DNA of 64,000 nt, taken from assembly GCF_055900595.2 (NCBI RefSeq), contig NZ_CM148325.1. The stretch is one strand, 5' to 3'. Made by a program: the position numbers and the translations under genes. The notes under the pieces were generated by a model. That model did not search any database and was not told the DNA's origin. It saw only the letters and a program-made list of their open reading frames with translations. How positions within the stretch are numbered: position 1 is the first letter of the stretch; each line of letters starts with the position of its first letter. Below, piece after piece: positions 1 to 64,000 of this stretch.

Positions 1-57
1 CGTGGTGGCGTTTCTGGTTTCTTTGATGCTACATCGCAAAGGGAAGGGGATGCGCCT

Positions 58-381
58 TTAATTATGCGCCAACTGCCAGACGGTATAGCCAGTAGTTGCA
101 CCGGCGACATCCCAGGTAAAATCTTTCCAGCTCCAGCCGCTCCCCTCGGGGCGGCTATCCCAAAGTTCTTTTGACGCGCCCAGCCCAACAGAGAACATTA
201 GCCCGAAAGTGGCACTGCGATCGCGACTCATCCCCTGATGCTGTGAATATTCATTTCCGGCAGCGGAAAGCATCGCCGAGGCGATAAAGTGTTGAGCTTT
301 ATCCTGCCCGCTCCAGCTATCGTTAGCCATATGGCTGCATCCAGAAAGTAACAATAGCGAACAGACAAAAAGAATACGCAA
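58..381 (-). CDS. yfiM: Putative lipoprotein YfiM (107 aa) with lipobox-like N-terminus (LLLLSGC)
   Basis: ORF of expected length; signal peptide plus Cys lipobox; position next to pssA as in E. coli. Confidence 0.8.
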
Positions 382-425
382 AACGTGGCCTCCAAAAACA
401 AACCCCGTACAGGACGGGGTTGTGA

Positions 426-1781
426 TTACAGGATGCGGCTAATTAATCGGTCGATGCGGATACGGCGCAAACGGCGAATGAGTTTACGAACCTTCACCGG
501 ATAATCGGCAATACTTTGCAGATCGCGATAGTGCTTAACGATGGTGGTATGCTCGCGGATCAGCTCCAGTTCTTTCTCTCGCTGTGGCGCAAGCTCCAGT
601 TGCGGATCGTGAATCAAAATGGCGTTTTCCAGATCCAGACGCCAGGCGCGTGGGTTCAGGTTATTGCCGGTGATCAGCATCCACTTATCATCAACCCACA
701 TCCCTTTCAGGTGATAGGTGTTGTCGTCGTCTTTCCATAACCGAACCACTAACTGGTCAGTGTTGACGTAATACTGTAAACGGCTCAGGAAACGACGCAG
801 ATTGATCTCATAGAGATAAGGCAATGCGCCAATTATCTTGAAAGGTTCATCTTCCGGAATGTAGAAGTCATTCGCGGTTTTATCACCAACAATAATTTCG
901 ACCTTTTTCCCTTCGCGCAGCAACTGGATGATATTGCGCACAAGGATTGCTGGCAGGTTGAAGTATGGCGTACAGATGGTTAGTTTCTGCTCGGCACAAG
1001 GCATAAGGTGGAAAATGGTCTTGTTCAACAGACTCGATTTCCCCAGACCTACCAACGGCGTTACGGAAAGCTGATCGTTGTCAGCATCGCCCTGGAAATG
1101 ATAAGCGGCATCACGCAGCTCCTGGCGGAACAGACGAATATCGTTCTTGATTTCCGGGCTTTTTGGCCGATTAACATCATCCAGACGATTAACGCCGCGG
1201 CCATTCATAATATTCTGTGTAACCCATTCAAACATAATGTCTGACATCTTACGGTTACGGATCAGATGATAACGGTCGTAGCGATATTTATCGTGCTGAT
1301 GCAGGTAAACATCGTTCAGGCTGGCACCGCTATAAAGTACGCTATCGTCGATGATAAAGCCTTTAAAGTGCAGAACACCAAGGGCCTCACGGGTATTGAT
1401 TGGAACGCCATAAACTGGAACATCTACGCCCGGATTTTCCTGTGCCATGCGGCAGTACCAGTCAGCGTTAGTGTTAGATGCCGCAGCGCCAATGCGTCCA
1501 CGTTGTGCACGATGCCAGTCGACCAGCACCCGTACATCCAGTTCCGGACGCTGCCTTTTAGCCTCATACAACGCGTTCAGAATGCCTTTGCCACCGTCAT
1601 CCTGTTCGAGATACAGGGCGACAATGCAAATGCGCTGCTTCGCGCTGGCTATTTTTTCCAGCAGCGTCTCCCGGAAGTCGGCGGGAGCGTAAAAGAAATC
1701 GACATCATCAACTGATTGAGAAATCTTGGGTAGTTGGGCAAGGTGTTGTTGATGTTTATTACGCTTAAATTTTGACAACAT
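426..1781 (-). CDS. pssA: Phosphatidylserine synthase (CDP-diacylglycerol--serine O-phosphatidyltransferase), PLD-like
   Basis: 451-aa product from second Met; two HKD-type motifs ([18 protein letters not shown]); synteny. Confidence 0.93.
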
Positions 1782-1894
1782 CACAGTGCATTTCTTCTCT
1801 GTTCATTGAAGGGTCCTCTGTGCAATGCAGACGACATAAGCGGGCAATAATAACACCAGTCCCGATTAAGTGGTCAACATTTCCAGTACCTTAC

Positions 1895-4555
1895 TCATGA
1901 TTCCTCGCGCTGGGCAAGATTTAGCGTAAGCCCAACGATCCCCTCTTCGAGCTGGATATCAACGTTAAACCCGAGCTTGCGGGCCAGCGCCACCATGCCA
2001 CGATTGTTTGGCATCGTAATACCATTCAGACGTTGCAGTCCGTGATCTCGCGTATAGGTAATCAACTTTTCCATTAAGCGTCGACCTAAGCCTAACCCTT
2101 TGAGATCCGAGCGAACCAGCACGGCAAATTCGGCATCGATGTTATCAGGATCGGAGATCGCACGCGTGACGCCGAGGATCTCTTCCGTTTGATCAATACG
2201 TCGTACCGCTACAAACGCCATTTCCCGATCGTAGTCGATCTGCGTCATGTTGGCTAAATCTTCATGGGTAAATTCGTTGATCTCGCTAAAGTAGCGGTAA
2301 TAAAGATCTTCTTTGGTGACTCGCGAAATGAATTGCTGAAGCTGTGGCTCATCTTCCGGCAAAATCGGGCGGAACAAGCAACGTTCGCCGTTTTTCAATT
2401 CTACCCATTCTTCCAGCTGATGAGGATAAGGGCGCACAGCCAGGCGACTCTCGTTATCGCCTTCAAACGGAGCGATATCCAGCGTGACATCAAGCGCGGT
2501 AAATTCATTGCCGGAAGCCAGCAAAGGATGAATATCCAGCCTCTGAATCTCCGGACAATCAACAATCAAGTTAGAAACCTGCACCAGTAACTGGCTTAAT
2601 CCCGCCACATCCAGCGGGCGTAGCGCACTACGCGCACGAATCTTTTTACTTTTGATCCCCTGAATGACCAGATAACGTGCCAGGTTCATGTTCAGCGGCG
2701 GTAGTGCGACGACGGCTTGATCTTCAGGACGCCACTCCACACCGCCTTCGCCCAGCATGATCAACGGTCCGAAAACCGGATCGTGCTCAACCACTACTCG
2801 CAACTCCTGAGCGCCAGCACGGTTAGCCATACTTTGTACCAGCAGGCCGTGGATACTCGCCTGCGGCCAGGCCATTTTTACGCGATCGAAAATAGCATTT
2901 GCGGCTTGCTGGACTTCATTGGCTGTACGCAAGTAGAGCATGACGCCCTGAACTTCTGATTTATGTGGAATATCCGGCGAGCGTAATTTTAGTGCCACCG
3001 GATAACCAATCTGTTCGGCAATATGCACAGCCTCGGTGCTGTCAGTGGCAATCCAGGTGGGGAGTGTGTTCATGCCGTACGCTTGCAGGATAGGCTGAAC
3101 TTCATGGGTATCGAGCGACGTTGCCCCTTCGACAATGGCCTGTTGCAACAGAAGATGCGCTTCTGCGGTATTAGAGGTCAGATTGCTGGGCAACGCCGGC
3201 GTTTCGCGTAGTTGCTTCTGATTACGCCGGTACTCCACCATATGCATAAAAGCGGTGATGGTTCCTTCCGGGGTGCGGTAGGTCGGCAGCCCGGCTTCGC
3301 TGAATAAACGTCGTGCCTCTTGCGAGGAGTGCTCGCCGCACCAGTTCGTCAGCAGAGAAACATACTTGCTGCGGGGATGATGCTTTACCGCTTCAATTAA
3401 TGCATGTGCGCTTTCTGTTGCGGGGGCAGCGGCGCTGGGCGAATGAATAACCATCAGCGCATCAAAATCCTGACTGTGGAGCAGAATATCCAGCGTTTTA
3501 ATATAATGCTCACTACTGGCGTCATCACGAAGATCGAGCGGGTTAGAGATTGCCACATGTTCTGGCAGTGCATCGCGCAATTTTTGGCAGGTTTCTTCAC
3601 TGAGCGTAGCCAGCTTGCCATTGCGTGACCATAAGGCATCCAGCGCCAGTGCGGCAGGTGCTGCACCGTTGCTGATAATCATCAGCCGCTCTCCACGTAG
3701 CGGGCGCATATGGCTAAGGGTTTCGACTGCCGAAAACAGCTCGTGGGTATCCTGTACTCGCAACAAACCGGCGCGCTGAATAGCTGCATCCCAAGCAGGA
3801 TCCATTCCTGCCGTGGTGTTCAGTAGTCGTTGCGCCGCCGGGCTACGTCCACTTTTAATCACCAGAATCGGTTTATTACGTGAGGCGCTACGTGCAGCCG
3901 AAACAAAACGTCGCGCATCACTTAATTGTTCGAGGTAGAGCAGGATTGCACTGGTTTTGCTGTCGCGCGCCAGATAATCGAGCAATTCATCAACGTCGAT
4001 ATCCAGGCTGTCGCCGAGAGCAATAAAGTAGGAAAAGCCCATTTCCCGCTGTTGTGCCCAGTCGAGGATGGTATTGGAGACGGCGGCAGACTGCGAAATA
4101 AACGCCAGTTTGCCGCGTTTAATCGGTACCGGCGAAAAGCTGGCATTCAGGCCTTGCCAGGGGGCCAGTAATCCCAGACTGTTTGGCCCCAGCAGACGCA
4201 TGTTATGGCGCAGGGCGCAGGCACGGAGATCTTCGTGCTGCGATGCCGGGGCGGAAAGAATAATGCAGGTTTTACAGCCTTTCTCGCCGAGCTCTTCCAG
4301 AAGAGTAAGATTGCGGCTGGCATTGGTACATAAAACCGCAAGATCGGGTGTAAAGGGCAGGCTGGCAATATCCGGCCAGGCCAACACACCCAACACCGCT
4401 TTCCAGGCAGGCGTCACCGGGAGTACCGGCCCGTTAAATCCCCCCGCCAGCAGGTTACGCATCATCAGATAACCTGCGCGATTGGGTTTCATCGATGCGC
4501 CAATTACCGCAATCGATTTTGGTCGCAGTAATGCTTCCAGTCCTCGCTGACTCAT
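1895..4555 (-). CDS. patZ: Protein lysine acetyltransferase PatZ/Pka (acyl-CoA synthetase-like N-terminal region plus C-terminal GNAT domain)
   Basis: 886-aa ORF; CoA-binding/ATP-grasp-like N-terminal region and GNAT-like C-terminus; synteny with pssA. Confidence 0.9.
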   Translation of the reverse strand: MSQRGLEALLRPKSIAVIGASMKPNRAGYLMMRNLLAGGFNGPVLPVTPAWKAVLGVLAWPDIASLPFTPDLAVLCTNASRNLTLLEELGEKGCKTCIILSAPASQHEDLRACALRHNMRLLGPNSLGLLAPWQGLNASFSPVPIKRGKLAFISQSAAVSNTILDWAQQREMGFSYFIALGDSLDIDVDELLDYLARDSKTSAILLYLEQLSDARRFVSAARSASRNKPILVIKSGRSPAAQRLLNTTAGMDPAWDAAIQRAGLLRVQDTHELFSAVETLSHMRPLRGERLMIISNGAAPAALALDALWSRNGKLATLSEETCQKLRDALPEHVAISNPLDLRDDASSEHYIKTLDILLHSQDFDALMVIHSPSAAAPATESAHALIEAVKHHPRSKYVSLLTNWCGEHSSQEARRLFSEAGLPTYRTPEGTITAFMHMVEYRRNQKQLRETPALPSNLTSNTAEAHLLLQQAIVEGATSLDTHEVQPILQAYGMNTLPTWIATDSTEAVHIAEQIGYPVALKLRSPDIPHKSEVQGVMLYLRTANEVQQAANAIFDRVKMAWPQASIHGLLVQSMANRAGAQELRVVVEHDPVFGPLIMLGEGGVEWRPEDQAVVALPPLNMNLARYLVIQGIKSKKIRARSALRPLDVAGLSQLLVQVSNLIVDCPEIQRLDIHPLLASGNEFTALDVTLDIAPFEGDNESRLAVRPYPHQLEEWVELKNGERCLFRPILPEDEPQLQQFISRVTKEDLYYRYFSEINEFTHEDLANMTQIDYDREMAFVAVRRIDQTEEILGVTRAISDPDNIDAEFAVLVRSDLKGLGLGRRLMEKLITYTRDHGLQRLNGITMPNNRGMVALARKLGFNVDIQLEEGIVGLTLNLAQREES

Positions 4556-4586
4556 ATCGGTCTCCCGCAGAAGTGACCGAATGATT

Positions 4587-5285
4587 TTAAACGCTTTCTA
4601 ACTGTTCTGCTGTGATGCTACCCAGATGTTGCGTTTTTCCTGCCAGATAGCGTGTTTTAAAGCGGGTGAAATGCTCGCCTAGACCTGCCGCCGCTTCGGT
4701 ATCGCCGGCCATATCTAACAGTGCGATGGCAACTTCGGCAGTGCAGTATTGGCCTTCAGCCTGGGCTTCACGCAGGCGATAGGCAGATAGCCGGGAAAGA
4801 TCGACGGAAATGACGGGAAGATTATCCAGATAAGGACTTTTACGAAACATCTTGCGAGCTTCCGGCCAGGTACCATCGAGCATGATAAACAGCGGTGGCT
4901 TACCAGCAGGTGGTGTAAAAATCACTTCCCGTTGTTCATTAGCATATGAGGCAGGGAAGACCACCATCGGTTGATAATCCGGGTTTTGTACCAGAGCTAG
5001 CAAATCCTGCGAGGGTTCGGTACGGGACCATTGAAACGCGACGGTATTTGGCAAGATATCGGCAATCAGACGCCCGGTGTTACTGGGCTTCATTGGCTCG
5101 GTGTCGAACATCAGCAAACAAAAGCGACTTTTAGCTTCCGCTGGAGTAATTGTCGAACAGAGACATAATTTCTCTGGCAAAAGACAGCGTTGGCAGCGAC
5201 GAACGCGATTACCGCGGGCAAGAAAAGGACGTGTTGCGCGCGCAATACGCTCGGCGCGTAACTGGAGAACAACGTTTTCGGTCAT
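4587..5285 (-). CDS. tapT: DTW-domain tRNA-uridine aminocarboxypropyltransferase (YfiP/TapT)
   Basis: 232 aa from internal Met (MTENVVLQ...); DGTW motif; six-frame ORF has 22-codon N-terminal extension judged non-coding. Confidence 0.8.
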   Translation of the reverse strand: MTENVVLQLRAERIARATRPFLARGNRVRRCQRCLLPEKLCLCSTITPAEAKSRFCLLMFDTEPMKPSNTGRLIADILPNTVAFQWSRTEPSQDLLALVQNPDYQPMVVFPASYANEQREVIFTPPAGKPPLFIMLDGTWPEARKMFRKSPYLDNLPVISVDLSRLSAYRLREAQAEGQYCTAEVAIALLDMAGDTEAAAGLGEHFTRFKTRYLAGKTQHLGSITAEQLESV

Positions 5286-5353
5286 AAGAGAGCGTCGAAA
5301 AAACGCCATTGTCGCAGAGGAGAAAACGGGGCACAAGATGCACCCCGACAAGA

Positions 5354-5773
5354 TTAAAGCGATTCGTTCAGCCAGCTATCGAAAGGTGCTTTTGGTACTG
5401 CGCCATTAAGCATGTCGACAACCTGACCGTTTTTGAAAATCATGATTGTCGGAATGCTACGAATACCAAAGCGGCTGCTTAATTCACGTTCAGCTTCGGT
5501 ATTCACTTTCACAAAGCGCACTTTACCGCTACGCTCTTGCGCAACATCTTCAAAAATTGGTGCGAAATTACGGCAGGGGCCGCACCACGGCGCCCAGAAG
5601 TCGATCACCACAGGCAGATCATCTTTCAGCAATTTGTCGAGCATTTCACCGGTCGCATTAATCACCTCTCCGTCAAACAAGTCGTGACCGCAGCGTCCGC
5701 ATTTTGCCGCATCTTCGAGCCGATCGTCGGGAATGCGATTGATGGCCTGACAATGGGTACAAACGGTATTCAT
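5354..5773 (-). CDS. trxC: Thioredoxin 2 (N-terminal zinc-binding CxxC pairs plus WCGPC active site)
   Basis: 139 aa; CTHC...CGRC N-terminal motifs and WAPWCGPC redox site. Confidence 0.95.
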
Positions 5774-5979
5774 AACTAACCTCGGGATGAGTAAGGAGAC
5801 TTATCGGCAACGACGCCGGTATGTTTCTAATATGTTACATATTATCGGGGACATTGTTCCAGACAACAATCTGTTTTATTCAATAGGTATGATAGTCGCA
5901 GGCTTTGGTACGAAATCATGGCGAACCGCGCGCACTTCGGGTAATCTGCGCGCTTCGCGCAGCGCTGGTGGAGAAAAGC

Positions 5980-7017
5980 ATGAACGATGAGATGAAAGGT
6001 AAAAGCGGCAAGGTCAAAGTGATGTATGTCCGCAGTGATGATGATTCTGATAAACGTACCCATAACCCGCGTACCGGGAAAGGGGGCGGGCGTCCAGGAA
6101 AATCTCGTGCCGACGGTGGCCGTCGCCCCGCCCGCGATGACAAACAAAGTCAGCCCCGTGACCGCAAGTGGGAAGAGTCTCCGTGGCGCACGGTTTCCCG
6201 CGCGCCGGGTGATGAGACGCCGGAAAAGGCCGATCACGGTGGCATCAGTGGTAAAAGTTTTATTGATCCGGAAGTTTTGCGTCGTCAGCGTGCGGAAGAA
6301 ACCCGCGTCTACGGCGAAAACGCCTGTCAGGCACTGTTCCAGAGCCGCCCCGAAGCGATTGTTCGCGCTTGGTTTATTCAGAGCGTAACGCCACGTTTTA
6401 AAGAAGCATTGCGCTGGATGGCGGCAAACCGCAAAGCGTATCATGTGGTGGATGAAGCGGAACTGACCAAAGCGTCAGGCACGGAACATCACGGCGGCGT
6501 TTGCTTCCTGATCAAAAAGCGTAACGGTACAACCGTGCAGCAGTGGGTAAGTCAGGCAGGTGCGCAGGATTGTGTACTGGCACTGGAAAACGAATCTAAC
6601 CCGCATAACCTGGGCGGCATGATGCGCAGTTGCGCACACTTCGGCGTGAAAGGCGTTGTGGTGCAGGATGCGGCGTTGCTGGAATCCGGTGCGGCTATCC
6701 GTACCGCAGAAGGCGGTGCAGAGCATGTCCAGCCGATTACTGGCGACAACATTGTTAACGTGCTGGATGACTTCCGTCAGGCGGGTTACACCGTAGTGAC
6801 CACTTCCAGCGAGCAGGGTAAACCGCTGTTCAAAACCAGTCTGCCAGAGAAAATGGTGCTAGTGCTGGGTCAGGAATATGAAGGGTTACCGGATGCCGCA
6901 CGCGATCCGAACGATTTGCGCGTGAAGATTGACGGAACTGGCAATGTTGCCGGGCTGAATATCTCTGTTGCAACCGGCGTTTTGCTTGGCGAATGGTGGC
7001 GTCAGAACAAAGCCTGA
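5980..7017 (+). CDS. yfiF: SpoU/TrmH-family RNA 2'-O-methyltransferase YfiF with basic N-terminal extension
   Basis: 345 aa from Met at 5980; Lys/Arg-rich N-terminus, SpoU-type C-terminal domain; synteny. Confidence 0.85.
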
Positions 7018-7064
7018 TAAATCAGCCGGGTGGCAATTCTGCCATCCGGCGTTTTCCCTCAAAT

Positions 7065-7754
7065 TTACTCACTCTCTGCCGGTAATACTGGCATCCAGTC
7101 AATCGGTTTCTCGCCACGTTGTTCCAGCCACTGATTTGCCAGCACAAAATGATTGCAGCCAAAGAATCCACGATGTGCAGAAAGCGGCGATGGATGCGGC
7201 GCTTTCAGTACGTGATGGCGTTGCTTATCTATAATCGCTCCTTTCTTTTGCGCATGTGATCCCCACAACAAAAACACCACGCCTTCGCGGTGCTGGTTAA
7301 TCAGGCTGATGACTTTGTCGGTGAAGGTCTCCCAACCGAGGCTGGCGTGGGAATGCGCCTGACCTGCGCGAACCGTCAAGACGGTATTGAGCAGCAGAAC
7401 GCCCTGACGCGCCCAGCTTTCAAGATAACCATGATTAGGGCGGGTGAAGCCGGGAATAGTATTTTCGAGCTCTTTATACATATTCAGCAGTGACGGCGGT
7501 GTCGCAATGCCGGGGCGAACGGAAAATGCCAGACCATGCGCCTGTCCCGGTCCGTGATAAGGATCCTGACCGAGGATCACCACTTTAACGTCACCCAACT
7601 CTGTAAAGCGGAAGGCGTTAAAGACATCTTTTTGTGGTGGATAGATAGTGACGCCGGACTGCCGCTCGCTGGCGACGGTCTGAAGGGTATTAAGAAAATA
7701 GGGTTGCTGCTTCTCTTCAGCCAGCACATCATGCCAGGTTAATTCGTTAGCCAT
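7065..7754 (-). CDS. ung: Uracil-DNA glycosylase
   Basis: 229 aa; conserved GQDPYH active-site motif. Confidence 0.96.
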
Positions 7755-7884
7755 CTCGCTCTCCTGCGAATCTTCAATCCGCCTAGCTTAACTGCTTCTT
7801 TCTACAGAACAAAACCAAGCTCATTTTTTAGACTTTAATGAGTGCAAAAAAATGTAAATTGGTAAAATTTCACACCCGTATAAG

Positions 7885-7951
7885 TTGATGTAAAACAATA
7901 AAATCCATTTGCGAGCACACTTGATGCGTGGTTTTTATTGATTTAAATCAA
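7885..7951 (+). promoter_or_regulatory. grcA promoter region with two FNR/CRP-type boxes: TTGAT-gtaa-AACAA (7885..7898) and perfect TTGAT-ttaa-ATCAA (7938..7951)
   Basis: Sequence match to FNR consensus TTGAT-N4-ATCAA; centres 53 bp apart as described for the yfiD/grcA promoter. Confidence 0.7.
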
Positions 7952-8058
7952 AGAATCAAGGGTGTTTGAGGAGTATATATACACTCAAGCAACAATGGTT
8001 TTACCAATTGGCCGCGACAGGCTAAACAAATCAAATAATTTTGCCGGGGAGGCATCAC

Positions 8059-8442
8059 ATGATTACAGGTATCCAGATTACTAAAGCTGCTAATGACGAT
8101 CTGCTGAACTCTTTCTGGCTGCTGGACAGCGAAAAAGGCGAAGCGCGTTGCATCGTTGCGAAAGCAGGTTTTGCAGAAGACGAAGTGGTTGCAGTAAGCA
8201 AACTGGGTGACATTGAATACCGTGAAGTTCCAGTAGAAGTTAAACCAGAAGTTCGCGTTGAAGGTGGTCAGCACCTGAACGTAAACGTTCTGCGTCGTGA
8301 AACTCTGGAAGATGCAGTTAAGCATCCGGAAAAATATCCGCAGCTGACCATCCGTGTATCCGGTTATGCAGTTCGCTTTAACTCTCTGACTCCGGAACAG
8401 CAGCGCGATGTTATCGCTCGTACCTTTACTGAAAGCCTGTAA
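8059..8442 (+). CDS. grcA: Autonomous glycyl radical cofactor GrcA (YfiD)
   Basis: 127 aa; C-terminal glycyl-radical motif RVSGYAV; strong similarity to PflB C-terminus. Confidence 0.95.
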
Positions 8443-8463
8443 GGTTTAAGTAGCAAGTTACTA

Positions 8464-8495
8464 AGCGGAAGAGGGCGACCTCTTCCGCTTTTTTT
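8464..8495. terminator. Bidirectional rho-independent terminator between grcA and eamB
   Basis: GC-rich hairpin AGCGGAAGAGG-n-CCTCTTCCGCT followed by T7 run. Confidence 0.75.
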
Positions 8496-8497
8496 CA

Positions 8498-9085
8498 TTA
8501 ACAGAAAATGCGCACCGCGCAATAGACCAGCAACAACGCCAGCACGATATTTAACTGGCGACCATACTGGCGAAACAATCGCTGAAACAGGTGCCCCGCC
8601 AGCGCCCAGCACACATTGCCAAAGGTCCCAATCATTGCCAGCAAAACGCTGACGCCAATCACCCAGCTTAACGCCTGCGTTTGTGGCAGGACAAATGTCG
8701 ACAGTGCTGTAATGCCGTACAAAATAATTTTGACGTTCACAAACTGCAAAGCAAAGCTGGCCCAAAAGCTGATCGGTTTGGCCTGAAGTCCGTCTTCCTT
8801 GGTTGGACTGGTAGCGATTTTCCACGCCAGCCAGACAATATATGCTGCTCCTGCCCAACTCAAAAGGTGCACCGCTGCCGGGTCGATAACAGCCAGTGAA
8901 AATGAAATTCCTGCACACAGTAACATCACAATCAAAAATCCCAGACTCATCCCTGCCAGCACGCGGGTACTCCGACGAAATCCATGCGACGTGGCAGAGC
9001 TAAGAGCGAGTATATTGTTTGGTCCTGGCGTCAGGGCGGTAATCAGGGTGTAGGTCCAAAAAGCACTTAAAAGGGTCGGTGTCAC
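8498..9085 (-). CDS. eamB: LysE/RhtB-family cysteine/O-acetylserine exporter EamB (YfiK)
   Basis: 195 aa multi-pass hydrophobic protein; synteny. Confidence 0.85.
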   Translation of the reverse strand: MTPTLLSAFWTYTLITALTPGPNNILALSSATSHGFRRSTRVLAGMSLGFLIVMLLCAGISFSLAVIDPAAVHLLSWAGAAYIVWLAWKIATSPTKEDGLQAKPISFWASFALQFVNVKIILYGITALSTFVLPQTQALSWVIGVSVLLAMIGTFGNVCWALAGHLFQRLFRQYGRQLNIVLALLLVYCAVRIFC

Positions 9086-9187
9086 TTGTTATCTCCTCTG
9101 TTTTGGTAGACAGTACCCGACACGAAACATTTAAAAAAATGAATGTTTTCACATTCTAAATTCGATATTTTCGATAGGTTTGGAGTT

Positions 9188-10069
9188 ATGGATCTGCGCC
9201 GTTTTATTACGCTTAAAACCGTGGTGGAAGAGGGTTCCTTTTTGCGAGCTTCGCAAAAATTGTGTTGCACACAATCGACGGTGACTTTTCATATTCAGCA
9301 GCTTGAACAGGAGTTCTCAGTACAATTGTTTGAGAAAATTGGCCGACGGATGTGCCTCACTCGCGAAGGCAAAAAGTTGCTGCCGCACATCTATGAACTC
9401 ACCAGAGTGATGGATACGCTTCGTGAGGCTGCCAAAAAAGAGTCTGATCCGGACGGAGAACTGCGCGTTGTTTCAGGCGAAACGCTGCTCTCTTACCGAA
9501 TGCCGCAGGTGTTGCAGCGTTTTCGGCAACGTGCACCAAAAGTGCGTTTATCACTGCAGTCGCTGAACTGTTACGTGATCCGTGATGCTCTACTGAATGA
9601 TGAGGCCGATGTCGGTGTTTTTTATCGCGTAGGAAATGATGATGCTCTGAATCGACGAGAATTGGGTGAACAATCGCTGGTGCTGGTGGCTTCACCGCAA
9701 ATTGCAGATGTCGATTTTACTCAGCCTGGAAGACATAACGCCTGTAGCTTTATTATCAACGAACCACAATGTGTCTTCCGGCAGATATTTGAGAGCACGC
9801 TGCGCCAGCGGCGGATCACGGTGGAAAATACCATTGAGCTTATAAGCATTGAAAGCATCAAGCGTTGTGTCGCGGCGAATATCGGGGTCAGTTACCTGCC
9901 GCGCTTTGCAGTGGCAAATGAACTTGCGAGTGGCGAATTAATCGAATTGCCTTTTGGCGAACAGTCGCAGACCATTACGGCAATGTGCGCTCACCATGCC
10001 GGGAAAGCGGTTAGCCCGGCGATGCACACTTTTATTCAGTGTGTTGAAGAGTGTTTTTTGCCGGGATAA
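9188..10069 (+). CDS. yfiE: LysR-family transcriptional regulator YfiE
   Basis: 293 aa from Met at 9188; N-terminal LysR HTH (MDLRRFITLKTVVEEGSFLRASQKL). Confidence 0.85.
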   Translation: MDLRRFITLKTVVEEGSFLRASQKLCCTQSTVTFHIQQLEQEFSVQLFEKIGRRMCLTREGKKLLPHIYELTRVMDTLREAAKKESDPDGELRVVSGETLLSYRMPQVLQRFRQRAPKVRLSLQSLNCYVIRDALLNDEADVGVFYRVGNDDALNRRELGEQSLVLVASPQIADVDFTQPGRHNACSFIINEPQCVFRQIFESTLRQRRITVENTIELISIESIKRCVAANIGVSYLPRFAVANELASGELIELPFGEQSQTITAMCAHHAGKAVSPAMHTFIQCVEECFLPG

Positions 10070-10120
10070 AAATAATGCCGGGCTTAAACCCGGCACCTAA
10101 CTTGTCGACGAAGTGCGTTT

Positions 10121-10238
10121 TGTTCATGCCGGATGCGGCGTGAACGCCTTATCCGGCCTACAAGATCGTGCAAATTCAATATATTGCATGAGCCATGTAG
10201 GCCTGATAAGCGTAGAGCATCAGGCAGTTTTGCGTTTG
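10121..10238. repeat. REP/BIME (RIP-like) element: two inverted REP palindromes flanking an AT-rich spacer
   Basis: GCCGGATGCGGCGTGAACGCCTTATCCGGCCTACA ... GTAGGCCTGATAAGCGTAGAGCATCAGGCA; near-identical copy at 41201..41318. Confidence 0.85.
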
Positions 10239-10277
10239 CCAGCACTTTTAATTCCGGGCTTAAACCCGGAATTAAGA

Positions 10278-11612
10278 TCACTCTTCTGTCGTTTGCGGTG
10301 GCACGCCCGTTCCGCTTGGTTTACGGCGCTTACCAATATTTTTGGTGTCGCGATGGCGTTTTTTCACCCGCGGCTTCTCTTTCTCTTTAGCCTTTTTCTT
10401 CTCGGCGCGTTTTGCCAGTACTTTCTTCGATGGCTTGCCGGTCTGCTTCTCACTTGGCGCACGCGTTTTCGGGCGTAACTCATCAATTACGCGAGCTTTA
10501 ATTGGCTCTTCAATATAACGGCCTACTTTGCCCAGCAGCAGATGGTCATGAGCTTCAACCAGTGAAATCGCGGTTCCCTTACGACCAGCGCGAGCAGTAC
10601 GTCCGATACGGTGTAAATAAGTATCGCCACTGCGTGGCATATCGAAGTTAAAAACATGGCTGACATCCGGAATGTCGATACCGCGCGCGGCAACATCGGT
10701 GGCAACCAGTACGTTTACGCGACCTTCGGTCAGACGTTTAATCGCTTCGTTACGCTTACCTTGTACCATCTCGCCTTCGAGATAGCAGTTGTTGATGCCC
10801 GCTTCGCGCAGCCAGTTTGCCAGCTCATGCACACGCTCACGCTTACGCACAAATACGATTGAGCGAGTCGCTTCCGGCTGTTTTAACAGGTGCACCAGCA
10901 ACGCGGTTTTATGTTCCAGGTCATCGGCGCGGTAATACCACTGATGAATCTTTTTGCGCTCACGGGTGGATGGATTCGCAGAAACTTCCACCGGATCTTC
11001 AAGCAGACGCTCGGCAAAATCCTGAATGGCATCGCCTTCAAGCGTTGCCGAGAAGAGCAGGGTCTGTTTACGCCAGCGCGTTTCGCCTGCAATATGTTCG
11101 ATATCCTGAGCAAAACCCATATCCAGCATACGGTCTGCTTCGTCGAGGATCAGCGTTTCAACCGCGCGGCAATCGAAGTTCTCTTCTTTTATGTATTGCA
11201 GCAGACGTCCGGTCGTGGCAACCACGATATCCTGGTTTTCGCTGAATACTTCCGCGTGGTTCATATAGGCTACGCCGCCGGTGATGGTGGCGATATCCAG
11301 ATGCGTATGTTTCGCCAGTTCGCGGGCATGATCGGCCACCTGCATCGCCAGTTCGCGAGTCGGGGTGAGGATCAAAATACGCGGCGGACCGGATTTCTTA
11401 CGGGGGAAATCGAGCAGGTGCTGCAACGCTGGCAGCAGATACGCCGCCGTTTTACCGGTGCCTGTCGGCGCAGAACCGAGTACATCACGGCCATCGAGCG
11501 CAGGCGGAATGGCGGCAGCCTGAATGGCGGTCGGGCGAGTGAAACCTTTATCCTGGAGGGCTTCCAGCAGGCTTTCGTCGAGTTCAAGTTCGGAAAAAGT
11601 CGTTACAGTCAT
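10278..11612 (-). CDS. srmB: DEAD-box ATP-dependent RNA helicase SrmB
   Basis: 444 aa; Walker [13 protein letters not shown] box (LILDEADRM), [13 protein letters not shown] motifs; Lys-rich C-terminus. Confidence 0.95.
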
Positions 11613-11743
11613 GTTCTACCTCTGTGTGGGGCGCTGATTATAGACGTTACGGCTGCAATCTTCATCTGTTTGTATGGATATCGCTTCTCGGGTATTGTTC
11701 TCACCCGGTGCTATCGCCGTTTTTCCTGCAAGGTTTTATTTTC

Positions 11744-14130
<2,387 letters not shown>

Positions 14131-14384
14131 TCATGTTGTGCGATTAAACACCTGCTATTTTAATTTTTGTTACAGAGGCTAAACAGACCGAATCACGGCG
14201 ACGAGAAAACGAGAAGTTACTGGCTGGCGAAGGATTATGTGGTGAAATAAAAAGGCCGTTGGGTTACTCTTCAGGCAGTTAAATGGGCATTTCTACACAG
14301 ATAATGCGATGTTCAGATTCTGTAGACTTATAATGATAGATAATGATCCGTCTACAGCATGACAAACAAAAACAGATGCGTTAC

Positions 14385-14412
14385 GGAACTTTACAAAAAC
14401 GAGACACTCTAA
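14385..14412 (+). promoter_or_regulatory. SigmaE-dependent promoter upstream of rpoE (GGAACTT-N16-TCTAA)
   Basis: Exact match to sigmaE -35 GGAACTT and -10 TCTAA with 16-bp spacer, about 85 bp upstream of rpoE start. Confidence 0.8.
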
Positions 14413-14494
14413 CCCTTTGCTTGCTCAAATTGCAGCTAATGGAGTGGCGTTTCGATAGCGCGTGGAAATTTGGTTTGGGGAGACTTTACCTCGG

Positions 14495-15070
14495 ATGAGC
14501 GAGCAGTTAACGGACCAGGTCCTGGTTGAACGGGTCCAGAAGGGAGATCAGAAAGCCTTTAACTTACTGGTAGTGCGCTATCAGCATAAAGTGGCGAGTC
14601 TGGTTTCCCGCTATGTGCCGTCGGGTGATGTTCCCGATGTGGTACAAGAAGCTTTTATTAAAGCCTATCGTGCGCTGGATTCGTTCCGGGGAGATAGCGC
14701 TTTTTATACATGGCTGTATCGGATTGCTGTAAATACAGCGAAAAATTACCTGGTTGCTCAGGGACGCCGTCCACCTTCCAGTGATGTGGATGCCATTGAA
14801 GCTGAAAACTTCGAAAGTGGCGGCGCGTTGAAAGAAATTTCGAACCCTGAGAACTTAATGTTGTCAGAAGAACTGAGACAGATAGTTTTCCGAACTATTG
14901 AGTCCCTCCCGGAAGATTTACGCATGGCAATAACCTTGCGGGAGCTGGATGGCCTGAGCTATGAAGAGATAGCCGCTATCATGGATTGTCCGGTAGGTAC
15001 GGTGCGTTCACGTATCTTCCGAGCGAGGGAAGCTATTGATAACAAAGTTCAACCGCTTATCAGGCGTTGA
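14495..15070 (+). CDS. rpoE: RNA polymerase sigma factor sigmaE (sigma-24, ECF family)
   Basis: 191 aa; sequence recognised (MSEQLTDQVLVERVQKGDQKAFNLLVVRYQHKV...). Confidence 0.97.
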   Translation: MSEQLTDQVLVERVQKGDQKAFNLLVVRYQHKVASLVSRYVPSGDVPDVVQEAFIKAYRALDSFRGDSAFYTWLYRIAVNTAKNYLVAQGRRPPSSDVDAIEAENFESGGALKEISNPENLMLSEELRQIVFRTIESLPEDLRMAITLRELDGLSYEEIAAIMDCPVGTVRSRIFRAREAIDNKVQPLIRR

Positions 15071-15102
15071 CGATAGCGGGATACTGGATAAGGGTATTAG
15101 GC

Positions 15103-15753
15103 ATGCAGAAAGAACAACTTTCCGCTTTAATGGATGGCGAAACGCTGGATAGTGAGCTGCTTAACGAACTGGCTCATAACCCAGAAATGCAGAAAACCTG
15201 GGAAAGCTATCACTTAATCCGTGACTCAATGCGGGGTGATACTCCCGAGGTGCTCCATTTCGATATCTCTTCACGCGTAATGGCCGCCATTGAAGAAGAG
15301 CCAGTACGTCAACCGGCGACACTGATCCCAGAGGCCCAGCCTGCGCCGCATCAATGGCAGAAAATGCCATTCTGGCAGAAAGTACGTCCATGGGCAGCAC
15401 AGCTTACCCAAATGGGCGTAGCAGCATGCGTATCGCTTGCAGTTATCGTTGGCGTCCAGCACTATAATGGGCAATCTGAAACGTCCCAGCAGCCCGAAAC
15501 GCCAGTATTTAATACACTGCCGATGATGGGTAAAGCCAGCCCGGTTAGCCTGGGAGTACCTTCTGAAGCGACTGCAAATAATGGTCAACAGCAGCAGGTA
15601 CAGGAGCAGCGTCGTCGCATTAATGCAATGTTGCAGGATTACGAACTGCAACGTCGACTCCACTCTGAACAGCTTCAGTTTGAGCAGGCCCAAACACAGC
15701 AAGCCGCTGTACAGGTGCCAGGAATTCAAACTTTAGGAACGCAATCGCAGTAA
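15103..15753 (+). CDS. rseA: Anti-sigmaE factor RseA
   Basis: 216 aa; N-terminal anti-sigma domain, single TM segment, Gln-rich periplasmic tail; overlaps rseB start (TAATG). Confidence 0.95.
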   Translation: MQKEQLSALMDGETLDSELLNELAHNPEMQKTWESYHLIRDSMRGDTPEVLHFDISSRVMAAIEEEPVRQPATLIPEAQPAPHQWQKMPFWQKVRPWAAQLTQMGVAACVSLAVIVGVQHYNGQSETSQQPETPVFNTLPMMGKASPVSLGVPSEATANNGQQQQVQEQRRRINAMLQDYELQRRLHSEQLQFEQAQTQQAAVQVPGIQTLGTQSQ

Positions 15754-16709
15754 TGAAGCAACTTTGGTTTGCCATGTCATTAGTGACAGGTAGCCTGTTA
15801 TTCTCTGCTAACGCCTCGGCCACTCCCGCGTCCGGGGCGTTATTACAGCAGATGAACCTGGCCAGTCAGTCACTGAATTACGAGCTGTCATTCATCAGCA
15901 TCAATAAACAGGGTGTTGAGTCTCTGCGTTATCGACATGCACGCCTCGATAACCGTCCTCTTGCACAATTGTTGCAAATGGATGGCCCGCGCCGGGAAGT
16001 GGTACAGCGCGGCAATGAAATCAGCTACTTTGAACCGGGCCTTGAACCGTTCACGCTTAATGGCGATTACATTGTTGATTCTCTGCCATCGCTCATCTAT
16101 ACCGATTTCAAACGCCTTTCTCCTTACTACGACTTTATCTCCGTGGGACGCACGCGTATTGCTGATCGTCTTTGCGAAGTCATTCGCGTGGTGGCCCGTG
16201 ATGGCACACGCTACAGCTACATCGTGTGGATGGACACCGAATCGAAATTACCGATGCGGGTTGATCTCCTTGATCGCGATGGTGAAACGCTGGAACAATT
16301 TCGCGTGATTGCTTTTAACGTTAATCAGGATATCAGCAGCAGTATGCAGACGCTGGCGAAAGCAAATCTGCCGCCGCTGCTTTCTGTTCCTGTAGGTGAA
16401 AAAGCTAAATTCAGCTGGACGCCAACCTGGTTGCCACAGGGGTTTAGTGAAGTTTCCAGCAGCCGACGTCCGTTACCGACGATGGACAACATGCCTATCG
16501 AATCACGTCTCTATTCCGACGGATTATTCAGCTTCTCGGTAAACGTTAACCGCGCTACGCCATCGAGCACCGATCAGATGTTGCGCACCGGACGCAGAAC
16601 CGTCAGTACAAGCGTACGTGATAACGCCGAAATCACCATTGTCGGCGAACTGCCGCCGCAAACGGCGAAACGCATTGCCGAGAATATTAAGTTCGGGGCA
16701 GCGCAATGA
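15753..16709 (+). CDS. rseB: SigmaE regulatory protein RseB (periplasmic)
   Basis: 318 aa with signal peptide; operon position. Confidence 0.95.
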   Translation: MKQLWFAMSLVTGSLLFSANASATPASGALLQQMNLASQSLNYELSFISINKQGVESLRYRHARLDNRPLAQLLQMDGPRREVVQRGNEISYFEPGLEPFTLNGDYIVDSLPSLIYTDFKRLSPYYDFISVGRTRIADRLCEVIRVVARDGTRYSYIVWMDTESKLPMRVDLLDRDGETLEQFRVIAFNVNQDISSSMQTLAKANLPPLLSVPVGEKAKFSWTPTWLPQGFSEVSSSRRPLPTMDNMPIESRLYSDGLFSFSVNVNRATPSSTDQMLRTGRRTVSTSVRDNAEITIVGELPPQTAKRIAENIKFGAAQ

Positions 16710-17185
16710 TCAAAGAGTGGGCTACGGTCGTCTCCTGGCAAAACGGGCAGGCGCTGGTCAGTTGTGATGTTAAAGCCTCATGCAGCAGCTGTGCTTCCCG
16801 TGTCGGTTGCGGTAGCCGCGTGCTGAATAAACTTGGCCCACAAACCACGCATACCATTGTCGTACCCTGTGATGAACCGTTAGTACCGGGGCAAAAAGTG
16901 GAATTAGGAATCACCGAAGGCAGCCTGCTTAGCTCCGCATTACTGGTTTATATGTCGCCGTTGGTGGGATTATTCCTCATCGCTTCGTTATTTCAGCTAC
17001 TCTTTGCTTCAGATCTTGCAGCATTATGCGGTGCGATTCTCGGCGGCGTTGGTGGATTCCTGATTGCACGCAGCTACTCGCGAAAGTTTGCTGCCCGGGC
17101 AGAATGGCAACCGATCATCTTAAGCGTGGCATTGCCGCCAGGCCTTGTGCGATTTGAAACATCTTCGGAAGACGCGAGCCAGTGA
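16706..17185 (+). CDS. rseC: SigmaE regulatory protein RseC
   Basis: 159 aa membrane protein; 4-bp overlap with rseB. Confidence 0.92.
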   Translation: MIKEWATVVSWQNGQALVSCDVKASCSSCASRVGCGSRVLNKLGPQTTHTIVVPCDEPLVPGQKVELGITEGSLLSSALLVYMSPLVGLFLIASLFQLLFASDLAALCGAILGGVGGFLIARSYSRKFAARAEWQPIILSVALPPGLVRFETSSEDASQ

Positions 17186-17382
17186 TTTCACTGGCTTTGT
17201 TGCATTTTGCATAACAAATGCGAGGACGTTTCCAGATACCACAATCCATACCGTATGAACATTTCCTCGCCTCAATGTTGTAGTGTAGAATGCGGCGTTT
17301 CTATTAATACAGACGTTAAGCTCAGAACAGCGACTTCTAAAAGCCTGGTTAACCGGGCATTAAGGCACAATAATCATACTTT

Positions 17383-19182
<1,800 letters not shown>

Positions 19183-19197
19183 CCCTTAGGAGTTGGC

Positions 19198-20172
19198 ATG
19201 GCGAATATGTTTGCCCTCATTCTGGTGATTGCCACACTGGTGACGGGCATTTTATGGTGCGTGGATAAATTCTTTTTCGCACCTAAGCGACGGGAACGTC
19301 AGGCAGCGGCTCAAGCGGCTGCTGGTGACTCACTGGATAAAGCAACGCTGAAAAAAGTTGCACCGAAGCCAGGTTGGCTGGAAACCGGGGCTTCTGTTTT
19401 TCCAGTGCTGGCTATTGTATTGATTGTGCGTTCGTTTATTTATGAACCGTTCCAGATCCCGTCAGGTTCGATGATGCCGACTCTGTTAATCGGTGACTTT
19501 ATTCTGGTAGAAAAGTTTGCTTACGGCATTAAAGATCCTATCTACCAGAAAACGCTGATCGAAACCGGTCATCCGAAGCGTGGCGATATCGTGGTCTTTA
19601 AATACCCGGAAGATCCAAAGCTTGATTACATCAAGCGTGCGGTGGGTTTACCGGGCGATAAAGTCACTTACGATCCGGTTTCAAAAGAGCTGACGATTCA
19701 GCCGGGATGCAGTTCCGGTCAGGCGTGTGAAAACGCGCTGCCGGTCACCTACTCAAACGTGGAACCGAGCGATTTCGTTCAGACCTTCTCGCGCCGTAAT
19801 GGTGGGGAAGCAACCAGCGGATTCTTTGAAGTGCCGAAAAACGAAACCAAAGAAAATGGAATTCGTCTTTCCGAGCGTAAAGAGACTCTGGGTGATGTGA
19901 CGCACCGTATTTTGACAGTGCCGATTGCGCAGGATCAGGTGGGGATGTATTACCAGCAGCCAGGGCAACAACTGGCAACCTGGATTGTTCCACCGGGCCA
20001 ATACTTCATGATGGGTGACAACCGTGACAACAGCGCGGACAGCCGTTACTGGGGCTTTGTGCCGGAAGCGAATCTGGTAGGTCGGGCAACGGCTATCTGG
20101 ATGAGTTTCGATAAGCAAGAAGGCGAATGGCCGACTGGTGTGCGCTTAAGTCGTATTGGCGGCATCCATTAA
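19198..20172 (+). CDS. lepB: Signal peptidase I (leader peptidase)
   Basis: 324 aa; catalytic Ser region GSMMPTL and Lys region; two N-terminal TM segments. Confidence 0.96.
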   Translation: MANMFALILVIATLVTGILWCVDKFFFAPKRRERQAAAQAAAGDSLDKATLKKVAPKPGWLETGASVFPVLAIVLIVRSFIYEPFQIPSGSMMPTLLIGDFILVEKFAYGIKDPIYQKTLIETGHPKRGDIVVFKYPEDPKLDYIKRAVGLPGDKVTYDPVSKELTIQPGCSSGQACENALPVTYSNVEPSDFVQTFSRRNGGEATSGFFEVPKNETKENGIRLSERKETLGDVTHRILTVPIAQDQVGMYYQQPGQQLATWIVPPGQYFMMGDNRDNSADSRYWGFVPEANLVGRATAIWMSFDKQEGEWPTGVRLSRIGGIH

Positions 20173-20185
20173 TAGCTTATCTTCG

Positions 20186-20220
20186 TTCACGTTGTCGCCG
20201 TTATGGCGACAACGTGAATT
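20186..20220 (+). terminator. Rho-independent terminator after lepB
   Basis: Hairpin TTCACGTTGTCGCC-gtta-TGGCGACAACGTGAA followed by T-rich tract. Confidence 0.7.
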
Positions 20221-20414
20221 ATTTATGAGATAAATCCCCCGTGGCTAACGACATCCCCCGTCGTTGTGTATAGAATATTCCCCCGAAGTTTAAGGTTGGC
20301 ACCTCCAGGTTGCCACGGCACACGAAACAGCGTTGGTCCCCATATACCGGTAAACTGAAACTGCAGCGAAGCAGTTAGCAGAGCCATGTATATCAGGTCT
20401 GTTTCGTGTGCTGA

Positions 20415-22027
<1,613 letters not shown>

Positions 22028-22158
22028 TTAGCATACTCTATGACTTTCGAGGTGCAGGAAGGCGGCAAGACCGTGAATCCCTGGGAGCTTACTAAAGTAA
22101 GTGACCAGGGTGAACGGGTGCAGCCAAGGCACCTGCAACTTGAAAGGCGACGAGTATG

Positions 22159-22887
22159 ATGGAAGGCTGGCAGCGCGCATTCGTATTGCATAGTCGCCCG
22201 TGGAGCGAAACCAGCCTGATGCTGGACGTCTTCACGGAGGAATCGGGTCGCGTGCGTCTGGTTGCCAAAGGCGCACGCTCTAAACGCTCTACTCTGAAAG
22301 GTGCATTACAGCCTTTCACCCCTCTCTTGCTACGTTTTGGCGGGCGTGGCGAAGTCAAAACGCTGCGCAGTGCCGAAGCTGTCTCGCTGGCGCTGCCATT
22401 AAGCGGTATCACCCTTTACAGTGGTTTGTACATTAACGAACTTCTCTCCCGCGTGCTGGAATACGAGACGCGCTTCTCTGAACTCTTTTTCGATTACTTG
22501 CACTGCATTCAGTCTCTTGCAGGTGCCACTGGTACGCCAGAACCCGCGCTGCGCCGCTTTGAACTGGCACTGCTCGGTCATCTGGGTTATGGCGTCAATT
22601 TTACCCATTGTGCGGGTAGCGGCGAGCCGGTAGATGACACCATGACGTATCGTTATCGCGAAGAAAAAGGGTTTATCGCAAGCGTCGTTATCGACAATAA
22701 AACGTTCACTGGAAGGCAGTTAAAAGCGTTAAACGCGCGGGAATTTCCTGACGCAGACACACTACGCGCCGCGAAACGCTTTACCCGTATGGCGCTTAAG
22801 CCGTATCTTGGCGGTAAACCATTAAAGAGCAGGGAACTGTTCCGGCAGTTTATGCCTAAGCGAACGGTGAAAACACATTATGAATGA
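22159..22887 (+). CDS. recO: DNA repair protein RecO
   Basis: 242 aa from second Met; operon position. Confidence 0.93.
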
Positions 22888-22898
22888 TGAGGATTGTC

Positions 22899-23630
22899 AT
22901 GGCTGAATTACTGTTAGGCGTCAACATTGACCATATTGCAACGCTGCGTAACGCACGTGGTACTGCTTACCCGGATCCGGTGCAGGCGGCGTTTATTGCT
23001 GAGCAGGCGGGGGCGGATGGCATTACCGTGCATCTACGTGAAGATCGTCGCCACATTACCGACCGCGACGTGCGCATCCTGCGTCAGACGCTGGATACCC
23101 GCATGAATCTGGAGATGGCGGTGACCGAAGAGATGCTGGCGATCGCCGTTGAAACAAAGCCGCATTTTTGCTGCCTGGTACCGGAAAAGCGTCAGGAAGT
23201 AACAACCGAAGGCGGCCTGGACGTCGCTGGACAGCGTGAAAAAATGCGCGATGCCTGCAAACGTCTGGCGGAGGCCGGGATCCTGGTTTCTCTGTTTATC
23301 GACGCCGATGAAGAGCAGATCAAAGCTGCGGCAGAGGTTGGCGCACCGTTTATCGAGATCCACACCGGTTGCTATGCTGATGCCAAAACTGACGCCGAAC
23401 AGGCGCAAGAGCTGGCGCGTATCGCCAAAGCCGCGGCCTTTGCCGCAAGTCTCGGTCTGAAAGTTAACGCTGGTCACGGTCTGACCTATCACAACGTGAA
23501 AGCCATTGCCGCCATTCCTGAGATGCACGAACTGAATATCGGTCATGCCATTATTGGTCGTGCAGTGATGACCGGACTGAAAGATGCGGTGGCAGAAATG
23601 AAGCGTTTGATGCTGGAAGCGCGTGGCTAA
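22899..23630 (+). CDS. pdxJ: Pyridoxine 5'-phosphate synthase PdxJ
   Basis: 243 aa from Met at 22899 ([21 protein letters not shown]...). Confidence 0.95.
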
Positions 23631-24010
23631 TGGCAATATTAGGTTTAGGCACGGATATCGTGGAGATCGCTCGCATAGAAGCGGTGATCGCCCGATCCGG
23701 TGAGCGCCTGGCTCGCCGCGTATTAAGCGATAACGAATGGGAAATCTGGAAAACGCACCACCAGCCAGTGCGTTTTCTGGCGAAGCGCTTTGCCGTAAAA
23801 GAAGCCGCAGCAAAAGCGTTTGGCACCGGGATCCGCAATGGTCTGGCGTTTAATCAGTTTGAAGTATTTAACGATGAGCTTGGTAAGCCACGGCTGCGAC
23901 TGTGGGGCGAGGCATTAAAACTGGCGGAAAAGCTCGGCGTTGTAAATATGCATGTAACGCTGGCAGATGAACGCCACTATGCTTGCGCCACGGTAATTAT
24001 CGAAAGTTAA
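23630..24010 (+). CDS. acpS: Holo-[acyl-carrier-protein] synthase
   Basis: 126 aa; 1-bp overlap with pdxJ stop. Confidence 0.95.
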
Positions 24011-24033
24011 AATAATACCGTTCTCTTTAAAAA

Positions 24034-24070
24034 GTAAAACCCCCGAACTGGTAAGGAACGGGGGTTTTAC
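24034..24070. terminator. Rho-independent terminator after acpS
   Basis: Hairpin AAAACCCCCG-n-CGGGGGTTTT followed by T-rich tract. Confidence 0.75.
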
Positions 24071-24429
24071 TTTACAACTTTAATTTTGTGCAGCACACGA
24101 TTCCAACAAAAATGATTATGGATCAATTTAGTTATCCTGTACAAGCAACTTGCAATCTTTAGCATAAAAACTCGAGCCTTTACGAAGAAATCGATATTGA
24201 TGAAAAGATTAACGTGACCGCTTTTTGATAAGTACATTAGAATCGGCGTCGTTATTGGATATTTTGCTGTGTTCTACGCCATGCCACTGAATTCCCCCAT
24301 TGAAACGAGTGGTGTCGTCAAAGCTCTGGTGTGGAGTGCGGCACTCGATTCCAATAACTCGCACGTTCAGTTTTGGGGAGATGTAAGGGCTAATCTGAAC
24401 GGCTGCATTCCTTGTTTAAGGAAAAACGA

Positions 24430-24510
24430 ATGACTGATTGCCGATACCTGATTAAACGGGTCATTAAAGTCGTCATTGCTGTTTTACAGCTGATCCTTCT
24501 GTTCTTGTAA
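24430..24510 (+). CDS. shoB: Type I toxin ShoB-like small hydrophobic peptide (26 aa, MTDCRYLIKRVIKVVIAVLQLILLFL)
   Basis: Short ORF with SD (AGGAAAAACG) in the acpS-yfhL intergenic region; peptide matches ShoB as I recall it. Confidence 0.75.
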   Translation: MTDCRYLIKRVIKVVIAVLQLILLFL

Positions 24511-24703
24511 CACCAGGAAACGTACTTAAGGCGCGTCAGGTTAACCAGCCAGGCGCGCCTTTAATAATTATAAATAAATGTCTGGGCAGATATTATATAA
24601 ATTCATTTGGTGAATAATTATGCTAATGTCATCAATTAAATAAATATAATGGCGTTAAGGCTTTCCTGTAAAATATTTAATACTCTACTTCCAGAGCAAA
24701 ATA

Positions 24704-25000
<297 letters not shown>

Positions 25001-25129
25001 TTATACGCGCATTCTTTACTCAAACCAGTTTTTTCACCAACGCTTCACTATGACGAATACGTTCTGGTGCCAGCTCCAGATCCTGCTGAATCAGCGCAAT
25101 GAACAGTAAATCCGGGTAATGACTCCAAC

Positions 25130-25633
25130 TTATTGATAGTGTTTTATGTTCAGATAATGCCCGATGACTTTGTCATGCAGCTCCACCGATTTTGAGAACG
25201 ACAGCGACTTCCGTCCCAGCCGTGCCAGGTGCTGCCTCAGATTCAGGTTATGCCGCTCAATTCGCTGCGTATATCGCTTGCTGATTACGTGCAGCTTTCC
25301 CTTCAGGCGGGATTCATACAGCGGCCAGCCATCCGTCATCCATATCACCACGTCAAAGGGTGACAGCAGGCTCATAAGACGCCCCAGCGTCGCCATAGTG
25401 CGTTCACCGAATACGTGCGCAACAACCGTCTTCCGGAGCCTGTCATACGCGTAAAACAGCCAGCGCTGGCGCGATTTAGCCCCGACATAGCCCCACTGTT
25501 CGTCCATTTCCGCGCAGACGATGACGTCACTGCCCGGCTGTATGCGCGAGGTTACCGACTGCGGCCTGAGTTTTTTAAGTGACGTAAAATCGTGTTGAGG
25601 CCAACGCCCATAATGCGGGCAGTTGCCCGGCAT
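25130..25633 (-). CDS. insB: IS1 InsB (C-terminal part of InsAB' transposase, made by -1 frameshift)
   Basis: 167-aa ORF overlapping insA in the -1 frame; typical IS1 organisation. Confidence 0.95.
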
Positions 25634-25827
25634 CCAACGCCATTCATGGCCATATCAATGATTTTCTGGTGCGTACCGGGTTGAGAAGCGGTGTAAGTGA
25701 ACTGCAGTTGCCATGTTTTACGGCAGTGAGAGCAGAGATAGCGCTGATGTCCGGCGGTGCTTTTGCCGTTACGCACCACCCCGTCAGTAGCTGAACAGGA
25801 GGGACAGCTGATAGAAACAGAAGCCAC
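25552..25827 (-). CDS. insA: IS1 InsA (transposition inhibitor / N-terminal part of InsAB' transposase)
   Basis: 91 aa, [37 protein letters not shown]... zinc-finger motif. Confidence 0.97.
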
Positions 25828-25877
25828 TGGAGCACCTCAAAAACACCATCATACACTAAATCAGTAAGTTGGCAGCA

Positions 25878-26645
25878 TCACCGTAAATCCGTTAACATTC
25901 CCTGAGCGTGACAAGCAGAGATTGCAGCACTGTTTGTCGCTTGTTCTTCGGCAATGGTATACAGGCAATGAGAAGCACGCTGTTGCAGGGCATTGGGAGT
26001 AAAGCCGGTAATCGCCAGCACTTTTCCGCCCACTCGCAGCATCTCATCTGCCGCCAGGTTTAACTCGCGTCGTACACCGGTGTAGGAAATGGCTAATAAC
26101 AGATCGTCAGGGGACGACGCCTGTACTGTAGCGAGTAGCGCATGCATATCGCGCACTGCGGCAGCATTGAAGCCAATCTTCATCAGCTTCCAGGCAAAGT
26201 TTTGCGCCACCAGACCCGAAGCGCCAATACCGGTCAGAATTATCCGCCGTGCAGAGCGCAACATTGTTACGCATTCATGCAGTTTCTCTTCACTATTAAC
26301 ATTTAGCGTTGCGTACATAGCGGCAGTATTTTCTTTAATCAGTTTTTCGCCGACCAGCCGTAACGGATCATCACCGCGGATTTGGTTATGAATGGGCACG
26401 GAGGGAGATTCCGGCTGGCTTGCCAGCGCTTCACTCAACGCCAACTTAAGTGCCGGAAAACCTTTATAGCCGAGTTTTTGCGCGAACTTCACGACGCTGG
26501 ACTGACTGACTCCGGCTTCGTTGGCCAGTTGCTGAGAGCTTAAATGGCGCGCCGTATCAGGTTGTAGCAGCAGATAGTCCGCCAGTTTTTTATCACTCTG
26601 GGCAAGCCCCTGGTAACGCTGACGGATACGAAGTAAGCCGTTCAT
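25878..26645 (-). pseudogene. yfhH: RpiR/MurR-family regulator YfhH (HTH + SIS domain), 3' end interrupted by IS1: native last 28 codons replaced by a single Arg codon plus stop inside the IS1 end
   Basis: Reading frame runs from Met at 26645 into the IS1 terminus; the displaced native 3' remnant (25020..25105) lies on the other side of IS1 in the same frame. Confidence 0.8.
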
Positions 26646-26853
26646 ATCTTTCCTCGCGATGAAATAGTGGCGACAACAGGCAATATGAGACAAACGCGGG
26701 TGAATTTTATATTCCATTGCCGCTAATTGCCATGAATTAAAAATTCCAGTTAGCCATGATGCGGTCGATTGTTGCCGGAAAAGTGATGATCTATCTGTTA
26801 GGCTATGTAGTAGCGAAAATTAATCAGGATGTTTCAGTCCAGAGGAGTATGGT

Positions 26854-27489
26854 TTGGCAACTCACGAGCGTCGTGTGGTGTTTTTTGACTTAGATGGAAC
26901 ATTGCATCAGCAGGATATGTTCGGCAGTTTTATGCGTTATTTACTGCGTCGCCAACCGCTGAATGCATTACTTGTCCTGCCGTTGTTGCCGGTCATTGCC
27001 ATCGCGTTATTGATAAAAGGTCGTGCAGCACGATGGCCGATGAGTCTGCTTCTTTGGGGATGCACTTTTGGTCACAGTGAAGCGCGTTTACAGGCGTTGC
27101 AGGCCGATTTTGTGCACTGGTTTCGCGACAATGTTACCGCTTTTCCGCTTGTCCAGGAGCGTTTGACTACCTACCTGTTAAGTTCCGATGCGGATATTTG
27201 GTTGATCACAGGCTCTCCGCAGCCGCTGGTTGAAGCGGTTTATTATGATACGCCCTGGTTGCCGCGGGTTAATCTTATTGCCAGTCAGATCCAGCGGGGT
27301 TATGGCGGTTGGATATTGACGATGCGTTGTCTGGGACATGAAAAGGTCGCACAACTGGAGCGCAAAATTGGCACGCCGCTGCGGCTGTACAGTGGCTATA
27401 GCGACAGTAATCAGGACAACCCGCTGCTTTATTTCTGCCAGCATCGCTGGCGGGTAACCCCGCGTGGTGAACTCCAGCAACTGGAATAG
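26854..27489 (+). CDS. pgpC: Phosphatidylglycerophosphatase C (HAD-like), PgpC/YfhB
   Basis: 211 aa; HAD motif I FFDLDGTL; synteny. Confidence 0.88.
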   Translation: MATHERRVVFFDLDGTLHQQDMFGSFMRYLLRRQPLNALLVLPLLPVIAIALLIKGRAARWPMSLLLWGCTFGHSEARLQALQADFVHWFRDNVTAFPLVQERLTTYLLSSDADIWLITGSPQPLVEAVYYDTPWLPRVNLIASQIQRGYGGWILTMRCLGHEKVAQLERKIGTPLRLYSGYSDSNQDNPLLYFCQHRWRVTPRGELQQLE

Positions 27490-27501
27490 AGTAAAGCATA
27501 G

Positions 27502-29603
<2,102 letters not shown>

Positions 29604-29768
29604 TTAGTTAATTCTCTGTGTCGTGCGCATCCCAGCTTGAAAAAACGTAATAATAGTGAAAGGTTTACTCATAAATGAGCGGCATTTTGCGTAAACCAGC
29701 GCCAGTTGGCAACTTATTACAGCCATTGGCGGCACGCGTTGCTAATTCACAATGGTGATTTTATTTCC

Positions 29769-29784
29769 ACGCAAACGGTTTCGT
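29769..29784 (+). promoter_or_regulatory. PurR operator (pur box) in the purL leader: ACGCAAACGGTTTCGT
   Basis: Close match to PurR consensus ACGCAAACGTTTGCGT, about 80 bp upstream of purL start. Confidence 0.8.
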
Positions 29785-29860
29785 CAGCGCATCAGATTCT
29801 TTATAATGACGCCCGTTTCCCCCCCTTGGGTACACCGAAAGCTTAGAAGACGAGAGACTT

Positions 29861-32800
29861 ATGATGGAAATTCTGCGTGGTTCGCCTGCATTGTCGGCAT
29901 TCCGAATCAACAAACTGCTGGCACGTTTTCAGGCTGCCAGGCTCCCGGTTCACAATATTTACGCCGAGTATGTCCATTTTGCTGACCTCAATGCGCCGTT
30001 AAACGATGATGAGCACGCACAACTTGAACGCCTGCTGAAATATGGCCCGGCACTCGCCAGCCACGCCCCGCAAGGCAAACTCCTGCTGGTGACTCCGCGT
30101 CCTGGTACCATCTCTCCCTGGTCTTCGAAAGCGACCGATATCGCCCATAACTGCGGGCTGCAACAGGTAAACCGCCTTGAGCGCGGCGTTGCTTACTATA
30201 TAGAAGCCGGTACGCTGACCCATCAACAATGGCAGCAGGTGACCGCTGAACTGCACGACCGCATGATGGAAACGGTCTTTTCTGCTTTAGATGATGCAGA
30301 GCAGCTGTTTGCACACCATCAACCGACTCCGGTCACCAGCGTTGATTTGCTGGGGCAGGGCCGTCAGGCGCTAATCGACGCTAACCTGCGTCTTGGCCTG
30401 GCACTGGCGGAAGATGAAATTGACTATCTGCAGGATGCGTTCACAAAGCTGGGTCGTAACCCGAACGACATCGAGCTGTATATGTTCGCCCAGGCGAATT
30501 CTGAGCACTGCCGCCACAAAATTTTTAACGCCGACTGGATTATCGACGGAGAACAACAGCCGAAATCGCTGTTCAAGATGATCAAAAACACCTTCGAAAC
30601 CACGCCGGATCACGTTCTCTCGGCTTATAAAGATAACGCCGCCGTAATGGAAGGTTCTGAAGTGGGCCGCTACTTTGCTGACCACGAAACGGGCCGCTAC
30701 GATTTCCATCAGGAACCGGCGCACATTCTGATGAAAGTCGAAACCCACAACCACCCAACGGCGATTTCTCCGTGGCCGGGCGCAGCTACCGGTTCCGGCG
30801 GTGAAATTCGCGATGAAGGTGCCACCGGCCGCGGCGCGAAGCCGAAAGCTGGCCTGGTCGGTTTCTCCGTATCCAACCTGCGTATTCCTGGCTTTGAACA
30901 ACCGTGGGAAGAAGATTTCGGTAAGCCTGAGCGCATTGTCACCGCGCTGGACATCATGACAGAAGGTCCGCTGGGCGGCGCGGCATTTAACAACGAATTT
31001 GGTCGTCCGGCACTGAACGGCTACTTCCGTACCTATGAAGAAAAAGTGAACAGCCACAACGGCGAAGAGCTGCGCGGGTATCACAAACCGATCATGCTGG
31101 CGGGTGGGATCGGCAACATTCGCGCCGATCACGTACAAAAAGGTGAGATCAACGTCGGTGCGAAACTGGTCGTTCTCGGCGGCCCGGCAATGAACATCGG
31201 TCTTGGCGGCGGCGCGGCGTCTTCCATGGCGTCTGGTCAGTCTGATGCCGACCTCGACTTTGCTTCCGTACAGCGCGATAACCCGGAGATGGAGCGTCGC
31301 TGTCAGGAAGTGATCGACCGTTGCTGGCAGCTTGGTGATGCTAACCCAATTCTGTTTATCCACGACGTCGGCGCAGGCGGTCTTTCTAACGCGATGCCGG
31401 AACTGGTGAGCGACGGCGGACGCGGCGGTAAATTCGAACTGCGCGATATTCTGAGCGACGAACCGGGCATGAGCCCGCTGGAAATCTGGTGTAACGAATC
31501 CCAGGAACGCTACGTGCTGGCGGTTGCTGCCGATCAGTTACCGCTGTTTGACGAACTGTGTAAGCGTGAACGCGCGCCCTACGCGGTGATTGGTGAAGCG
31601 ACCGAAGAACTGCATCTTTCTCTGCACGATCGTCATTTTGATAATCAGCCGATCGATCTGCCGCTGGACGTCCTGCTTGGTAAAACGCCGAAGATGACCC
31701 GCGATGTGCAAACGCTGAAAGCGAAAGGCGACGCGCTGGCCCGTGAAGGGATCACCATTGCAGACGCGGTGAAACGTGTGCTGCATCTGCCGACTGTGGC
31801 GGAAAAAACCTTCCTGGTGACCATTGGCGACCGCAGCGTAACCGGTATGGTGGCGCGCGATCAGATGGTGGGGCCGTGGCAGGTGCCGGTCGCTAACTGC
31901 GCGGTCACTACCGCCAGCCTCGACAGCTACTACGGCGAAGCGATGGCAATTGGCGAACGTGCGCCGGTTGCACTGCTGGATTTCGCCGCCTCTGCCCGTC
32001 TGGCGGTCGGTGAAGCGTTAACCAATATTGCCGCAACGCAGATTGGCGATATCAAACGCATTAAACTTTCCGCCAACTGGATGGCGGCGGCAGGCCACCC
32101 TGGTGAAGATGCAGGCCTGTATGAAGCCGTTAAAGCGGTGGGCGAAGAGCTTTGTCCGGCGCTGGGCCTGACGATTCCGGTGGGTAAAGACTCCATGTCG
32201 ATGAAAACCCGCTGGCAGGAAGGTAGCGAAGAGCGCGAAATGACCTCGCCGCTTTCGCTGGTGATTTCTGCATTTGCCCGCGTGGAAGATGTACGTCACA
32301 CCATCACGCCGCAGCTTTCTACCGAAGATAACGCACTGCTGCTGATTGATTTAGGCAAAGGCAATAACGCGCTGGGCGCAACGGCGCTGGCGCAGGTTTA
32401 TCGTCAGCTTGGCGACAAACCGGCAGATGTACGCGATGTCGCGCAACTGAAAGGCTTCTATGACGCGGTTCAGGCGCTGGTAGCACAGCGTAAGCTGCTC
32501 GCGTACCACGACCGCTCTGATGGCGGCCTGCTGGTAACGCTGGCGGAAATGGCCTTTGCTGGTCATTGCGGCATTGACGCGGATATCGCCACTCTGGGTG
32601 ACGATCGCCTGGCGGCGTTGTTTAACGAAGAACTGGGTGCGGTGATTCAGGTTCGAGCCGCTGACCGTAAAGCAGTTGAAGCGGTACTGGCACAGCATGG
32701 GCTTGCTGATTGCGTCCATTATGTTGGCCAGGCGGTTTCCGGTGACCGTTTTGTGATTACCGCCAACGGGCAGACTGTATTCAGCGAAAGCCGCACTACG

Positions 32801-33748
32801 TTGCGTGTCTGGTGGGCAGAAACTACCTGGCAGATGCAGCGCCTGCGTGACAATCCGGAGTGTGCCGATCAGGAACATCAGGCGAAATCTAACGACGCCG
32901 ATCCGGGCCTGAATGTGAAACTGTCGTTTGATATCAACGAAGATGTGGCAGCACCGTATATTGCCACTGGTGCGCGTCCGAAAGTTGCCGTGCTGCGTGA
33001 GCAGGGGGTGAACTCGCATGTTGAAATGGCGGCAGCTTTCCACCGTGCAGGCTTCGATGCAATCGATGTGCATATGAGCGACCTGCTGGCTGGACGCACG
33101 GGCCTGGAGGATTTCCACGCTCTGGTAGCGTGCGGCGGTTTCTCCTACGGTGATGTGCTGGGTGCTGGTGAAGGTTGGGCGAAGTCTATCCTGTTCAATG
33201 ACCGTGTACGCGATGAGTTTGCAACCTTCTTCCACCGTCCGCAAACGCTGGCGCTGGGGGTATGTAACGGTTGCCAGATGATGTCTAACCTACGTGAACT
33301 GATCCCAGGTAGCGAGTTGTGGCCACGTTTCGTGCGTAACACCTCCGATCGCTTTGAAGCGCGTTTCAGCCTGGTAGAAGTGACACAAAGCCCGTCGCTG
33401 CTGTTGCAAGGGATGGTGGGTTCGCAGATGCCGATTGCTGTCTCTCACGGCGAAGGACGCGTGGAAGTGCGCGATGCGGCGCATCTGGCGGCACTGGAAA
33501 GCAAAGGGCTGGTGGCACTGCGCTATGTCGATAACTTCGGCAAAGTCACTGAAACCTACCCGGCTAACCCGAACGGTTCTCCGAATGGTATTACGGCGGT
33601 CACGACTGAAAATGGTCGAGTCACCATTATGATGCCGCACCCGGAACGTGTTTTCCGTACTGTCAGTAACTCCTGGCATCCGGAAAACTGGGGCGAGGAT
33701 GGCCCATGGATGCGTATTTTCCGCAATGCGCGTAAGCAGTTGGGGTAA
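29861..33748 (+). CDS. purL: Phosphoribosylformylglycinamidine synthase (FGAM synthase, large single-chain form)
   Basis: 1295 aa; C-terminal glutamine amidotransferase domain with catalytic Cys (GVCNGCQ). Confidence 0.97.
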
Positions 33749-33825
33749 GTCGTCAAGCTATTGGTTTTGCTGCCTGGCTGTGGCATTCACGCCGCATCCG
33801 GCATTAAACGCCAACCACTATCATA

Positions 33826-33851
33826 AGCTCCCAGCTCCGGGAGCTTTTTTT
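33826..33851 (+). terminator. Rho-independent terminator after purL
   Basis: Hairpin AGCTCCC-n-GGGAGCT followed by T7. Confidence 0.75.
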
Positions 33852-33852
33852 G

Positions 33853-33966
33853 TGTCTGTAAATCACGACAATGGGTGGTTTACCGTGTCGCTTTTTGACG
33901 ACATTTTATTGATTGATTTTATTGTAATTTAATAAGTTTATCTTAAGTTGTCTCTTTTTGGCGACA
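33853..33966 (+). promoter_or_regulatory. Three GlrR (QseF) activator sites TGTC-N10-GACA upstream of glmY (33853..33870, 33886..33903, 33949..33966)
   Basis: Three exact TGTC-N10-GACA motifs upstream of a sigma54 promoter. Confidence 0.8.
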
Positions 33967-34055
33967 CAATGGCTGATTTACAGCCAAATAGCGAAGAAGT
34001 CATTAACCCATCAAAACAACGTATAATCAGTACGTTACCAAACTATTTTATTTAT

Positions 34056-34071
34056 TGGCACAGTTACTGCA
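34056..34071 (+). promoter_or_regulatory. Sigma54 promoter of glmY (TGGCAC-N5-CTGCA)
   Basis: -24 GG / -12 GC elements with canonical spacing immediately upstream of the glmY 5' end. Confidence 0.8.
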
Positions 34072-34082
34072 TAATAGTCATC

Positions 34083-34268
34083 AGTGGCTCATTCACCGAC
34101 TTATGTCAGCCCCTTCGGGACGTGCTACATAAAATTCGAATGACGCACAACAAGGTGCCTGCCGTCCAACTTCTGATATCAGCTTAGCTATATCAACCCT
34201 CGGGCGAAACGTCGAGTTAGGCACCGCCTTATTCCATAACAAAGCCGGGTTATTCCCGGCTTTGTTGT
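34083..34268 (+). ncRNA. glmY: Small RNA GlmY (controls GlmZ/glmS via RapZ)
   Basis: Sequence recognised (AGUGGCUCAUUCACCGACUUAUGUCAGCCCCUUCGGGAC...); ends in terminator AAAGCCGGG-n-CCCGGCUUUGUUGU; lies between purL and glrK. Confidence 0.85.
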
Positions 34269-34324
34269 ATCTGAACTTCCCCTCGGTTAGCATCAGGCTA
34301 TTCGCGTCTGACGAGAGTAACACC

Positions 34325-35752
34325 TTGAAACGCTGGCCCGTTTTTCCCCGCTCATTACGACAACTGGTAATGCTGGCATTTTTGCTGATTCTGCTACCCC
34401 TGTTGGTGCTGGCATGGCAAGCCTGGCAAAGCCTGAATGCGCTTAGCGATCAGGCGGCGCTGGTTAACCGCACTACGCTTATTGATGCCCGGCGCAGTGA
34501 AGCGATGACCAACGCGGCGCTGGAGATGGAGCGTAGCTACCGTCAGTATTGCGTGCTGGACGACCCAACTCTGGCGAAGGTTTATCAAAGCCAGCGCAAG
34601 CGTTACAGCGAAATGCTCGATGCCCACGCAGGCGTACTGCCGGACGATAAACTTTACCAGGCATTGCGTCAGGATTTGAACAATCTGGCTCAACTTCAGT
34701 GTAACAACAGCGGTCCCGATGCTGCTGCCGCCGCGCGTCTGGAAGCCTTTGCCAGTGCCAATACCGAAATGGTACAGGCCACGCGCACAGTGGTGTTCTC
34801 TCGCGGACAGCAGCTTCAGCGTGAAATCGCCGAACGTGGGCAATATTTTGGTTGGCAATCGCTGGTGTTATTTCTGGTAAGTCTGGTGATGGTACTGCTC
34901 TTCACGCGGATGATTATCGGCCCGGTGAAAAATATTGAACGGATGATCAACCGTCTGGGGGAAGGGCGTTCTCTGGGCAATAGCGTTTCGTTCAGTGGAC
35001 CGAGTGAGTTACGCTCGGTTGGGCAACGTATTCTCTGGTTAAGCGAACGCCTGTCATGGCTGGAATCCCAGCGCCATCAATTTTTAAGACATTTATCTCA
35101 TGAATTAAAAACGCCGCTGGCGAGTATGCGCGAGGGCACTGAATTACTGGCTGACCAGGTTGTCGGGCCGCTTACGCCCGAGCAAAAAGAGGTGGTGAGC
35201 ATCCTTGATAGCAGCAGCCGCAATTTGCAAAAACTGATCGAACAACTGCTTGATTACAACCGTAAACAGGCGGACGGCGCGGTGGAACTGGAGAGTGTAG
35301 AGCTGGCACCGCTGGTGGAAATGGTGGTTTCTGCTCATAGCCTGCCCGCACGGGCTAAAATGATGCATACCGACGTCGATCTCAAAGCAACTGTTTGCCT
35401 GGCGGAGCCAATGCTGCTGATGAGCGTACTGGATAATCTTTACTCCAATGCGGTGCACTACGGGGCTGAATCCGGTAACATTTGCCTTCGCAGCAGTTTA
35501 CATGGCGCGCGGGTTTATATTGATGTCATCAATACAGGCACACCCATTCCGCAAGAGGAACGCGCCATGATCTTCGAACCCTTTTTTCAGGGAAGCCACC
35601 AGCGAAAAGGGGCGGTGAAGGGCAGCGGTCTGGGATTAAGCATTGCCAGGGATTGTATTCGCCGTATGCAGGGGGAACTGTATCTGGTCGACGAGAGCGG
35701 GCAAGAGGTTTGCTTCCGCATTGAATTACCGTCGTCGAAAAACACGAAATAA
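34325..35752 (+). CDS. glrK: Sensor histidine kinase GlrK (QseE/YfhK)
   Basis: 475 aa if started at TTG 34325 (MKRWPVFPRSL...); H-box HELKTPL; HATPase domain. Confidence 0.88.
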   Translation: MKRWPVFPRSLRQLVMLAFLLILLPLLVLAWQAWQSLNALSDQAALVNRTTLIDARRSEAMTNAALEMERSYRQYCVLDDPTLAKVYQSQRKRYSEMLDAHAGVLPDDKLYQALRQDLNNLAQLQCNNSGPDAAAAARLEAFASANTEMVQATRTVVFSRGQQLQREIAERGQYFGWQSLVLFLVSLVMVLLFTRMIIGPVKNIERMINRLGEGRSLGNSVSFSGPSELRSVGQRILWLSERLSWLESQRHQFLRHLSHELKTPLASMREGTELLADQVVGPLTPEQKEVVSILDSSSRNLQKLIEQLLDYNRKQADGAVELESVELAPLVEMVVSAHSLPARAKMMHTDVDLKATVCLAEPMLLMSVLDNLYSNAVHYGAESGNICLRSSLHGARVYIDVINTGTPIPQEERAMIFEPFFQGSHQRKGAVKGSGLGLSIARDCIRRMQGELYLVDESGQEVCFRIELPSSKNTK

Positions 35753-35916
35753 TGTTAAGAGCCTATCCCATCAGGCTATTTTATTTGCCAGTTTGGCCCC
35801 GTGCAGTGCGCGAAATCATTACGTACTACGTGTACGCTCCGGTTTCTCCGCGCTGTCCATGTCCAAACTGCCTGCAACAATTACGCCCACTGGGGTAGGT
35901 TTTAAGTCTGGTGAAT

Positions 35917-36630
35917 ATGCGACACATTTTTCAACGATTATTGCCCCGACGGCTATGGCTGGCAGGGCTGCCATGTCTGGCATTGCTGGGTTGCGTGCAG
36001 AGTCACAATAAGCCAGCTATTGATACGCCAGCAGAAGAAAAAATTCCGGTTTATCAACTGGCTGACTATCTTTCTACTGAATGTAGCGACATCTGGGCAC
36101 TGCAAGGTAAGTCAACCGAAACCAATCCGCTTTACTGGCTGCGGGCGATGGATTGTGCTGATCGTTTAATGCCTGCGCAGTCGCGGCAGCAAGCCCGCCA
36201 ATATGACGACGGCAGCTGGCAAAATACCTTCAAACAAGGGATTTTGCTCGCCGACGCCAAAATTACGCCTTATGAGCGCCGCCAGCTGGTCGCGCGCATT
36301 GATGCGTTAAGTACCGAGATCCCGGCACAGGTTCGCCCACTGTATCAACTCTGGCGCGACGGTCAGGCGCTGCAACTGCAACTGGCGGAAGAGCGCCAAC
36401 GCTACAGCAAACTCCAGCAGTCCAGCGACAGCGAACTGGATACTTTGCGCCAGCAACATCACGTTCTACAGCAGCAACTGGAGCTCACCACCCGCAAGCT
36501 GGAAAATCTGACCGATATTGAACGTCAGCTCTCTACCCGCAAACCGGCTGGCAATTTCTCGCCGGATACGCCGCACGAGAGTGAAAAGCCCGCGCCATCT
36601 ACCCATGAGGTCACTCCTGATGAGCCATAA
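35917..36630 (+). CDS. qseG: Lipoprotein QseG (YfhG/GlrP), accessory to the GlrK-GlrR system
   Basis: 237 aa; signal peptide with lipobox LLGC; Gln-rich coiled-coil region; 11-bp overlap with glrR. Confidence 0.85.
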   Translation: MRHIFQRLLPRRLWLAGLPCLALLGCVQSHNKPAIDTPAEEKIPVYQLADYLSTECSDIWALQGKSTETNPLYWLRAMDCADRLMPAQSRQQARQYDDGSWQNTFKQGILLADAKITPYERRQLVARIDALSTEIPAQVRPLYQLWRDGQALQLQLAEERQRYSKLQQSSDSELDTLRQQHHVLQQQLELTTRKLENLTDIERQLSTRKPAGNFSPDTPHESEKPAPSTHEVTPDEP

Positions 36631-37954
36631 ACCTGCGCATTTATTACTGGTCGATGACGATCCAGGATTGCTGAAACTGCTTGGTCTGCGTCTGACCAGC
36701 GAAGGTTATAGCGTGGTTACGGCGGAAAGTGGAGCTGAAGGATTGCGGATACTGAATCGTGAAAAAGTAGATTTAGTCATCAGCGATCTGCGGATGGATG
36801 AAATGGATGGTATGCAACTGTTTGCCGAAATCCAGAAAGTGCAGCCAGGTATGCCAGTAATCATCCTCACCGCGCATGGTTCCATTCCCGATGCCGTTGC
36901 CGCGACACAGCAGGGCGTGTTCAGTTTCCTCACCAAGCCTGTCGATAAAGACGCGCTGTATCAGGCAATTGACGATGCGCTGGAGCAATCAGCCCCCACT
37001 ACCGACGAACGCTGGCGCGAGGCGATTGTCACCCGCAGCCCGCTGATGCTGCGTTTGCTGGAACAGGCGAGGCTGGTGGCGCAGTCAGATGTTAGCGTTT
37101 TGATTAACGGTCAGAGCGGTACCGGGAAAGAGATTTTTGCCCAGGCGATCCACAACGCCAGCCCGCGCAACAGCAAACCGTTTATTGCTATTAACTGTGG
37201 CGCATTGCCCGAGCAATTGCTGGAGTCAGAGCTGTTTGGTCATGCGCGTGGCGCGTTTACTGGCGCTGTCAGCAATCGTGAAGGTTTATTCCAGGCGGCG
37301 GAAGGCGGTACGCTGTTTCTCGATGAGATTGGCGACATGCCCGCACCGTTGCAGGTCAAACTGCTACGCGTGTTGCAGGAGCGCAAAGTGCGCCCGCTGG
37401 GCAGCAACCGCGATATTGATATCGACGTGCGGATTATTTCCGCCACTCACCGTGACCTGCCAAAGGCGATGGCGCGCGGGGAATTCCGTGAAGATCTCTA
37501 CTATCGCCTCAACGTTGTCAGTCTGAAAATTCCGGCATTGGCGGAGCGCACAGAAGACATTCCGCTACTGGCAAACCACTTATTGCGCCAGGCGGCAGAG
37601 CGACATAAACCGTTTGTCCGCGCATTCTCCACCGATGCAATGAAACGACTGATGACCGCGAGCTGGCCGGGTAATGTGCGCCAGTTGGTCAACGTGATTG
37701 AACAGTGCGTGGCGCTAACATCATCTCCGGTGATTAGTGATGCGTTAGTCGAGCAGGCGCTGGAGGGCGAAAATACGGCTCTGCCAACCTTTGTTGAGGC
37801 GCGTAATCAGTTTGAACTCAACTACTTGCGTAAGCTGCTGCAAATCACCAAAGGGAATGTCACCCACGCGGCGAGAATGGCGGGGCGCAACCGGACAGAA
37901 TTTTATAAACTGCTTTCCCGACACGAGCTGGATGCAAACGATTTCAAGGAATGA
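36620..37954 (+). CDS. glrR: Sigma54-dependent response regulator GlrR (QseF/YfhA)
   Basis: 444 aa; receiver domain, AAA+ sigma54-interaction domain ([15 protein letters not shown]), C-terminal HTH. Confidence 0.93.
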
Positions 37955-37978
37955 ATCGGCGTAATGTGTTACGTTTAG

Positions 37979-38353
<375 letters not shown>

Positions 38354-38365
38354 ACCGCGTCAGGG

Positions 38366-38390
38366 TTGCCGGATGTCTCCATCCGGCAAC
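38366..38390. terminator. Shared hairpin terminator between convergent glnB and hmp
   Basis: GTTGCCGGATG-n-CATCCGGCAAC inverted repeat. Confidence 0.65.
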
Positions 38391-38396
38391 CTCAAA

Positions 38397-39587
38397 TCAC
38401 AGCACTTTATGCGGGCCAAAGCATTCGTAATGAATGTTTTCCTGTTTCACACCCAGGTCCACTAACTGTTTCGCGGCAAACTGCATGAAGCCAACCGGGC
38501 CGCAGAGATAGAACTGCATTGTCGGATCGCTGAACGCACCTTCCAGTTTGCTCAAATCCATCAGACCTTCGCTATCAAACTGACCTTTAGCGCGATCGGC
38601 TTCGCTTGGCTGACGATACCAGGTGTGCGCGGTAAAGCGCGGCAGTGCTTGCCCCAGTTCCTTAACTTCATCGGCAAAGGCGTGAACATCGCCATTTTCT
38701 GCCGCATGGAACCAGTTCACTTGTGCGGTGTGGCCTGCTTTTGCCAGCGTGTCGAGCATTGCCAGCATTGGCGTCTGGCCGACACCGGCAGAGATTAACG
38801 TCACTGGTGTGTCATCTGCGACAGCCATAAAGAAATCACCTGCCGGAGCGACCAGTTTCACGACATCGCCAACATTGGCGTGATTGTGCAGCCAGTTGGA
38901 TACCTGCCCGCCATCTTCGCGTTTCACCGCAATACGATAGCCTTTGCCATCCGGTTTGCGAGTCAAAGAGTACTGACGAATTTCCTGATGCGGGAAACCT
39001 TCCGGCTTCAGCCAGACGCCGAGATATTGCCCCGGACGGTATTCTGCCACTGCGCCACCGTCGACCGGCTCCAGTTCGAAGCTGGTGATAAGCGCGCTGC
39101 GCGGTGTTTTAGCCACAATGCGGAAATCGCGAGTACCTTCCCAGCCACCGGCTTTGCTGGCGTTTTCGTTATAGATTTCCGCCTCGCGATTGATAAATAC
39201 ATTAGCCAGTACGCCATAGGCTTTACCCCACGCGTCCAGCACTTCCTGGCCCGGGCTGAACATTTCGTCCAGCGTCGCCAACAGGTGTTCGCCGACAATG
39301 TTGTACTGTTCCGGTTTGATCTGGAAACTGGTGTGCTTCTGGGCGATTTTTTCTACCGCTGGCAGCAGCGCAGGCAGGTTTTCAATATTACTGGCGTAGG
39401 CGGCAATAGCGTTAAACAGGGCTTCACGTTGATCGCCATTACGCTGGTTACTCATGTTAAAAATTTCTTTGAGTTCTGGGTTATGAGTAAACATACGGTC
39501 GTAGAAATGGGCGGTTAACTTTGGCCCTGTTTCCACCAGTAAAGGGATGGTGGCTTTTACTGTAGCGATGGTTTGAGCGTCAAGCAT
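38397..39587 (-). CDS. hmp: Flavohemoglobin (nitric oxide dioxygenase)
   Basis: 396 aa from Met at 39587; N-terminal globin domain, C-terminal FAD/NAD-binding reductase. Confidence 0.95.
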
Positions 39588-39615
39588 ATGGTCTTCCTTT
39601 TTTTGCATCTTAATT

Positions 39616-39636
39616 GATGTATCTCAAATGCATCTT
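39616..39636 (-). promoter_or_regulatory. NsrR operator in the hmp promoter (AAGATGCATTTGAGATACATC palindrome)
   Basis: Inverted repeat matching the NsrR 11-1-11 consensus, about 30 bp upstream of hmp start. Confidence 0.75.
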
Positions 39637-39914
39637 ATAAAAAATAGCCCTGCAATGTAAATGGTTCTTTGGTGTTTTTCAGAAAGAATGTGATGAAGTG
39701 AAAAATTTGCATCACAAACCTGAAAAGAAATCCGTTTACGGTTGCAAGCTCTTTATTCTCCAAAGCCTTGCGCAGCCTGAAGGTAATCGTTTGCGTAAAT
39801 TCCTTTGTCAAGACCTGTTATCGCACAATGATTCGGTTATACTGTTCGCCGTTGTCCAACAGGACCGCCTATAAAGGCCGAAAATTTTATTGTTAGCTGA
39901 GTCAGGAGATGCGG

Positions 39915-41168
39915 ATGTTAAAGCGTGAAATGAACATTGCCGATTATGATGCCGAACTGTGGCAGGCTATGGAGCAGGAAAAAGTACGTCAGGAAGAGCA
40001 CATCGAACTGATCGCCTCCGAAAACTACACCAGCCCGCGCGTAATGCAGGCGCAGGGGTCTCAGCTGACCAACAAATATGCTGAAGGTTATCCGGGCAAA
40101 CGCTACTACGGCGGTTGCGAGTATGTTGATATCGTTGAACAACTGGCGATCGATCGCGCGAAAGAACTGTTCGGCGCTGACTACGCTAACGTCCAGCCGC
40201 ACTCCGGCTCCCAGGCGAACTTTGCGGTGTACACCGCGCTGCTGGAACCCGGCGACACCGTTCTGGGTATGAACCTGGCGCATGGCGGTCACCTGACTCA
40301 CGGTTCTCCGGTTAACTTCTCCGGTAAACTGTACAACATCGTTCCTTACGGTATCGATGCTACCGGTCATATCGACTACGCCGATCTGGAAAAACAAGCC
40401 AAAGAACACAAGCCGAAAATGATCATCGGTGGCTTCTCTGCATATTCCGGCGTGGTTGACTGGGCGAAAATGCGTGAAATCGCTGACAGCATCGGTGCTT
40501 ACCTGTTCGTTGATATGGCGCACGTTGCGGGACTGGTCGCTGCTGGCGTCTACCCGAACCCGGTTCCTCATGCTCACGTAGTGACTACCACCACTCACAA
40601 AACCCTGGCGGGTCCGCGCGGCGGCCTGATCCTGGCGAAAGGCGGTAGCGAAGAACTGTACAAAAAACTGAACTCTGCCGTTTTCCCTGGTGGTCAGGGC
40701 GGCCCGTTGATGCACGTAATCGCTGGTAAAGCGGTTGCTCTGAAAGAAGCGATGGAACCTGAGTTCAAAACTTACCAACAGCAGGTCGCGAAAAACGCTA
40801 AAGCGATGGTAGAAGTATTCCTGGAGCGCGGCTACAAAGTGGTTTCCGGCGGTACTGATAACCACCTGTTCCTGGTTGATCTGGTTGATAAAAACCTGAC
40901 CGGTAAAGAAGCTGACGCCGCTCTGGGCCGTGCTAACATCACCGTCAACAAAAACAGCGTACCGAACGATCCGAAGAGCCCGTTTGTAACCTCCGGTATT
41001 CGCGTGGGTACTCCGGCGATTACACGTCGTGGCTTTAAAGAAGCCGAAGCGAAAGAACTGGCTGGCTGGATGTGTGACGTGCTGGACAGCATCAATGATG
41101 AAGCCGTTATCGAGCGCATCAAAGGTAAAGTTCTCGACATCTGCGCACGTTACCCGGTTTACGCATAA
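39915..41168 (+). CDS. glyA: Serine hydroxymethyltransferase
   Basis: 417 aa; PLP-lysine motif [14 protein letters not shown]. Confidence 0.97.
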
Positions 41169-41200
41169 GCGAAACGGTGATTTGCTGACAATGTGCTCGT

Positions 41201-41318
41201 TGTTCATGCCGGATGCGGCGTGAACGCCTTATCCGGCCTACAAATTATTGCAAATTCAAGATATTGCAATCTCCGTGTAGGCCTGATAAGCGTAGCGCAT
41301 CAGGCAATTTTTCGTTTG
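41201..41318. repeat. REP/BIME (RIP-like) element, near-identical copy of the one at 10121..10238
   Basis: Same two inverted REP palindromes around an AT-rich spacer. Confidence 0.85.
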
Positions 41319-41365
41319 TGATCATCAAGGCTTCCTTAGGGAAGCCTTGTTACGTTATCGCGCCA

Positions 41366-42559
41366 TCAAATCTGTCGTAACTGCGCCTCAACATACAAAT
41401 AGCCAATCCCCAGCACCTGCTGTGCGCGGCTTAATTGCCCAAAGCCAATTTGCGTCGATTTCACGCTCGGTCCTTCGTCACGGTCGAACGGGTTAAATCC
41501 TGTCTGGCGAATAATGGAATTAAGCCAGTTCTCACCAAAGGCGCAGCTGCGACCATACAGCCAAATCTGATTAATATTGAGGATGTTGAGGAAGTTATAC
41601 AGACTCAAACCAATGGCGTTGGCACTGCGGTCAACCCAGCTGGTGATCCACGGTTCTCCACTCTGCCAGGCAGCGATTAATTGTGCGGTTGTCAATTTTT
41701 CAGGATCAAGCTGAGTATTCACCGGTTGTGATTTTAGCCATACTCGCGCCTGTTTTTTTAATGCGCTTAACGAGGCGACGGTTTCCAGGCAGCCATAATG
41801 TCCGCAGTCGCAGACGACACCATCCGGATTAACGATGGTGTGACCAATCTGTCCGCTACCATACAAACTGCCGCGATAAATTTGCTCGTTAATCACGAAC
41901 GACGAGCCAATACCGTAATCAACGTTGATCACGCAGAAATCCCGTCCTTGCGAATTATTTTGCCATTTCTCCGCCAGCGCCAGCATCACGCAGTCATTAT
42001 CGACCATCACCCGAATGCCCAGCTTCTCTTCCAGCAGATACTTCACCTCAACCGGCGTTGTCCACGGCGCTTGCGGCATGGTTTGCGACACGCCAGTCAC
42101 TGGATCAACCTGACCGTGGATTGCCAGCGCCAGGTTGATAGTACGGTCCGGCCACAGTTTACGATGACGATGCCAGCATTTTTCGATTTCGGACAACAGA
42201 GCCTGCGGTGTCGGTGCATCAATCTGAAAATACTCAAATTCGCCTTTCGGACTTAAACAGGCATTAGCGACCTGACACTCAATGCTGGTGGGCGTCACGT
42301 TCAGGCACAGCGTCCAGTCACCTTCCGGCGCGATCAGCCATGTACCGCTACTGTGCCCGCGCGTCTGGCTTTCATCGTCGATATTCACCACCCGTTTTTC
42401 GCTTTCCAGCTCCTGCAAAATATTACTGACTGCCGGAATCGAAATTTGCGCCAGCCGGGCCAGCGTTGATTTATTGGCGCGCTTTTGCCGGTACAGCAGT
42501 TCCAGAATCACGCATTTGTTATGGTGGCGAATCTGTTGATTATTAATGCAGGCTCTCAT
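41366..42559 (-). CDS. yphH: ROK-family (NagC/Mlc-like) transcriptional regulator YphH
   Basis: 397 aa; N-terminal HTH, ROK sugar-kinase-like fold with Cys/His cluster (CDCGHYGCLE). Confidence 0.85.
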   Translation of the reverse strand: MRACINNQQIRHHNKCVILELLYRQKRANKSTLARLAQISIPAVSNILQELESEKRVVNIDDESQTRGHSSGTWLIAPEGDWTLCLNVTPTSIECQVANACLSPKGEFEYFQIDAPTPQALLSEIEKCWHRHRKLWPDRTINLALAIHGQVDPVTGVSQTMPQAPWTTPVEVKYLLEEKLGIRVMVDNDCVMLALAEKWQNNSQGRDFCVINVDYGIGSSFVINEQIYRGSLYGSGQIGHTIVNPDGVVCDCGHYGCLETVASLSALKKQARVWLKSQPVNTQLDPEKLTTAQLIAAWQSGEPWITSWVDRSANAIGLSLYNFLNILNINQIWLYGRSCAFGENWLNSIIRQTGFNPFDRDEGPSVKSTQIGFGQLSRAQQVLGIGYLYVEAQLRQI

Positions 42560-42676
42560 CTTCACTAAACCTTGTTTAGTTAATTGCGTGATTATTCCGC
42601 GAAAACATTGCCAGATTGTTCAATACACTGCCACAAATCTTTTAATTCAGTATGTCTTGTTAATATTGAGGGCACC

Positions 42677-45600
42677 ATGACTCCAGTAAAAGTGTGGCAA
42701 GAGCGCGTTGAGATCCCGACTTATGAAACAGGTCCGCAGGATATACACCCTATGTTCCTGGAAAATCGCGTTTATCAGGGATCGTCCGGTGCGGTTTATC
42801 CCTACGGCGTGACCGATACGCTGAGCGAGCAGAAAGTCCTGAAATCCTGGCAAGCGGTGTGGCTGGAAAACGACTATATCAAAGTGATGATCCTGCCGGA
42901 GTTGGGCGGTCGGGTGCATCGCGCTTGGGATAAAGTGAAACAGCGCGATTTTGTCTATCACAATGAAGTCATTAAACCGGCGCTGGTGGGGCTGCTGGGG
43001 CCGTGGATCTCTGGCGGGATTGAGTTTAACTGGCCACAACACCATCGCCCAACCACCTTTATGCCCGTCGATTTCACCATCGAAGCCCATGAAGACGGCG
43101 CACAAACTGTGTGGGTTGGCGAAACGGAGCCGATGCACGGTTTACAGGTGATGACCGGTTTCACACTACGCCCTGACAGGGCGGCGCTGGAGATTGCCAG
43201 CCGCGTCTATAACGGCAATGCCACGCCGCGTCATTTCTTGTGGTGGGCCAACCCGGCAGTGAAAGGTGGCGAAGGGCATCAGAGCGTTTTCCCGCCGGAT
43301 GTAACGGCGGTGTTTGATCACGGCAAACGGGCTGTTTCAGCTTTCCCTATCGCTACCGGCACTTACTACAAAGTGGACTACTCCGCCGGAGTGGATATTT
43401 CTCGCTATAAAAATGTGCCAGTGCCGACTTCGTATATGGCCGAAAAATCGCAGTACGATTTTGTTGGCGCATGGTGTCACGATGAAGATGGCGGTTTGCT
43501 ACACGTTGCCAACCACCACATCGCGCCAGGTAAAAAACAGTGGAGCTGGGGACACAGTGAATTCGGCCAGGCGTGGGATAAGAGCCTGACCGACAATAAC
43601 GGCCCGTATATCGAACTGATGACGGGTATTTTTGCCGATAACCAGCCCGATTTTACCTGGCTTGATGCTTACGAAGAGAAGCGTTTCGAGCAGTATTTCC
43701 TGCCTTATCATTCTCTGGGCATGGTGCAAAACGCCTCCCGCGATGCGGTGATTAAACTCCAGCGTAGCGAGCGGGGGATTGAGTGGGGGCTGTATGCCAT
43801 CTCCCCGTTGAAAGGATGCCGCCTGGCGATCCGCGAAATCGGCAAATGCAACGCGTTGCTCGACGATGCCGTGGCTCTGACGCCAGCGACCGCCATTCAG
43901 GGCGTGTTGCATGGTATCAATCCTGACAGACTAACCATTGAACTCTCCGATGCCGATGGCAATATCGTACTGAGTTATCAGGAACATCAGCCACAAGAGT
44001 TGCCGTTGCCGGACGTCGCCAAAGCGCCACTGGCAGCACAAGAGATTACCAGTACAGATGAAGCCTGGTTTATCGGTCAGCATCTGGAGCAATATCATCA
44101 TGCCAGCCGTTCCCCCTTCGATTACTACCTGCGCGGCGTGGCGCTGGACCCGCTGGATTATCGCTGTAACCTGGCGTTGGCGATGCTGGAATATAACCGC
44201 GCCGACTTCCCGCAAACGGTGGCGTATGCCACTCAGGCGCTAAAACGCGCACATGCGTTGAACAAAAACCCGCAGTGCGGACAGGCGAGTTTAATTCGCG
44301 CCAGTGCTTACGAACGTCAGGGGCAATATCAACAAGCCGAAGAGGATTTCTGGCGTGCGGTCTGGAGCGGAAACAGTAAAGCCGGTGGCTATTATGGTCT
44401 GGCACGGCTGGCGGCGCGTAATGGTCACTTCGACGCGGGTCTGGATTTTTGCCAACAAAGTCTTCGCGCCTGCCCAACCAATCAGGAAGTGCTTTGCCTG
44501 CATAACCTGCTGCTGGTGTTAAGTGGTCGTCAGGACAACGCGCGTTTGCAGCGAGAGAAGTTGCTGCGTGATTATCCGCTGAACGCCACTCTGTGGTGGC
44601 TGAACTGGTTCGATGGTTGTAGCGAATCTGCCCTCGTACAGTGGCGAGGTCTGTGTCAGGGACGCGACGTTAACGCTCTGATGACCGCCGGGCAACTGAT
44701 TAACTGGGGCATGCCCGCTCTGGCGGCAGAGATGCTGAACGCACTGGACTGTCAGCGCACGCTACCGCTTTACCTGCAAGCCAGTTTGCTGCCAAAAGCT
44801 GAACGCGGAGAACTGGTCGCAAAAGCTATTGATGTCTTCCCGCAGTTTGTCCGTTTCCCTAATACGCTGGAAGAAGTGGCGGCGCTGGAGAGTATCGAAG
44901 AGTGCTGGTTTGCCCGGCATTTACTGGCCTGTTTCTACTACAACAAACGCAGCTACGGCAAAGCAATTGCCTTATGGCAACGTTGCGTTGAGATGTCGCC
45001 GGAGTTTGCCGACGGATGGCGTGGGCTGGCAATCCATGCGTGGAATAAGCAGCATGATTATGAACTGGCTGCGCGTTATCTTGATAATGCTTATCAACTT
45101 GCGCCGCAGGATGCACGTTTGCTATTCGAACGGGATTTGCTGGATAAGTTAACCGGTGCTGCACCAGAAAAACGTCTGGCGCGTCTGGAAGCTAATCTGG
45201 AAATCGCCCTGAAGCGTGATGACATGACCGCAGAATTGCTCAATTTGTGGCATCTCACTGGTCAGGCCGACAAAGCGGCAGAGATTCTCGCCACGCGTAA
45301 ATTCCATCCGTGGGAAGGCGGAGAAGGGAAAGTCACCAGTCAGTTTATCCTCAACCAGTTGTTACGCGCCTGGCAATACCTTGATGCCAGACAACCGCAG
45401 CAGGCCAGCGAACTGCTTCATGCCGCGCTGCACTATCCGGAGAATTTAAGCGAAGGCCGTTTACCGGGGCAAACTGACAACGACATCTGGTTCTGGCAGG
45501 CGATATGTGCCAAAGCCCAGGGCGATGAAACTGCAGCGACGCGTTGTTTACGTCTGGCGGCGACGGGTGATCGCACCATTAACATCCACAGTTATTACAA

Positions 45601-45958
45601 CGATCAACCGGTTGATTATCTCTTCTGGCAAGGGATGGCGTTGCGATTACTGGGCGAACAACAAACCGCACAGCAACTGTTTAGTGAAATGAAACAGTGG
45701 GCGCAAGAGATGGCGAAAACCAGTATCGAAGCGGATTTCTTTGCCGTCTCGCAGCCTGACTTGTTGTCGCTGTATGGCGATTTACAACAGCAGCATAAAG
45801 AAAAATGCCTGATGGTGGCGATGCTGGCGGCCGCGGGATTAGGCGAGATTGCGCAATACGAATCTGCTCGCGCTGAATTGACGGCGATTAATCCGGCCTG
45901 GCCGAAAGCGGCATTACTCATCACCGTGATGCCTTTTATTTTTAGCTACGTTCACTAA
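42677..45958 (+). CDS. yphG: Large uncharacterised protein YphG (1093 aa), helical-repeat (TPR-like) C-terminal half
   Basis: ORF with SD (GAGGG) upstream of Met 42677; divergent from yphH; K-12-like length. Confidence 0.8.
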   Translation: MTPVKVWQERVEIPTYETGPQDIHPMFLENRVYQGSSGAVYPYGVTDTLSEQKVLKSWQAVWLENDYIKVMILPELGGRVHRAWDKVKQRDFVYHNEVIKPALVGLLGPWISGGIEFNWPQHHRPTTFMPVDFTIEAHEDGAQTVWVGETEPMHGLQVMTGFTLRPDRAALEIASRVYNGNATPRHFLWWANPAVKGGEGHQSVFPPDVTAVFDHGKRAVSAFPIATGTYYKVDYSAGVDISRYKNVPVPTSYMAEKSQYDFVGAWCHDEDGGLLHVANHHIAPGKKQWSWGHSEFGQAWDKSLTDNNGPYIELMTGIFADNQPDFTWLDAYEEKRFEQYFLPYHSLGMVQNASRDAVIKLQRSERGIEWGLYAISPLKGCRLAIREIGKCNALLDDAVALTPATAIQGVLHGINPDRLTIELSDADGNIVLSYQEHQPQELPLPDVAKAPLAAQEITSTDEAWFIGQHLEQYHHASRSPFDYYLRGVALDPLDYRCNLALAMLEYNRADFPQTVAYATQALKRAHALNKNPQCGQASLIRASAYERQGQYQQAEEDFWRAVWSGNSKAGGYYGLARLAARNGHFDAGLDFCQQSLRACPTNQEVLCLHNLLLVLSGRQDNARLQREKLLRDYPLNATLWWLNWFDGCSESALVQWRGLCQGRDVNALMTAGQLINWGMPALAAEMLNALDCQRTLPLYLQASLLPKAERGELVAKAIDVFPQFVRFPNTLEEVAALESIEECWFARHLLACFYYNKRSYGKAIALWQRCVEMSPEFADGWRGLAIHAWNKQHDYELAARYLDNAYQLAPQDARLLFERDLLDKLTGAAPEKRLARLEANLEIALKRDDMTAELLNLWHLTGQADKAAEILATRKFHPWEGGEGKVTSQFILNQLLRAWQYLDARQPQQASELLHAALHYPENLSEGRLPGQTDNDIWFWQAICAKAQGDETAATRCLRLAATGDRTINIHSYYNDQPVDYLFWQGMALRLLGEQQTAQQLFSEMKQWAQEMAKTSIEADFFAVSQPDLLSLYGDLQQQHKEKCLMVAMLAAAGLGEIAQYESARAELTAINPAWPKAALLITVMPFIFSYVH

Positions 45959-45975
45959 ACACTATTAACTGTAAT

Positions 45976-46010
45976 ATTTGAGCGGCACGCGCTGCCGCTC
46001 ACGCTCAAAT
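45976..46010 (+). terminator. Hairpin terminator between yphG and yphF
   Basis: TTTGAGCGGCA-n-TGCCGCTCACGCTCAAA inverted repeat in AT-rich context. Confidence 0.55.
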
Positions 46011-46054
46011 AATTAAAATAAGCCGTTGTAAATAAAAACCCTACAGGAGGCACT

Positions 46055-47038
46055 ATGCCTAAAAAAATGAGAACAACCCGTAATCTATTATTAATGGCTA
46101 CGCTATTAGGTAGCACACTATTTGCCAACGCTGCGGAAAAAGAAATGACCATTGGTGCAATATACCTTGATACCCAGGGATATTACGCTGGAGTGCGCCA
46201 GGGCGTTCAGGATGCGGCAAAAGATTCTTCAGTACAGGTACAGTTAATTGAAACTAACGCCCAGGGCGATATTTCGAAAGAAAGTACCTTTGTTGATACC
46301 CTCGTGGCGCGTAATGTCGATGCCATTATTTTGTCGGCAGTGTCTGAAAATGGCAGTAGCCGCACCGTTCGCCGCGCCAGTGAGGCGGGTATTCCGGTGA
46401 TTTGCTACAACACCTGTATTAATCAAAAGGGTGTCGATAAATATGTCTCGGCATATCTGGTTGGCGATCCGCTGGAATTTGGTAAAAAACTGGGTAACGC
46501 TGCCGCCGATTATTTTATTGCTAACAAAATTGACCAGCCGAAAATTGCTGTCATCAATTGCGAAGCCTTTGAAGTTTGTGTGCAACGACGTAAAGGGTTT
46601 GAAGAAGTATTAAAAGCCCGCGTTCCCGGCGCGAAAATTGTCGCTAATCAGGAAGGGACTGTTTTAGATAAAGCGATTTCTGTTGGTGAAAAACTGATTA
46701 TCTCCACGCCAGATCTCAATGCCATTATGGGGGAATCGGGTGGAGCGACACTCGGCGCGGTAAAAGCGGTACGTAATCAAAATCAGGCTGGAAAAATTGC
46801 CGTTTTCGGTTCGGATATGACCACTGAAATTGCACAGGAACTGGAAAATAACCAGGTGCTGAAAGCGGTAGTGGATATTTCCGGTAAGAAAATGGGCAAT
46901 GCTGTTTTCGCGCAAACATTGAAGGTTATCAATAAACAAGCCGACGGTGAAAAAGTGATTCAGGTGCCAATCGATCTCTATACCAAAACGGAAGACGGTA
47001 AACAGTGGCTGGCAACGCACGTTGATGGTCTGCCCTAA
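46055..47038 (+). CDS. yphF: ABC transporter periplasmic sugar-binding protein (RbsB-like) YphF
   Basis: 327 aa; signal peptide MPKKMRTTRNLLLMATLLGSTLFANA; periplasmic binding protein type 1 fold. Confidence 0.85.
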   Translation: MPKKMRTTRNLLLMATLLGSTLFANAAEKEMTIGAIYLDTQGYYAGVRQGVQDAAKDSSVQVQLIETNAQGDISKESTFVDTLVARNVDAIILSAVSENGSSRTVRRASEAGIPVICYNTCINQKGVDKYVSAYLVGDPLEFGKKLGNAAADYFIANKIDQPKIAVINCEAFEVCVQRRKGFEEVLKARVPGAKIVANQEGTVLDKAISVGEKLIISTPDLNAIMGESGGATLGAVKAVRNQNQAGKIAVFGSDMTTEIAQELENNQVLKAVVDISGKKMGNAVFAQTLKVINKQADGEKVIQVPIDLYTKTEDGKQWLATHVDGLP

Positions 47039-47060
47039 TCGCTGATTCGCAGAGGTCCCT

Positions 47061-48572
47061 ATGTTCACGGCAACAGAGGCAGTTCCGGTAGCAAAAGTGG
47101 TGGCAGGAAATAAGCGTTACCCCGGTGTCGTTGCGCTGGATAACGTTAACTTCACGCTCAATAAAGGCGAAGTTCGCGCGCTGTTAGGTAAAAACGGTGC
47201 GGGAAAATCGACCCTCATTCGAATGCTTACCGGTAGCGAACGTCCGGATAGCGGTGATATCTGGATTGGCGAGACGCGACTGGAAGGCGACGAAGCTACG
47301 CTGACTCGCCGTGCCGCTGAACTGGGGGTACGCGCGGTTTATCAGGAATTAAGTCTGGTGGAGGGGCTGACGGTGGCGGAAAACCTCTGCCTCGGTCAGT
47401 GGCCCCGCCGCAACGGCATGATTGATTACCTGCAAATGGCGCAGGATGCCCAACGTTGCTTACAGGCGCTGGGCGTTGACGTTAGTCCTGAACAACTTGT
47501 TTCGACACTAAGCCCGGCGCAAAAGCAACTGGTGGAAATTGCGCGGGTGATGAAAGGCGAGCCGCGCGTGGTCATTCTTGATGAACCTACCAGTTCGCTT
47601 GCCAGTGCGGAAGTTGAACTGGTGATCAGCGCTGTGAAAAAGATGTCGGCACTGGGCGTGGCGGTGATTTATGTCAGCCACCGGATGGAAGAAATTCGCC
47701 GCATTGCCTCCTGTGCCACCGTTATGCGCGATGGTCAGGTGGCGGGCGATGTGATGCTCGAAAACACCTCTACGCATCATATTGTGTCGCTAATGCTCGG
47801 GCGCGATCACGTTGATATTGCGCCGGTTGCCCCTCAGGAAATTATGGATCAAGCCGTGCTGGAAGTCCGTGCGTTACGCCATAAGCCCAAGCTGGAGGAT
47901 ATCAGCTTTACGCTACGTCGCGGCGAAGTGCTCGGCATTGCTGGCCTGCTGGGGGCAGGGCGCAGTGAATTGCTGAAGGCGATTGTTGGGCTGGAGACGT
48001 ATGAACAGGGCGAAATTGTTATCAACGGCGAGAAAATCACGCGCCCCGATTACGGCGAGATGCTGAAACGCGGCATTGGCTATACGCCAGAAAACCGCAA
48101 AGAAGCGGGGATCATTCCCTGGCTGGGCGTTGACGAAAATACGGTACTGACCAATCGGCAAAAAATCAGCGCCAACGGTGTGCTGCAATGGTCCACCATC
48201 CGCCGCCTGACCGAAGAGGTGATGCAGCGGATGACGGTCAAGGCAGCCAGTAGCGAAACGCCTATTGGCACGCTTTCTGGCGGCAATCAGCAAAAAGTGG
48301 TGATCGGTCGTTGGGTCTATGCCGCCAGCCAGATTTTATTGCTCGACGAGCCAACGCGCGGCGTCGATATCGAAGCCAAACAGCAGATTTACCGTATTGT
48401 CCGCGAGCTGGCTGCCGAAGGGAAAAGCGTGGTGTTTATCTCCAGTGAAGTGGAGGAGTTGCCGCTGGTGTGCGACCGCATCCTGTTATTACAGCACGGT
48501 ACGTTCTCGCAGGAGTTTCACTCGCCGGTCAATGTGGATGAGCTGATGTCCGCCATTCTGTCTGTGCACTGA
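47061..48572 (+). CDS. yphE: Sugar ABC transporter ATP-binding protein YphE (two fused ABC cassettes)
   Basis: 503 aa; Walker A GKNGAGKST plus second cassette LLGAGRSEL and signature LSGGNQQK. Confidence 0.9.
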   Translation: MFTATEAVPVAKVVAGNKRYPGVVALDNVNFTLNKGEVRALLGKNGAGKSTLIRMLTGSERPDSGDIWIGETRLEGDEATLTRRAAELGVRAVYQELSLVEGLTVAENLCLGQWPRRNGMIDYLQMAQDAQRCLQALGVDVSPEQLVSTLSPAQKQLVEIARVMKGEPRVVILDEPTSSLASAEVELVISAVKKMSALGVAVIYVSHRMEEIRRIASCATVMRDGQVAGDVMLENTSTHHIVSLMLGRDHVDIAPVAPQEIMDQAVLEVRALRHKPKLEDISFTLRRGEVLGIAGLLGAGRSELLKAIVGLETYEQGEIVINGEKITRPDYGEMLKRGIGYTPENRKEAGIIPWLGVDENTVLTNRQKISANGVLQWSTIRRLTEEVMQRMTVKAASSETPIGTLSGGNQQKVVIGRWVYAASQILLLDEPTRGVDIEAKQQIYRIVRELAAEGKSVVFISSEVEELPLVCDRILLLQHGTFSQEFHSPVNVDELMSAILSVH

Positions 48573-48596
48573 TGAATTTTACCGAGGAACCTGAAG

Positions 48597-49595
48597 ATGT
48601 CTGCTTCGTCATTACCATTGCCGCAGGGCAAGAGCGTCTCGCTCAAACAATTTGTCAGTCGCCATATTAATGAGATCGGTTTGCTGGTGGTAATCGCCAT
48701 TCTTTATCTGGTCTTCTCCCTGAATGCGCCTGGCTTTATCTCATTGAATAACCAAATGAACGTGCTGCGCGATGCTGCCACCATCGGGATCGCCGCCTGG
48801 GCGATGACGCTGATTATTATCTCCGGTGAAATTGATGTCAGCGTTGGACCGATGGTGGCTTTTGTCTCGGTGTGCCTGGCATTTTTGCTGCAATTTAACG
48901 TTCCGCTGGCGATTGCTTGTCTGCTGGTGTTGCTGTTAGGCGCGCTGATGGGGACGCTGGCCGGCGTGCTGCGCGGCGTGTTTAACGTGCCCAGTTTCGT
49001 TGCCACGCTGGGGCTGTGGAGCGCCCTGCGCGGAATGGGGCTGTTTATGACTAACGCCCTGCCAGTGCCGATTGACGAAAACGAGGTACTGGACTGGCTG
49101 GGGGGACAATTTCTCGGTGTGCCAGTATCCGCGCTGATCATGATGGTGTTGTTTGCGCTGTTTGTGTTCATCAGCCGCAAAACCGCCTTCGGGCGCTCGG
49201 TTTTTGCTGTTGGCGGTAATGCGACGGCAGCGCAGTTGTGCGGTATCAACGTTCGTCGGGTGCGCATTCTTATTTTTACCCTTTCGGGATTATTAGCGGC
49301 GGTGACCGGCATTTTGCTGGCAGCTCGCCTCGGTTCTGGTAACGCAGGTGCGGCAAACGGTCTGGAGTTTGACGTCATCGCTGCGGTCGTGGTCGGCGGT
49401 ACGGCACTTTCCGGCGGTCGCGGTTCCTTGTTCGGTACGTTGCTTGGTGTGCTGGTGATTACGCTAATCGGTAACGGTCTGGTGTTGCTCGGGATTAACT
49501 CTTTTTTCCAGCAGGTGGTGCGCGGCGTCATCATCGTGGTGGCGGTTCTGGCGAATATCTTGCTGACCCAGCGAAGCAGTAAAGCGAAACGCTAA
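48597..49595 (+). CDS. yphD: Sugar ABC transporter permease YphD
   Basis: 332 aa polytopic membrane protein of the RbsC/AraH permease type. Confidence 0.88.
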   Translation: MSASSLPLPQGKSVSLKQFVSRHINEIGLLVVIAILYLVFSLNAPGFISLNNQMNVLRDAATIGIAAWAMTLIIISGEIDVSVGPMVAFVSVCLAFLLQFNVPLAIACLLVLLLGALMGTLAGVLRGVFNVPSFVATLGLWSALRGMGLFMTNALPVPIDENEVLDWLGGQFLGVPVSALIMMVLFALFVFISRKTAFGRSVFAVGGNATAAQLCGINVRRVRILIFTLSGLLAAVTGILLAARLGSGNAGAANGLEFDVIAAVVVGGTALSGGRGSLFGTLLGVLVITLIGNGLVLLGINSFFQQVVRGVIIVVAVLANILLTQRSSKAKR

Positions 49596-49660
49596 ACCTT
49601 AACGCCCCTGGCGCGGGTGCGGCAGGGATGAAAATTAATCGTATTGTTAATGAGGGAATT

Positions 49661-50722
49661 ATGAAAACGATGCTGGCAGCTTATTTACCAGGAAATTCGA
49701 CCGTCGATCTGCGGGAAGTTGCGGTGCCGACACCGGGGATTAACCAGGTACTGATTAAAATGAAATCCTCCGGGATTTGCGGAAGCGATGTCCACTATAT
49801 CTATCATCAACACCGCGCCACAGCGGCGGCTCCCGATAAACCGTTATACCAGGGATTTATCAACGGTCATGAACCGTGCGGGCAAATTGTGGCGATGGGG
49901 CAAGGTTGTCGCCATTTTAAAGAGGGCGACCGCGTGCTGGTGTATCACATTTCTGGCTGTGGTTTTTGCCCGAACTGCCGTCGCGGTTTTCCTATCTCTT
50001 GTACTGGCGAAGGAAAAGCCGCTTACGGCTGGCAGCGTGACGGCGGTCATGCCGAATACCTGCTGGCGGAAGAAAAAGATCTGATCCTCCTGCCGGACGC
50101 GCTGAGCTATGAAGATGGTGCGTTTATCAGTTGCGGCGTTGGTACAGCGTATGAAGGGATTTTGCGCGGCGAAGTTTCCGGCAGTGATAACGTGCTGGTG
50201 GTCGGTCTGGGGCCGGTCGGGATGATGGCGATGATGCTGGCGAAAGGTCGCGGTGCAAAAAGGATCATCGGCGTTGATATGCTGCCGGAACGTCTGGCGA
50301 TGGCGAAACAGTTAGGGGTGATGGATCACGGCTATTTAGCAACGACCGAAGGTCTGCCGCAGATTATCGCCGAACTCACCCACGGTGGCGCGGATGTTGC
50401 GCTCGATTGTTCCGGTAATGCCGCAGGTCGCTTACTGGCGTTGCAATCCACTGCTGACTGGGGACGGGTGGTTTACATCGGGGAAACCGGAAAAGTGGAG
50501 TTCGAGGTTAGCGCTGATCTGATGCATCATCAACGGCGGATTATTGGCTCCTGGGTGACCAGTCTGTTCCATATGGAAAAATGCGCCCACGATTTAACGG
50601 ACTGGAAACTGTGGCCGCGTAATGCCATTACCCATCGCTTCTCACTGGAACAGGCAGGAGATGCCTATGCGCTGATGGCGAGCGGTAAATGCGGGAAAGT
50701 TGTGATTAACTTCCCGGATTAA
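49661..50722 (+). CDS. yphC: Zinc-dependent alcohol/polyol dehydrogenase YphC (MDR family)
   Basis: 353 aa from Met 49661; catalytic zinc motif GHEPCG and structural zinc Cys cluster (CGFCPNCRRG). Confidence 0.88.
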   Translation: MKTMLAAYLPGNSTVDLREVAVPTPGINQVLIKMKSSGICGSDVHYIYHQHRATAAAPDKPLYQGFINGHEPCGQIVAMGQGCRHFKEGDRVLVYHISGCGFCPNCRRGFPISCTGEGKAAYGWQRDGGHAEYLLAEEKDLILLPDALSYEDGAFISCGVGTAYEGILRGEVSGSDNVLVVGLGPVGMMAMMLAKGRGAKRIIGVDMLPERLAMAKQLGVMDHGYLATTEGLPQIIAELTHGGADVALDCSGNAAGRLLALQSTADWGRVVYIGETGKVEFEVSADLMHHQRRIIGSWVTSLFHMEKCAHDLTDWKLWPRNAITHRFSLEQAGDAYALMASGKCGKVVINFPD

Positions 50723-50733
50723 GGAGTCAGCGG

Positions 50734-51606
50734 ATGACCATCTATACCTTATCTCACGGGCCGCTAAAGCTGGACGTTTCTGACCGGGGCGGCGTCATCG
50801 AAGGCTTCTGGCGTGACGCGACGCCGCTCTTACGTCCCGGTAAAAAAAGCGGTGTGGCAACCGATGCCTCTTGTTTTCCGCTGGTGCCGTTTGCAAACCG
50901 GGTGAGCGGCAACCATTTTGTCTGGCAGGGGCGTGAGTATCAACTGCAACCGAATATTGAATGGGATGCGCACTATCTGCACGGCGACGGCTGGCTGGGC
51001 GAGTGGCAATGTGTCTCGCGCAGCGATGAAAGCTTGTGTCTGGTATATGAACATCGCACAGGTATTTATCAGTATCGGGTAAGTCAGGCGTTTCATTTAA
51101 CGGCAGATACGCTGACGGTGACGCTCTCTGTCACCAACCAAGGGACAGAGACGCTGCCATTTGGTACCGGCTGGCATCCTTATTTTCCGTTGTCACCACA
51201 AACGCGGATTCAGGCGCAGGCGAGCGGTTACTGGCTGGAGCGGGAGCAGTGGCTGGCGGGTGAGTTTTGCGAGCAGCTACCGCAGGCGCTGGATTTCAAC
51301 CAGTTCGCGCCGTTGCCGCACCAGTGGGTGAACAATGGCTTTGCCGGATGGAATGGTCAGGCCCGCATCGAGCAGCCGCAGGAGGGTTACGCTATCACTA
51401 TGGAAACGATGCCGCCCGCGCCGTGCTATTTCATCTTTGTCTCCGACCCCGCGTTTGATAAAGGGTACGCGTTTGATTTCTTCTGTCTGGAGCCGATGAG
51501 TCATGCGCCGGATGACCATCATCGCCCGGAAGGGGGTGATCTCATTGCGCTTGCGCCGGGGGAATCAACAACCTCAGAGATGTCGTTGCGGGTGGAGTTG
51601 CTGTAA
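50734..51606 (+). CDS. yphB: Aldose 1-epimerase-family protein YphB
   Basis: 290 aa; operon position after yphC. Confidence 0.8.
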   Translation: MTIYTLSHGPLKLDVSDRGGVIEGFWRDATPLLRPGKKSGVATDASCFPLVPFANRVSGNHFVWQGREYQLQPNIEWDAHYLHGDGWLGEWQCVSRSDESLCLVYEHRTGIYQYRVSQAFHLTADTLTVTLSVTNQGTETLPFGTGWHPYFPLSPQTRIQAQASGYWLEREQWLAGEFCEQLPQALDFNQFAPLPHQWVNNGFAGWNGQARIEQPQEGYAITMETMPPAPCYFIFVSDPAFDKGYAFDFFCLEPMSHAPDDHHRPEGGDLIALAPGESTTSEMSLRVELL

Positions 51607-51616
51607 TTTATAAAAT

Positions 51617-51705
51617 GCCTGATGCGACGCTTGCCGCGTCTTATCAGGCCTACAATCGGTGTTGGAACGGTAGGCCGGATCTGGCGTTCACGCCGCATCC
51701 GGCAT
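51617..51705. repeat. REP/BIME element (two inverted REP palindromes) between yphB and yphA
   Basis: GCCTGATGCGACGCTTGCCGCGTCTTATCAGGCCTACA ... GTAGGCCGGATCTGGCGTTCACGCCGCATCCGGCA. Confidence 0.85.
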
Positions 51706-51710
51706 CTTTC

Positions 51711-52133
51711 CTAACGTCGATCGAGAGAAATCGCTCCAGGCCCGGTAATTGCCAACAGCAGGAATGCGCCAGCGATACTGACATTCTTCCAGAAATTAAT
51801 CATATTTGGCCCAACCGCATCGCCGGTCATATCCCAGTAATGGTGACCAATCACCGCCGTACCCAGCGTGTAGAAAATAAACAGCACCGCCAGCGGACGG
51901 GTGAAAAAGCCAAGCACGATTAAAATCGCGGCGGGCACTTCCATAACTACCGCAATAATCGCTGCCAGCATCGGCATTGGCGCGCCCAGCGAGGCCATAT
52001 ATTGGACCGTACCGTCAAAGCCCATCATTTTGGGAAAACCAAAAATAATGAAAATTAAGACCACGGCGATACGGGCAATTAATAACAAAACGGGGCGGGC
52101 AGCACCAAAATCAAAATAACGTAGTGTGTTCAT
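51711..52133 (-). CDS. yphA: DoxX-family inner membrane protein YphA
   Basis: 140 aa from Met at 52133; four hydrophobic segments. Confidence 0.8.
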
Positions 52134-52229
52134 AACCAATCCCTTTGCAAGATAATGTGATTTAAACGTAATACACACTCTGGTACCTCGCCACGCCCCA
52201 GGCGTTGAGATATTCGCTAATTATCCTGG

Positions 52230-53441
<1,212 letters not shown>

Positions 53442-54254
53442 TTAAAGATCCAGCCCAGCCGCTACGTGGCGAATGCCGCGAATCGCTAAACCCGCATCAG
53501 CGTTGATCATCACACCGCTTAATGCGCGATTATTGCGCCGCGATGCCAACATCACATACGGACCCGTAAAATCCGCCGGTTGCGGGAAAAATTGCAGCGG
53601 TAATATGGCGGCAATTTTCTCCGGCGTCAGAGACTGCATTATCGAGGTTTCACTTTGCCCGAGCGCCTGTGGGCCGCGTAGATCGCTGGCCATACCGCAT
53701 GGCCCAACGCCATTCACCCGTACTTTAGGTGCCAGTTCATAGGCCAGTTGGCGAATAAGTCCGGTTGCGGCATGTTTACTGGCGGTGTACAGCGGGCCAC
53801 CGCCGCCGGGATACCAGGCAGCATTGGACAGGGTGAAAATCATGCTGCCTTCACTGGCGATTAACGCCGGAGCGCAGGCTTTTGCGCCCAGCAGGTAACC
53901 GAGTACGTTGACGTTAAACAGCTCGTGGAAGCCGGTTTCGAGCGTCTCTGCGGGAGTATTAACCAGTGAGGCATTGTGATCCCAGATGCCCGCATTGCCG
54001 ATAAAACAATCCAGCTTGCCAGAACGAGTCAGGATCTGATCGACCGCGCGTTGATAATCGGCATAGCAGGTCACGTTACCTTCCACCGCCAGAATATGTT
54101 CGCCAAATCGCTGACGCAGACTGGCGACTTTTGCCGCCGACAGTTCCAGCGTGGCAACCTGCGCACCTTCTTCGATAAATCGCTCGACCAGTGCCAGTCC
54201 TAATCCCGATCCGCCACCAGTAATAAAGATGGACTCGTTATGCAGATCGCTCAT
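53442..54254 (-). CDS. hcaB: 2,3-dihydroxy-2,3-dihydrophenylpropionate dehydrogenase (SDR family)
   Basis: 270 aa; SDR motif [11 protein letters not shown] and YxxxK. Confidence 0.92.
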
Positions 54255-54570
54255 GGCTGCGCCTCCGGTAAGTCGATGAAGATATCACCACCTTCAACGT
54301 GTACTGGATAAGTGGTTAGCGGATCGGTGGCGGGCAGGCATAACGCTTTCCCCGTTTTCAGGCAAAAACTGGCGGCGTGCAGTGGGCACTCTACCGTAGC
54401 ATCATCTTCCAGATACCCTTCTGACATCGACGCATTACCATGACTGCAACGATCGTTAATGGCATAAAACTCGCCGCCAACGTTGAACAGGGCGATGACG
54501 GGCGAGGTATCGATCCGGAGAGCCTCACCCTCCGGCACATCCGCAACGGGACACGCATAAATTCGATTCA

Positions 54571-54571
<1 letters not shown>
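54251..54571 (-). CDS. hcaC: Rieske-type ferredoxin of 3-phenylpropionate dioxygenase
   Basis: 106 aa; Rieske motif CSHGN...CPLHAASF. Confidence 0.93.
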
Positions 54572-56483
<1,912 letters not shown>

Positions 56484-56582
56484 CTATTTTTGTGCCATAA
56501 GGATGTTGCTGGTTGGTTGCTGATATGTGAAATAGTTAATTTCTACCAACTGAGACGTTTTTTCGATAACAGGGGGAAGGTG

Positions 56583-57473
56583 ATGGAACTACGGCATTTA
56601 CGCTATTTCGTCGCAGTGGCGCAGGCACTGAACTTTACCCGTGCGGCGGAAAAACTGCATACCTCACAGCCTTCGTTAAGCAGCCAGATCCGCGATCTCG
56701 AAAACTGTGTTGGTGTTCCGCTACTGGTACGTGATAAACGTAAAGTCGCGTTGACGGCGGCGGGAGAATGTTTTCTCCAGGACGCGCAGGCAATCCTGGA
56801 ACAAGCGGAAAAGGCCAAACAACGAGCGCGGAAAATTGTTCAGGAAGATAAGCATTTAATCATCGGTTTCGTTCCATCGGCGGAAGTGAATTTACTGCCA
56901 AAAGTATTGCCCATGTTCCGACTGAAACAGCCAGAAACTTTGATCGAATTGGTGAGTTTAATTACCACGGAACAGGAAGAAAAAATTCGCCGTGGTGAAC
57001 TGGATGTCGGCTTAATGCGCCATCCTGTTTATAGCCCGGAGATTGATTATCTGGAACTTTTTGACGAACCATTAGTGGTGGTGTTGCCGGTTGATCATCC
57101 TTTAGCACAAGAAAAAGAGATCACCGCCGCGCAGCTGGATGGCGTGAATTTCGTTAGTACCGATCCGGCGTATTCCGGTTCGCTTGCGCCGATCGTTAAG
57201 GAGTGGTTTGCGCAAGAAAACAGCCAGCCGAATATCGTCCAGGTGGCAACCAATATTCTGGTAACGATGAATTTGGTGGGGATGGGGCTTGGCGTAACTT
57301 TGATACCCGGTTATATGAATAATTTTAATACCGGGCAGGTGGTATTTCGGCCAATTGCCGGAAATGTGCCTTCCATTGCCCTACTAATGGCGTGGAAGAA
57401 AGGCGAAATGAAACCGGCATTACGAGATTTCATCGCCATTGTGCAGGAACGTTTGGCAAGCGTAACGGCATAA
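56583..57473 (+). CDS. hcaR: LysR-family activator of the hca operon
   Basis: 296 aa from Met 56583 with strong SD (AGGGGGAAGG); LysR HTH; divergent from hcaE. Confidence 0.9.
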   Translation: MELRHLRYFVAVAQALNFTRAAEKLHTSQPSLSSQIRDLENCVGVPLLVRDKRKVALTAAGECFLQDAQAILEQAEKAKQRARKIVQEDKHLIIGFVPSAEVNLLPKVLPMFRLKQPETLIELVSLITTEQEEKIRRGELDVGLMRHPVYSPEIDYLELFDEPLVVVLPVDHPLAQEKEITAAQLDGVNFVSTDPAYSGSLAPIVKEWFAQENSQPNIVQVATNILVTMNLVGMGLGVTLIPGYMNNFNTGQVVFRPIAGNVPSIALLMAWKKGEMKPALRDFIAIVQERLASVTA

Positions 57474-57633
57474 ATACGCAATAATTTTGCAAGGTGCGTT
57501 GTGGGGCGCAGCTTTTTTAGTGCTTGCGAACAGGCGTTACAGACATCGGGAAGCAGGCTCGAATATTCTTATTTTTCAACTTGCACCAACATTCGATTAA
57601 CCCCAGACTAACGCCTCCTGACGGGAGGGACTC

Positions 57634-58773
57634 ATGGTTTTGCAATCCACGCGCTGGTTGGCGCTCGGTTATTTCACATACTTTTTTAGTTACGGCATTT
57701 TTCTACCTTTCTGGAGCGTCTGGCTTAAGGGGATTGGCTTAACGCCAGAAACTATCGGCCTGTTATTGGGGGCTGGTCTGGTTGCCCGTTTTCTCGGGAG
57801 TTTGATCATCGCGCCCCGCGTTAGCGATCCTTCCCGCCTGATTTCCGCCTTGCGCGTACTGGCACTGCTGACACTTCTCTTTGCTGTCGCCTTCTGGGCG
57901 GGGGCGCATGTAGCGTGGTTGATGGTGGTGATGATTGGCTTTAACCTCTTTTTCTCACCGCTGGTACCGTTGACCGATGCACTGGCGAATACATGGCAAA
58001 AACAGTTCCCGCTTGATTACGGCAAAGTGCGACTGTGGGGCTCGGTGGCGTTTGTCATTGGCTCGGCGCTGACAGGCAAACTGGTCAGTATGTTGGATTA
58101 TCGGGTGATCCTCGCGCTGTTGACGTTGGGCGTGGCGTCCATGCTGCTCGGATTTCTCATTCGTCCAACGATTCAGCCACAAGGGGCTAGCCGTCAGCAG
58201 GAGAGCACGGGAGGGCCAGCCTGGCTGACACTGGTCCGCCAGAACTGGCGCTTTCTGGCCTGCGTTTGTTTATTACAGGGAGCGCATGCAGCCTATTACG
58301 GTTTTAGCGCTATTTACTGGCAGGCAGCTGGGTATTCTGCTTCAGCGGTGGGCTATTTGTGGTCGCTGGGCGTGGTGGCAGAAGTCATTATTTTTGCGCT
58401 GAGTAATAAACTTTTCCGCCGTTGTAGTGCACGCGATATGCTGCTGATCTCGGCAATTAGCGGCGTAATGCGCTGGGGAATTATGGGAGCAACGACGGCG
58501 TTGCCGTGGTTGATAGTAGTGCAAATTCTGCATTGCGGCACCTTCACGGTCTGCCACCTGGCGGCCATGCGTTATATTGCCGCCCGCCAGGGTAGCGAAG
58601 TCATTCGTTTGCAGGCGGTTTACTCTGCCGTTGCAATGGGCGGTAGTATCGCCATCATGACCGTCTTCGCCGGTTTCCTGTATCAATATCTGGGCCACGG
58701 CGTGTTCTGGGTGATGGCGCTGGTGGCGCTTCCGGCAATGTTCTTGCGCCCGAAAGTTGTTCCCTCATGCTGA
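57634..58773 (+). CDS. hcaT: MFS transporter HcaT (putative 3-phenylpropionate transporter)
   Basis: 379 aa, 12-TM-type hydrophobic profile; synteny. Confidence 0.88.
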   Translation: MVLQSTRWLALGYFTYFFSYGIFLPFWSVWLKGIGLTPETIGLLLGAGLVARFLGSLIIAPRVSDPSRLISALRVLALLTLLFAVAFWAGAHVAWLMVVMIGFNLFFSPLVPLTDALANTWQKQFPLDYGKVRLWGSVAFVIGSALTGKLVSMLDYRVILALLTLGVASMLLGFLIRPTIQPQGASRQQESTGGPAWLTLVRQNWRFLACVCLLQGAHAAYYGFSAIYWQAAGYSASAVGYLWSLGVVAEVIIFALSNKLFRRCSARDMLLISAISGVMRWGIMGATTALPWLIVVQILHCGTFTVCHLAAMRYIAARQGSEVIRLQAVYSAVAMGGSIAIMTVFAGFLYQYLGHGVFWVMALVALPAMFLRPKVVPSC

Positions 58774-60045
58774 TTCGAGCATTTTGCGGATCTGCTCCTG
58801 TTGGTGTGTTGTCAGCGTCAGATCTGTGTAGATCAGCGGTGGTGAAAAGAGCGGTAACGGCGTGGTGTAAGGCGCAATAATCAGTGCCGCGCCGCGTGGA
58901 GCACCTCTCTGCAAAAATGCTTTTACCGACATATGCTTAATGTTGAGCGGCAGTAACGTTAGTTCACGTAACTGCTGCTCAATCTGCGCTTCACGCTCGC
59001 TATCATTCCCGGTCAGTAGAATAATCTGTTTTTCATGCAGGTCGTTTTCCTGCATTAGCCAGGCACCGAAAATCACCGCGACCAGACCGCTTTCCTCATC
59101 AGAAAGATGGACGCTGTATTCACTTTCAAATCCGGTCAGCGCCGCGCGGGTGGTGCGCACCAGGCGTGGGTACAGTCTGGAGAACTCTTCTGGCAGGGTG
59201 TTATCAATACCGATGGCAAACAAACTGCGATTTAACGCCTGGGCGAGGTGAGTATAAAGCTGATCTAATAACCCCTGTTCATCATAAAAACGAACATTTC
59301 CCAGCTCACGAAAATGGTTTACCAGACGTTTGATAGACTGACGCAATTGTCTATCCCGCTGATGCGCATCCCGAATTGGATCGGGAACTCGCAACATGGA
59401 AAAAAGTAATGCCATAAATAGTGGCTCATCAGGCGGTACAGGCTGGAGCGCCCGACGCTGCCAGTGGCGTCCAATTTCCTGCGCTACCTGAAATTCCAGG
59501 CAGGATTCTGCCCAGCGACGTTGGAGCGGATTAAACTGAGGCGTAATGCCAGCGTGGTGTTGCAGCAAGCAATATTGCAGATACAGACACAGGAAATGAA
59601 TATCGCGCGATTCAAAGCGTTTTTGTAGCCGTCGAGAGCAGAGATTCACTAACGCTTGTAGATTGGTATCGTCGTAAAAGTTACGCGAAATTCCGCGCCG
59701 CTTTAGTTCACTCTTCAGAGCAGGTGTGAATTGGCTGGTAATAAATGACGGACACAGACGGAAACCACGTCGTAGCCAATGAAATAAACACAAACGTTGG
59801 TTAAGCACTGTGCCTTCAACCCGGTAGCTACCGTCATAACCAGTAGTCAGTGTGAGTTGATGATAGCGCAGGATCTCCCGTCCTGTTTCGCTGATATCAA
59901 GACAGGCAATATCATCATCCACACCATTAAGCTCGCTGAAAGTTGCCGTGGTGGCGGTCAACCCCGGCTGAAAGAGTGTCAGCAAGATCTGGCAGCGGCG
60001 CTGGGGAGCCGAAAGGACAGATGGTGAAGCAAGCGTAGGCATCAT
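58765..60045 (-). CDS. csiE: Stationary-phase inducible protein CsiE
   Basis: 426 aa from second Met; synteny between hcaT and yfhR. Confidence 0.85.
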   Translation of the reverse strand: MMPTLASPSVLSAPQRRCQILLTLFQPGLTATTATFSELNGVDDDIACLDISETGREILRYHQLTLTTGYDGSYRVEGTVLNQRLCLFHWLRRGFRLCPSFITSQFTPALKSELKRRGISRNFYDDTNLQALVNLCSRRLQKRFESRDIHFLCLYLQYCLLQHHAGITPQFNPLQRRWAESCLEFQVAQEIGRHWQRRALQPVPPDEPLFMALLFSMLRVPDPIRDAHQRDRQLRQSIKRLVNHFRELGNVRFYDEQGLLDQLYTHLAQALNRSLFAIGIDNTLPEEFSRLYPRLVRTTRAALTGFESEYSVHLSDEESGLVAVIFGAWLMQENDLHEKQIILLTGNDSEREAQIEQQLRELTLLPLNIKHMSVKAFLQRGAPRGAALIIAPYTTPLPLFSPPLIYTDLTLTTHQQEQIRKMLESA

Positions 60046-60235
60046 CTGTAGATCTCCCATAAGCATAATTGATAAGAATAGCTAAAGTTTGCCCAGGGAA
60101 ATGGCGAAGGGAATGCTAATCATCAGAAATGTTGGCAAGCGTCACAGAATTTTTCTCATCTTAAACTGTTCTGACCAGTGGATTAGCTCGTCTAAAGGTG
60201 GATTTGTGAATGATTATCGCGCTAGCGATCATGGG

Positions 60236-61090
60236 TTAGTTGTGCGGATTCAACGTGCTAAGGATAAAATCCACTATTTGTTCGCGATAAACATCACCGT
60301 GACGATCGGAAAAAGCATCAATGTGTTCGCCGTCAGGGATTAAGATTAAACGTTTTGGCTCTTTTGCCAGATCATACAACTTTTGGCTGTGCTGCCATGG
60401 GATAACGTGATCGGCCTTACCGTGAATGAGTAAAACTGGGATCGGGCTGACGCTGGCGATGTAATTTTCGCCGCTGTAACTCTCATCAAGTAAGTAGCCA
60501 CTGCCGGGGATCATCTGGTTGGCAATGGTTGCATAAGAGGCAAATGTGGAGTCGAGGATCACTGCACGTATGCCCTCACGATCACCCTGACCAACAACAT
60601 CAAGAATATTCGCCCCGCCAATACTCTGCCCGAACAGTACCAGTCGTTGTGGGTTTACATCACTGCGATGGCGCACCACATTGATGGCACTTAGCGTATC
60701 GTCCAGCAATCCGGCCTGAGACGGCGTGCCTTTTGATTTACCAAACCCGCGATAATCAAACATAAAAACGTTGAAATTACGCTCAGGTAACCAACTGACC
60801 AGCGGCCAGTGGGCGGACATATTTCCGGCATTGCCGTGAGCATGAATGATGGTTGCGATGGCGTTGTCAGCGGGGCCTGTCGAAGAAGGGATAAACCAGC
60901 CTTGCAGACGAGTACCGTCCTTAGCTGTAAATTCGACGGATTCCGCCGACCAGGGGTCGGGACCGTAAATTTTGTCGTCGGGATAATAGAAGAAGTTGAT
61001 GGCAACGCGCGGCACTAAATAAACGCAGAAGGCAACAACAAAGAGAATAAACAGAATTTTGAGAACGCGTGTGTTCACTGGCAGTGCCAT
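60236..61090 (-). CDS. yfhR: Alpha/beta-hydrolase (S9 peptidase-like) membrane-anchored protein YfhR
   Basis: 284 aa from Met at 61090; N-terminal TM helix; nucleophile elbow GQSIGG. Confidence 0.85.
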   Translation of the reverse strand: MALPVNTRVLKILFILFVVAFCVYLVPRVAINFFYYPDDKIYGPDPWSAESVEFTAKDGTRLQGWFIPSSTGPADNAIATIIHAHGNAGNMSAHWPLVSWLPERNFNVFMFDYRGFGKSKGTPSQAGLLDDTLSAINVVRHRSDVNPQRLVLFGQSIGGANILDVVGQGDREGIRAVILDSTFASYATIANQMIPGSGYLLDESYSGENYIASVSPIPVLLIHGKADHVIPWQHSQKLYDLAKEPKRLILIPDGEHIDAFSDRHGDVYREQIVDFILSTLNPHN

Positions 61091-61234
61091 AACCTTTCCT
61101 TGCGACTTCTTTATCATCCATTAATCGGGGAAAGATGGTGGGAGAGTGACGAAAGAAAGTAAAGCAGAGCGGAAGCATTTCGGAATAGCGCCTGAAAGGC
61201 GAGGGCGGGTGAGAGAAATCACCCGCCAGAGAAA

Positions 61235-62038
61235 TTAACGCTTCAGGGCGTCGCTTAACTCGTCACGCATGTTCGCCAGCATGGCTTTAACAACGCGCGG
61301 GTTACCGGCAACGATGTTACCGGTCAGCATGTAGTTATGACCACCGTTGAAGTCGCTGACGATGCCGCCCGCTTCACGAACCAGCAGCTCACCTGCGGCG
61401 AAATCCCACGGACGCAGACCGATTTCAAAGAAACCGTCAACGCGACCCGCAGCAACGTAAGCCAGATCCAGCGCCGCAGAACCGGTACGACGGAAGTCTG
61501 CACATTCGTTGAACAGTTTGCCGACGATGTTGATGTAGGTGGTGGCGTACTGTTTTGCTTTGAACGGGAAGCCGGTCGCCAGAATAGTACCGTCGAGATC
61601 GCGAGCGGTGCTGCCGCGCAGACGGTAGCCGTTCAGCTGTGCGCCCTGACCGCGAGTCGCGGTGAACAGTTCGTTACGCATAGGATCATAAACCACAGCA
61701 ACTTCAGTGCGGCCTTTGATACGAACGGCAATAGATACCGCGAAGTGCGGCAGGCGTTTGATAAAGTTGGTAGTGCCATCCAGTGGATCGATAACCCATT
61801 GAACATCCTGATCGGTACCTTCAAGTTCACCGCTTTCTTCGGTGATGATGGTGTGCTGTGGGTAAGATTTACGAATCGTGTCGATAATCACCGCTTCGGC
61901 AGCTTTATCTACGTTGGTCACGAAATCGTTACTGCCTTTCTGGCTCGCTTCTACAGCGTCCGGGGTTTCATAGTTTTTGGCAATTAAATTACCCGCCTTG
62001 CGCGCTGCGCGCACGGCGATGTTCAGCATCGGATGCAT
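61235..62038 (-). CDS. suhB: Inositol monophosphatase SuhB
   Basis: 267 aa; IMPase motif WVIDPLDGTTNF. Confidence 0.96.
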   Translation of the reverse strand: MHPMLNIAVRAARKAGNLIAKNYETPDAVEASQKGSNDFVTNVDKAAEAVIIDTIRKSYPQHTIITEESGELEGTDQDVQWVIDPLDGTTNFIKRLPHFAVSIAVRIKGRTEVAVVYDPMRNELFTATRGQGAQLNGYRLRGSTARDLDGTILATGFPFKAKQYATTYINIVGKLFNECADFRRTGSAALDLAYVAAGRVDGFFEIGLRPWDFAAGELLVREAGGIVSDFNGGHNYMLTGNIVAGNPRVVKAMLANMRDELSDALKR

Positions 62039-62156
62039 CGGTCTCTCTCACTGGATGTTAAAGAACGGGAAAACGGCGCAGAGTATAGCAGCGAGATCGG
62101 CATCTGTCTTCGTTTTATGATAAGATGCGCAAATAATCTTTAGACGAAGAAAGACA

Positions 62157-62897
62157 ATGCTGCAAAATATTCGAATTGTGCTGGTGGAGACGTCACACAC
62201 CGGCAATATGGGTTCTGTTGCCCGTGCCATGAAAACAATGGGCTTAACCAATCTGTGGCTGGTTAATCCATTGGTGAAACCTGACTCCCAGGCGATTGCT
62301 CTGGCAGCAGGGGCCAACGATGTGATTGGTAATGCTCACATTGTCGATACGCTCGACGAAGCGTTAGCCGGTTGTAGCCTGGTGGTTGGCACCAGCGCAC
62401 GTTCCCGCACGCTGCCGTGGCCGATGCTCGACCCGCGTGAATGCGGTTTGAAAAGCGTCGCTGAAGCGGCAAATACGCCGGTGGCACTGGTTTTTGGTCG
62501 TGAGCGCGTTGGCTTGACCAATGAAGAGTTGCAAAAGTGCCATTATCATGTCGCCATTGCCGCTAATCCGGAATACAGTTCGCTGAACCTGGCGATGGCT
62601 GTTCAGGTTATTGCCTATGAAGTGCGCATGGCCTGGCTGGCGACTCAGGAGAACAGCGAGCAGGTTGAACATGACGAGACGCCGTATCCGCTGGTCGATG
62701 ATCTGGAACGTTTTTACGGTCATCTTGAACAAACGCTGCTGGCAACCGGCTTTATCCGTGAAAACCATCCGGGGCAGGTGATGAATAAGCTGCGTCGTCT
62801 GTTTACCCGTGCGCGCCCGGAAAGCCAGGAGTTGAATATCCTGCGCGGGATTCTGGCTTCTATTGAGCAGCAGAATAAAGGTAACAAGGCCGAATAA
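62157..62897 (+). CDS. trmJ: tRNA (cytidine/uridine-2'-O)-methyltransferase TrmJ (SpoU family)
   Basis: 246 aa; SPOUT fold N-terminal domain; synteny with iscR. Confidence 0.92.
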
Positions 62898-63029
62898 CCG
62901 AGGTTGCCTGATACGGCGCTTAACGCGTCTTGTCAGGCCTACATTGTACTGAACCCCTGGTCGGATAAAGTGTTTACGCCGCACCCGACAACAGGTACAA
63001 ACGCCACGATAAAAAAATGGCACTGAAGG

Positions 63030-63110
63030 TTAAATACCCGACTAAATCAGTCAAGTAAATAGTTGACCAATTTACTCGGGAATGTCAGACTTGACCCTGC
63101 TATGCAATAC
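63030..63110 (+). promoter_or_regulatory. iscR promoter region with IscR autoregulatory sites
   Basis: Sequence ATAAATACCCGACTAAATCAGTCAAGTAAATAGTTGACCAATTTACTCGGGAATGTCAGACTTGACC resembles the type-1 IscR sites and sigma70 -35/-10 of the isc promoter. Confidence 0.6.
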
Positions 63111-63166
63111 CCCCACTTTTACAATAAAAAACCCCGGGCAGGGGCGAGTTTGAGGTGAAGTAAGAC

Positions 63167-63655
63167 ATGAGACTGACATCTAAAGGGCGCTATGCCGTGA
63201 CCGCAATGCTTGACGTTGCGCTCAACTCTGAAGCGGGCCCGGTACCGTTGGCTGATATTTCCGAACGTCAGGGAATTTCCCTTTCTTATCTGGAACAACT
63301 GTTTTCCCGTCTGCGTAAAAATGGTCTGGTTTCCAGCGTACGCGGACCAGGCGGTGGTTATCTGTTAGGCAAAGATGCCAGCAGCATCGCCGTTGGCGAA
63401 GTGATTAGCGCCGTTGACGAATCTGTAGATGCCACCCGTTGTCAGGGTAAAGGCGGCTGCCAGGGGGGCGATAAATGCCTGACCCATGCGCTGTGGCGTG
63501 ATTTGAGCGACCGCCTCACCGGTTTTCTCAACAACATTACTTTAGGCGAACTGGTTAATAACCAGGAAGTGCTGGATGTATCTGGTCGTCAGCATACTCA
63601 CGACGCGCCACGCACCCGCACACAAGACGCGATCGACGTTAAGTTACGCGCTTAA
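63167..63655 (+). CDS. iscR: Fe-S cluster regulator IscR (Rrf2 family)
   Basis: 162 aa; Rrf2 HTH and three-Cys cluster ligand motif [16 protein letters not shown]. Confidence 0.97.
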
Positions 63656-63896
63656 TTTAACCGTCCTGTTTCGTGTTGCATCTGCGTTGACTGTACATAC
63701 TCACTCCGGTCACTTACTTATGTAAGCTCCCGGAGATTCGTAAGTTTGTCAACTTGCTGAAACCCGAAACAGTTAGGTTAAAGATAACAAGATATTAGAA
63801 TCAGGCCGGGGCGTCTCGCGCTCCGTAAACACGGTCGTACATCCAGCCGGTAGCCTGGTTCCTTGCATTGAGTGATGTACGGAGTTTATAGAGCAA

Positions 63897-64000
63897 TGAA
63901 ATTACCGATTTATCTCGACTACTCCGCAACCACGCCGGTGGACCCGCGTGTTGCCGAGAAAATGATGCAGTTTATGACGATGGACGGAACCTTTGGTAAC
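63897..64000 (+). CDS. iscS: Cysteine desulfurase IscS, 5' fragment (runs off window end)
   Basis: [35 protein letters not shown] matches IscS N-terminus. Confidence 0.93.

Follow-up and report, generated by a model that had tools for sequence, protein, structure and literature searches.

The closest described system is the yfiD (grcA) promoter of Escherichia coli K-12, which was studied by Green et al. 1998, Marshall et al. 2001, and Wyborn et al. 2002, as cited in later papers. Two FNR sites, located at -40.5 and -93.5, were described for this promoter (Green, Baldwin & Richardson 1998, as cited in later papers), and a negative role of the upstream site is already mentioned in the title of that study, as quoted in later papers. 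Similarly, a later paper states, on the basis of earlier work, that FNR bound at the upstream site of yfiD suppresses activation. Deletion of the upstream site resulted in more activity under complete anaerobiosis, and the activity of the wild-type promoter was higher under microaerobic conditions (Marshall et al. 2001, as summarized in PMC10208419). In addition, the yfiD transcript increased 5- to 12-fold upon a shift from an anaerobic to a micro-aerobic regime, and the regulators of yfiD are annotated as ArcA(+), FNR(+/-), and PdhR(-), the repression by PdhR being documented as relieved by pyruvate (PMC3181329). The GrcA protein substitutes for the oxygen-cleaved C-terminus of pyruvate formate-lyase, a damage that arises microaerobically (PMC8683613). 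The grcA promoter with two FNR sites is hence already known in detail from K-12, and metabolic engineers already employ it as a part that responds to oxygen (PMC10208419).

Comparable arrangements occur at the CRP-dependent promoter acsP2, at synthetic tandem-CRP promoters displaying repression at a distance, and at pioABC of Rhodopseudomonas palustris, with FixK boxes at -44.5 and -137.5. As in the case of grcA, these promoters combine a proximal class II site with an upstream site of the same type, located on the same face of the helix or close to it, and the protein bound upstream modulates the one bound downstream, although the regulators and distances differ from those of grcA. Furthermore, the C-terminal domain of the alpha subunit of RNA polymerase was reported to be uninvolved in the suppression at yfiD, unlike in the CRP case.

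The whole stretch of DNA analyzed (64 kb, hereafter the window) contained the E. coli ung-grcA locus, with the neighboring genes tapT, trxC, yfiF, ung, grcA, eamB, yfiE, and srmB in the same order as in K-12 (Table 1). The GrcA protein encoded was identical to that of K-12 at 126 of 127 positions, the exception being position 38 (F in the window, Y in K-12), and it scored 233.9 bits against the TIGR04365 equivalog model for the autonomous glycyl radical cofactor GrcA (cutoff 170). The ung-grcA intergenic region was matched in 5425 of the 5426 complete E. coli genomes, once in each genome and on the chromosome. Compared with K-12, the 304-bp gap contained ten substitutions (7815, 7818, 7836, 7839, 7879, 7915, 7918, 7927, 7955, and 8024), three of which (7915, 7918, and 7927) were located in the spacer between the FNR boxes. 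None of them affected either box, the -10 hexamer, the TATATATA run, the start site, or the block from +9 to +25, so that these elements, as well as the box spacing and the ung-grcA-eamB-yfiE synteny, were the same as those of the K-12 yfiD promoter. At position 7955 (-30), the window carried an A and K-12 a T, the A being the Enterobacteriaceae consensus base. Similarly, three E. coli versions that were among the most divergent ones (92.8-95.4% identity) had both boxes, the -10 hexamer, and the sequence up to about +38 unchanged, the substitutions having piled up upstream of FNR II and between the boxes. The intergenic sequence (7755-8058) represents an uncommon lineage, as it was found with at least 99% identity in only 11 of the 5425 complete E. 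coli genomes. A scan of the whole window with Rfam revealed no RNA family in the ung-grcA gap, so that these positions are not claimed by any known RNA element. Elsewhere in the window, the matches reaching the gathering score were all expected, namely ES036 sRNA (10162-10204), AsrC (antisense to rseC; 16670-17501), the rncO leader (20285-20499), the ohsC antitoxin RNA (24031-24107), GlmY sRNA (34083-34230), and the iscRS stability element (63785-63894).

Table 1. Features of the ung-grcA locus, with positions in the window.
Feature	Position	Strand	Remarks
ung	7065-7754	-	ORF divergent from grcA
FNR II, box TTGATGTAAAACAA	7885..7898	+	lower affinity; centre 7891.5 = -93.5; down-regulating according to the K-12 literature
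FNR I, perfect box TTGATTTAAATCAA	7938..7951	+	centre 7944.5 = -40.5; class II activating site, at the position expected for a -35 element
Putative -10 hexamer TATATA	7974..7979	+	within the TATATATA run (7974-7981); 22 nt past the end of FNR I
Predicted ArcA site, three direct repeats	7975..8006	+	-10 to +22; Park 2013 supplement, under an ArcA ChIP peak
grcA transcription start (+1)	7985	+	derived from K-12 literature placements; 74-nt 5' leader (7985-8058)
PdhR-like palindrome CAATGGTTTTACCAATT	7993..8009	+	+9 to +25; candidate operator, position presumed
Shine-Dalgarno sequence GGGGAGG	8046..8052	+	6 nt before the ATG; presumed from position
grcA (yfiD) CDS, 127 aa	8059..8442	+	ATG at 8059; RefSeq annotation of an identical locus; TIGR04365
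grcA intrinsic terminator	8463..8490	+	stem of 12 bp, then a T run

A sequence-only reading of the window had described a perfect FNR box and an imperfect one, 53 bp apart, and had recognized in them the classic two-site FNR architecture of the yfiD/grcA promoter. This description was borne out: both boxes were present in the ung-grcA gap, the centre of FNR II was located exactly 53 bp upstream of that of FNR I, and the sequences were identical to those of the K-12 sites at -93.5 and -40.5. FNR II contained a single mismatch, T to A, in its right half-site. Three of the half-sites thus read TTGAT/ATCAA and the fourth AACAA, and a spacing of N4 was found in both boxes, as is typical of FNR; a reading of the boxes as CRP sites is ruled out by half-site sequence and spacing, the CRP site consisting of GTGA half-sites separated by N6. 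These box sequences, their spacing, their identity to K-12, and their conservation are direct observations. The perfect consensus TTGATNNNNATCAA occurred only once in the window, as FNR I, compared with an expected number of 0.07, and at least once in seven of 100 shuffles. Five matches with one mismatch were found versus 2.13 expected, so that FNR II taken alone is unremarkable. Upon shuffling of the intergenic region, a perfect box appeared in 214 of 200,000 sequences, whereas none of the 200,000 contained two boxes with no more than one mismatch each at a spacing of exactly 53 bp. The locus thus combined the features of a tandem promoter of the yfiD/grcA type, namely a box approximately 40.5-41.5 bp before the deduced start, a second box at -93.5, half-sites of the FNR type, and an orthologous position.

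Other sequence features were found around the boxes. An extra TTGAT between them (7921-7925) was discarded as a candidate, as it was not conserved in the family comparison and variable within E. coli. The central GTAA of FNR II and its flanks (TAAG before and TAAAATCC after; 7880-7906) were conserved among the Enterobacteriaceae beyond what FNR recognition alone needs, which may reflect an overlapping site of another protein or mere relatedness. Furthermore, a T-tract was present just upstream of FNR I (7930-7937), which reads GGTTTTTA in the window and TTTTTTGTTGT in Vibrionaceae; it was highly conserved in both families, with slightly different offsets, and might act as a bend or be contacted by the RNA polymerase alpha subunit.

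Published K-12 data could be projected onto the window, as subtracting a window position from 2724508 gives the NC_000913.3 coordinate; coordinates of the older U00096.2 version are 1978 lower here, and the offset was verified on both 14-mers. The weight-matrix sites of Myers 2013 (PMC3688515, Table S6) include TTGATTTAAATCAA at 2714579 (score of 17.25) and TTGTTTTACATCAA at 2714632 (score of 13.87), which are 53 bp apart and map exactly to window positions 7938-7951 and 7885-7898. In other tables of the same study, a single FNR ChIP-seq peak is given at 2714607 (Table S5), corresponding to approximately window position 7923, between the boxes, as well as a sigma-70 ChIP-seq peak at 2714546 (Table S2), corresponding to window position 7984. 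Moreover, yfiD is marked 'Activated' in the comparison of the wild type with an fnr deletion strain (Table S8), and it is assigned to Category 1, directly activated by FNR, its site being placed at -40.5 with reference to Green et al. 1998. A weight-matrix scan, FNR ChIP-seq data, and FNR dependence, which the sequence-only reading had named as ways to check its proposal, were thus available for K-12, and they all agreed with it. The occupancy by FNR, the dependence on fnr, the position of the start, and the negative effect of the upstream site were all established in published K-12 work and presumably apply to the present strain alike.

Two published placements, namely of FNR I at -40.5 (PMC3688515) and of the ArcA site at -10/+22 (PMC3798270), converge on a start site at 7985, matching the positions of about -40 and -93 on which the sequence-only reading had relied. 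The +1 position deduced in this way is a T, which is an uncommon initiating base, so that the true start may be located one or two bases away. The assignment of TATATA as -10 hexamer follows from its position relative to this start site and is likewise tentative. A scan of the region 7700-8560 for sigma-70 consensus promoters revealed none, which does not constitute counter-evidence because a class II FNR promoter lacks a -35 element. An ACA triplet was present at 8056-8058, directly before the grcA AUG. MazF reportedly cleaves the yfiD mRNA at such an ACA site, yielding a leaderless transcript, as Vesper et al. are said to have described in 2011. Processing of a 5' end at the yfiD promoter has also been mentioned in the literature.

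Downstream of the start site, two further regulators may act. Concerning ArcA, Park 2013 (PMC3798270) lists a site TGGTAAAACCATTGTTGCTTGAGTGTATATAT at 2714524-2714555, positioned at -10/+22, with its effect marked '-'. This sequence was the reverse complement of window positions 7975-8006 and was invariant among the divergent E. coli sampled. Older work, as described in a later paper, had ArcA activating yfiD by displacing FNR or disrupting FNR binding. Both the site and the direction of the action of ArcA at the grcA promoter thus differ between older and newer reports. Concerning PdhR, the palindrome CAATGGTTTTACCAATT had two mismatches to AATTGGTNNNACCAATT (12 of 14 specified bases) and overlapped with the published ArcA site. 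The operator consensus of PdhR is presumably AATTGGT-N3-ACCAATT. Two AATTGGTNNNACCAATT-type matches, with at most two mismatches to this consensus, were present in the window versus 0.21 expected. Among the loci listed, the block from +9 to +25 was the strongest conserved block past the start site in Enterobacteriaceae and was absent in Vibrionaceae. On these grounds, positions 7993-8009 probably represent the operator for the pyruvate-relieved repression by PdhR, its exact position being deduced from the sequence. A possible second PdhR half-site (AATTGGT, 7857-7863) was rejected, as it had no matching right arm and was situated in a region that was not conserved.

Taken together, the region 7885-7951 almost certainly belongs to the grcA (yfiD) promoter native to E. 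coli, which is FNR-dependent, is of class II, and contains two FNR sites. When oxygen falls, FNR would assemble its [4Fe-4S] cluster, dimerize, and bind the perfect box at -40.5, where it would replace the -35 element and recruit RNA polymerase to the TATATA -10 hexamer, with a start at 7985. The box at -93.5 would be weaker because it is one base off the consensus; it is situated on the same DNA face, five helical turns farther upstream, and would be filled only when active FNR is abundant, i.e., under full anaerobiosis. FNR bound there would dampen the activation by the downstream dimer. Transcription would be maximal at intermediate (microaerobic) oxygen levels, because the upstream site would fill and dampen only under full anaerobiosis, and this peak would coincide with the cleavage of pyruvate formate-lyase by oxygen, when the GrcA spare part is needed. 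In addition, ArcA and the pyruvate-sensing repressor PdhR would contribute redox and pyruvate signals through sites at approximately -10 to +25. The lower affinity of the upstream box appears to be a selected feature. The sequence-only reading had interpreted the two boxes as fitting a glycyl-radical spare part that is induced anaerobically and by acid. Its two-site interpretation is supported, and the spare-part role of GrcA as well as its induction by acid and under microaerobic conditions are documented in the literature; what it had omitted, and what the K-12 literature provides, is that the upstream site down-regulates instead of acting as a second activator and that expression is maximal under microaerobic conditions.

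To compare the promoter across families, one genome per species was scanned for the grcA N-terminal coding pattern, which gave at least 120 loci, an arbitrary sample, and the 400 bp upstream of each locus were searched. Among the loci listed, 66 species of Enterobacteriaceae and 23 of Vibrionaceae had enough upstream DNA. A box corresponding to FNR I was conserved in every family examined. The boxes of the best pair were exactly 53 bp apart in 60 of the 66 Enterobacteriaceae listed (52 bp in five and 43 bp in one) and in 22 of the 23 Vibrionaceae listed (49 bp in one). For these listed loci, the identity of the box cores to the window was 0.98 in Enterobacteriaceae and 0.89 in Vibrionaceae, compared with 0.56 and 0.32, respectively, for the 39-bp spacer, and 0.42 and 0.30, respectively, for the 40 bp upstream of FNR II. 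FNR I and the ATG were separated by 103 to 114 bp (with one case of 152 bp) in the Enterobacteriaceae listed and by 82 to 95 bp in the Vibrionaceae listed; therefore, indels do occur nearby, yet they are excluded between the boxes. Concerning box strength, the upstream box was weaker than, equal to, or stronger than the downstream one in 47, 19, and 0 species of Enterobacteriaceae and in 13, 9, and 0 species of Vibrionaceae, respectively (88 species with a pair at 52 or 53 bp, among the loci listed, one species of Vibrionaceae having no such pair), and the AACAA defect of the upstream box was kept in a large majority of the Enterobacteriaceae species listed. Furthermore, a -10 block of high information started 22 nt after FNR I in the consensus of both families. 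The ung gene was located 1.2-3.3 kb from grcA in the Vibrionaceae listed, versus a direct divergent pairing in Enterobacteriaceae and Pasteurellaceae, which indicates that the box pair travels with grcA and not with ung. The DNA between ung and grcA in Vibrionaceae (e.g., L012, L033, and L039) presumably contains one or more genes. Chance cannot explain the conservation of the pair across two families. Part of the conservation within the Enterobacteriaceae is due to shared ancestry, the comparison with the Vibrionaceae being the more independent one. These data lend independent support to the two-site reading, and also to the view that selection acts on relative affinity and helical phasing.

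Alternative roles of the upstream box have to be considered against this background. Some CRP-dependent promoters are activated from a site near -93 on the same helical face. The box at -93.5 could likewise be a second activating site, with two FNR dimers jointly raising anaerobic expression in the manner of class I CRP near -92.5, and the words 'classic two-site architecture' of the sequence-only reading are compatible with such a role. Conserved spacing is predicted by any cooperative model and hence by this one too. The K-12 experiments point in the opposite direction, as upstream-bound FNR suppresses activation and deletion of the upstream site raises the anaerobic activity, and as yfiD rises instead of falling when anaerobic cultures receive little oxygen (PMC3181329). 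Moreover, the complete lack of a stronger upstream box among the 88 species listed with a pair at 52 or 53 bp fits a site that is filled last. Joint activation is thus very improbable.

Equally, the upstream box might serve the divergent ung gene or be mainly a site of ArcA, CRP, or some other regulator, in which case its distance to the grcA box would be incidental. FNR II and the ung start codon are indeed 137.5 bp apart, within an intergenic region common to both genes, the GTAA centre and flanks of the box are conserved in Enterobacteriaceae beyond the need of FNR alone, and earlier work on ArcA is described as showing that it disrupts FNR binding at yfiD. A role towards ung is contradicted by the Vibrionaceae listed, in which the pair is still 53 bp apart and keeps a constant distance to the -10 block of grcA although ung is far away, and no ung entry appears in the passages of Myers 2013 consulted (PMC3688515). 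Likewise, a role for another regulator is at odds with the TTGAT of both boxes, which is of the FNR type and not the GTGA of CRP, and with the published ArcA site, which covers -10/+22 and not FNR II. This explanation is slightly less credible still than joint activation. A functionless near-match that arose by chance would fit the modest enrichment of one-mismatch matches in the window (five versus 2.13 expected), but the 53-bp pair was never recovered in 200,000 shuffles, it was kept across two families despite a near-random spacer, and it was invariant in divergent E. coli of which the spacer contained several SNPs. FNR II is also located under the published ChIP peak and is included in the published site list (PMC3688515). 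Chance can hence be dismissed for practical purposes, and a lower-affinity FNR site that dampens the activation from -40.5 is the preferred interpretation of the upstream box.

The grcA genes of Pasteurellaceae (Haemophilus, Rodentibacter, Aggregatibacter, and others) are orthologous and have, as in E. coli, FNR-type boxes upstream; they were divergent from ung in 21 of the 22 listed loci with enough upstream DNA. A pair of boxes was found in 16 of the 25 species listed. However, unlike in E. coli, most of these pairs had a spacing of 42-44 bp and the better box was the upstream one, and a conserved TTTGAA-N3-TTCAAA palindrome was situated between a TGATAAAAT extended -10 element and the downstream box. 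This layout of two boxes plus palindrome was seen, approximately 130 to 45 bp upstream of grcA, in L003, L010, L051, L104, L117, and other loci. No PdhR-like block was evident in the Pasteurellaceae grcA promoters listed.

Elsewhere in the window, a one-mismatch FNR match, TTGAGATACATCAA, was found in the hmp promoter (39614-39627, - strand), 6 bp ahead of an upstream ATG that is in frame (39608) and approximately 27 bp before the Hmp start proper. This box directly follows a TATAAG hexamer resembling a -10 element and overlaps the start region. It presumably corresponds to the known site at which FNR represses hmp, the flavohaemoglobin gene, a regulatory role that Poole (in 1996) and Cruz-Ramos (in 2002) are reported to have described. 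A single FNR site at the -10 element and start would thus lead to repression at hmp, in contrast to the activation at grcA. The remaining one-mismatch matches (15891 and 46919) were located inside long ORFs and look like chance occurrences.

For annotation purposes, the region 7885-7951 forms the core of the regulation at the grcA promoter and requires no new explanation. The promoter represents a textbook case of a single transcription factor producing a response that is not monotonic, being switched on at low oxygen and turned down at zero oxygen, by means of two sites of different affinity. In the literature searched, no description of the conservation of the 53-bp spacing was found, and a 2007 comparative study scores the presence of FNR sites only. 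The combination of a strong box at -40.5 and a weaker box 53 bp upstream may well be an old, selected module that arose before Enterobacteriaceae and Vibrionaceae diverged; in that case, it would have been rewired in Pasteurellaceae, to a pair 42-44 bp apart with the strong box upstream and an additional palindrome. The conservation of this geometry while the spacer was randomized supports the model of affinity and phasing, and it makes the promoters of Vibrionaceae and Pasteurellaceae natural test cases. If the module is indeed that old, the microaerobic 'band-pass' expression of GrcA would be a conserved trait and not a peculiarity of K-12.

Follow-up and report, generated by a model that had tools for sequence, protein, structure and literature searches.

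Two copies of one repeat lie in convergent spacers

The window, by which we mean the whole 64-kb stretch of DNA that was analysed, contains two convergent gene pairs, yfiE(+)/srmB(-) and glyA(+)/yphH(-), each with one repeat element in its spacer. The gene names, as given in the original prediction, agree with the K-12 and RefSeq annotation. We refer to the element between yfiE and srmB as copy A and to that between glyA and yphH as copy B; the features of the two spacers are as follows, with the basis for each in parentheses.

9143-10069, + strand: yfiE CDS, LysR-family regulator, left neighbour of copy A (ORF list; RefSeq annotation of identical and related records)
10074-10097, - strand: hairpin copy 1, core CCGGGCTTAAACCCGG, then tail ATTTTTATCC; likely the srmB terminator (exact 16-mer, terminator scan, outgroups)
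10098-10247, + strand: BIME-1 copy A, whole unit of ~150 nt (copy alignments, 36-site consensus, fold)
10127-10161, + strand: Y iREP of copy A, 35 nt, ending in CTAC (sequence)
10162-10196, + strand: L linker of copy A, 35 nt, AT-rich (sequence)
10162-10204, + strand: match to Rfam RF02751, ES036/CssrF, in the L linker of copy A (48.1 bits, gathering score 37.6)
10174-10186, + strand: IHF-like site ATTCAATATATTG in the linker of copy A (consensus match)
10197-10226, + strand: Z1 REP of copy A, 30 nt, starting with GTAG (sequence)
10197-10207, - strand: IS621 insertion position ATCAGGCCTAC (alleles of strains UTAK-6 and UMB200201_11)
10248-10275, no strand assigned: hairpin copy 2, TTAATTCCGGGcttaaaCCCGGAATTAA, with an 11-bp stem, 2 nt from the srmB stop (sequence, 16-mer)
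10278-11612, - strand: srmB CDS, DEAD-box RNA helicase, right neighbour of copy A (ORF list, annotation)
39909-41168, + strand: glyA CDS, left neighbour of copy B (ORF list, annotation)
41182-41325, + strand: BIME-1 copy B with its flanking motifs (copy alignment)
41207-41241, + strand: Y iREP of copy B, 35 nt, ending in CTAC (sequence)
41242-41276, + strand: L linker of copy B, 35 nt, AT-rich (sequence)
41254-41266, + strand: IHF-like site ATTCAAGATATTG in the linker of copy B (consensus match)
41277-41306, + strand: Z1 REP of copy B, 30 nt, starting with GTAG (sequence)
41326-41349, no strand assigned: lone local hairpin CAAGGCTTCCttagGGAAGCCTTG touching the right end of copy B (sequence; strain comparison)
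41366-42565, - strand: yphH CDS, ROK family, right neighbour of copy B (ORF list, annotation)

Positions 10121-10238 and 41201-41318 are equal at 105 of 118 bases in an ungapped alignment (89%); this lies above the 80% cut-off that the original prediction had set, but its description of the pair as near-identical is too strong. The self-alignment that it called for recovers the pair as the longest direct repeat of the window, 137 nt at 85% identity (10102-10238 against 41182-41318), and the similarity between the copies extends across 10102-10240. The repeat itself is real, but the unit is wider than the 118 bp first proposed; the alignment of 36 sites described below puts it at about 10098-10247. 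A 137-nt match at 85% identity, together with a 16-mer that recurs 176 bp apart, cannot be chance.

Both copies are BIME-1 elements

BIME-1 elements are defined by one y and one z1 REP in inverted orientation with a long conserved L linker, often with an IHF site (PMC3333891, PMC1187871). Both copies carry inverted Y and Z1 units in which CTAC and GTAG face the linker, which bears out the earlier description of an AT-rich core between two inverted REP palindromes. A longer Z2 unit lies at 51615-51653 of the same window, and the Z arm differs from it in being the short variant; we take the Z arms of both copies to be Z1 and not Z2 on the basis of the published consensus. The 35-nt linker is conserved over 36 sites and matches the IHF consensus, WATCAANNNNTTR, with one mismatch in each copy. 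Binding of IHF to the linker has been reported for the BIME-1 family (PMC3333891, PMC2817692). The suggestion that the elements are gyrase sites needs correction: it is for BIME-2 and atypical BIMEs that gyrase has been reported to bind strongly, while BIME-1 is the IHF class (PMC2817692).

The predicted folds of both elements, as two REP hairpins or as a single long hairpin of the REPIN type, are strong on both strands, with z-scores of -5.1 to -7.2 (-5.1 for the copy A unit). The REP arms of both copies give partial matches to Rfam naRNA4, an RNA derived from REP325, with the Y arm aligning to the Y half of that model. An inverted REP doublet, a long-hairpin fold and a population of similar copies, here at 36 distinct sites, are the marks of a REPIN, and both copies are extragenic, lie 3' of transcription units and vary in their presence among strains. 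The arms align to Y and Z1 REPs and the linker is related to those of other copies, so that the identity holds on both counts. As a known REP/RIP-type enterobacterial repeat, then, the pair was correctly recognised. BIME-1, RIP and RIB elements have in common with the two window copies the Y and Z1 units inverted around an L linker with an IHF site, a length of about 140 bp, an extragenic position at the 3' ends of transcription units, and presence or absence among isolates (PMC3333891, PMC1187871); we found no difference for the two copies. They are ordinary members of an already known element class.

The copies belong to a dispersed family

Where a genome lacks the yfiE-srmB copy, copy A finds its best match in the BIME-1 between fepA and entD, at ~90% identity; matches in such genomes begin at query base 63, corresponding to 10102 in the window. 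We sampled further sites by scanning metagenome contigs for a Y end followed by 25-45 nt and a Z1 start. This yielded 109 usable sites in 36 flank clusters, or at least 36 distinct BIME-1 sites. Unit boundaries were taken from a four-copy alignment that includes fepA-entD and fdnI-yddM and from the 36-site alignment, in which the consensus unit reads TTCAGATTGCTGACAAAGTGCGCTTTGTTCAT, Y, L, Z1 and AATTTTGCGTTTGTCATCAGTCTCA, in that order. Each flanking motif is an imperfect inverted repeat of the other, with AGATTGnTGACAAA at both ends; in copy A, one lies at the left and one at the right edge of the unit, outside Y and Z1. Copies A and B are independent members of this dispersed family and not a special pair.

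The srmB terminator is predicted to be doubled around copy A

Copy A is bracketed by a direct repeat of the 16-mer CCGGGCTTAAACCCGG, at 10078-10093 and 10254-10269, and the 16-mer has no further occurrence in the 64 kb. The second repeated hairpin noted earlier at this site is thus a true direct repeat, but it is not another dispersed repeat; we rejected that assignment since the window has this hairpin at no other site and its orthologue in other genera is the single srmB terminator. In the terminator scan, hairpin copy 1 on the - strand (10097 to 10074) is the sole intrinsic-terminator-like site in the yfiE-srmB spacer, and there is no T-tract beside hairpin copy 2 on either strand.

Empty alleles (EC958, O157:H7 and the GTDB E. 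coli representative) have one hairpin, AATGCCGGGCTTAAACCCGGCATT, in a 32-bp spacer, and on the srmB strand a T-tract comes next. Outside E. coli, Escherichia albertii, Citrobacter werkmanii, C. youngae and Salmonella arizonae likewise have a single hairpin and T-tract right after the srmB stop, which argues that the single hairpin is the ancestral state. On this comparison, the flanking hairpin is the predicted local intrinsic terminator of srmB, doubled around the insertion. The filled alleles are 176 bp longer, and the extra sequence is the BIME-1 unit together with one more copy of the stem-loop. Filled alleles are also present in cryptic-clade Escherichia, and in Escherichia sp. E1V33 the locus reads hairpin-element-hairpin-element-hairpin with a period of 176 bp.

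On insertion, copy A would have separated the srmB terminator stem from its T-tract and become bracketed by two copies of the stem-loop. An insertion at this point would place the element inside the srmB 3' UTR, with a T-less hairpin on one side of it and the real terminator on the other; we infer that the srmB transcript passes the T-less hairpin and the BIME-1 before reaching the terminator.

Local hairpins flank BIME-1 at other sites

At each of the 36 sites we locally aligned the left flank with the right flank, using as a control the flanks of different sites paired with each other (mean score 6.6, 99th percentile 10, maximum 16). Flank similarity lies over the control 99th percentile at 10 sites, and nine of the 36 are clear, with a locus-specific GC-rich stem-loop as a direct repeat 2-5 nt beyond both unit ends. 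We also counted stable hairpins, defined as those of -9 kcal/mol or lower, against control windows shifted outward by 80 nt. Such a hairpin adjoins at least one unit end at 27/36 sites, compared to 17/36 control windows, and both ends at nine sites, compared to none of the controls; hairpins adjoining the elements differ from those of the control windows with p = 0.002 (Mann-Whitney).

One candidate, metagenome cluster 4 (L103), was left out of the nine because its flanking repeats do not resemble a duplicated local terminator. It is a Y-L-Z1 doublet without the usual flanking motifs, bracketed by hairpins of the CCCTCTCC..GGAGAGGG type, which we take to resemble box C-type dispersed repeats.

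Comparison of alleles at individual loci gives the same footprint. The BIME-1 between fdnI and yddM is bracketed by two copies of another hairpin, AAATGGCGC..GCGCCATTT; alleles with zero, one and two copies of the element exist at this locus, K-12 having two and the empty allele a single hairpin. At tsx-yajD, pitA-uspB and ysgA-metE, comparison with E. coli genomes likewise shows exactly one hairpin in the empty allele and hairpin-BIME-1-hairpin in the filled one. The filled query for ysgA-metE is covered to at least 80% by no E. coli genome, all ten of the ten full-span matches listed have the short allele, and the filled form is seen only in one metagenomic relative; the filled state at this locus is therefore read as derived. 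In all, filled/empty pairs with the hairpin footprint were verified at five loci, where the duplication spans 19-31 bp and is in every case equal to the local stem-loop. Tandem arrays of the form hairpin-BIME-1-hairpin-BIME-1-hairpin, with a period of 176-178 bp, lie in E1V33 (3821-4230 of the extracted locus, L015) and at fdnI-yddM of K-12 W3110 (230-670 of L096).

Copy B is a one-sided case. The hairpin at its right end, CAAGGCTTCCttagGGAAGCCTTG, is kept in glyA-yphH alleles without the element and is not duplicated, and the shorter allele has a 14-bp replacement. Filled and empty alleles thus differ by replacement, about 148 bp against 14 bp, with no flanking duplication, and on the sequences compared the presumed insertion event is less clean than at yfiE-srmB. 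The tsx-yajD allele of E. coli 2 HS-C (L222) has a deletion of the right hairpin copy and of the end of the right flanking motif; loss of one hairpin copy, as in this allele, may explain one-sided sites.

In E. coli SJC33 (L098), an IS200/IS605-family tnpA element follows directly after the T-tract of the single fdnI terminator at fdnI-yddM. It sits just ahead of the ATTG at which BIME-1 starts in other strains, which suggests that the position after the fdnI terminator is a favoured entry point for IS200-class transposases.

Strain distribution and insertion sequences

The original prediction asked whether either copy is absent in related strains, and for each copy the E. coli genomes without it make up roughly half of the total or more. 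Of the 5,426 complete E. coli genomes, 2,524 have a filled yfiE-srmB site and 2,459 its empty junction, and 1,932 are filled at glyA-yphH. Most other E. coli genomes are ~134 bp shorter at glyA-yphH, their number being derived from the filled count and the spacer comparison and not from a direct count. Both copies are present in K-12, and neither is found in ST131/EC958 or O157:H7. Presence and absence of BIME-1 among isolates is already documented (PMC1187871).

Some of the remaining genomes at yfiE-srmB have an insertion sequence within the element. This agrees with the proposal that such repeats are IS insertion targets: in strain CB6886, the Y REP loop holds IS1397, accompanied by a 4-bp duplication, GAAC, and in strains UTAK-6 and UMB200201_11, IS621 lies at the GTAG end of the Z1 REP, at GT-AG-GCCTGAT (= ATCAGGC-CT-AC). 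The IS621 insertion falls on the AG (CT) core of GTAGGCCTGAT, and the natural target sequence of IS621 is present in copy A. IS621 is the model bridge-RNA recombinase. REPs as targets of IS1397 and IS621 are documented (PMC1525189).

The window itself comes from a rare and divergent lineage. At 17600-21600, 9700-10700 and 40760-41760 it matches E. coli Z0117EC0005 (NZ_CP098223.1), isolated from a dog, with 100% identity. The housekeeping block around lepA reaches at least 99% identity in only 15 of 5,425 genomes, with ~96% to the rest, and the yfiE-srmB region has only ~93% identity to most E. coli strains. The lineage may belong to a cryptic clade of Escherichia and have been filed under E. 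coli.

Other features of the window

A BIME-2-type doublet at 51615-51706, just beyond the stop codon (51604-51606) of a 290-aa ORF (50734-51606), consists of a Z2 unit, TGCCTGATGCGACGCTTGCCGCGTCTTATCAGGCCTAC, a short linker of 16 nt and a Y REP; the IS621 target ATCAGGCCTAC also occurs inside it, at 51643. A lone degenerate Y-type REP at 33766-33807, ~78% complementary to the BIME-1 Y arms of copies A and B, lies ~280 bp upstream of the GlmY sRNA match and is followed by a separate hairpin and T-tract at 33829-33851. The remaining Rfam matches are ordinary and expected, and confirm a K-12-like gene order:

16670-17501: AsrC antisense RNA of rseC
20285-20499: rncO leader
24031-24107: ohsC
34083-34230: GlmY
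63785-63894: iscRS stability element

Origin and spread of the elements

Copies A and B are very probably BIME-1 (RIP/RIB, REPIN) insertions that arose independently, each in a convergent-gene spacer and directly against a local GC-rich stem-loop of terminator type. The inserting unit would be a non-autonomous repeat of roughly 145-150 nt, made up of an inverted Y, a 35-nt L, a Z1 and the two flanking motifs, and presumably mobilised by the REP-associated Y1 transposase TnpA-REP (RAYT), whose gene does not lie in the window. Once in place, the linker would be expected, from the family, to bind IHF and be bent by it, and the elements could serve as a landing pad for REP-specific insertion sequences. 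Unequal recombination between duplicated hairpins would either restore the empty site or build tandem arrays.

By analogy with other REPs, the stem-loops in the 3' UTRs may hinder exonucleases that act from the 3' end and reduce read-through from one convergent gene into the other. Plamann and Stauffer reportedly found that the glyA 3' REP stabilises glyA mRNA; our literature search on glyA, REP and mRNA stability returned nothing. One genome-wide study saw no general effect of terminal REPs on mRNA half-life; it places ~60% of REPs between convergent genes and describes the effects of REPs as context-dependent (bioRxiv 10.64898/2026.03.23.713779).

The elements, their polymorphism and their targeting by insertion sequences are already known. 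The question of how REPs and BIMEs spread dates from the 1980s and, to our knowledge, their transposition has never been observed. A biochemical study from 2012 stated the mechanism of BIME spread to be unknown (PMC3333891). We propose, tentatively and well short of conviction, that BIME-1 enters at the foot of a GC-rich stem-loop that is already in place, in most cases an intrinsic terminator, and that the whole stem-loop is duplicated in the process, so that the length of the duplication (19-31 bp) is set by DNA structure and not by a fixed stagger of the enzyme. As a speculative route, either the transposase or a junction-resolving nuclease could break both strands at the equivalent hairpin foot, for instance on a cruciform that has been extruded, after which the overhangs would be filled in. 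Unequal exchange between the hairpin copies would, in a structure-set duplication, account for the alleles with zero, one and two copies. Breakage at the hairpin foot would differ from the single-strand 'peel and paste' route assumed for Y1 transposases. Because Y1 transposases of the IS200/IS605 type leave no flanking direct repeats (PMC3333891), the duplication of the hairpin is not predicted by the enzyme presumed to mobilise the element.

The polymorphism could instead run in the other direction, with the terminator tandemly duplicated first, or the filled state old, and the empty alleles formed by deletion between the hairpin copies. Direct repeats of 19-31 bp lying ~150 bp apart suit slippage or recombination; zero-, one- and two-copy alleles exist, one tsx-yajD allele has lost a hairpin copy, and filled alleles occur in cryptic-clade Escherichia. 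However, species beyond E. coli and the cryptic clades have one hairpin at yfiE-srmB, and ysgA-metE is short in the E. coli matches listed and filled only in one metagenomic relative. Moreover, the duplication stops at the foot of the stem, within 2-5 nt of the element ends, at nine unrelated loci, a boundary pattern that independent earlier duplications of terminators would not yield. We consider this history unlikely; secondary deletion certainly contributes to the polymorphism but leaves the origin of the second hairpin unexplained.

That the core is a dedicated sRNA gene (ES036/CssrF) with incidental REP arms is very improbable, even though the RF02751 match at 10162-10204 exceeds the gathering score and CssrF was seen by northern blot in Shigella (PMC3071730). 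The 43-nt model amounts to the BIME-1 linker and the first bases of Z1, the score of copy B is 28.7 bits, under the gathering score of 37.6, and the sequence is missing from about half of E. coli genomes. We found no promoter-like site in the yfiE-srmB or the glyA-yphH spacer. The northern band that defines CssrF came from the dacB-yhbZ spacer of Shigella (PMC3071730), and since this is a different locus, CssrF most plausibly represents a transcript that runs through another BIME-1 copy; we rejected the ES036 match as a true sRNA gene here, the model being in effect the BIME-1 linker.

It is scarcely credible that copies A and B are a specific pair, made by local duplication or gene conversion between spacers 31 kb apart: they form the longest direct repeat of the window and tend to be present or absent together in the strains sampled (both in K-12, neither in ST131/EC958 or O157:H7), but the fepA-entD copy is as close to copy A (~90%) as copy B is (85-89%), the similarity ends at the boundaries of the family unit, the unit occurs at dozens of other sites, and co-occurrence can follow strain phylogeny.

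Comparison with known mobile elements

BIME-1 insertion with duplication of the local stem-loop, if it occurs as we propose, differs in part from each system to which we compared it. REPINs mobilised by RAYTs share the inverted REP doublet, the fold into one long hairpin, the many near-identical copies and the insertion polymorphism; the difference is that IS200/IS605-type transposition leaves no flanking repeats, whereas here a 19-31-bp stem-loop is duplicated. Classical MITEs such as ERIC/IRU and Correia elements are likewise small and non-coding, with imperfect terminal inverted repeats (AGATTGnTGACAAA in BIME-1) and flanking target repeats. The target duplication of a MITE has a fixed short length set by its transposase (PMC3184786); that of BIME-1 is not of fixed length but ranges over 19-31 bp and tracks the local stem-loop.

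Some other mobile elements home to terminator stem-loops. Group IIC introns insert at intrinsic-terminator hairpins, and they and the IS200 of SJC33 share with BIME-1 an insertion at the foot of a terminator hairpin; unlike BIME-1, neither duplicates the hairpin. In the literature that we examined, we found neither the hairpin-length duplication, which older work may cover, nor tandem arrays of BIME-1 plus hairpin. BIME-1 has been described as single-copy (PMC3333891), in contrast to the tandem element-plus-hairpin arrays in E1V33 (yfiE-srmB) and K-12 (fdnI-yddM).

Implications

Both elements would alter the 3' UTRs of srmB and glyA, and would do so in some strains only; locally, they also matter as sites that attract IS1397 and IS621. 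For the family, the recurrent footprint, visible between strains and equal to one local hairpin, leads to a testable prediction about landing sites, junctions and enzymes, and a duplication of hairpin length would constrain how BIME-1 transposes. BIME-1 insertions may in this way systematically remodel terminators, so that a hairpin copy without a T-tract precedes the real terminator.

Follow-up and report, generated by a model that had tools for sequence, protein, structure and literature searches.

The GGAACTT-N16-TCTAA motif upstream of rpoE: identity with the described sigma-E-dependent promoter P6 (P2) of the rseD-rpoE-rseABC operon

The stretch of DNA analyzed here (64,000 bases, referred to below as the window) contains the sequence GGAACTT-N16-TCTAA at positions 14385-14412, shortly upstream of the sigma-E gene rpoE. 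This arrangement raises the questions of whether the motif is a promoter, whether it is recognized by sigma-E itself, and how it relates to the promoters that have been mapped in this region. The evidence assembled below indicates that it is almost certainly the sigma-E-dependent promoter of the Escherichia coli rseD-rpoE-rseABC operon, named P6 and, in older papers, P2. This promoter has already been described and is textbook material, so that recognizing it brings no new biology. In the sigma-E response to envelope stress, which E. coli cannot do without and which matters for the virulence of many enteric pathogens, it acts as the positive-feedback node, and its correct recognition in raw sequence is useful for annotation.

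Gene context and relation to E. coli K-12

Around the motif, the minus strand carries srmB, a methyltransferase gene, and nadB, in this order, and the plus strand then carries rseD, rpoE, rseA, rseB, rseC, and lepA. The features relevant to the regulatory region are as follows.

12466-14088, minus strand: nadB, the divergent neighbor that bounds the regulatory region, with its ATG at 14088
14343-14498, plus strand: rseD, the 51-codon rpoE leader ORF ("rpoE leader peptide"), annotated in RefSeq and translated here
14495-15070, plus strand: coding sequence of rpoE (sigma-E), the gene driven by the promoter
15103-15753, plus strand: rseA, whose orthologs contain the RseA_N and RseA_C domains
15753-16709, plus strand: rseB, downstream of rseA
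16706-17185, plus strand: rseC, downstream of rseB

The rseD coordinates were transferred from positions 1755-1910 of locus L001 with an offset of +12588, and the TGA codon of this ORF overlaps the ATG of rpoE (ATGA). The preliminary description, made from the sequence alone, gave 14089-14494 as the divergent region between nadB and rpoE, which agrees with the positions of the two ATG codons (14088 on the minus strand and 14495). It correctly placed the promoter within this region but overlooked rseD; the promoter lies inside this ORF and not in plain intergenic DNA. The rpoE product is 100% identical to RpoE clusters and contains the ECF sigma domains of Pfam. The sigma factor gene behind the promoter is followed in the same operon by the anti-sigma gene rseA and by rseB and rseC, the gene arrangement of an autoregulatory loop. 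These three genes are cotranscribed with rpoE, and RseA and RseB form the negative arm of the loop (PMC8595263, PMC6358824).

On the opposite strand, a full-length Rfam match to AsrC (RF02746), the antisense RNA of the rseC mRNA, was found at 16670-17500 (minus strand; 496 bits, E = 3e-158), overlapping rseC and the rseC-lepA junction. It was the sole Rfam hit; no RNA family was matched in the rpoE leader or in the nadB-rpoE spacer.

The nadB-rpoE spacer was matched in 5425 of 5426 complete E. coli genomes, in one copy each and always on the chromosome, and a 66-mer around the promoter shows at least 99% identity in 5254 of these 5425 genomes. When the window is aligned with E. coli K-12 MG1655, the two sequences agree in every base from 14241 through the rpoE start, and no difference appears anywhere in the 14241-14700 segment, which takes in the proximal promoters as well as rseD and the 5' half of rpoE. 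Since the promoter is the same as in K-12, the knowledge gained in K-12 about this site applies here. The spacer differences from MG1655 all fall in its nadB-proximal half, and the flanking genes differ as well. Over the segment compared (13000-16500), divergence from MG1655 is very uneven along the window: 5 to 8 differences per 100 nt in nadB, 12 in 14100-14199, and 3 to 5 in rseA and rseB. The window allele of 14113-14175 is present in only 13 of the 5426 complete E. coli genomes.

The promoter motif and its uniqueness in the window

Reading of the sequence and a pattern search both located the motif on the plus strand at the position indicated in the preliminary description. Its parts, together with the adjacent elements, are listed below.

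14366-14374, plus strand: A-rich tract ACAAAAACA, approximately -45 to -53 from the predicted start
14385-14391, plus strand: -35 element GGAACTT
14392-14407, plus strand: 16-nt spacer TACAAAAACGAGACAC between the -35 and -10 elements
14408-14412, plus strand: -10 element TCTAA
14413-14418, plus strand: 6-nt discriminator CCCTTT, within the length typical of sigma-E promoters (5 to 6 nt)
14419, plus strand: predicted transcription start, G, corresponding to position ~2,710,088 (minus strand) of MG1655 (NC_000913.3)

According to Rhodius et al. (PMC1312014), the sigma-E consensus consists of the -35 element GGAACTT and the -10 element TCAAA with a preferred spacer of 16 nt, a discriminator of 5 to 6 nt, 26 or 27 nt from the -35 element to +1, and a purine at the start, and conserved A/T-rich elements are found at -48/-49, upstream of the -35 motifs. 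The preliminary description had called the pair exact. This holds for the -35 element, which is identical to the published consensus, and for the pair as the rpoE promoter carries it; measured against the consensus, however, the -10 element TCTAA has one mismatch to TCAAA and agrees in four of the five positions. The distance of about 85 bp to the rpoE start was a fair estimate, as TCTAA ends 82 nt, and GGAACTT begins 110 nt, upstream of the ATG at 14495. The features by which sigma-E promoters were recognized in this work (-35 element GGAACTT; -10 element TCAAA or, more loosely, TCNAA; spacer of 15 to 19 nt with a preference for 16; 25 to 28 nt from the -35 element to +1) are all seen at the rpoE motif, with +1 at the predicted G14419. 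So is the appropriate placement, on the plus strand 83 to 110 nt upstream of the ATG of an operon reported to be sigma-E controlled, and so is the conservation described below. The A-rich tract, whose column conservation is 0.7 to 0.99 in 107 upstream regions, is a candidate UP-like element.

A 12-base pattern could in principle occur by chance and have no function. A search of both strands found GGAACTT-N16-TCTAA only once in the window, and none of 100 dinucleotide-preserving shuffles contained a match to this strict pattern. The relaxed pattern GAACTT-N15-17-TCNAA has two matches in the window, against 0.32 expected; the second one, GAACTT-N16-TCGAA at 9920-9946 (plus strand), lies within a coding region upstream of srmB and is itself probably a chance match without function. 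This additional occurrence is the one point in favor of a chance origin for the rpoE motif as well. It is outweighed by the absence of the strict pattern from the shuffles, the correct strand and distance to rpoE, the recurrence of the motif at the same position and spacing in other genera, and the binding peak of the sigma-E holoenzyme at this site (see below for both), so that a functionless coincidence can practically be dismissed.

Transcription start and comparison with other sigma-E promoters

The small RNAs MicA, RybB, and MicL are transcribed from sigma-E-dependent promoters (PMC8595263), and their transcription starts were taken here from the RefSeq-annotated 5' ends of these RNAs. 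All three are preceded by GAAC(T/C)(T/C)-N16/17-TCNNA with a discriminator of 5 to 6 nt and exactly 27 nt from the end of the -35 element to +1; the -10 elements are TCTGA in micA, TCTTA in rybB, and TCCAA in micL. A second sigma-E promoter, rseA P3, lies inside rpoE.

14841-14847, plus strand: -35 element of rseA P3, cGAACCC, followed by a 16-nt spacer
14864-14868, plus strand: -10 element of rseA P3, TCAGA, followed by a 6-nt discriminator
14875, plus strand: start of rseA P3, G

The published start of rseA P3 is 228 nt upstream of the rseA ATG (PMC8595263). With this ATG at 15103, the start falls on 14875, and a sigma-E-type motif with the same 27-nt geometry was found exactly there. If the start of the rpoE promoter is set at G14419, the distance from the end of the -35 element to +1 is likewise 27 nt, as in micA, rybB, micL, and rseA P3. 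Given this common gap, transcription is predicted to start at or next to G14419, a purine, and to produce a leader of 76 nt; the conservation profile points to the same base, since the invariant block GCTTGCTC begins exactly at G14419.

The rpoE promoter thus shares with micA, rybB, micL, and rseA P3 a -35 element with GAAC, a -10 element of the form TCNNA, a spacer of 16 to 17 nt, and a purine start. It differs from them in having the complete GGAACTT, together with TCTAA in place of TCAAA, and in driving the gene of the sigma factor itself. The initial transcribed sequence that follows it, GCTTGCTC, is unusually conserved.

Conservation across genera

Orthologous loci were collected with a degenerate pattern for rpoE codons 6 to 22, a segment clear of the promoter, from contigs representing one genome per species. 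This resulted in 111 loci from approximately 25 genera (including Escherichia, Salmonella, Citrobacter, Enterobacter, Klebsiella, Raoultella, Kluyvera, Kosakonia, Pantoea, Erwinia, Sodalis, and Biostraticola) with 107 distinct upstream regions of 430 nt. The pattern [G/T]GAACTN-N16-TCNAA is present in 105 of the 107, always 104 to 114 nt from the ATG, and has no further match elsewhere in these regions; the remaining two have TCTTA at the -10 position. Variation at the 105 orthologous promoters was distributed as follows.

-35 element: GGAACTT in 90, TGAACTT in 13, GGAACTA in 1, GGAACTG in 1
-10 element: TCTAA in 81, TCCAA in 17, TCAAA in 6, TCGAA in 1
Spacer length: 16 nt in 105 of 105
Column conservation: 0.8 to 1.0 in the -35 hexamer, 0.7 to 1.0 in the -10 hexamer, 0.1 to 0.5 in the middle of the spacer, and 0.2 to 0.6 in the discriminator except its last base

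TCTAA, the one departure from the published consensus, is therefore the most common -10 element at this particular promoter (81 of 105). Precisely at G14419, conservation is back at approximately 1.0. Two elements held at a constant distance around a spacer that drifts in sequence are the signature of a promoter. Eight more distant members of the Enterobacterales, fetched by protein identity (Edwardsiella, Proteus, Xenorhabdus, Musicola, Rahnella, Arsenophonus, Morganella, and Photorhabdus), all carry the motif, 106 to 126 nt upstream of rpoE. In combination, it is found at the same position and with the same spacing in 113 of 115 orthologous regions from more than 30 genera, counts that refer to related sequences with shared ancestry and do not represent independent events.

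Because the motif is embedded in the annotated rseD ORF, its conservation could have a different cause, namely, selection on the RseD leader peptide (rseD codons 15 to 24), with the sigma-E-like hexamers as a by-product. Escherichia, Citrobacter, and Salmonella do keep a full-length rseD with a similar peptide, ...MR(Y/N)GTL..., and within these three genera part of the conservation could indeed reflect the peptide. However, only they and a few relatives have the full-length ORF. Stop codons just 23 to 56 nt before the rpoE ATG end the rseD frame in Klebsiella, Kluyvera, Raoultella, Kosakonia, many Enterobacter, and others, but the hexamers with their 16-nt spacing persist there, which argues against peptide coding as the reason for their conservation. 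Furthermore, the conserved columns form two hexamer blocks around a freely varying spacer, with no codon periodicity, and the literature assigns sigma-E-dependent transcription to the proximal rpoE promoter. The promoter is conserved much more widely than the ORF that encloses it in E. coli, and selection on the peptide is a very unlikely explanation of the motif.

Identity with the published P6 promoter

Six promoters have been described for rpoE in E. coli, and the most proximal of them, P6 (formerly rpoEP2), is recognized by the sigma-E holoenzyme and positively autoregulated (PMC6358824, PMC8745692). Among the others, P2 (RpoN with QseF) and P3 (RpoD with RcsB) have a start site in common, and P4 depends on RpoS (PMC6358824, PMC8745692, PMC5736990). 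All rpoE promoters sit "upstream of, or within" the leader peptide gene rseD (London et al.), and a highly conserved sigma-E promoter precedes the whole rpoE operon, as stated by Rhodius et al. (PMC1312014). The sequence identity with K-12 from 14241 to rpoE therefore equates the motif with the published, most proximal promoter P6. In comparison with K-12, the sequence from 14241 through rpoE, the gene context, and the position as the most proximal of six promoters are the same, and the promoter itself shows no difference. The primary mapping of the rpoE promoters is reportedly that of Rouviere 1995 and Raina 1995.

Binding data point to the same site. The rpoE ATG is presumably at 2,708,034 in the old MG1655 numbering. 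In vitro genomic SELEX with the reconstituted sigma-E holoenzyme, read out on an MG1655 array with probes 105 bp apart, detected a peak at 2,708,134 in the rpoE<>nadB spacer (PMC5493296). By this assumed conversion, the peak lies approximately 100 bp upstream of the rpoE ATG, that is, on the motif within the resolution of the array. W3110 numbering would place the peak within rpoE, so the coordinates used are not those of W3110. Enrichment of the rpoE promoter (PrpoE) by RpoE has also been found by ChIP-qPCR in E. coli K1, according to a published report.

It might still be asked whether a genuine promoter at this position is used mainly by a holoenzyme other than that of sigma-E, such as that of sigma-70, sigma-S, or another ECF sigma factor. 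The region is known to hold RpoD, RpoS, and RpoN promoters, and E. coli has a second ECF sigma factor, FecI. Nevertheless, a sigma-70 consensus scan of 14040-14540 detected no hexamer pair, the hexamers and the geometry of the motif equal those of the sigma-E-dependent micA, rybB, and micL promoters, and reviews name the sigma-E holoenzyme at the proximal promoter. Predominant use by another holoenzyme is thus extremely unlikely, and recognition by sigma-E remains the preferred reading.

The positive autoregulation of rpoE-rseABC proposed in the preliminary description is thereby borne out by the literature, the identity with K-12, the cross-genus footprint, the geometry, and the holoenzyme peak, and its mention of further promoters upstream agrees with the six promoters reported for rpoE, of which this is the most proximal. 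Other autoregulated operons of ECF sigma factors, e.g., those with the Salmonella rpoE P3 and the Pseudomonas algU-mucABCD promoters, have the same plan, with the sigma gene and the anti-sigma gene cotranscribed from the sigma factor's own promoter; they differ from species to species in promoter numbering and in the count of additional promoters. The Salmonella enterica locus in the present set (L084) has GGAACTT-N16-TCTAA at -109.

rseD and the autoregulatory circuit

The location of the promoter inside rseD has a direct consequence for its transcripts. The predicted start, G14419, is 76 nt downstream of the rseD ATG (14343), so that sigma-E-driven transcripts are predicted to have no rseD start codon. 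Translation of rpoE is reportedly coupled to that of the rseD ORF (Yakhnin et al. 2017). Lacking the rseD start codon, the sigma-E-driven transcripts could neither encode full-length RseD nor use the rseD-rpoE coupling; they would bypass it, leaving the coupling to transcripts from the five distal promoters. Accordingly, there should be two classes of rpoE mRNA that are translated differently, the sigma-E-driven class necessarily without the rseD start codon. CsrA has three sites in the rpoE leader, two of them over the Shine-Dalgarno (SD) sequence and the start codon, according to a review.

The circuit can be pictured as follows; its dependence on sigma-E, the layout of six promoters, and the circuitry of RseA and CsrA come from the literature and not from this analysis. 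Envelope stress leads to the destruction of the anti-sigma factor RseA through DegS/RseP cleavage and to the release of sigma-E. Free sigma-E, together with core RNA polymerase, would recognize GGAACTT with its region 4 and TCTAA with its region 2 across the fixed 16-nt spacer and initiate transcription at about G14419, giving an rpoE-rseA-rseB-rseC mRNA with a 76-nt leader. The released sigma factor thus raises the expression of its own gene, a fast positive feedback, and that of rseA and rseB on the same transcript, a delayed negative feedback, whose arm rseA P3 (14841-14875) reinforces. On these transcripts, translation of rpoE would begin directly at the structured, CsrA-controlled SD/AUG region. 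Both ppGpp (with DksA) and CsrA modulate the loop.

A predicted helix closing the leader of the sigma-E transcript

The leader of the sigma-E-driven transcript comprises the following elements.

14419-14494, plus strand: 76-nt 5' leader of the sigma-E-driven rpoE mRNA, from the predicted start to the rpoE ATG
14478-14483, plus strand: SD sequence GGGGAG within the leader, with the GGA motifs of the published CsrA sites

The predicted transcript begins with 8 to 9 nt, GCUUGCUC(A) at 14419-14427, that are nearly invariant in approximately 120 genomes and complementary to U-GAGCGAGC, a segment (14496-14505) made up of the last two bases of the rpoE AUG and of codons 2 to 4. In the minimum-energy fold of 14419-14510, the helix formed by these two segments closes the entire leader, and a GUUUGGGG/CCUCGGAU stem is added over the SD sequence and the AUG. 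A U-rich, bulged SD-AUG stem of the rpoE leader has been reported to respond to polyamines (PMC4191411), and the GUUUGGGG/CCUCGGAU stem of the predicted fold appears to be the same structure.

The closing helix is part of the minimum-energy fold in 97 of 98 distinct leaders and has a mean pairing probability of 0.82 to 0.93, even when the folded RNA is extended by 200 nt of coding sequence; RNAalifold retains it, and none of 200 random 5' 9-mers reproduces it. Codons 2 (AGC) and 3 (GAG) of rpoE show no synonymous change in 118 sequences, whereas other two-fold codons vary by 15 to 50%. Position 14427, opposite U14496, is always a purine (A in 81 leaders, G in 17), and the three C-to-U changes in the 5' arm keep G.U pairs; in Rahnella, the terminal pair of the helix is broken. 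No compensatory double change was found for this helix because its coding arm never varies, and a metagenome-wide scan for rpoE with GAA at codon 3 recovered a single low-coverage contig, with the 5' arm unchanged, which shows no more than the rarity of the codon change. The fold of the E. coli leader taken singly is not significantly more stable than its shuffles (z = -1.5).

Together, the closing helix and the SD-AUG stem might represent a conserved "closed" leader that buries the start codon and pairs the 5' end, which would keep translation low and regulated and/or protect the 5' end from decay, specifically in the autoregulatory transcript. This interpretation of the predicted folds is tentative and rather doubtful, and the leader-closing helix is presented as a lead and not as a finding. 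The complementarity of the 5' end to the rpoE start region nonetheless provides a testable idea for posttranscriptional control of the feedback loop.

Distal promoters and further conserved blocks

Sequences that might belong to the distal rpoE promoters were also examined. A perfect TATAAT at 14329-14334 (plus strand), with a conservation of 0.8 to 0.9 across genera, lies within a conserved block at 14324-14345 and is a candidate -10 element of one of these promoters; a simple scan found no -35 partner for it. A start approximately 7 nt past this TATAAT would be at 14341-14342, just before the rseD ATG at 14343, so that the transcript would be nearly leaderless for rseD.

A sigma-54 consensus scan gave best matches of just 7 to 8 of 12 positions. 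In the MG1655 spacer, GG-N10-GC, which has the -24/-12 spacing of sigma-54 promoters, occurs upstream only once, as CGGATAAACACCTGCT at -354 from the rpoE ATG. The RpoN-dependent rpoE start is, we assume, near -327, which would fit this element. The MG1655 site corresponds to 14141-14156 (plus strand) of the window, which reads CGATTAAACACCTGCT, and other E. coli and E. albertii have GAAT or AAAT there. As the element is polymorphic in E. coli (GG, GA, or AA) and is GA in the window, it was not accepted as the RpoN promoter: either the RpoN-dependent P2 is a site other than the GG-N10-GC at -354, or some E. coli lack P2. The paper on sigma-54 ChIP does not mention rpoE or nadB, and the RpoN genomic SELEX paper has no nadB entry.

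Between these elements, at 14233-14272 (plus strand), two more blocks, GGATTATGTGGTGAAATAAAAAG and TTGGGTTACTCTTC, are strongly conserved across genera; they presumably are binding sites or elements of the promoters P1 to P5.

Follow-up and report, generated by a model that had tools for sequence, protein, structure and literature searches.

An intact IS1A-type IS1 lies within the 3′ end of yfhH in the 64-kb stretch of DNA analysed here (the window), and this arrangement almost certainly arose by a single, recent and simple transposition into an otherwise ordinary Escherichia coli chromosome. Both the element and the mechanism are already known, and this textbook event reveals nothing new on IS1 biology. 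The insertion itself appears to be a polymorphism at the strain level, either neutral or slightly deleterious. The coordinates of the element, its flanks and the neighbouring features are collected in Table 1.

Results

Reading of the sequence between 24700 and 26300, combined with a script, defined the element as 768 bp in length. The standard IS1 orientation corresponds to the reverse complement of the window, with the transposase on the minus strand. A repeat finder identified the terminal inverted repeats, which resemble those of canonical IS1. The first-pass annotation had described a complete 768-bp IS1 with exact coordinates, and indeed the inverted repeats, insA, the A6C site and InsAB′ are all present. 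The conceptual InsAB′ fusion comprises 232 aa with no internal stops, and scores 245 bits against the NCBIfam model NF033558 'IS1 family transposase' (cut-off 100). It also matches Pfam PF03811, PF12759 and PF03400 (Zn_ribbon_InsA, HTH_Tnp_IS1 and DDE_Tnp_IS1) with E-values from 1.7e-20 to 7.5e-78, the latter belonging to DDE_Tnp_IS1. Over the entire 768 bp, the element shares 100% identity with many copies on E. coli chromosomes and plasmids, annotated in RefSeq as 'IS1-like element IS1A family transposase'. Full-length IS1 is found in 4,950 of the 5,426 complete E. coli genomes searched, at a median of 11 places per genome. Every defining feature of the IS1 family that can be tested in silico is present, and the sequence requirements for transposition are predicted to be intact in this copy.

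Table 1. Positions of the IS1 element, its target-site duplication and other features in the window
Feature	Position	Strand	Basis or remark
Target-site duplication, left copy GTAAATCCG	25106..25114		Identical to 25883-25891; single copy in strain 100117
Target-site duplication, right copy GTAAATCCG	25883..25891		Sequence read and script
Complete IS1 (IS1A type), 768 bp	25115..25882	-	Transcription codirectional with yfhH and yfhL
IRL, left terminal inverted repeat GGTGATGCTGCCAACTTACTGAT, insA-proximal	25860..25882	-	Repeat finder
IRR, right terminal inverted repeat, yfhL-facing	25115..25137	-	Repeat finder; 23 nt, 78% complementary
insA, 91 aa, GTG start	25552..25827	-	Pfam Zn_ribbon_InsA and HTH_Tnp_IS1
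A6C (AAAAAAC) programmed -1 frameshift site	25570..25576	-	IS1 position 307; coordinates mapped from sequence
insB′ reading frame, fused to insA by -1 frameshift to give InsAB′	25130..25633	-	NF033558, DDE_Tnp_IS1
Promoter-like site in IRL, into insA (CTGCCA-16-TATGAT)	25848..25875	-	Consensus scan
Hybrid-promoter-like site, -35 TTGGCA in IRL, 18-nt spacer, TAACAT in flank	25869..25898	+	Consensus match, 9/12
Truncated yfhH, 255 aa	25878..26645	-	NCBIfam NF008590 at profile positions 1-254 of 282
Detached 3′ yfhH remnant, codons 252-282 and stop, with left duplication copy	25020..25114	-	Reconstruction; native TGA 25020-25022
Perfect TATAAT hexamer, yfhH-yfhL spacer, unaffected by insertion	25000..25005	-	Sequence
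yfhL, 2[4Fe-4S] ferredoxin, intact	24704..24964	-	NCBIfam NF033683, 136 bits, cut-off 86; annotation of relatives
AsrC	16670-17501	-	Rfam
rncO	20285-20499	+	Rfam
ohsC	24031-24107	-	Rfam
GlmY	34083-34230	+	Rfam
iscRS stability element	63785-63894	+	Rfam

The 9-mer GTAAATCCG directly abuts the element on both sides, and neither strand of the window contains it anywhere else. Re-inspection by script found the two copies identical and located at the exact IS1 ends, in line with the perfect 9-bp target-site duplication claimed from the first reading. For comparison, a given 9-mer would match by chance at an exact boundary with a probability of 4^-9 (~4e-6). The site is uninterrupted and carries one 9-mer in eight close relatives and in K-12. 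In one of these relatives, E. coli strain 100117 (NZ_CM128596.1; from human stool in Gambia), the empty site reads GTAAATCCGTTAGC, which differs from the predicted string by a SNP 4 bp beyond the 9-mer. In K-12 and several other genomes it reads GCAAATCCG, with a one-base SNP within the 9-mer. The empty-site string predicted in the first-pass annotation is thus matched by neither genome checked. Both 9-mer copies in the window bear the strain's own T allele, as expected because it was the strain's own target that was duplicated.

The window aligns with strain 100117 at 1-5403, 4700-25114 and 25880-64000, the last of which consists of two overlapping alignments. These alignments contain 17 SNPs and no gaps, and the two meeting at IS1 overlap by 12 bp in 100117, on its single 9-mer. 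Across the 64 kb, the two sequences therefore differ structurally by the IS1 alone, which is also the sole insertion or deletion. Such a pattern is the signature of a simple insertion, without deletion, inversion or composite structure, and the reading as a simple transposition is upheld by the one 9-mer at the 100117 empty site and the gap-free, collinear flanks. The reconstructed empty site (window 24615-26391) reaches at least 99% identity in only eight of the 5,426 complete E. coli genomes (100117, 100248, E200086, E400634, E500002, E600003, AST85 and Z0117EC0005, all labelled E. coli) and at most 97.4% in all others; the lineage of the window is thus poorly represented in the set of complete genomes.

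An IS1-rich background typical of Shigella or B-type E. coli had also been suggested. Counting in the yfhL/yfhH flank, the eight nearest genomes have 4-15 matching places per chromosome, compared with a collection median of 11 per genome; their IS1 load is ordinary. Given these ordinary numbers in the nearest relatives, the Shigella-like or IS1-rich background lacks support among the E. coli genomes searched. Nor does a window that differs from an ordinary E. coli by one insertion over 64 kb look Shigella-like, in a comparison that covered E. coli genomes. The B-type assignment is excluded: REL606, an E. coli B strain covered by the search, lacks the junction, and no B strain is among the eight genomes with at least 99% identity at the empty site.

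Searching with a 120-bp query over the left junction, at a coverage of at least 80%, yielded 0 places in the 5,426 complete E. coli genomes, in agreement with the proposal that the insertion is strain-specific. At the same coverage, the right-junction query matched four places in complete E. coli genomes, none of which represents the same insertion: three were pieced together over 500-640 bp from IS1 copies that lie downstream of yfhL, and the fourth is a chance match of 89.8%. The absence of IS1 from this locus in K-12 MG1655, as stated in the first-pass annotation, was confirmed: there, yfhH and yfhL are adjacent, intact and uninterrupted. The junction 32-mer AATGAACAGTAAATCCGGGTAATGACTCCAAC gave 0 matches in GTDB species representatives and likewise 0 in JGI metagenome contigs. 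At the protein level, the strain's intact 282-aa YfhH allele is recorded in 397 contigs, whereas the exact 255-aa truncated product is recorded in one, from the Logan assembly of SRR27886137; an exact look-up of the 279-aa ORF, which has a longer start for truncated YfhH, returned nothing on record. Along 3,792 bp, the SRR27886137 contig matches the window at 100% identity; it shares the yfhH-IS1 junction and stops within the left inverted repeat of IS1, 24 bp after the truncated gene ends. This sample may be the window's own strain, and hence perhaps no independent confirmation. As the 5,426 complete E. coli genomes all lack it, the junction uniquely marks the strain or sub-lineage, which is of value mainly for strain typing.

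The first-pass annotation located the insertion between yfhL and yfhH and, at the same time, inside the 3′ end of yfhH. Only the latter description is correct, as IS1 interrupts the yfhH coding sequence at codon 255 of 282, upstream of the native stop, and the 9-mer that was duplicated covers codons 252-255. Upstream of IS1, the gene now ends ...T-D-L-R-stop; the IS1 end completes the Arg codon and contributes the TGA (25878-25880). The truncated YfhH thus comprises 254 native residues plus Arg, and has lost 28 C-terminal residues. Intact YfhH is a MurR/RpiR regulator of 282 aa (849 nt), with an HTH_6 domain at residues 1-77 and a Pfam SIS domain at residues 128-258; its function as a regulator is still unknown (PMC9308461). 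The cut at residue 254 is located within the SIS domain, in a conserved TDLLF helix aligned to the effector-binding domain of the E. coli MurR structure 7en5. As this is the last conserved helix of the sugar-phosphate-sensing domain, the truncated YfhH is probably destabilised or impaired. The insertion accordingly provides a natural C-terminal truncation allele in the MurR/RpiR family.

Of the 17 SNPs that distinguish the window from 100117, three fall within yfhH (window 25895, 26345 and 26374; G91D, K101E and one synonymous). For both amino-acid-changing SNPs, the window allele is common to all four other E. coli genomes compared, K-12 among them; for the synonymous one, it is present in three of the four, and the divergent O78 strain 3 agrees with 100117. 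Judged from these alleles, the yfhH SNPs are derived in the eight-genome 100117 group and not in the window, which rules out pseudogene decay as the cause of the SNP excess in yfhH. The gene is otherwise free of decay, the IS1 being its only damage. This lack of decay, together with the near absence of the junction elsewhere, points to a recent insertion event.

The intact yfhL is downstream of IS1, and 150 nt separate its ATG (24962-24964) from the end of IS1 at 25115, matching the estimate of about 150 bp made at first reading. These 150 nt retain the yfhH-yfhL spacer with its TATAAT hexamer, a possible -10 element of a promoter belonging to yfhL itself; the consensus scan left it unreported because no -35 passes. 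Promoter activity of the yfhL 5′ region was reported earlier, as stated in PMC2984482. Since its likely own promoter region is untouched, yfhL would at most lose read-through from yfhH.

The consensus scan of the region returned 5 sites, compared with 3.1 expected by chance. At the IRR end, it found no promoter-like site facing yfhL; by eye, this end offers TTGGAG followed by TGTTCA, a poor promoter match. Within IRL, a site directed into insA is, by its position, presumably the IS1 transposase promoter pIRL. Across the IRL junction, the hybrid-promoter-like site is directed antisense into truncated yfhH and away from yfhL. Its TAACAT hexamer (25893-25898) includes position 25895, at which strain 100117 has G (TAGCAT). 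The IS1 inverted repeat is known to bear an outward -35 that gives rise to hybrid promoters, for example where IS1 lies upstream of afaA in ST131 (PMC8764528).

Ten E. coli genomes that cover most of the 1.6-kb region were considered as candidates for the same event. The six that were opened (F404, 361, HB37, IPCEC31, O78 strain 3 and NMBU_W05E18) carry IS1 elsewhere, either in the acpS-shoB-yfhL spacer or beside a yfhL deletion, and were rejected. In other complete E. coli genomes, the acpS-ohsC/shoB-yfhL spacer (window ~24010-24700) harbours IS1 at differing positions, as isoforms 91-99.9% identical to the window copy; this AT-rich spacer seems to be a hotspot for IS1 in this neighbourhood. 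The yfhL gene of F404, directly adjacent to an IS1, is annotated as 276 nt, not 261, and extends into the IS end. Elsewhere in the window, two 119-bp intergenic repeats of 89% identity are found at 10120-10238 (yfiE-srmB spacer) and 41200-41318 (glyA-yphH spacer), with a sequence typical of REP/BIME elements (GCCGGATGCGGCGTGAACGCCTTATCCGGCCTAC...). The former overlaps a match to Rfam ES036 (CssrF) at 10162-10204. The known RNAs expected here are all intact at Rfam gathering thresholds (Table 1).

Discussion

The present data enable us to propose the most probable course of events at this locus. InsAB′ would have cut the target GTAAATCCG with a 9-bp stagger, and subsequent repair would have duplicated this 9-mer around the inserted element. 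The last 28 residues of YfhH have thereby been swapped for one Arg and a stop derived from the IS1 end.

An origin of the junction in the assembly process, with an IS1 copy misplaced at the locus by the assembler, deserves consideration given that multi-copy IS1 often breaks or confuses short-read assemblies and that the Logan contig ends inside the IS1 end. This explanation is nevertheless exceedingly improbable, as a mis-join would not leave the strain's own target perfectly duplicated, over 9 bp, at the exact IS ends, and that same Logan contig has the yfhH-IS1 junction. We assign an equally negligible chance to an old insertion that was precisely excised in the relatives, or to the element being a boundary of a composite transposon or of a rearrangement brought about by IS1. 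IS1 rarely excises precisely, and the site is uninterrupted, with one 9-mer, in all eight close relatives and K-12; moreover, the window holds only one IS1, and its flanks are collinear over 64 kb with neither deletion nor inversion.

The transposition may, on the other hand, have been retained by selection, if it rewires expression through silencing or truncation of YfhH, an antisense hybrid promoter, or altered levels of the yfhL ferredoxin. The TTGGCA-18-TAACAT arrangement on the plus strand across the IRL junction, the documented formation of IS1 hybrid promoters via the outward -35 (PMC8764528), and the transcription of IS1 in the same direction as yfhL are all consistent with this proposal. 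However, the hybrid-like site matches the consensus at 9 of 12 positions in a scan that yields little beyond its chance expectation, it is directed away from yfhL, and the scan shows nothing promoter-like at the IRR end in the direction of yfhL. Furthermore, the insertion shows no spread or recurrence at this site, being present in one other assembly and in 0 of 5,426 genomes. Selection is thus very unlikely. There is correspondingly a slim chance that the insertion is non-neutral, either because the truncated YfhH, which keeps the HTH and most of the SIS domain, would be effector-blind, or because antisense transcription from the hybrid promoter would silence yfhH. If so, expression of the YfhH regulon or of the yfhL ferredoxin would be changed in this lineage. 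A single, recent and simple transposition remains by far the preferred explanation.

Compared with the IS1 copies in the acpS-shoB-yfhL region of the six opened E. coli genomes, the present one belongs to the same family, has the same orientation (that of the yfhL/yfhH strand) and lies within ~1.5 kb. It differs in that five of those six copies are located downstream of yfhL, in or beside the AT-rich shoB/ohsC spacer, with the full 849 nt of yfhH preserved; the IS1 of NMBU_W05E18 adjoins a region without yfhL, and none of the six genomes has IS1 in yfhH. The IRL junction is reminiscent of the IS1 hybrid promoter at afaA in ST131 (PMC8764528), as 18 nt separate an outward -35 (TTGGCA) within the IS1 inverted repeat from a flanking hexamer that resembles a -10. 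Unlike that promoter, the predicted site here is a weak consensus match, directed antisense into truncated yfhH and not toward a downstream gene. With respect to IS1 of the IS1A/IS1R type in E. coli, what sets this copy apart is solely its position at yfhH codon 255, which is unseen in 5,426 complete E. coli genomes. The element itself shows no difference, and shares with this type the length of 768 bp, the 23-bp imperfect inverted repeats, insA and insB′, the A6C -1 frameshift and the 9-bp target duplication.

Follow-up and report, generated by a model that had tools for sequence, protein, structure and literature searches.

What is left of a bacterial regulator when an insertion sequence takes over the end of its gene? 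The question is raised by yfhH in a 64,000-nucleotide stretch of contig NZ_CM148325.1 (RefSeq assembly GCF_055900595.2), called here the window, in which a copy of IS1 interrupts the gene between codons 254 and 255. With good confidence, we conclude that a single recent transposition has turned yfhH into a pseudogene, whose product is most likely misfolded, unstable or at best effector-blind. The components of the interrupted locus, listed in the direction in which yfhH is read, were located by sequence reading and by script:

25878..26645, minus strand: disrupted yfhH open reading frame, 254 native codons followed by an Arg codon (cGG) and TGA, the last 5 nt being IS1
25883..25891: copy of the target-site duplication at the left IS1 end, CGGATTTAC on the minus strand (script)
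25115..25882, minus strand: intact IS1A-type IS1 of 768 bp, oriented as yfhH is
25860..25882, minus strand: left terminal inverted repeat of IS1 (IRL), GGTGATGCTGCCAACTTACTGAT, source of the TGA stop
25552..25827, minus strand: insA, 91 aa (NCBIfam NF033558)
25130..25633, minus strand: insB' frame (NCBIfam NF033558)
25115..25137, minus strand: right terminal inverted repeat of IS1 (IRR)
25106..25114: copy of the target-site duplication at the right IS1 end (script)
25020..25106, minus strand: orphaned 3' remnant of yfhH, codons 255-282 plus stop (29 codons), LFIALIQQDLELAPERIRHSEALVKKLV and stop, also supported by orthologue alignment

The insertion in yfhH is directly observed. Both 9-bp copies of CGGATTTAC are perfect and form a direct repeat. 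In the disrupted frame, the C of the Arg codon comes from the target and its GG from IS1, while the TGA stop consists of IS1 bases 3-5. Translation would thus stop five bases into IS1 and give YfhH(1-254) plus Arg, lacking residues 255-282, with the end ...AQGMLTDL, Arg and stop (...GMLTDLR). Because IS1 and one duplicate together measure 777 bp, or 259 codons, the tail is formally in frame with the head, from which it is kept apart by in-frame stops at codons 256 to 491. In silico deletion of IS1 and one duplicate yields a 282-aa YfhH that differs from RefSeq WP_001013779 at one residue, A241 versus S241. The initial annotation had proposed that IS1 replaces the C-terminal 28 residues of YfhH, with the displaced tail in frame beyond the element. 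The insertion anatomy and the restored 282-aa protein bear out the replacement; the tail is present and in frame as described, but its start at 25105 was placed one base short (25106..25020). Met 26645 as the start of yfhH matches the RefSeq annotation and the conserved orthologue N-terminus MN[CG]L. A 279-aa open reading frame from the upstream ATG at 26717 was rejected, being absent from the protein collection and preceded by sequence without coding conservation. As a separate observation, codon 241 (window 25923-25925) encodes Ala in this strain and in other genera, and Ser in most E. coli.

By its sequence, the IS1 copy at 25115-25882 is intact. It shows the features of the family: a length of about 768 bp, imperfect repeats of about 23 bp, a 9-bp duplication, and insA and insB' joined at an A6C motif. 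The IRL and IRR arms are 23 nt long and 78% complementary, and the IRL 23-mer occurs once in the window, where none is expected by chance. The A6C motif at 25576-25570 would direct the −1 frameshift that produces the 232-aa InsAB' transposase. On the IS1 transposase model NF033558, whose cut-off of 100 applies to the whole protein, the two open reading frames score 91 and 146 bits. Identity to the annotated IS1A-family copies in two other E. coli loci, L001 and L002, is 99.7-99.9%. In length, repeats, duplication, frameshift and identity, the element resembles the IS1A-type insertion mutations of E. coli and Shigella genes. Known mutations of this kind truncate the gene by a stop inside the end of the element, as here, and only the site differs. 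The yfhH::IS1 allele is an ordinary case of IS1 pseudogenisation, a new instance of a well-known kind.

What kind of protein has been cut? The restored YfhH contains Pfam HTH_6 at residues 1-77 (E=5e-30) and SIS at 128-258 (E=8e-32), and it scores 572 bits on the YfhH equivalog NCBIfam NF008590 (cut-off 355), which confirms its assignment as an RpiR-family regulator with HTH and SIS domains. Identity with MurR itself was considered and rejected, the MurR equivalog NF012026 giving 169 bits against a cut-off of 408; judged by these family models, YfhH is a paralogue of MurR. In published lists it appears as an RpiR-family factor that is uncharacterised, and in the literature searched no characterisation was found, in agreement with the earlier statement that its targets are uncharacterised. 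A yfhH::Kan mutant is viable and the gene is non-essential.

Does the lost tail matter? The initial annotation left this point open and suggested a comparison with intact orthologues. In 15 orthologues with 80-85% identity, from Citrobacter, Salmonella, Enterobacter, Lelliottia, Scandinavium and Pluralibacter, the tail reads LLF[MIV][AG]L[VI]QQDLExAP[ED]RIRHSE[AE]LVKKL[VI] and is nearly invariant; none of the 15 ends near residue 254 or at ...TDLR. Natural ends at ...TDLR or a variable tail would both have spoken against a damaging truncation. Instead, the tail is conserved in every orthologue aligned and nearly invariant across at least eight genera, and its pattern is kept in distant homologues. 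Among full-length homologues with 24-42% identity, 78 of 79 continue for 26-35 residues beyond the cut. The copy of YfhH in the window is accordingly a truncated one and not an intact member of the family, its allele ending at 254 plus Arg without the full-length C-terminal helices found in family members. The cut splits the best-conserved C-terminal motif, D253-L-L-F256, in which D253 is found in 74, L255 in 62 and F/Y256 in 77 of the 79 homologues. Further along the homologue tails, hydrophobic residues occupy positions 259, 271, 277, 278 and 281, and 60 of 78 sequences have Ser or Thr at position 274. The lost tail very probably matters, and loss of function is therefore likely, judging from conservation and homology.

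The structural comparison points the same way. The cut at 254 falls inside the Pfam SIS model, since the model extends to residue 258. An AlphaFold model of YfhH built on the homologue alignment (mean pLDDT 94) ends in two helices, a long one of 24 residues at 239-262 and the terminal one at 266-279, so that residues 255-282 comprise the last eight residues, one third, of the former and the whole of the latter. The SIS domain of this model superposes on the ligand-binding domain of MurR (7EN5/7EN7) with a TM score of 0.96 and an rmsd of 1.4 A. MurR (YfeT), the MurNAc-6-P-responsive repressor of murQP in E. coli (7EN5/7EN6/7EN7), shares with YfhH the HTH_6 and SIS domains and 34% full-length identity. 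Each MurNAc-6-P ligand in MurR is touched by three subunits, and S277 and T281 of helix alpha8, contributed by the neighbouring monomer B, contact it (PMC9177960); these residues align with YfhH S274 and V278. Of the eight direct ligand-contact residues of MurR, five are identical in YfhH (S143, K156, H168, S187 and Y188), T189 and R192 are conservative replacements, and A142 corresponds to a backbone contact. The one residue at which the restored protein departs from most E. coli, position 241, aligns with MurR S244, which makes a van der Waals contact to the lactyl group of MurNAc-6-P. A second group of relatives, the Pseudomonas RpiR-family regulators RccR and HexR (PDB 8JU9/8K3B), matches the YfhH fold over the full length (Foldseek E=1e-19). 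In the RccR tetramer, the dimer interface includes alpha14, and alpha15 at the C-terminus shuts the effector pocket (PMC11014249); these two helices are the counterpart of the part that IS1 removes from YfhH. RccR differs from YfhH in its effector (KDPG) and regulon, and identity between the two is 24%. A term search of a preprint on S. pneumoniae NanR found nothing on the C-terminal helices.

The initial annotation had asked whether the tail contributes to dimerisation, and the model superposition, read together with MurR and RccR, places the lost helices at the interface and the pocket. By analogy with these closest solved relatives, the long SIS helix of YfhH would pack in the subunit interface and the terminal helix would close the pocket of the neighbouring subunit, and IS1 would remove one third of the first and all of the second. 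One transposition, specific to this strain, that placed an intact IS1 after codon 254 and made the usual 9-bp duplication would then suffice to make yfhH a pseudogene through the loss of both helix parts. The suggestion that the regulator may be inactive or altered is thus supported by the conservation of the tail and the structures of its relatives.

Could the shortened protein nevertheless work? It is possible, though unlikely, that truncated YfhH is still made and binds DNA through its HTH domain, and that the allele is not a null but yields a repressor that is constitutive and blind to its effector, or a regulator with part of its activity; it would be deaf to its phosphosugar effector because the pocket-closing terminal helix is gone. 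The truncated protein retains its HTH domain (HTH_6, 1-77) and, since the Pfam SIS model ends at residue 258 and the native sequence at 254, about 95% of that model; the alpha8 contribution to the pocket comes from the neighbouring subunit. The MurR T1 construct, which ends at N266 (YfhH position 263), is still a tetramer in crystals. Furthermore, a Q262* allele persists in other E. coli, so that the cell at least tolerates a YfhH without its last helix. However, IS1 cuts nine residues deeper than the T1 construct ends, and the lost L255, F256, L259 and I260 form a conserved hydrophobic face of the long helix, whose RccR counterpart sits in the dimer interface. Removal of buried helix residues usually destabilises a domain, which counts against a working remnant. 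We keep to the view that yfhH is most likely a pseudogene here.

Damage to yfhH is not confined to this strain. The Q262* allele (CAG-to-TAG) encodes 261 aa, lacks only the terminal helix and was found in two other E. coli loci (L012, 1896-2681, and L013). A 7-bp deletion splits the gene into open reading frames of 132 aa and 155 aa (L009-L011, 2627-3468), in the contigs that carry the 155-aa fragment named by NCBI from Shigella sonnei. The 282-aa form is by far the commonest, with a cluster of 2,818 members. Such recurrent damage fits a dispensable gene.

The insertion might also have acted on the gene downstream of yfhH, for which two features are relevant:

24704..24964, minus strand: yfhL, 2[4Fe-4S] ferredoxin, 86 aa, the downstream neighbour of yfhH
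25000..25005, minus strand: perfect TATAAT, the likely −10 element of a yfhL promoter, assigned from alignment

The yfhL start codon follows IS1 at a distance of 150 bp, the element breaks any read-through from yfhH, and other E. coli carry independent IS1 copies just downstream of yfhL. These observations could speak for selection of the insertion not for the loss of YfhH but for its effect on the neighbour, through a polar effect on yfhL or through transcripts that start in IS1 and run into yfhL. We regard this as very improbable. The spacer with its TATAAT lies downstream of IS1 and is therefore retained, and PMC2984482 cites promoter activity for the yfhL 5' region; the promoter scan found no promoter-like site reading from IRR toward yfhL, and an allele as rare as this one bears no mark of having been selected. 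The 55-nt yfhH-yfhL spacer (24965-25019) has about 93% mean identity over five genera, with an invariant GCGTATAATGCCCGCCC. The standard promoter and terminator scan found no yfhL promoter, missing it because its −35 element is weak, and the conserved TATAAT emerged only from the alignment. Although transcripts from the yfhH promoter would no longer reach yfhL, the ferredoxin gene probably keeps its own conserved promoter and loses only the read-through.

Two side observations concern this stretch. The spacer is more conserved than the coding sequence that flanks it, which suggests a constrained promoter or 5' leader of the ferredoxin gene. The independent IS1A copies just downstream of yfhL lie at 3045-3812 in L001 and at 2939-3706 in L002, where the insertion extends the annotated yfhL to 91 aa, and the yfhH-yfhL-shoB stretch seems to be a collector of IS1 insertions.

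How old and how widespread is the insertion? Window positions 26000-50000 are 100.0% identical to eight E. coli chromosomes, among them E400634 (Kenya, human stool), and the closest genomes form a small E. coli clade with 99.96-100% identity, consisting of E400634 and about seven other RefSeq genomes. An origin of the window in Shigella was considered and given up in view of this identity. Over its first 50 kb the window aligns with E400634 in two gap-free blocks with 2 and 10 mismatches (99.96-99.99% identity), and IS1 with one duplicate is the only indel. The IS1-excised sequence matches the empty site of E400634, which has a single CGGATTTAC, without gaps and with 3 mismatches in 5,223 nt. 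A 91-nt probe across the yfhH-IS1 junction was found in one piece in none of 5,426 complete E. coli genomes. Six top matches listed as "100% covered" were discarded as joining artefacts, each being an intact yfhH with an unrelated IS1 downstream of yfhL or in the yfhL-shoB spacer. The exact 255-aa product was found on one Logan contig, from one short-read run (SRR27886137), which ends 24 nt into IRL and has a yfhH-IRL junction identical to that of the window. Many E. coli carry several copies of IS1 (median 10 places per genome), and an assembly may put a repeat in the wrong place, but a collapsed or misplaced repeat is scarcely credible here, given a perfect 9-bp duplication around a complete element, flanks that rejoin seamlessly to the empty site and the same junction in an independent run. 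The insertion in yfhH is real and limited to a very narrow lineage, and it is recent because the closest genomes lack it. The 40-mer GGAATGTTAACGGATTTACGGTGATGCTGCCAACTTACTG could serve as a sequence tag of the allele, which may be of use as a lineage marker or as a natural knock-out for studies of YfhH.

The insertion itself is of little import. What may interest the specialist is its context: what does YfhH regulate, and does E. coli still possess it? The region on the other side of the yfhH start contains the following:

26702..26715, minus strand: candidate YfhH operator box GGAATATAAAATTC, overlapping the −10 of promoter-like sites on both strands, with a putative function
26734..26747, minus strand: candidate YfhH operator box GGAATTTTTAATTC, 32 bp from the GGAATATAAAATTC box, likewise putative
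26775..26853, plus strand: 3'-terminal remnant of a PTS EIIBC gene that has been deleted, directly upstream of pgpC, recognised by alignment with Lelliottia
26854..27489, plus strand: pgpC (yfhB), the divergent neighbour of yfhH

In Salmonella, Citrobacter amalonaticus, Enterobacter kobei and Lelliottia (L016-L018 and L023), the yfhH orthologue is divergent, across about 115 nt, from a true murQ. The murQ genes beside yfhH orthologues score 413-426 bits on TIGR00274 (cut-off 302), and the PTS EIIBC gene that follows has MurP as its best family. In Lelliottia, pgpC directly continues the series, murQ, PTS gene and pgpC following one another on the same strand at distances of 13 and 3 nt. A YfhH homologue with 42% identity is also followed by a murQ-like gene. 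One further locus, P0034 (L021), was left out of the inference, its assembly being fragmented by frameshifts. No yfhH-linked murQ was found in complete E. coli genomes, which contain only the yfeU-type murQ, located elsewhere; this gene and the Salmonella murQ adjacent to yfhH have 66% DNA identity and 56% protein identity. The 40 nt at 26775-26814 match the end of the PTS gene of Lelliottia, on its 3' side, with 90% identity, and a 148-nt alignment of the E. coli spacer into pgpC with Lelliottia has E=2e-16. On this comparison the region at 26775 is a deletion scar: since the PTS 3' remnant is kept in E. coli, about 2.2 kb has been lost between yfhH and pgpC in the Escherichia lineage. A literature search on STM2570-2572 found no paper linking yfhH with murQ.

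A 45-aa open reading frame at 26756-26893 (MMRSIVAGKVMIYLLGYVVAK...) spans the scar and overlaps the start of pgpC. It was rejected as a gene and looks like a fusion of leftover codons from the start of murQ and the end of the PTS gene.

The yfhH-proximal 100 nt of the yfhH-pgpC spacer are conserved and contain both palindromes. In the 64 kb, GGAAT-N5-ATTC matches only the GGAATATAAAATTC and GGAATTTTTAATTC boxes, and the same pair is present in the orthologous loci. Both candidate boxes overlap divergent promoter-like sites, and the candidate operator now lies 107 nt upstream of pgpC. We propose that YfhH is a MurR-like, phosphosugar-responsive repressor. Its orthologues in other genera are divergent from a murQ-PTS operon, just as murR lies beside its own murQ-PTS genes. 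Unlike MurR, YfhH belongs to a separate family (NF008590), its effector and DNA site are only predicted, and in E. coli it has no adjacent murQ-PTS genes. More tentatively, at what we judge a little under an even chance, the E. coli protein may be an orphaned repressor of the MurNAc-6-P type: it looks orphaned because the ancestral divergent murQ-PTS(-pgpC) operon (~2.2 kb) appears to have been deleted. The deletion would have left the promoter, the two GGAAT-N5-ATTC boxes and the last PTS codons directly before pgpC. If YfhH represses through both boxes, its loss to IS1 would derepress the divergent promoter, now in front of pgpC, as well as the yfhH promoter.

Should the orphan reading be true, YfhH in E. 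coli would control only itself and possibly pgpC(-tadA), and the IS1 knock-out would derepress pgpC. The IS1 insertion, Q262* and the frameshift behind the Shigella sonnei fragment would mark stages, one following another, in the decay of a regulator deprived of its operon. Through the comparative synteny, a protein that E. coli lists give as "function unknown" gains its first hypothesis that is concrete and open to test, naming a probable effector class (MurNAc-6-P-like phosphosugars), an operator (two boxes 32 bp apart) and a target (pgpC). Both neighbours, pgpC and yfhL, had been suggested for expression tests in a strain with restored yfhH; pgpC would be the better candidate for altered expression, because yfhL probably keeps a conserved promoter downstream of IS1.

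Elsewhere in the window, five RNA features lie above the Rfam gathering thresholds (AsrC, rncO, ohsC, GlmY and the iscRS element), as expected for a chromosomal region. The Rfam RNA features are found at:

16670-17501
20285-20499
24031-24107
34083-34230
63785-63894

Finally, a repeat of about 119 bp, with 89% identity between its copies, is present at 10120-10238 and 41200-41318. It is probably a dispersed intergenic repeat, and its first copy (10120-10238) overlaps a match to Rfam ES036 (CssrF) at 10162-10204.

Follow-up and report, generated by a model that had tools for sequence, protein, structure and literature searches.

The PurR box of Escherichia coli purL overlies the −35 region of a conserved promoter

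The 16-bp element at positions 29769-29784 of the 64,000-nucleotide stretch of DNA that we analysed (the window, part of an Escherichia coli chromosome) is almost certainly the operator by which PurR, a LacI-family protein, represses transcription initiation at purL. The element is found between mltF and purL, 77 nt ahead of the purL ATG (29861), and extends from −46 to −31 relative to the transcription start, with its centre at −38.5. It is best read as a promoter-occluding operator, neither a leader site nor a roadblock site. The identities of the two flanking genes come from the RefSeq annotation of 100%-identical genomes. The regulated gene, purL, is encoded on the plus strand (29861..33748; phosphoribosylformylglycinamidine synthase, 1295 aa, from the list of open reading frames and the RefSeq annotation), and mltF is encoded on the minus strand, with its start codon at 29603 in the RefSeq annotation. 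As an operator of the E. coli pur regulon, the purL PUR box is textbook material and has been mapped in vivo before; its recovery here has little discovery value. What is added is its precise placement, −46 to −31, over a weak −35 whose distance to a consensus −10 is held at 17 bp across Enterobacterales. As its identity was called correctly from the sequence alone, the site is also a useful positive control for scanning.

Direct reading of the window gives ACGCAAACGGTTTCGT on the plus strand at 29769-29784, the very letters and position reported in an earlier note on this DNA. This 16-mer differs from the perfect palindrome ACGCAAACGTTTGCGT at two positions and, in minus-strand orientation, from the consensus obtained by ChIP, ACGNAAACGTTTGCNT, at one, which agrees with the earlier statement that it departs from the PurR consensus at only a few positions. 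It carries the central CpG at positions 8-9 and is self-complementary at 12/16 positions. We scanned the window with a weight matrix, a check that the earlier note had proposed, built from 26 of the ChIP-supported PurR sites tabulated by Cho et al. 2011 (Table 1, PMC3159470); the purL and glyA entries, both from this window, were left out. The purL box scored 21.7 bits and ranked first among the 127,970 window positions; it also came fourth among the 28 published ChIP-supported PurR sites when each of these was scored leave-one-out. The exact tail probability at this score is 1.6e-8 per position, and the number of matches expected by chance is 0.002 per 64 kb, 8e-6 per 257-bp intergenic region and ~0.16 per genome. 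Three other matrix matches were set aside as chance. Those at 44210 and 33239 fall below a score at which ~1.5 matches are expected per window, and that at 35385 is without the central CG; all three are inside coding sequence.

Alignment to the characterised purL operator, also proposed earlier, gave complete identity. The purL entry in Table 1 of Cho et al. 2011 (PMC3159470) is the motif ACGAAACCGTTTGCGT at MG1655 2,693,642-657, and the reverse complement of 29769-29784 is this same motif, letter for letter. By sequence identity, the element is the already known purL PurR operator, encountered here in another E. coli strain. In MG1655, a PurR ChIP-chip peak at 2,693,490-714 lies over the motif, with a log2 value of 1.88 with adenine and undetected without it (PMC3159470); this peak is ~225 bp wide, and the motif inside it was assigned computationally. 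The same study attributes the peak to purL only, names purL among the previously characterised PurR targets, and describes the genes of the IMP pathway as repressed by PurR. Adenine-dependent PurR occupancy would carry over to the site in the window through the identity of the 16-mer. Furthermore, in a Yersinia pestis study in which purL serves as a source for the PurR motif, deletion of purR led to increased purL expression, with log2FC of 1.9 and 2.8 (PMC10673613). The proposal of the earlier note that PurR represses purL is thus borne out by a box identical to the adenine-dependent MG1655 ChIP site, in a promoter that is the same as in MG1655.

The site and its regulator are both nearly universal in the species. 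Of the 5426 complete E. coli genomes, 5425 matched a 1-kb query spanning the purL box and 5424 carry purR; the purR gene itself is not within the 64-kb window. Compared with K-12 MG1655, the 291-bp intergenic stretch carries four substitutions, every one of them upstream of the purL box; downstream of these, the two strains agree letter for letter in box, TATAAT, leader and start codon.

We established the purL promoter from mapped transcription start sites and conservation, in place of a consensus scan. A sigma-70 consensus scan with a 4-of-6 rule called no plus-strand promoter at purL or upstream of the box, because the purL −35 is too weak for this rule. In the supplement of Mendoza-Vargas et al. 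2009 (PMC2760140), the purL start is placed 46 nt upstream of the start codon, with the −10 given as 'attcTTTATAATgacg' and no −35 called; this start corresponds to one read in the 454 mapping. The SMRT-Cappable-seq data of Yan et al. 2018 (PMC6131387 supplement) give a purL start at 2,695,589 and a second start at 2,695,578. Both datasets convert to +1 at the G at 29815 (plus strand) of the window, and the second Cappable-seq start converts to 29826. Counted from this +1, the box covers −46 to −31. The conserved sigma-70 −10 hexamer TATAAT (29802..29807, plus strand; −13 to −8) is the −10 named for the mapped start. The box ends 17 bp before this hexamer, and therefore its TTTCGT (29779..29784, plus strand), which is wholly within the promoter-proximal half of the operator, occupies the −35 slot with a 17-bp spacer. 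This sequence matches TTGACA at 2/6 positions. From the start runs an unstructured 46-nt untranslated leader (29815..29860, plus strand) that begins G-UUU-C7.

This layout corrects the earlier note on one point. The note had assigned the box to the leader of purL, at a place downstream of the likely promoter and upstream of the start codon. In fact the box ends at 29784, 31 nt upstream of the start at 29815, so that it is not downstream of the start and instead lies over the −35. The note had also named a mapped purL start downstream of the site as grounds for giving up its reading. Such a start does occur, at 29815; it counts against the leader placement, and repression by PurR stands. The test was ill-posed because PurR operators commonly lie within promoters (PMC3159470), and as worded it would have wrongly rejected a true operator.

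We examined conservation of the element in 80 purL loci from different species, fetched with the first 220 PurL residues, 79 of which were usable. The pattern [AG]CGCAAACGGTT[TAG]CGT was present upstream of purL in 64/79 usable loci, covering Escherichia, Citrobacter, Enterobacter, Pantoea, Erwinia, Yersinia, Serratia, Dickeya, Hafnia, Budvicia, Providencia and Photorhabdus, as well as two Vibrionaceae. The spacing from the box to the −10 is exactly 17 bp in 62 of the 64 loci and 29 nt in the two Vibrionaceae, and the −10 reads TATAAT in 60 and TATACT in 2 of the 64. Mean information content, calculated per column over 63 unique orthologous sequences, is 1.93 bits for the box and 1.97 bits for the −10 hexamer, against 0.41 bits for the first ten spacer bases after the box, 0.35 bits for the 40 nt upstream of the box and 0.21 bits for the leader beyond about +20. 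At purL of Aeromonas the box is degenerate, scoring 9 bits, with the 17-nt spacing unchanged, and among the 79 usable loci, those of Pseudoalteromonas and other Alteromonadales have no box.

The box is located in a 257-bp intergenic region shared with the divergent gene, in 52 of the 64 loci it is separated from the mltF start codon by 163-166 nt, and a weak minus-strand promoter-like sequence, CTGACG-18-TAAAAT, overlaps it. It might be argued on these grounds that the box mainly regulates mltF, or both genes, and not purL alone. We think this quite improbable. A better, and conserved, promoter-like sequence on the minus strand, TTGCCA-17-CAAAAT (29712..29684), has its −35 57 bp from the box, and the box is then at about −90 to −110 from the predicted mltF start, which is too far for occlusion. 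The −10 of the box-overlapping match, in contrast, is not conserved in Yersinia or Photorhabdus, and regulation of mltF through this match was rejected in favour of the conserved mltF promoter ~57 bp away. Furthermore, the box is fixed at 17 bp from the −10 of purL, and the ChIP peak was assigned to purL only (Cho 2011, PMC3159470). The box is thus best read as an operator of purL.

Several features of the mltF side are described here in their own right. The promoter-like TTGCCA-17-CAAAAT coincides with two blocks, GTTGC and GCAAAATGCC, that are invariant in a 53-sequence alignment, and it predicts an mltF start near 29677; no experimental mltF start was found in the available start site data. 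The mltF start codon is TTG (29601-29603, minus strand), conserved across Enterobacterales (TCAA is invariant on the plus strand), and a conserved TAACTA block is found upstream of it. The interval from mltF to the box (29604-29768) is nearly indel-free from Escherichia to Photorhabdus, keeping the length given above in 52/64 species, and is mostly unconserved in sequence; the length of the purL leader varies from 67 to 133 nt. The constant interval suggests a spacing constraint between back-to-back promoters, and one possibility is that it reflects coupling of the divergent mltF and purL promoters. The Mendoza-Vargas 2009 supplement (PMC2760140) predicts an IHF site, TAACTCATTGATTTTAAT, at −107 to −90 of the purL start. 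This sequence was not seen at the corresponding 29708-29725 when the window was read by eye.

The box overlaps the −35 slot, and it could be conserved as a promoter element (−35/UP). Another thought would be binding by a paralogue from the LacI family, for instance RbsR, which among solved paralogues is the closest to PurR (E = 4.6e-95), since LacI-family operators share an AAnCGnTT core. In either case PurR binding would be incidental, and we give such explanations almost no credence. TTTCGT is a poor −35, with 2/6 matches, yet it never varies, and the distal half ACGCAAAC (−46 to −39), which lies beyond the sigma-70 contacts, varies no more than the proximal one. The constraint is therefore on PurR recognition and not on promoter strength. 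Against a paralogue, the whole 16-mer fits the PurR-specific matrix (P = 1.6e-8), and PurR occupancy in vivo depends on adenine (Cho 2011, PMC3159470). It is just as hard to credit that the box lies in a transcribed leader downstream of its promoter, where PurR would act as an elongation roadblock as it does at purB and purR (Cho 2011, PMC3159470): the box is indeed upstream of the ATG and a weak AT-rich stretch (29755-29768) lies upstream of it, but two datasets give +1 31 nt downstream of the box end and show no purL transcript starting upstream of 29769, the sole conserved −10, TATAAT, follows the box at 17 bp in 62/64 species, and the region upstream is poorly conserved, with no plus-strand promoter in the scan.

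Repression of initiation from a promoter-overlapping operator would work as follows. The PurR corepressors are hypoxanthine and guanine (literature summarised in PMC10912719), and when either is abundant, a corepressor-bound PurR dimer would bind the imperfect palindrome. Of the half-sites, ACGCAAAC and ACGAAACC, each would be read by one of the two helix-turn-helix domains, with the hinge helices inserting at the central CpG, contacts that we infer by analogy with the crystal structures of PurR on the purF operator. PurR seated on the −35 region would then keep RNA polymerase (sigma-70 region 4 and the alpha C-terminal domains) off a promoter dependent on its consensus −10. The geometry of the box points to this kind of steric exclusion; alternatively, PurR centred at −38.5 could hold polymerase in a non-productive state. 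Under purine scarcity, PurR would leave the operator and transcription would start at the G at 29815.

We also considered a riboswitch or attenuator in the leader, and rejected it. No Rfam family matches within 29600-29900, and the purL leader folds worse than 199 of 200 shuffles (z = +1.91). As the leader is unstructured and without an Rfam match, there is therefore no competing purine-responsive leader element. Elsewhere in the window, six Rfam matches were taken at the gathering threshold, all of them expected for this E. coli region: ES036 (10162-10204); AsrC (16670-17501, minus strand), which is antisense to rseC; the rncO leader (20285-20499); ohsC (24031-24107, minus strand), the shoB antitoxin; the GlmY sRNA, between purL and qseE/glrK (34083-34230); and the iscRS element (63785-63894).

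The beginning of the purL transcript deserves separate mention. Its first ~10 nt, in the initially transcribed G-UUU(U)-C5-7 (29815-29825), are conserved across Enterobacterales far above the rest of the leader. Within E. coli the length of the C run at 29819-29825 is polymorphic: C7 is found in this window, in K-12 and in ~4496 complete genomes, C6 in 608 (O157:H7 strains among them), and a single genome has C5, perhaps through an assembly error. At the first base past the run lies the second capped 5' end (2695578, or 29826 in the window). No −10 can be recognised for it, and it may represent either a minor start or an artefact of mapping homopolymeric or slipped transcripts. Starts of the form G-TTT support UTP-sensitive reiterative transcription at carAB P1 (GTTTGC) and at pyrBI. 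A literature search returned nothing substantively linking purL to reiterative transcription. By analogy with those promoters, the initially transcribed sequence might hold a second, undescribed layer of control at purL beyond PurR, which we regard as doubtful. If true, this layer could couple purL output to pyrimidine nucleotide pools. At the other end of the leader, a block reading GCTTnGAAGAyGAGAGA (29837-29866) directly precedes the purL start. Its conservation, which extends from Escherichia to Photorhabdus, exceeds the requirements of a Shine-Dalgarno sequence. The E. coli gene has a tandem ATGATG, of which Yersinia and Photorhabdus share just the second ATG, and the true purL start may therefore be 29864.

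The window holds two further sites of interest for PurR. One, AGGTAATCGTTTGCGT at 39781-39796 on the plus strand, is identical to the glyA motif in Table 1 of Cho 2011 (PMC3159470). It is the second-best matrix match in the window, with 21.1 bits and P = 3e-8, and is situated between hmpA and glyA, 119 nt ahead of the glyA ATG (39915). The other, ATGCAAACGATTTCAA at 37932-37947, is a candidate site for glnB that scores 13.0 bits when read on the minus strand, a level at which ~1.5 matches per window arise by chance. It overlaps the last codons of glrR and is 68 nt before the glnB ATG at 38015, and it presumably matches the published glnB operator. The glnB gene is a previously characterised PurR target that was undetected in the ChIP data of Cho 2011 (PMC3159470).

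Compared with the purL PUR box of E. coli K-12, the element described here has the same 16-mer, −10, leader, start codon and 77-nt distance to the ATG. The two do not differ within the element; the four intergenic substitutions are upstream only. The original footprinting of the purL PUR box is credited to two papers of 1990, by He et al. and by Meng et al. The purF operator, ACGCAAACGTTTTCTT (the reverse complement of the motif AAGAAAACGTTTGCGT in Table 1 of Cho et al. 2011), shares 14/16 bases with the purL box, with the same central CpG and the same consensus left half ACGCAAAC. It differs from the purL operator at position 10, where it has G and not T, and at position 15, again G and not T. 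Structures of PurR exist in the PDB (1PNR, 1QPZ and others), and we take the purF operator to be the DNA in these PurR-hypoxanthine-operator crystals. The glyA and glnB sites belong to the same regulon as purL, and both genes are peripheral members of it. The roadblock operators of purB and purR are bound by the same repressor and come from the same 16-bp motif family as the purL box. In contrast to the purL site, which is upstream of +1 and over the −35, they are within transcribed or coding DNA and block elongation (PMC3159470).

Follow-up and report, generated by a model that had tools for sequence, protein, structure and literature searches.

GlmY controls glucosamine-6-phosphate synthase, and with it the supply of cell-envelope precursors, through RapZ and GlmZ, and is tied to EHEC virulence regulation. 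In the glmY architecture characterised experimentally in E. coli, a sigma-54 promoter and IHF sites are joined by three TGTCN10GACA sites that lie over 100 bp ahead of the start (PMC3045617), and in the E. coli glmY control region the IHF-like sites lie on either side of the GlrR binding site ABS3 (PMC3045617). K-12 glmY (b4441; formerly tke1/sroF) is described as having a promoter dependent on GlrR, IHF and sigma-54 (Reichenbach 2009 as cited in PMC3045617; Gopel 2011, PMC3045617), and the dependence of glmY transcription on GlrR, RpoN and IHF has been shown in K-12 (PMC3045617). The hexamer CATAAT has been characterised as the -10 element of a weak sigma-70 promoter, which has its start site in common with the sigma-54 promoter and overlaps it (PMC3045617). 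GlmY is 184 nt long as a primary transcript and 148 nt long when processed (PMC4152352), and the promoter of glrK-qseG-glrR in K-12 has its start site 25 bp before the glrK start codon (PMC6075780). The glmY/glmZ promoters of Salmonella, Yersinia and other Enterobacterales (PMC3045617) and the Proteus mirabilis glmY-qseEGF operon (PMC8745638) have in common with the locus described here three GlrR boxes, two IHF-type sites, a sigma-54 promoter and synteny with the two-component system.

We find that the 64-kb window, by which we mean the whole stretch of DNA analysed, almost certainly contains the canonical glmY locus of Escherichia, to which the transcription and RNA mechanism is ascribed by homology to K-12. 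A glmY module with its enhancer is an ordinary, already-known, textbook system. The genes lie in the order purL, glmY, glrK, qseG, glrR, glnB and are collinear with K-12, and the purL-glnB locus is 95.6% identical to that of K-12 over 9.5 kb; rpoN, ihfA/B, rapZ and glmZ lie outside the 64-kb window. The window and K-12 have the same gene order, box positions, sigma-54 promoter at -27, CATAAT hexamer, proximal IHF site and 184-nt RNA, but from ABS1 to the promoter they differ by about 23 substitutions, which fall in spacers and N10 segments, and the distal IHF site of the window has one mismatch. The features of the locus are as follows.

29861-33748: purL coding sequence (NCBIfam equivalog cut-off reached)
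33825-33852, plus strand: intrinsic terminator of purL (hairpin at 33825-33846 and T-run; from a terminator scan)
33853-33870: GlrR (QseF) binding site ABS1, TGTCTGTAAATCACGACA, at -230 from GlmY +1; exact TGTC-N10-GACA, identical in K-12
33886-33903: GlrR binding site ABS2, TGTCGCTTTTTGACGACA, at -197; exact TGTC-N10-GACA
33906-33918, minus strand: distal IHF-type site, AATCAATCAATAA, between ABS2 and ABS3, at -177; one mismatch to WATCARNNNNTTR
33949-33966: GlrR binding site ABS3, TGTCTCTTTTTGGCGACA, at -134; exact TGTC-N10-GACA
34025-34037, plus strand: proximal IHF-type site, AATCAGTACGTTA, at -58; perfect match to WATCARNNNNTTR, identical in K-12
34056-34071, plus strand: sigma-54 promoter TGGCAC-N5-CTGCA, with the -24 GG at 34057-34058 and the -12 GC at 34069-34070; identical in K-12
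34070-34075, plus strand: sigma-70 -10 hexamer CATAAT, overlapping the sigma-54 -12 element; identical in K-12
34083-34266, plus strand: glmY, predicted primary transcript of 184 nt (Rfam match and alignment to K-12 b4441)
34083-34230, plus strand: GlmY nt 1-148, the predicted processed, active form (the Rfam match spans exactly 148 nt)
34238-34266, plus strand: GlmY terminator hairpin (RNA fold)
34267-34324, plus strand: glmY-glrK spacer of 58 bp, 100% identical to K-12, carrying a separate putative sigma-70 promoter for glrK-qseG-glrR
34325-35752, plus strand: glrK (qseE), sensor histidine kinase of 475 aa with a TTG start; 96.8% nucleotide identity to K-12, no gaps
35917-36630, plus strand: qseG, outer-membrane lipoprotein needed for GlrK/GlrR activity (NF007997, 358.9 bits, cut-off 234)
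36620-37954, plus strand: glrR (qseF), sigma-54-dependent response regulator for the three ABS (NF011695, 980.6 bits, cut-off 763)
38015-38353: glnB (NCBIfam equivalog cut-off exceeded)

An earlier note on this DNA, made from the letters alone, had described three exact TGTC-N10-GACA sites, a TGGCAC-N5-CTGCA sigma-54 promoter and a GlmY RNA of about 186 nt with its terminator, encoded next to its own two-component activator, as a system well established in E. coli. Each of these elements was found where the note had placed it: the three boxes were recovered by pattern scan, the promoter could be read in the sequence, and the neighbouring activator genes were identified by NCBIfam equivalog cut-offs in the case of qseG and glrR and by identity to K-12 glrK in the third. 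The architecture fits the experimentally characterised one (PMC3045617), and the alignment to the K-12 glmY locus that the note had proposed gave a collinear locus nearly identical to the curated one. Two points needed amendment. The list of elements was incomplete, as it had neither the IHF sites nor the sigma-70 promoter that overlaps the sigma-54 one, nor a promoter for glrK itself; and, while the RNA and its terminator hairpin stood, the length did not, being 184 nt by alignment to K-12 b4441.

The identity of the RNA is given by its covariance-model score, its sequence and its position. In the Rfam search that had been named as a check, RF00128 (GlmY_tke1) matched 34083-34230 with 145.3 bits against a gathering score of 33 (E 2.3e-32), covering the full model (positions 1-163 of 163), and is the best family of clan CL00011 here (cmscan keeps the best per clan). 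The ends of the RNA were taken from an alignment of the purL-glrK gap to K-12, in which b4441 is a curated 184-nt ncRNA between purL and glrK; GlmY lies between purL and glrK (qseE) in the window, and both K-12 and the genome that is identical to the window show this order. The two RNAs are 97.8% identical, with 4 substitutions in 184 nt (nt 54, 102, 117 and 169), none of them at a paired position, and both structure and energy are predicted to be those of K-12. GlmY is predicted to fold into two 5' stem-loops (SL1 and SL2), a single-stranded stretch and the terminator hairpin, with a minimum free energy of -64.2 kcal/mol (z = -5.5). An RNAalifold consensus of 47 sequences, among the matches listed, kept both SL1 and SL2, with compensatory changes in 6 of 28 pairs; only these 28 pairs were recovered because the MAFFT alignment of the RNA is poor in apical SL2 and in the terminator. 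Owing to an interruption in its T-run (GTTGTATCT), the GlmY terminator escaped a terminator scan of the window and was assigned by homology. By homology, the lengths fit trimming from 184 to 148 nt.

The control region of glmY is bounded upstream by the purL terminator, whose T-run directly adjoins ABS1. Compared with K-12, the window has an insertion of 18 nt (33779-33796) close behind the purL stop, which completes a REP-like palindrome (GCCGCATCCGGCA...).

The three boxes are the only exact TGTC-N10-GACA sites in the 64-kb window, and all lie more than 100 bp upstream of +1, as do the three activator sites in the definition of the glmY promoter (PMC3045617). The number of boxes alone says little, as 3 were found against 0.79 expected and 5 of 100 shuffles reach 3. 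Similarly, the sigma-54 pattern is not above chance, with 2 matches at no more than one mismatch against 2.15 expected in the window. These counts alone are unconvincing; it is the clustering, position and conservation of the motifs that carry the case for the module. Three boxes within 114 bp would be expected only ∼3e-5 times over the whole window (Poisson estimate), which is the strong part of the evidence. The sigma-54 promoter (TGGCACAGTTACTGCA), which has one mismatch to the TGGCAC-N5-TTGCA-type consensus, starts at -27 from the GlmY 5' end, with 11 bp between promoter and RNA, and places +1 at 34083. Relative to K-12, ABS2 differs at 2 positions of the N10 with both half-sites intact.

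Of the two IHF-type sites, which lie around ABS3, the proximal one is perfect and the distal one has one mismatch. At the distal position K-12 matches the consensus perfectly (AATCAATGAGTTA), as do 27 of 45 species, and 16 of the 45 have one mismatch, both counts being among the matches listed. In the lineage of the window the mismatch is a change of TT to TA, with a TTGATTGATT repeat.

The CATAAT hexamer points to the second, weak promoter of the K-12 locus, but no consensus -35 is present and a sigma-70 consensus scan found no promoter, in keeping with a weak promoter whose -35 is poor. The sigma-70 component of glmY expression is thus a proposal made by homology, and position 34050, in the putative -35 region, is changed from C to A relative to K-12.

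To compare the locus across species, we used a pattern scan with GCTCATTCACCNNNNTATG and one genome per species, which gave at least 120 loci; about 60% of 120 came from unrelated phyla and were matches by chance. A filter for a sigma-54 promoter together with one or more boxes left 48 Enterobacterales loci among the matches listed, of which 45 were compared. Such a filter introduces a bias in favour of the very architecture being examined, and the purL/glrK synteny was checked independently afterwards: among the matches listed, the order purL-glmY-glrK-qseG-glrR was kept in the 45-species set wherever the flank sufficed. In the same set, again among the matches listed, the sigma-54 promoter starts at -27 in nearly all 45 species, and the boxes stand at -230, -197 and -134 in Escherichia, Citrobacter, Enterobacter and related genera. 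Yersinia, Serratia, Rahnella and related genera differ from the window in two ways: among the matches listed, their boxes are shifted upstream by 15-20 bp, and they lack a conserved CATAAT, which would make expression there strictly sigma-54-dependent.

An alignment of the 250 bp upstream of glmY in 47 sequences, among the matches listed, gave a footprint in which half-sites are 84-99% conserved, IHF cores form islands and spacers are 35-50% conserved. The peaks coincide, among the matches listed, with the half-sites, the IHF sites and the -24/-12 elements, and both IHF-type sites of the window fall on such islands. Considered box by box, and among the matches listed, half-site conservation in the 47 sequences is 93-96% for ABS1, which occupies the same position in many genera, 98-99% for ABS2 and 84-96% for ABS3. 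Most other genera among the matches listed have ABS3 with one mismatch, as had been remarked (PMC3045617), while in the window all three boxes are exact. For the promoters, conservation in the 47 sequences among the matches listed is 97% for TGGCAC, 87% for the -12 element and 81% for CATAAT.

Within Escherichia, the ∼260 bp upstream of glmY in Escherichia albertii NBRC 107761 have an identity of only about 48% with either the window or K-12. Its boxes are all degenerate (TGTC-N10-GACG twice and AGTC-N10-GACG) and its -24 element reads TGGCAT; its GlmY itself is 93-95% identical.

The locus of the window is itself uncommon. Of about 5,425 complete "E. coli" genomes, only 8 are 100% identical to it in the purL-glrK gap (33749-34324), and 5,371 have an identity of 90-95% there; lepA-lepB-rnc (window 18000-21000), about 14 kb away, is matched perfectly by these 8 genomes and no others. 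Because the 8 identical genomes coincide at two places and the locus has diverged from K-12 to the extent given above, the window, judged by its sequence, belongs to a lineage of Escherichia that is rare and deep-branching, and that may be a cryptic clade going under the name E. coli. The divergence from K-12 is concentrated in the spacers of the control region, which is 88-90% identical upstream of the promoter compared to 97.8% for GlmY. The comparison of this divergent lineage with K-12 is therefore a natural footprint, in which the motifs are kept (the distal IHF site with one mismatch) and the spacers drift. The GTDB species representative labelled E. coli SCPM-O-B-8794 (NZ_JAATUR010000003.1) has a glrK only about 93% identical to both K-12 and the window and an E. 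albertii-like GlmY; it probably represents a different Escherichia species under the E. coli label.

A functional alteration of the module in the rare lineage would mean that changes in the enhancer region alter how much of glmY expression depends on sigma-54 and how much on sigma-70. The candidates are the distal IHF site, perfect in K-12 and most of the species compared among the matches listed and changed from TT to TA here, the two changes in the ABS2 spacer and the C to A change at 34050; they lie in a control region that has diverged more than the RNA, in an allele found exactly in only the 8 genomes. However, the half-sites, the proximal IHF site, the -24/-12 elements and CATAAT are all intact, the spacing (-230/-197/-134/-27) is unchanged, the changed positions vary freely between species, and the one-mismatch distal IHF site is tolerated in 16 of the 45 species among the matches listed. 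We consider such an alteration unlikely, and slightly less likely still that the changes in the distal IHF site, the ABS2 spacer and 34050 measurably re-tune GlrR/sigma-54-driven against basal sigma-70 expression of glmY; if they did, the locus would be a natural variant of an envelope-homeostasis circuit. Because of the distal IHF mismatch and the 88-90% identity of the control region, quantitative behaviour could nonetheless differ from that of K-12. The canonical glmY locus remains our reading.

The RNA might also be GlmZ, the paralogue that base-pairs with glmS, and not the decoy GlmY. The two RNAs belong to one Rfam clan (CL00011), with a homologous fold and a similar 5' end, and both bind RapZ; moreover, in many Enterobacterales glmZ has a sigma-54 promoter and GlrR boxes (PMC3045617), and three of the scanned loci, from Hafnia and Budvicia, have no downstream glrK and may be glmZ. 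GlmZ (Rfam GlmZ_SraJ) differs in carrying the glmS-pairing region and in being encoded elsewhere in the genome, and in Escherichia it has a plain sigma-70 promoter only, with no GlrR or IHF sites (PMC3045617). Since the best clan family in the window is GlmY_tke1 (145 bits), the RNA is 97.8% identical to annotated K-12 glmY, and it sits between purL and glrK, the conserved glmY position, we rejected a GlmZ identity on score, identity and position, and regard it as exceedingly improbable.

At the loci of Hafnia paralvei and of two Budvicia, GlrR-type boxes and a sigma-54 promoter at -29/-30 accompany a GlmY-like 5' end. With purL and glrK absent from the examined flank, they are probably glmZ, or glmY in another gene order.

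Finally, it is scarcely credible that either of the two overlapping ORFs in the mechanical ORF list, 33948-34187 (plus strand, 79 aa) and 34093-34323 (minus strand, 76 aa), encodes a real small protein with the RNA resemblance being secondary, and we rejected this reading, in agreement with the earlier note, which had called both spurious: although both frames are open in the window and in K-12, codon changes relative to K-12 are 9 non-synonymous and 7 synonymous in the plus-strand ORF and 4 and 0 in the minus-strand ORF, compared to 6 and 36 in the real glrK next door, the plus frame is equally open in only 4 of 45 species (among the matches listed), the plus ORF begins within ABS3 and crosses an IHF site and the promoter, and conservation tracks RNA stems and protein-binding motifs, not codons.

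With the RNA read as GlmY, the mechanism established in K-12 (PMC3045617, PMC6075780, PMC4152352) can be laid over the locus. By homology, GlrK, together with the lipoprotein QseG, would phosphorylate GlrR, and GlrR-P would bind the three enhancer boxes at -230, -197 and -134. IHF at the two flanking sites would bend the DNA such that GlrR contacts sigma-54 RNA polymerase at TGGCAC-N5-CTGCA, and the activated polymerase would start transcription at 34083, while the weak sigma-70 promoter would give basal transcription from the same start site. The 184-nt transcript would end at the hairpin at 34238-34266 and then be trimmed to 148 nt; the trimmed GlmY would mimic GlmZ and sequester the RNase E adaptor RapZ, and the spared GlmZ would activate glmS translation when glucosamine-6-phosphate is scarce. 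The dependence on GlrR, RpoN and IHF is inferred for the allele of the window from that of K-12.

The activator genes would be transcribed from their own promoter in the 58-bp spacer after glmY, with a start at about 34300, a position carried over from K-12. The true start of glrK is the TTG at 34325, not the mechanical ORF start at 34262. In NCBIfam, glrK had only generic histidine-kinase matches, below cut-off, and it is annotated as QseE/GlrK in the genome identical to the window. Further downstream, glrR and glnB are 93.7% and 94.1% identical to K-12, respectively.

The RefSeq record identical to the window has no feature in the 576-bp purL-glrK gap. The small RNA module is thus left blank by ORF-based and PGAP annotation, hidden under spurious ORFs; its main value is as an example of such a gap, and beyond the quality of annotation it is of little consequence.

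The other reported sigma-54 target of GlrR/QseF in K-12 is rpoE P2 (PMC6075780, PMC6358824), and rpoE lies in the same window at 14495-15070, about 19 kb upstream of glmY. In the region upstream of rpoE (14113-14494) we found no exact TGTC-N10-GACA site and no sigma-54 match at up to 2 mismatches. A sigmaE-type promoter, GGAACTT-N16-TCTAA, is visible upstream of rpoE at about 14386-14412.

Elsewhere in the window, Rfam matches were obtained for five further elements.

10162-10204, plus strand: ES036/CssrF, above the gathering score
16670-17501, minus strand: AsrC (antisense of rseC), above the gathering score at 502 bits, internally deleted compared with the model
20285-20499, plus strand: rncO, above the gathering score
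24031-24107, minus strand: ohsC, above the gathering score
63785-63894, plus strand: iscRS stability element, above the gathering score

Follow-up and report, generated by a model that had tools for sequence, protein, structure and literature searches.

Overlapping gene junctions are a textbook feature of operons. In E. coli, 24% of the unidirectional gene pairs (707 of 2987) lie within distances of -8 to +6 nt (Huber et al. 2023, PMC10666635), and the genome-wide commonness of these distances falls in the order -4 > -1 > -8 (PMC10666635). Four of the five native E. coli ATGA pairs tested were strictly coupled by termination-reinitiation (Huber et al. 2019, PMC6728339); bioBF, also a native ATGA pair, was uncoupled (PMC6728339). 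Since bioBF is overlapped yet uncoupled, overlap alone is no proof of coupling. As regards the mechanism, the RNA-unfolding and 30S/70S scanning models of coupling are still debated (review PMC12548453). Among individual gene pairs, rnc/era has been described as coupled by reinitiation (Era review, PMC10582724), and the coupling of nifL and nifA is thought to hold the NifL:NifA ratio (PMC12548453). An operon comprising a kinase, a PF13942 lipoprotein and a sigma-54 response regulator has also been described (PMC6075780); its lipoprotein, QseG, is limiting for the activity of QseE/QseF (PMC6075780).

The operon of the latter kind considered here lies in a stretch of 64,000 nt of contig NZ_CM148325.1 (assembly GCF_055900595.2), analysed as a whole and referred to below as the window. 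The original prediction read the overlapping stop and start codons of the window as a sign of tight translational coupling and singled out the junction of qseG and glrR. The overlaps are real, ordinary and already known features of known operons: supplement file 3 of PMC10666635 tabulates the K-12 pairs discussed here with equal distances, including the -11 of qseG/glrR.

Sequence Background and Gene Mapping

From pssA to iscS, the whole window is collinear with 2.66-2.72 Mb of K-12 MG1655 and runs in reverse orientation to it. Mapping the coding sequences curated for K-12 onto the window gave the starts and stops of each junction; all of them are intact, with start and stop positions unchanged and a per-gene identity to K-12 MG1655 of 92-100%. 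The PGAP annotation of an identical strain agrees with the curated K-12 starts, so the -4/-1 junctions discussed below probably involve true starts rather than ORF extensions. The 4.5 kb around qseG/glrR (34000-38500) were found in 5425 of 5426 complete E. coli genomes, and eight RefSeq E. coli genomes match this segment with 100% identity. The allele of the strain is a minority one, as judged from 34000-38500 and 36450-36800: an identity of at least 99% was recorded in only 8 of the 5425 E. coli genomes, and the 5' region of glrR is about 94% identical to that of most E. coli genomes. The 4.5-kb query had a median of two matching places per E. coli genome.

The genes of the QseE/QseG/QseF (GlrK/GlrR) three-component system, i.e., glrK, qseG and glrR, were all mapped and are intact, their operon lying downstream of glmY (GlmY Rfam match, 34083-34230). 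On the plus strand, qseG (35917-36630) encodes a lipoprotein of 237 aa (Pfam PF13942, E 9e-81) and glrR/qseF (36620-37954) a sigma-54-dependent response regulator of 444 aa; both were mapped from K-12. In Escherichia, 164 nt separate glrK from qseG (35753-35916). In the Salmonella, Citrobacter, Klebsiella, Enterobacter and Intestinirhabdus loci (L087-L091), the putative qseG starts lie between a 4-nt overlap with the end of qseE and 23 nt after it, and these calls carry an N-terminal extension (MNLSLVSM...).

Several further elements of the window were recorded. The Rfam matches, all to elements expected here, include rncO (20285-20499), OhsC (24031-24107), the iscRS stability element (63785-63894) and ES036/CssrF (10162-10204); no tRNA genes were found in the window. 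An IS1 copy at 25115-25882 (region 25106-25891), flanked by 9-bp direct repeats GTAAATCCG as target duplications, breaks the 3' end of yfhH and contains an InsB-like ORF on the minus strand (25130-25633; Pfam DDE_Tnp_IS1, 2e-78). Neither K-12 nor NZ_CM128605.1, a strain identical in other respects, has this insertion.

The qseG/glrR Junction

The 11-bp overlap claimed for qseG and glrR is borne out by the inspected sequence. It occupies positions 36620-36630 of the plus strand (ATGAGCCATAA), the ATG of glrR being located at 36620-36622 and the TAA of qseG at 36628-36630; the K-12 and PGAP annotations place it at the same coordinates, and its letters are identical in K-12. A GAGG motif resembling a Shine-Dalgarno (SD) sequence is found at 36607-36610 (plus strand), 9 nt before the ATG and inside the qseG codons for Glu-Val, so that the SD motif of the downstream gene is harbored by the upstream one; its best duplex with the anti-SD amounts to -6.8 kcal/mol. 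Editing the 3' end of qseG, e.g., by tags or deletions, hence means editing the ribosome-binding site and the first four codons of glrR. With its distance of -11, the junction is outside the -4/-1 class and 3 nt beyond the reinitiation range of -8 to +10 (PMC10666635), into which the relatives with ATGA do fall.

No significant RNA structure was predicted at the junction (z-score +0.88), and the single hairpin seen there is weak (6 bp) and absent as a conserved feature in relatives. A ribosome-binding site sequestered in a stable structure, as implied by coupling through RNA unfolding, was accordingly not found at qseG/glrR. In addition, the starts lying in an overlap did not differ in predicted structure from the rest of the window's starts (p 0.26 and 0.33). 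An unfolding mechanism is neither backed nor ruled out by the local RNA structure predicted. Scans of 35600-36750 revealed no plus-strand promoter-like site inside qseG, and terminator-like matches were at chance level.

As another possible start of glrR, the in-frame upstream ATG at 36605 was considered and rejected: no SD-like motif precedes it, the frame is not kept in Citrobacter and Salmonella, and its use would merely enlarge the overlap with qseG. The next in-frame start downstream of the glrR ATG would remove the first strand of the receiver domain.

Other Overlapping Junctions of the Window

Among the 36 co-directional adjacent pairs of the window, 10 overlap, 8 of them by exactly -4 or -1. 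At the published rate of 24%, 8.5 such pairs are expected (binomial P(>=8) = 0.64), i.e., there is no enrichment. The -4 (NTGA) type is represented on the plus strand by the ATGA of rseD/rpoE (14495-14498), rseB/rseC (16706-16709) and rnc/era (21122-21125), and on the minus strand by hcaE/hcaF (55086-55089), preceded by a strong AGGAGGTGA motif, and hcaC/hcaB (54251-54254), preceded by GGAGG. The -1 (TRATG) type comprises rseA/rseB (TAATG, 15753) and pdxJ/acpS (TAATG, 23630) on the plus strand and hcaF/hcaC (TGATG, 54571) on the minus strand. The PMC10666635 supplement lists rseA/rseB (K-12 distance -1), rseB/rseC, pdxJ/acpS and the three hca junctions, among others; rseD/rpoE, absent from the earlier list, was read from the sequence and the K-12 and PGAP annotations. 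None of the 1-nt junctions (rseB, acpS, hcaC) has an SD-like motif upstream (0/3, a small sample), the best duplexes ranging from -3.2 to -4.2 kcal/mol. Most of the 4-nt junctions, also a small sample, do have one, with duplexes of up to -14.1 kcal/mol (hcaF).

The qseG/glrR overlap had been taken for the largest one. That rank belongs to pssL/pssA on the minus strand, where the gene for the small protein PssL lies upstream of pssA and shares 17 nt with it (1765-1781; K-12 annotation, mapped with 100% identity). This junction has the largest same-strand overlap in the window and was likewise absent from the earlier list.

The list of 4-bp and 1-bp overlaps put forward earlier agrees with the inspected sequence for rnc-era, pdxJ-acpS, rseA-B-C and hcaE-F-C-B but fails at recO/pdxJ. 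According to the K-12 and PGAP annotations, the stop codon of recO (22885-22887, plus strand) is followed by an 11-nt spacer with GAGGA and then by the ATG of pdxJ (22899-22901); the distance of +11, given in the PMC10666635 supplement as well, places this pair outside the -4/-1 class. To overlap recO, pdxJ would have to begin at an in-frame ATG further upstream, at 22884 or 22887. E. coli PdxJ has been crystallised with chains of 243 and 242 aa, and a Pfam search with the extended PdxJ did not tell the start codons apart. The claimed overlap of recO and pdxJ hangs on an unsupported start codon, and a revised start, named in the original prediction as what would undo it, does so here, since the curated pdxJ ATG at 22899 removes the overlap.

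Other observations concern the vicinity of these junctions. An Rfam match to AsrC, an antisense RNA of the rseC mRNA (16670-17501, minus strand, 502 bits), covers the ATGA of rseB/rseC together with the whole of rseC; an antisense transcript there could affect the junction if it is coupled. The era-recO spacer (22028-22158) is 131 nt long vs. 11 nt in K-12, the extra DNA being an imperfect palindrome containing GTGAATCCCTGGGAGCTTACTAAAGTAAGTGACCAGGGTGAACG and folding at -63.7 kcal/mol (z -8.6). By its likeness to the consensus, this palindrome is putatively ERIC/IRU-like. Convergent genes also overlap, namely yfiC(trmN)/nadB by 16 nt (12466-12481), tadA/mltF by 4 nt (28047-28050) and hcaT/csiE by 9 nt (58765-58773); such tail-to-tail overlaps are irrelevant to coupling.

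The qseG/glrR Junction in Relatives

The junction was compared across 12 Enterobacterales loci, recovered in part by a search with the QseG protein and by look-ups of contigs with exactly matching proteins; this is a small sample, judged by parsimony without a tree. A scan of genome contigs with GlrR gave three Enterobacterales loci among the 80 matches listed, the others being paralogues or distant relatives. In all 12 loci, qseG and glrR overlap (by 1, 4, 11 or 14 nt), and a spacer occurs in none. The 11-nt form is present in the window, K-12, Escherichia sp. E4930 and one Escherichia-like contig, so that within this sample it is confined to Escherichia. The ATGA form is present in Salmonella enterica, Citrobacter werkmanii, C. 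koseri, Photorhabdus, Arsenophonus and one further enterobacterium, the 14-nt form in Klebsiella oxytoca and Enterobacter, and an overlap of 1 or 4 nt in Intestinirhabdus. At the equivalent site, 11 of the 12 loci have an SD-like motif ahead of glrR.

The two sides of the junction differ in their conservation. The N-terminus of GlrR, M-x-(x)- followed by a 13-residue stretch, is conserved across genera from Escherichia to Arsenophonus. The C-terminal tail of QseG varies in length and sequence. In many genera, QseG ends in ...(D/E)(E/D)V(T/K)P, encoded by GAGGT plus CC-ATG-A; thus, the common ending ...DEVTP codes for the ribosome-binding site of glrR. Since the 5' end of glrR is conserved, a stop is available in both alternative frames, and qseG ends where its frame meets one. 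The 11- and 14-nt forms share one homologous stop, the TAA from the glrR codons CAT/CGT-AAA; GlrR of Escherichia is one codon shorter (444 vs. 445 aa).

The ATGA is the common and probably the ancestral state of qseG/glrR in the Enterobacterales, and the 11-nt overlap would be a form specific to Escherichia, as judged by parsimony on 12 loci without a tree. Because its variable C-terminal tail is in the other frame there, the qseG of Escherichia would read through the ATGA and stop at the TAA within CAT AAA (glrR codons 3-4). We infer this direction of evolutionary change from the distribution of the forms. The comparative picture is a small addition and reveals no new kind of thing.

Outside the Enterobacterales (L008-L024), a lipoprotein-like ORF of 170-270 codons separates a GlrK-like kinase from a GlrR-like regulator (e.g., at 2456-2977 in L008, 2399-2941 in L016 and 2414-2971 in L014). 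Such loci occur, among others, in Amphritea, Pseudoalteromonas, Janthinobacterium, Rhodocyclaceae and a Nitrospirota MAG. What the proteins encoded by these middle ORFs have in common with QseG is limited to a lipobox Cys at the N-terminus and, in the C-terminal part, a motif resembling LENLTDIERQL (22 columns in hhalign, 94.9%); Pfam PF13942 stayed below threshold. In many cases the middle ORF runs up to or into the start of the regulator: among the matches listed, ATGA was seen in 3 of 11 such distant loci, and in several the two were 2 to 11 nt or further apart.

Interpretation of the Overlaps

Taken together, the overlaps are very probably of the ordinary stop/start type, with termination-reinitiation operating at the -4/-1 junctions and a mixed initiation, rather than strict coupling, at glrR. 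At the -4/-1 junctions, the ribosome ending the upstream gene would sit on the downstream AUG and could restart there, aided by an SD motif within the upstream gene, where present. The output of the downstream gene is probably tied to the upstream gene's translation, and termination-reinitiation is the best-supported model for these junctions, to which the mechanism is assigned by class. The -1 junctions devoid of an SD-like motif fit such a dependence on the upstream ribosome. For glrR, a mix of fresh initiation at its own GAGG and short-range reinitiation, with the ribosome moving about 8 nt backwards, seems plausible.

The bearing of published data on glrR is indirect, the literature search having returned no coupling experiment on qseG/glrR. 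The cell was reported to contain 11 copies of QseG vs. 36 copies of QseF/GlrR (cited by Goepel et al., PMC6075780), a ratio which might also stem from differences in protein stability and not synthesis. A qseG deletion was fully complemented in trans (Goepel et al., PMC6075780); because the complementation is full, GlrR must still be made in the deletion, where a scar peptide ending at the native qseG stop could nevertheless keep the coupling. These data argue against a strict dependence of GlrR on the translation of qseG. Overall, the tight translational coupling that the overlaps were taken to imply finds support for the -4/-1 class in the four coupled pairs out of five (PMC6728339) and for rnc/era in the earlier description (PMC10582724), but it overreaches at qseG/glrR in view of the distance of -11, the gene's own GAGG, the copy numbers, the trans complementation and the uncoupled bioBF.

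A somewhat doubtful alternative is that compaction and stop-codon drift have produced the overlaps as a neutral side effect, the downstream genes starting independently. The 5' codons of glrR give a stop within 14 nt in any frame (the TGA in ATGA, the TAA in CGT/CAT-AAA), and therefore an overlap can arise without selection for coupling. The unconserved overlap length, the variable QseG tail, the SD-like motif before glrR in nearly all loci and the spacers of several distant loci among the matches listed are all in line with this explanation. It is harder to reconcile with the lack of a spacer in the 12 Enterobacterales loci, a stop upstream of the ATG being easy to evolve, and with the three -1 junctions (rseB, acpS, hcaC), which lack an SD-like motif and so need some help from upstream; the sharp maxima of the genome-wide distances at -4 and -1 also argue for selection.

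It is unlikely, if conceivable, that selection has preserved the close-packed junction throughout the Enterobacterales, and perhaps also in related modules of kinase, lipoprotein and regulator in beta- and gamma-proteobacteria, so that synthesis of the regulator is partly gated by translation of the limiting lipoprotein. If true, the last residues of QseG and its stop would be dictated by the ribosome-binding site and first codons of glrR, and the 11-nt form of Escherichia would represent a frame-shifted derivative with a weakened link.

Even less credence can be given to obligatory tight coupling at every junction listed, under which GlrR would be made only by ribosomes just off QseG, at a fixed ratio. 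The overlap in all 12 loci sampled, the usual coupling of ATGA pairs and the documented coupling of nifLA, a pair of a sensor partner and a sigma-54 activator (review PMC12548453), speak in its favor, and linked synthesis would make sense with QseG limiting for QseE/QseF. Against it stand the reported abundance of GlrR, about three times that of QseG, and the complementation of the qseG deletion in trans, along with the SD motif of glrR itself and the position of the junction outside the predictive range of -8 to +10. Moreover, no structure masking the ribosome-binding site was predicted (z +0.88), the overlapped starts do not exceed the others in predicted structure (p 0.26, 0.33), and bioBF exemplifies an ATGA overlap without coupling.

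Finally, that the overlaps are annotation artefacts of misplaced start codons is hardly credible: this does hold for recO/pdxJ (overlapped only with ATG 22884 or 22887), such errors do occur (the gene caller's ATA start in C. koseri) and glrR does have the in-frame ATG at 36605, but the N-terminus of GlrR is conserved from Escherichia to Arsenophonus, the ATG at 36605 lacks an SD-like motif and would enlarge the overlap, the next downstream start cuts the receiver domain, and the remaining starts agree between curated K-12 and PGAP.

An overlap should not be taken to prove coupling, and at qseG/glrR less than anywhere else. The importance of these junctions beyond careful annotation is small, their distances being already tabulated for K-12.

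Comparison with Described Systems

The rseD-rpoE pair of the window has its ATGA (14495-14498) 100% identical to that of K-12, where rseD is annotated as the rpoE leader peptide. Leader-peptide coupling of rseD-rpoE was reportedly described by Yakhnin and co-workers in 2017 (J Bacteriol). The closest general counterparts are the -4 (NTGA) and -1 (TRATG) coupled pairs (PMC6728339, PMC10666635): eight junctions of the window display exactly these motifs in known operons, and several of the pairs encode subunits of one complex (HcaE/HcaF/HcaC, RseA/RseB). The experimentally tested set contains none of the window's pairs (PMC6728339, PMC10666635); hca, rnc and rse go unmentioned in PMC6728339. For its part, qseG/glrR is marked "no complex" in PMC10666635, its -11 being outside the "predictive" range of -8 to +10.

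The likeness is complete for rnc-era of gamma-proteobacteria (PMC10582724): the same gene pair with the ATGA junction is found at 21122-21125, and the junction itself shows no difference. What differs lies downstream, namely the 131-nt era-recO spacer with its ERIC-like palindrome in place of the 11 nt of K-12.

In its gene order, qseG/glrR resembles nifL-nifA of Klebsiella pneumoniae (Govantes et al. 1998, cited in PMC12548453), where the gene of a signalling partner is likewise located directly upstream of, and close-packed with, the gene of a sigma-54-dependent activator. The partners themselves differ: NifL binds NifA directly in the cytoplasm, whereas QseG is a periplasm-facing outer-membrane lipoprotein, which acts on the kinase QseE and not on GlrR.
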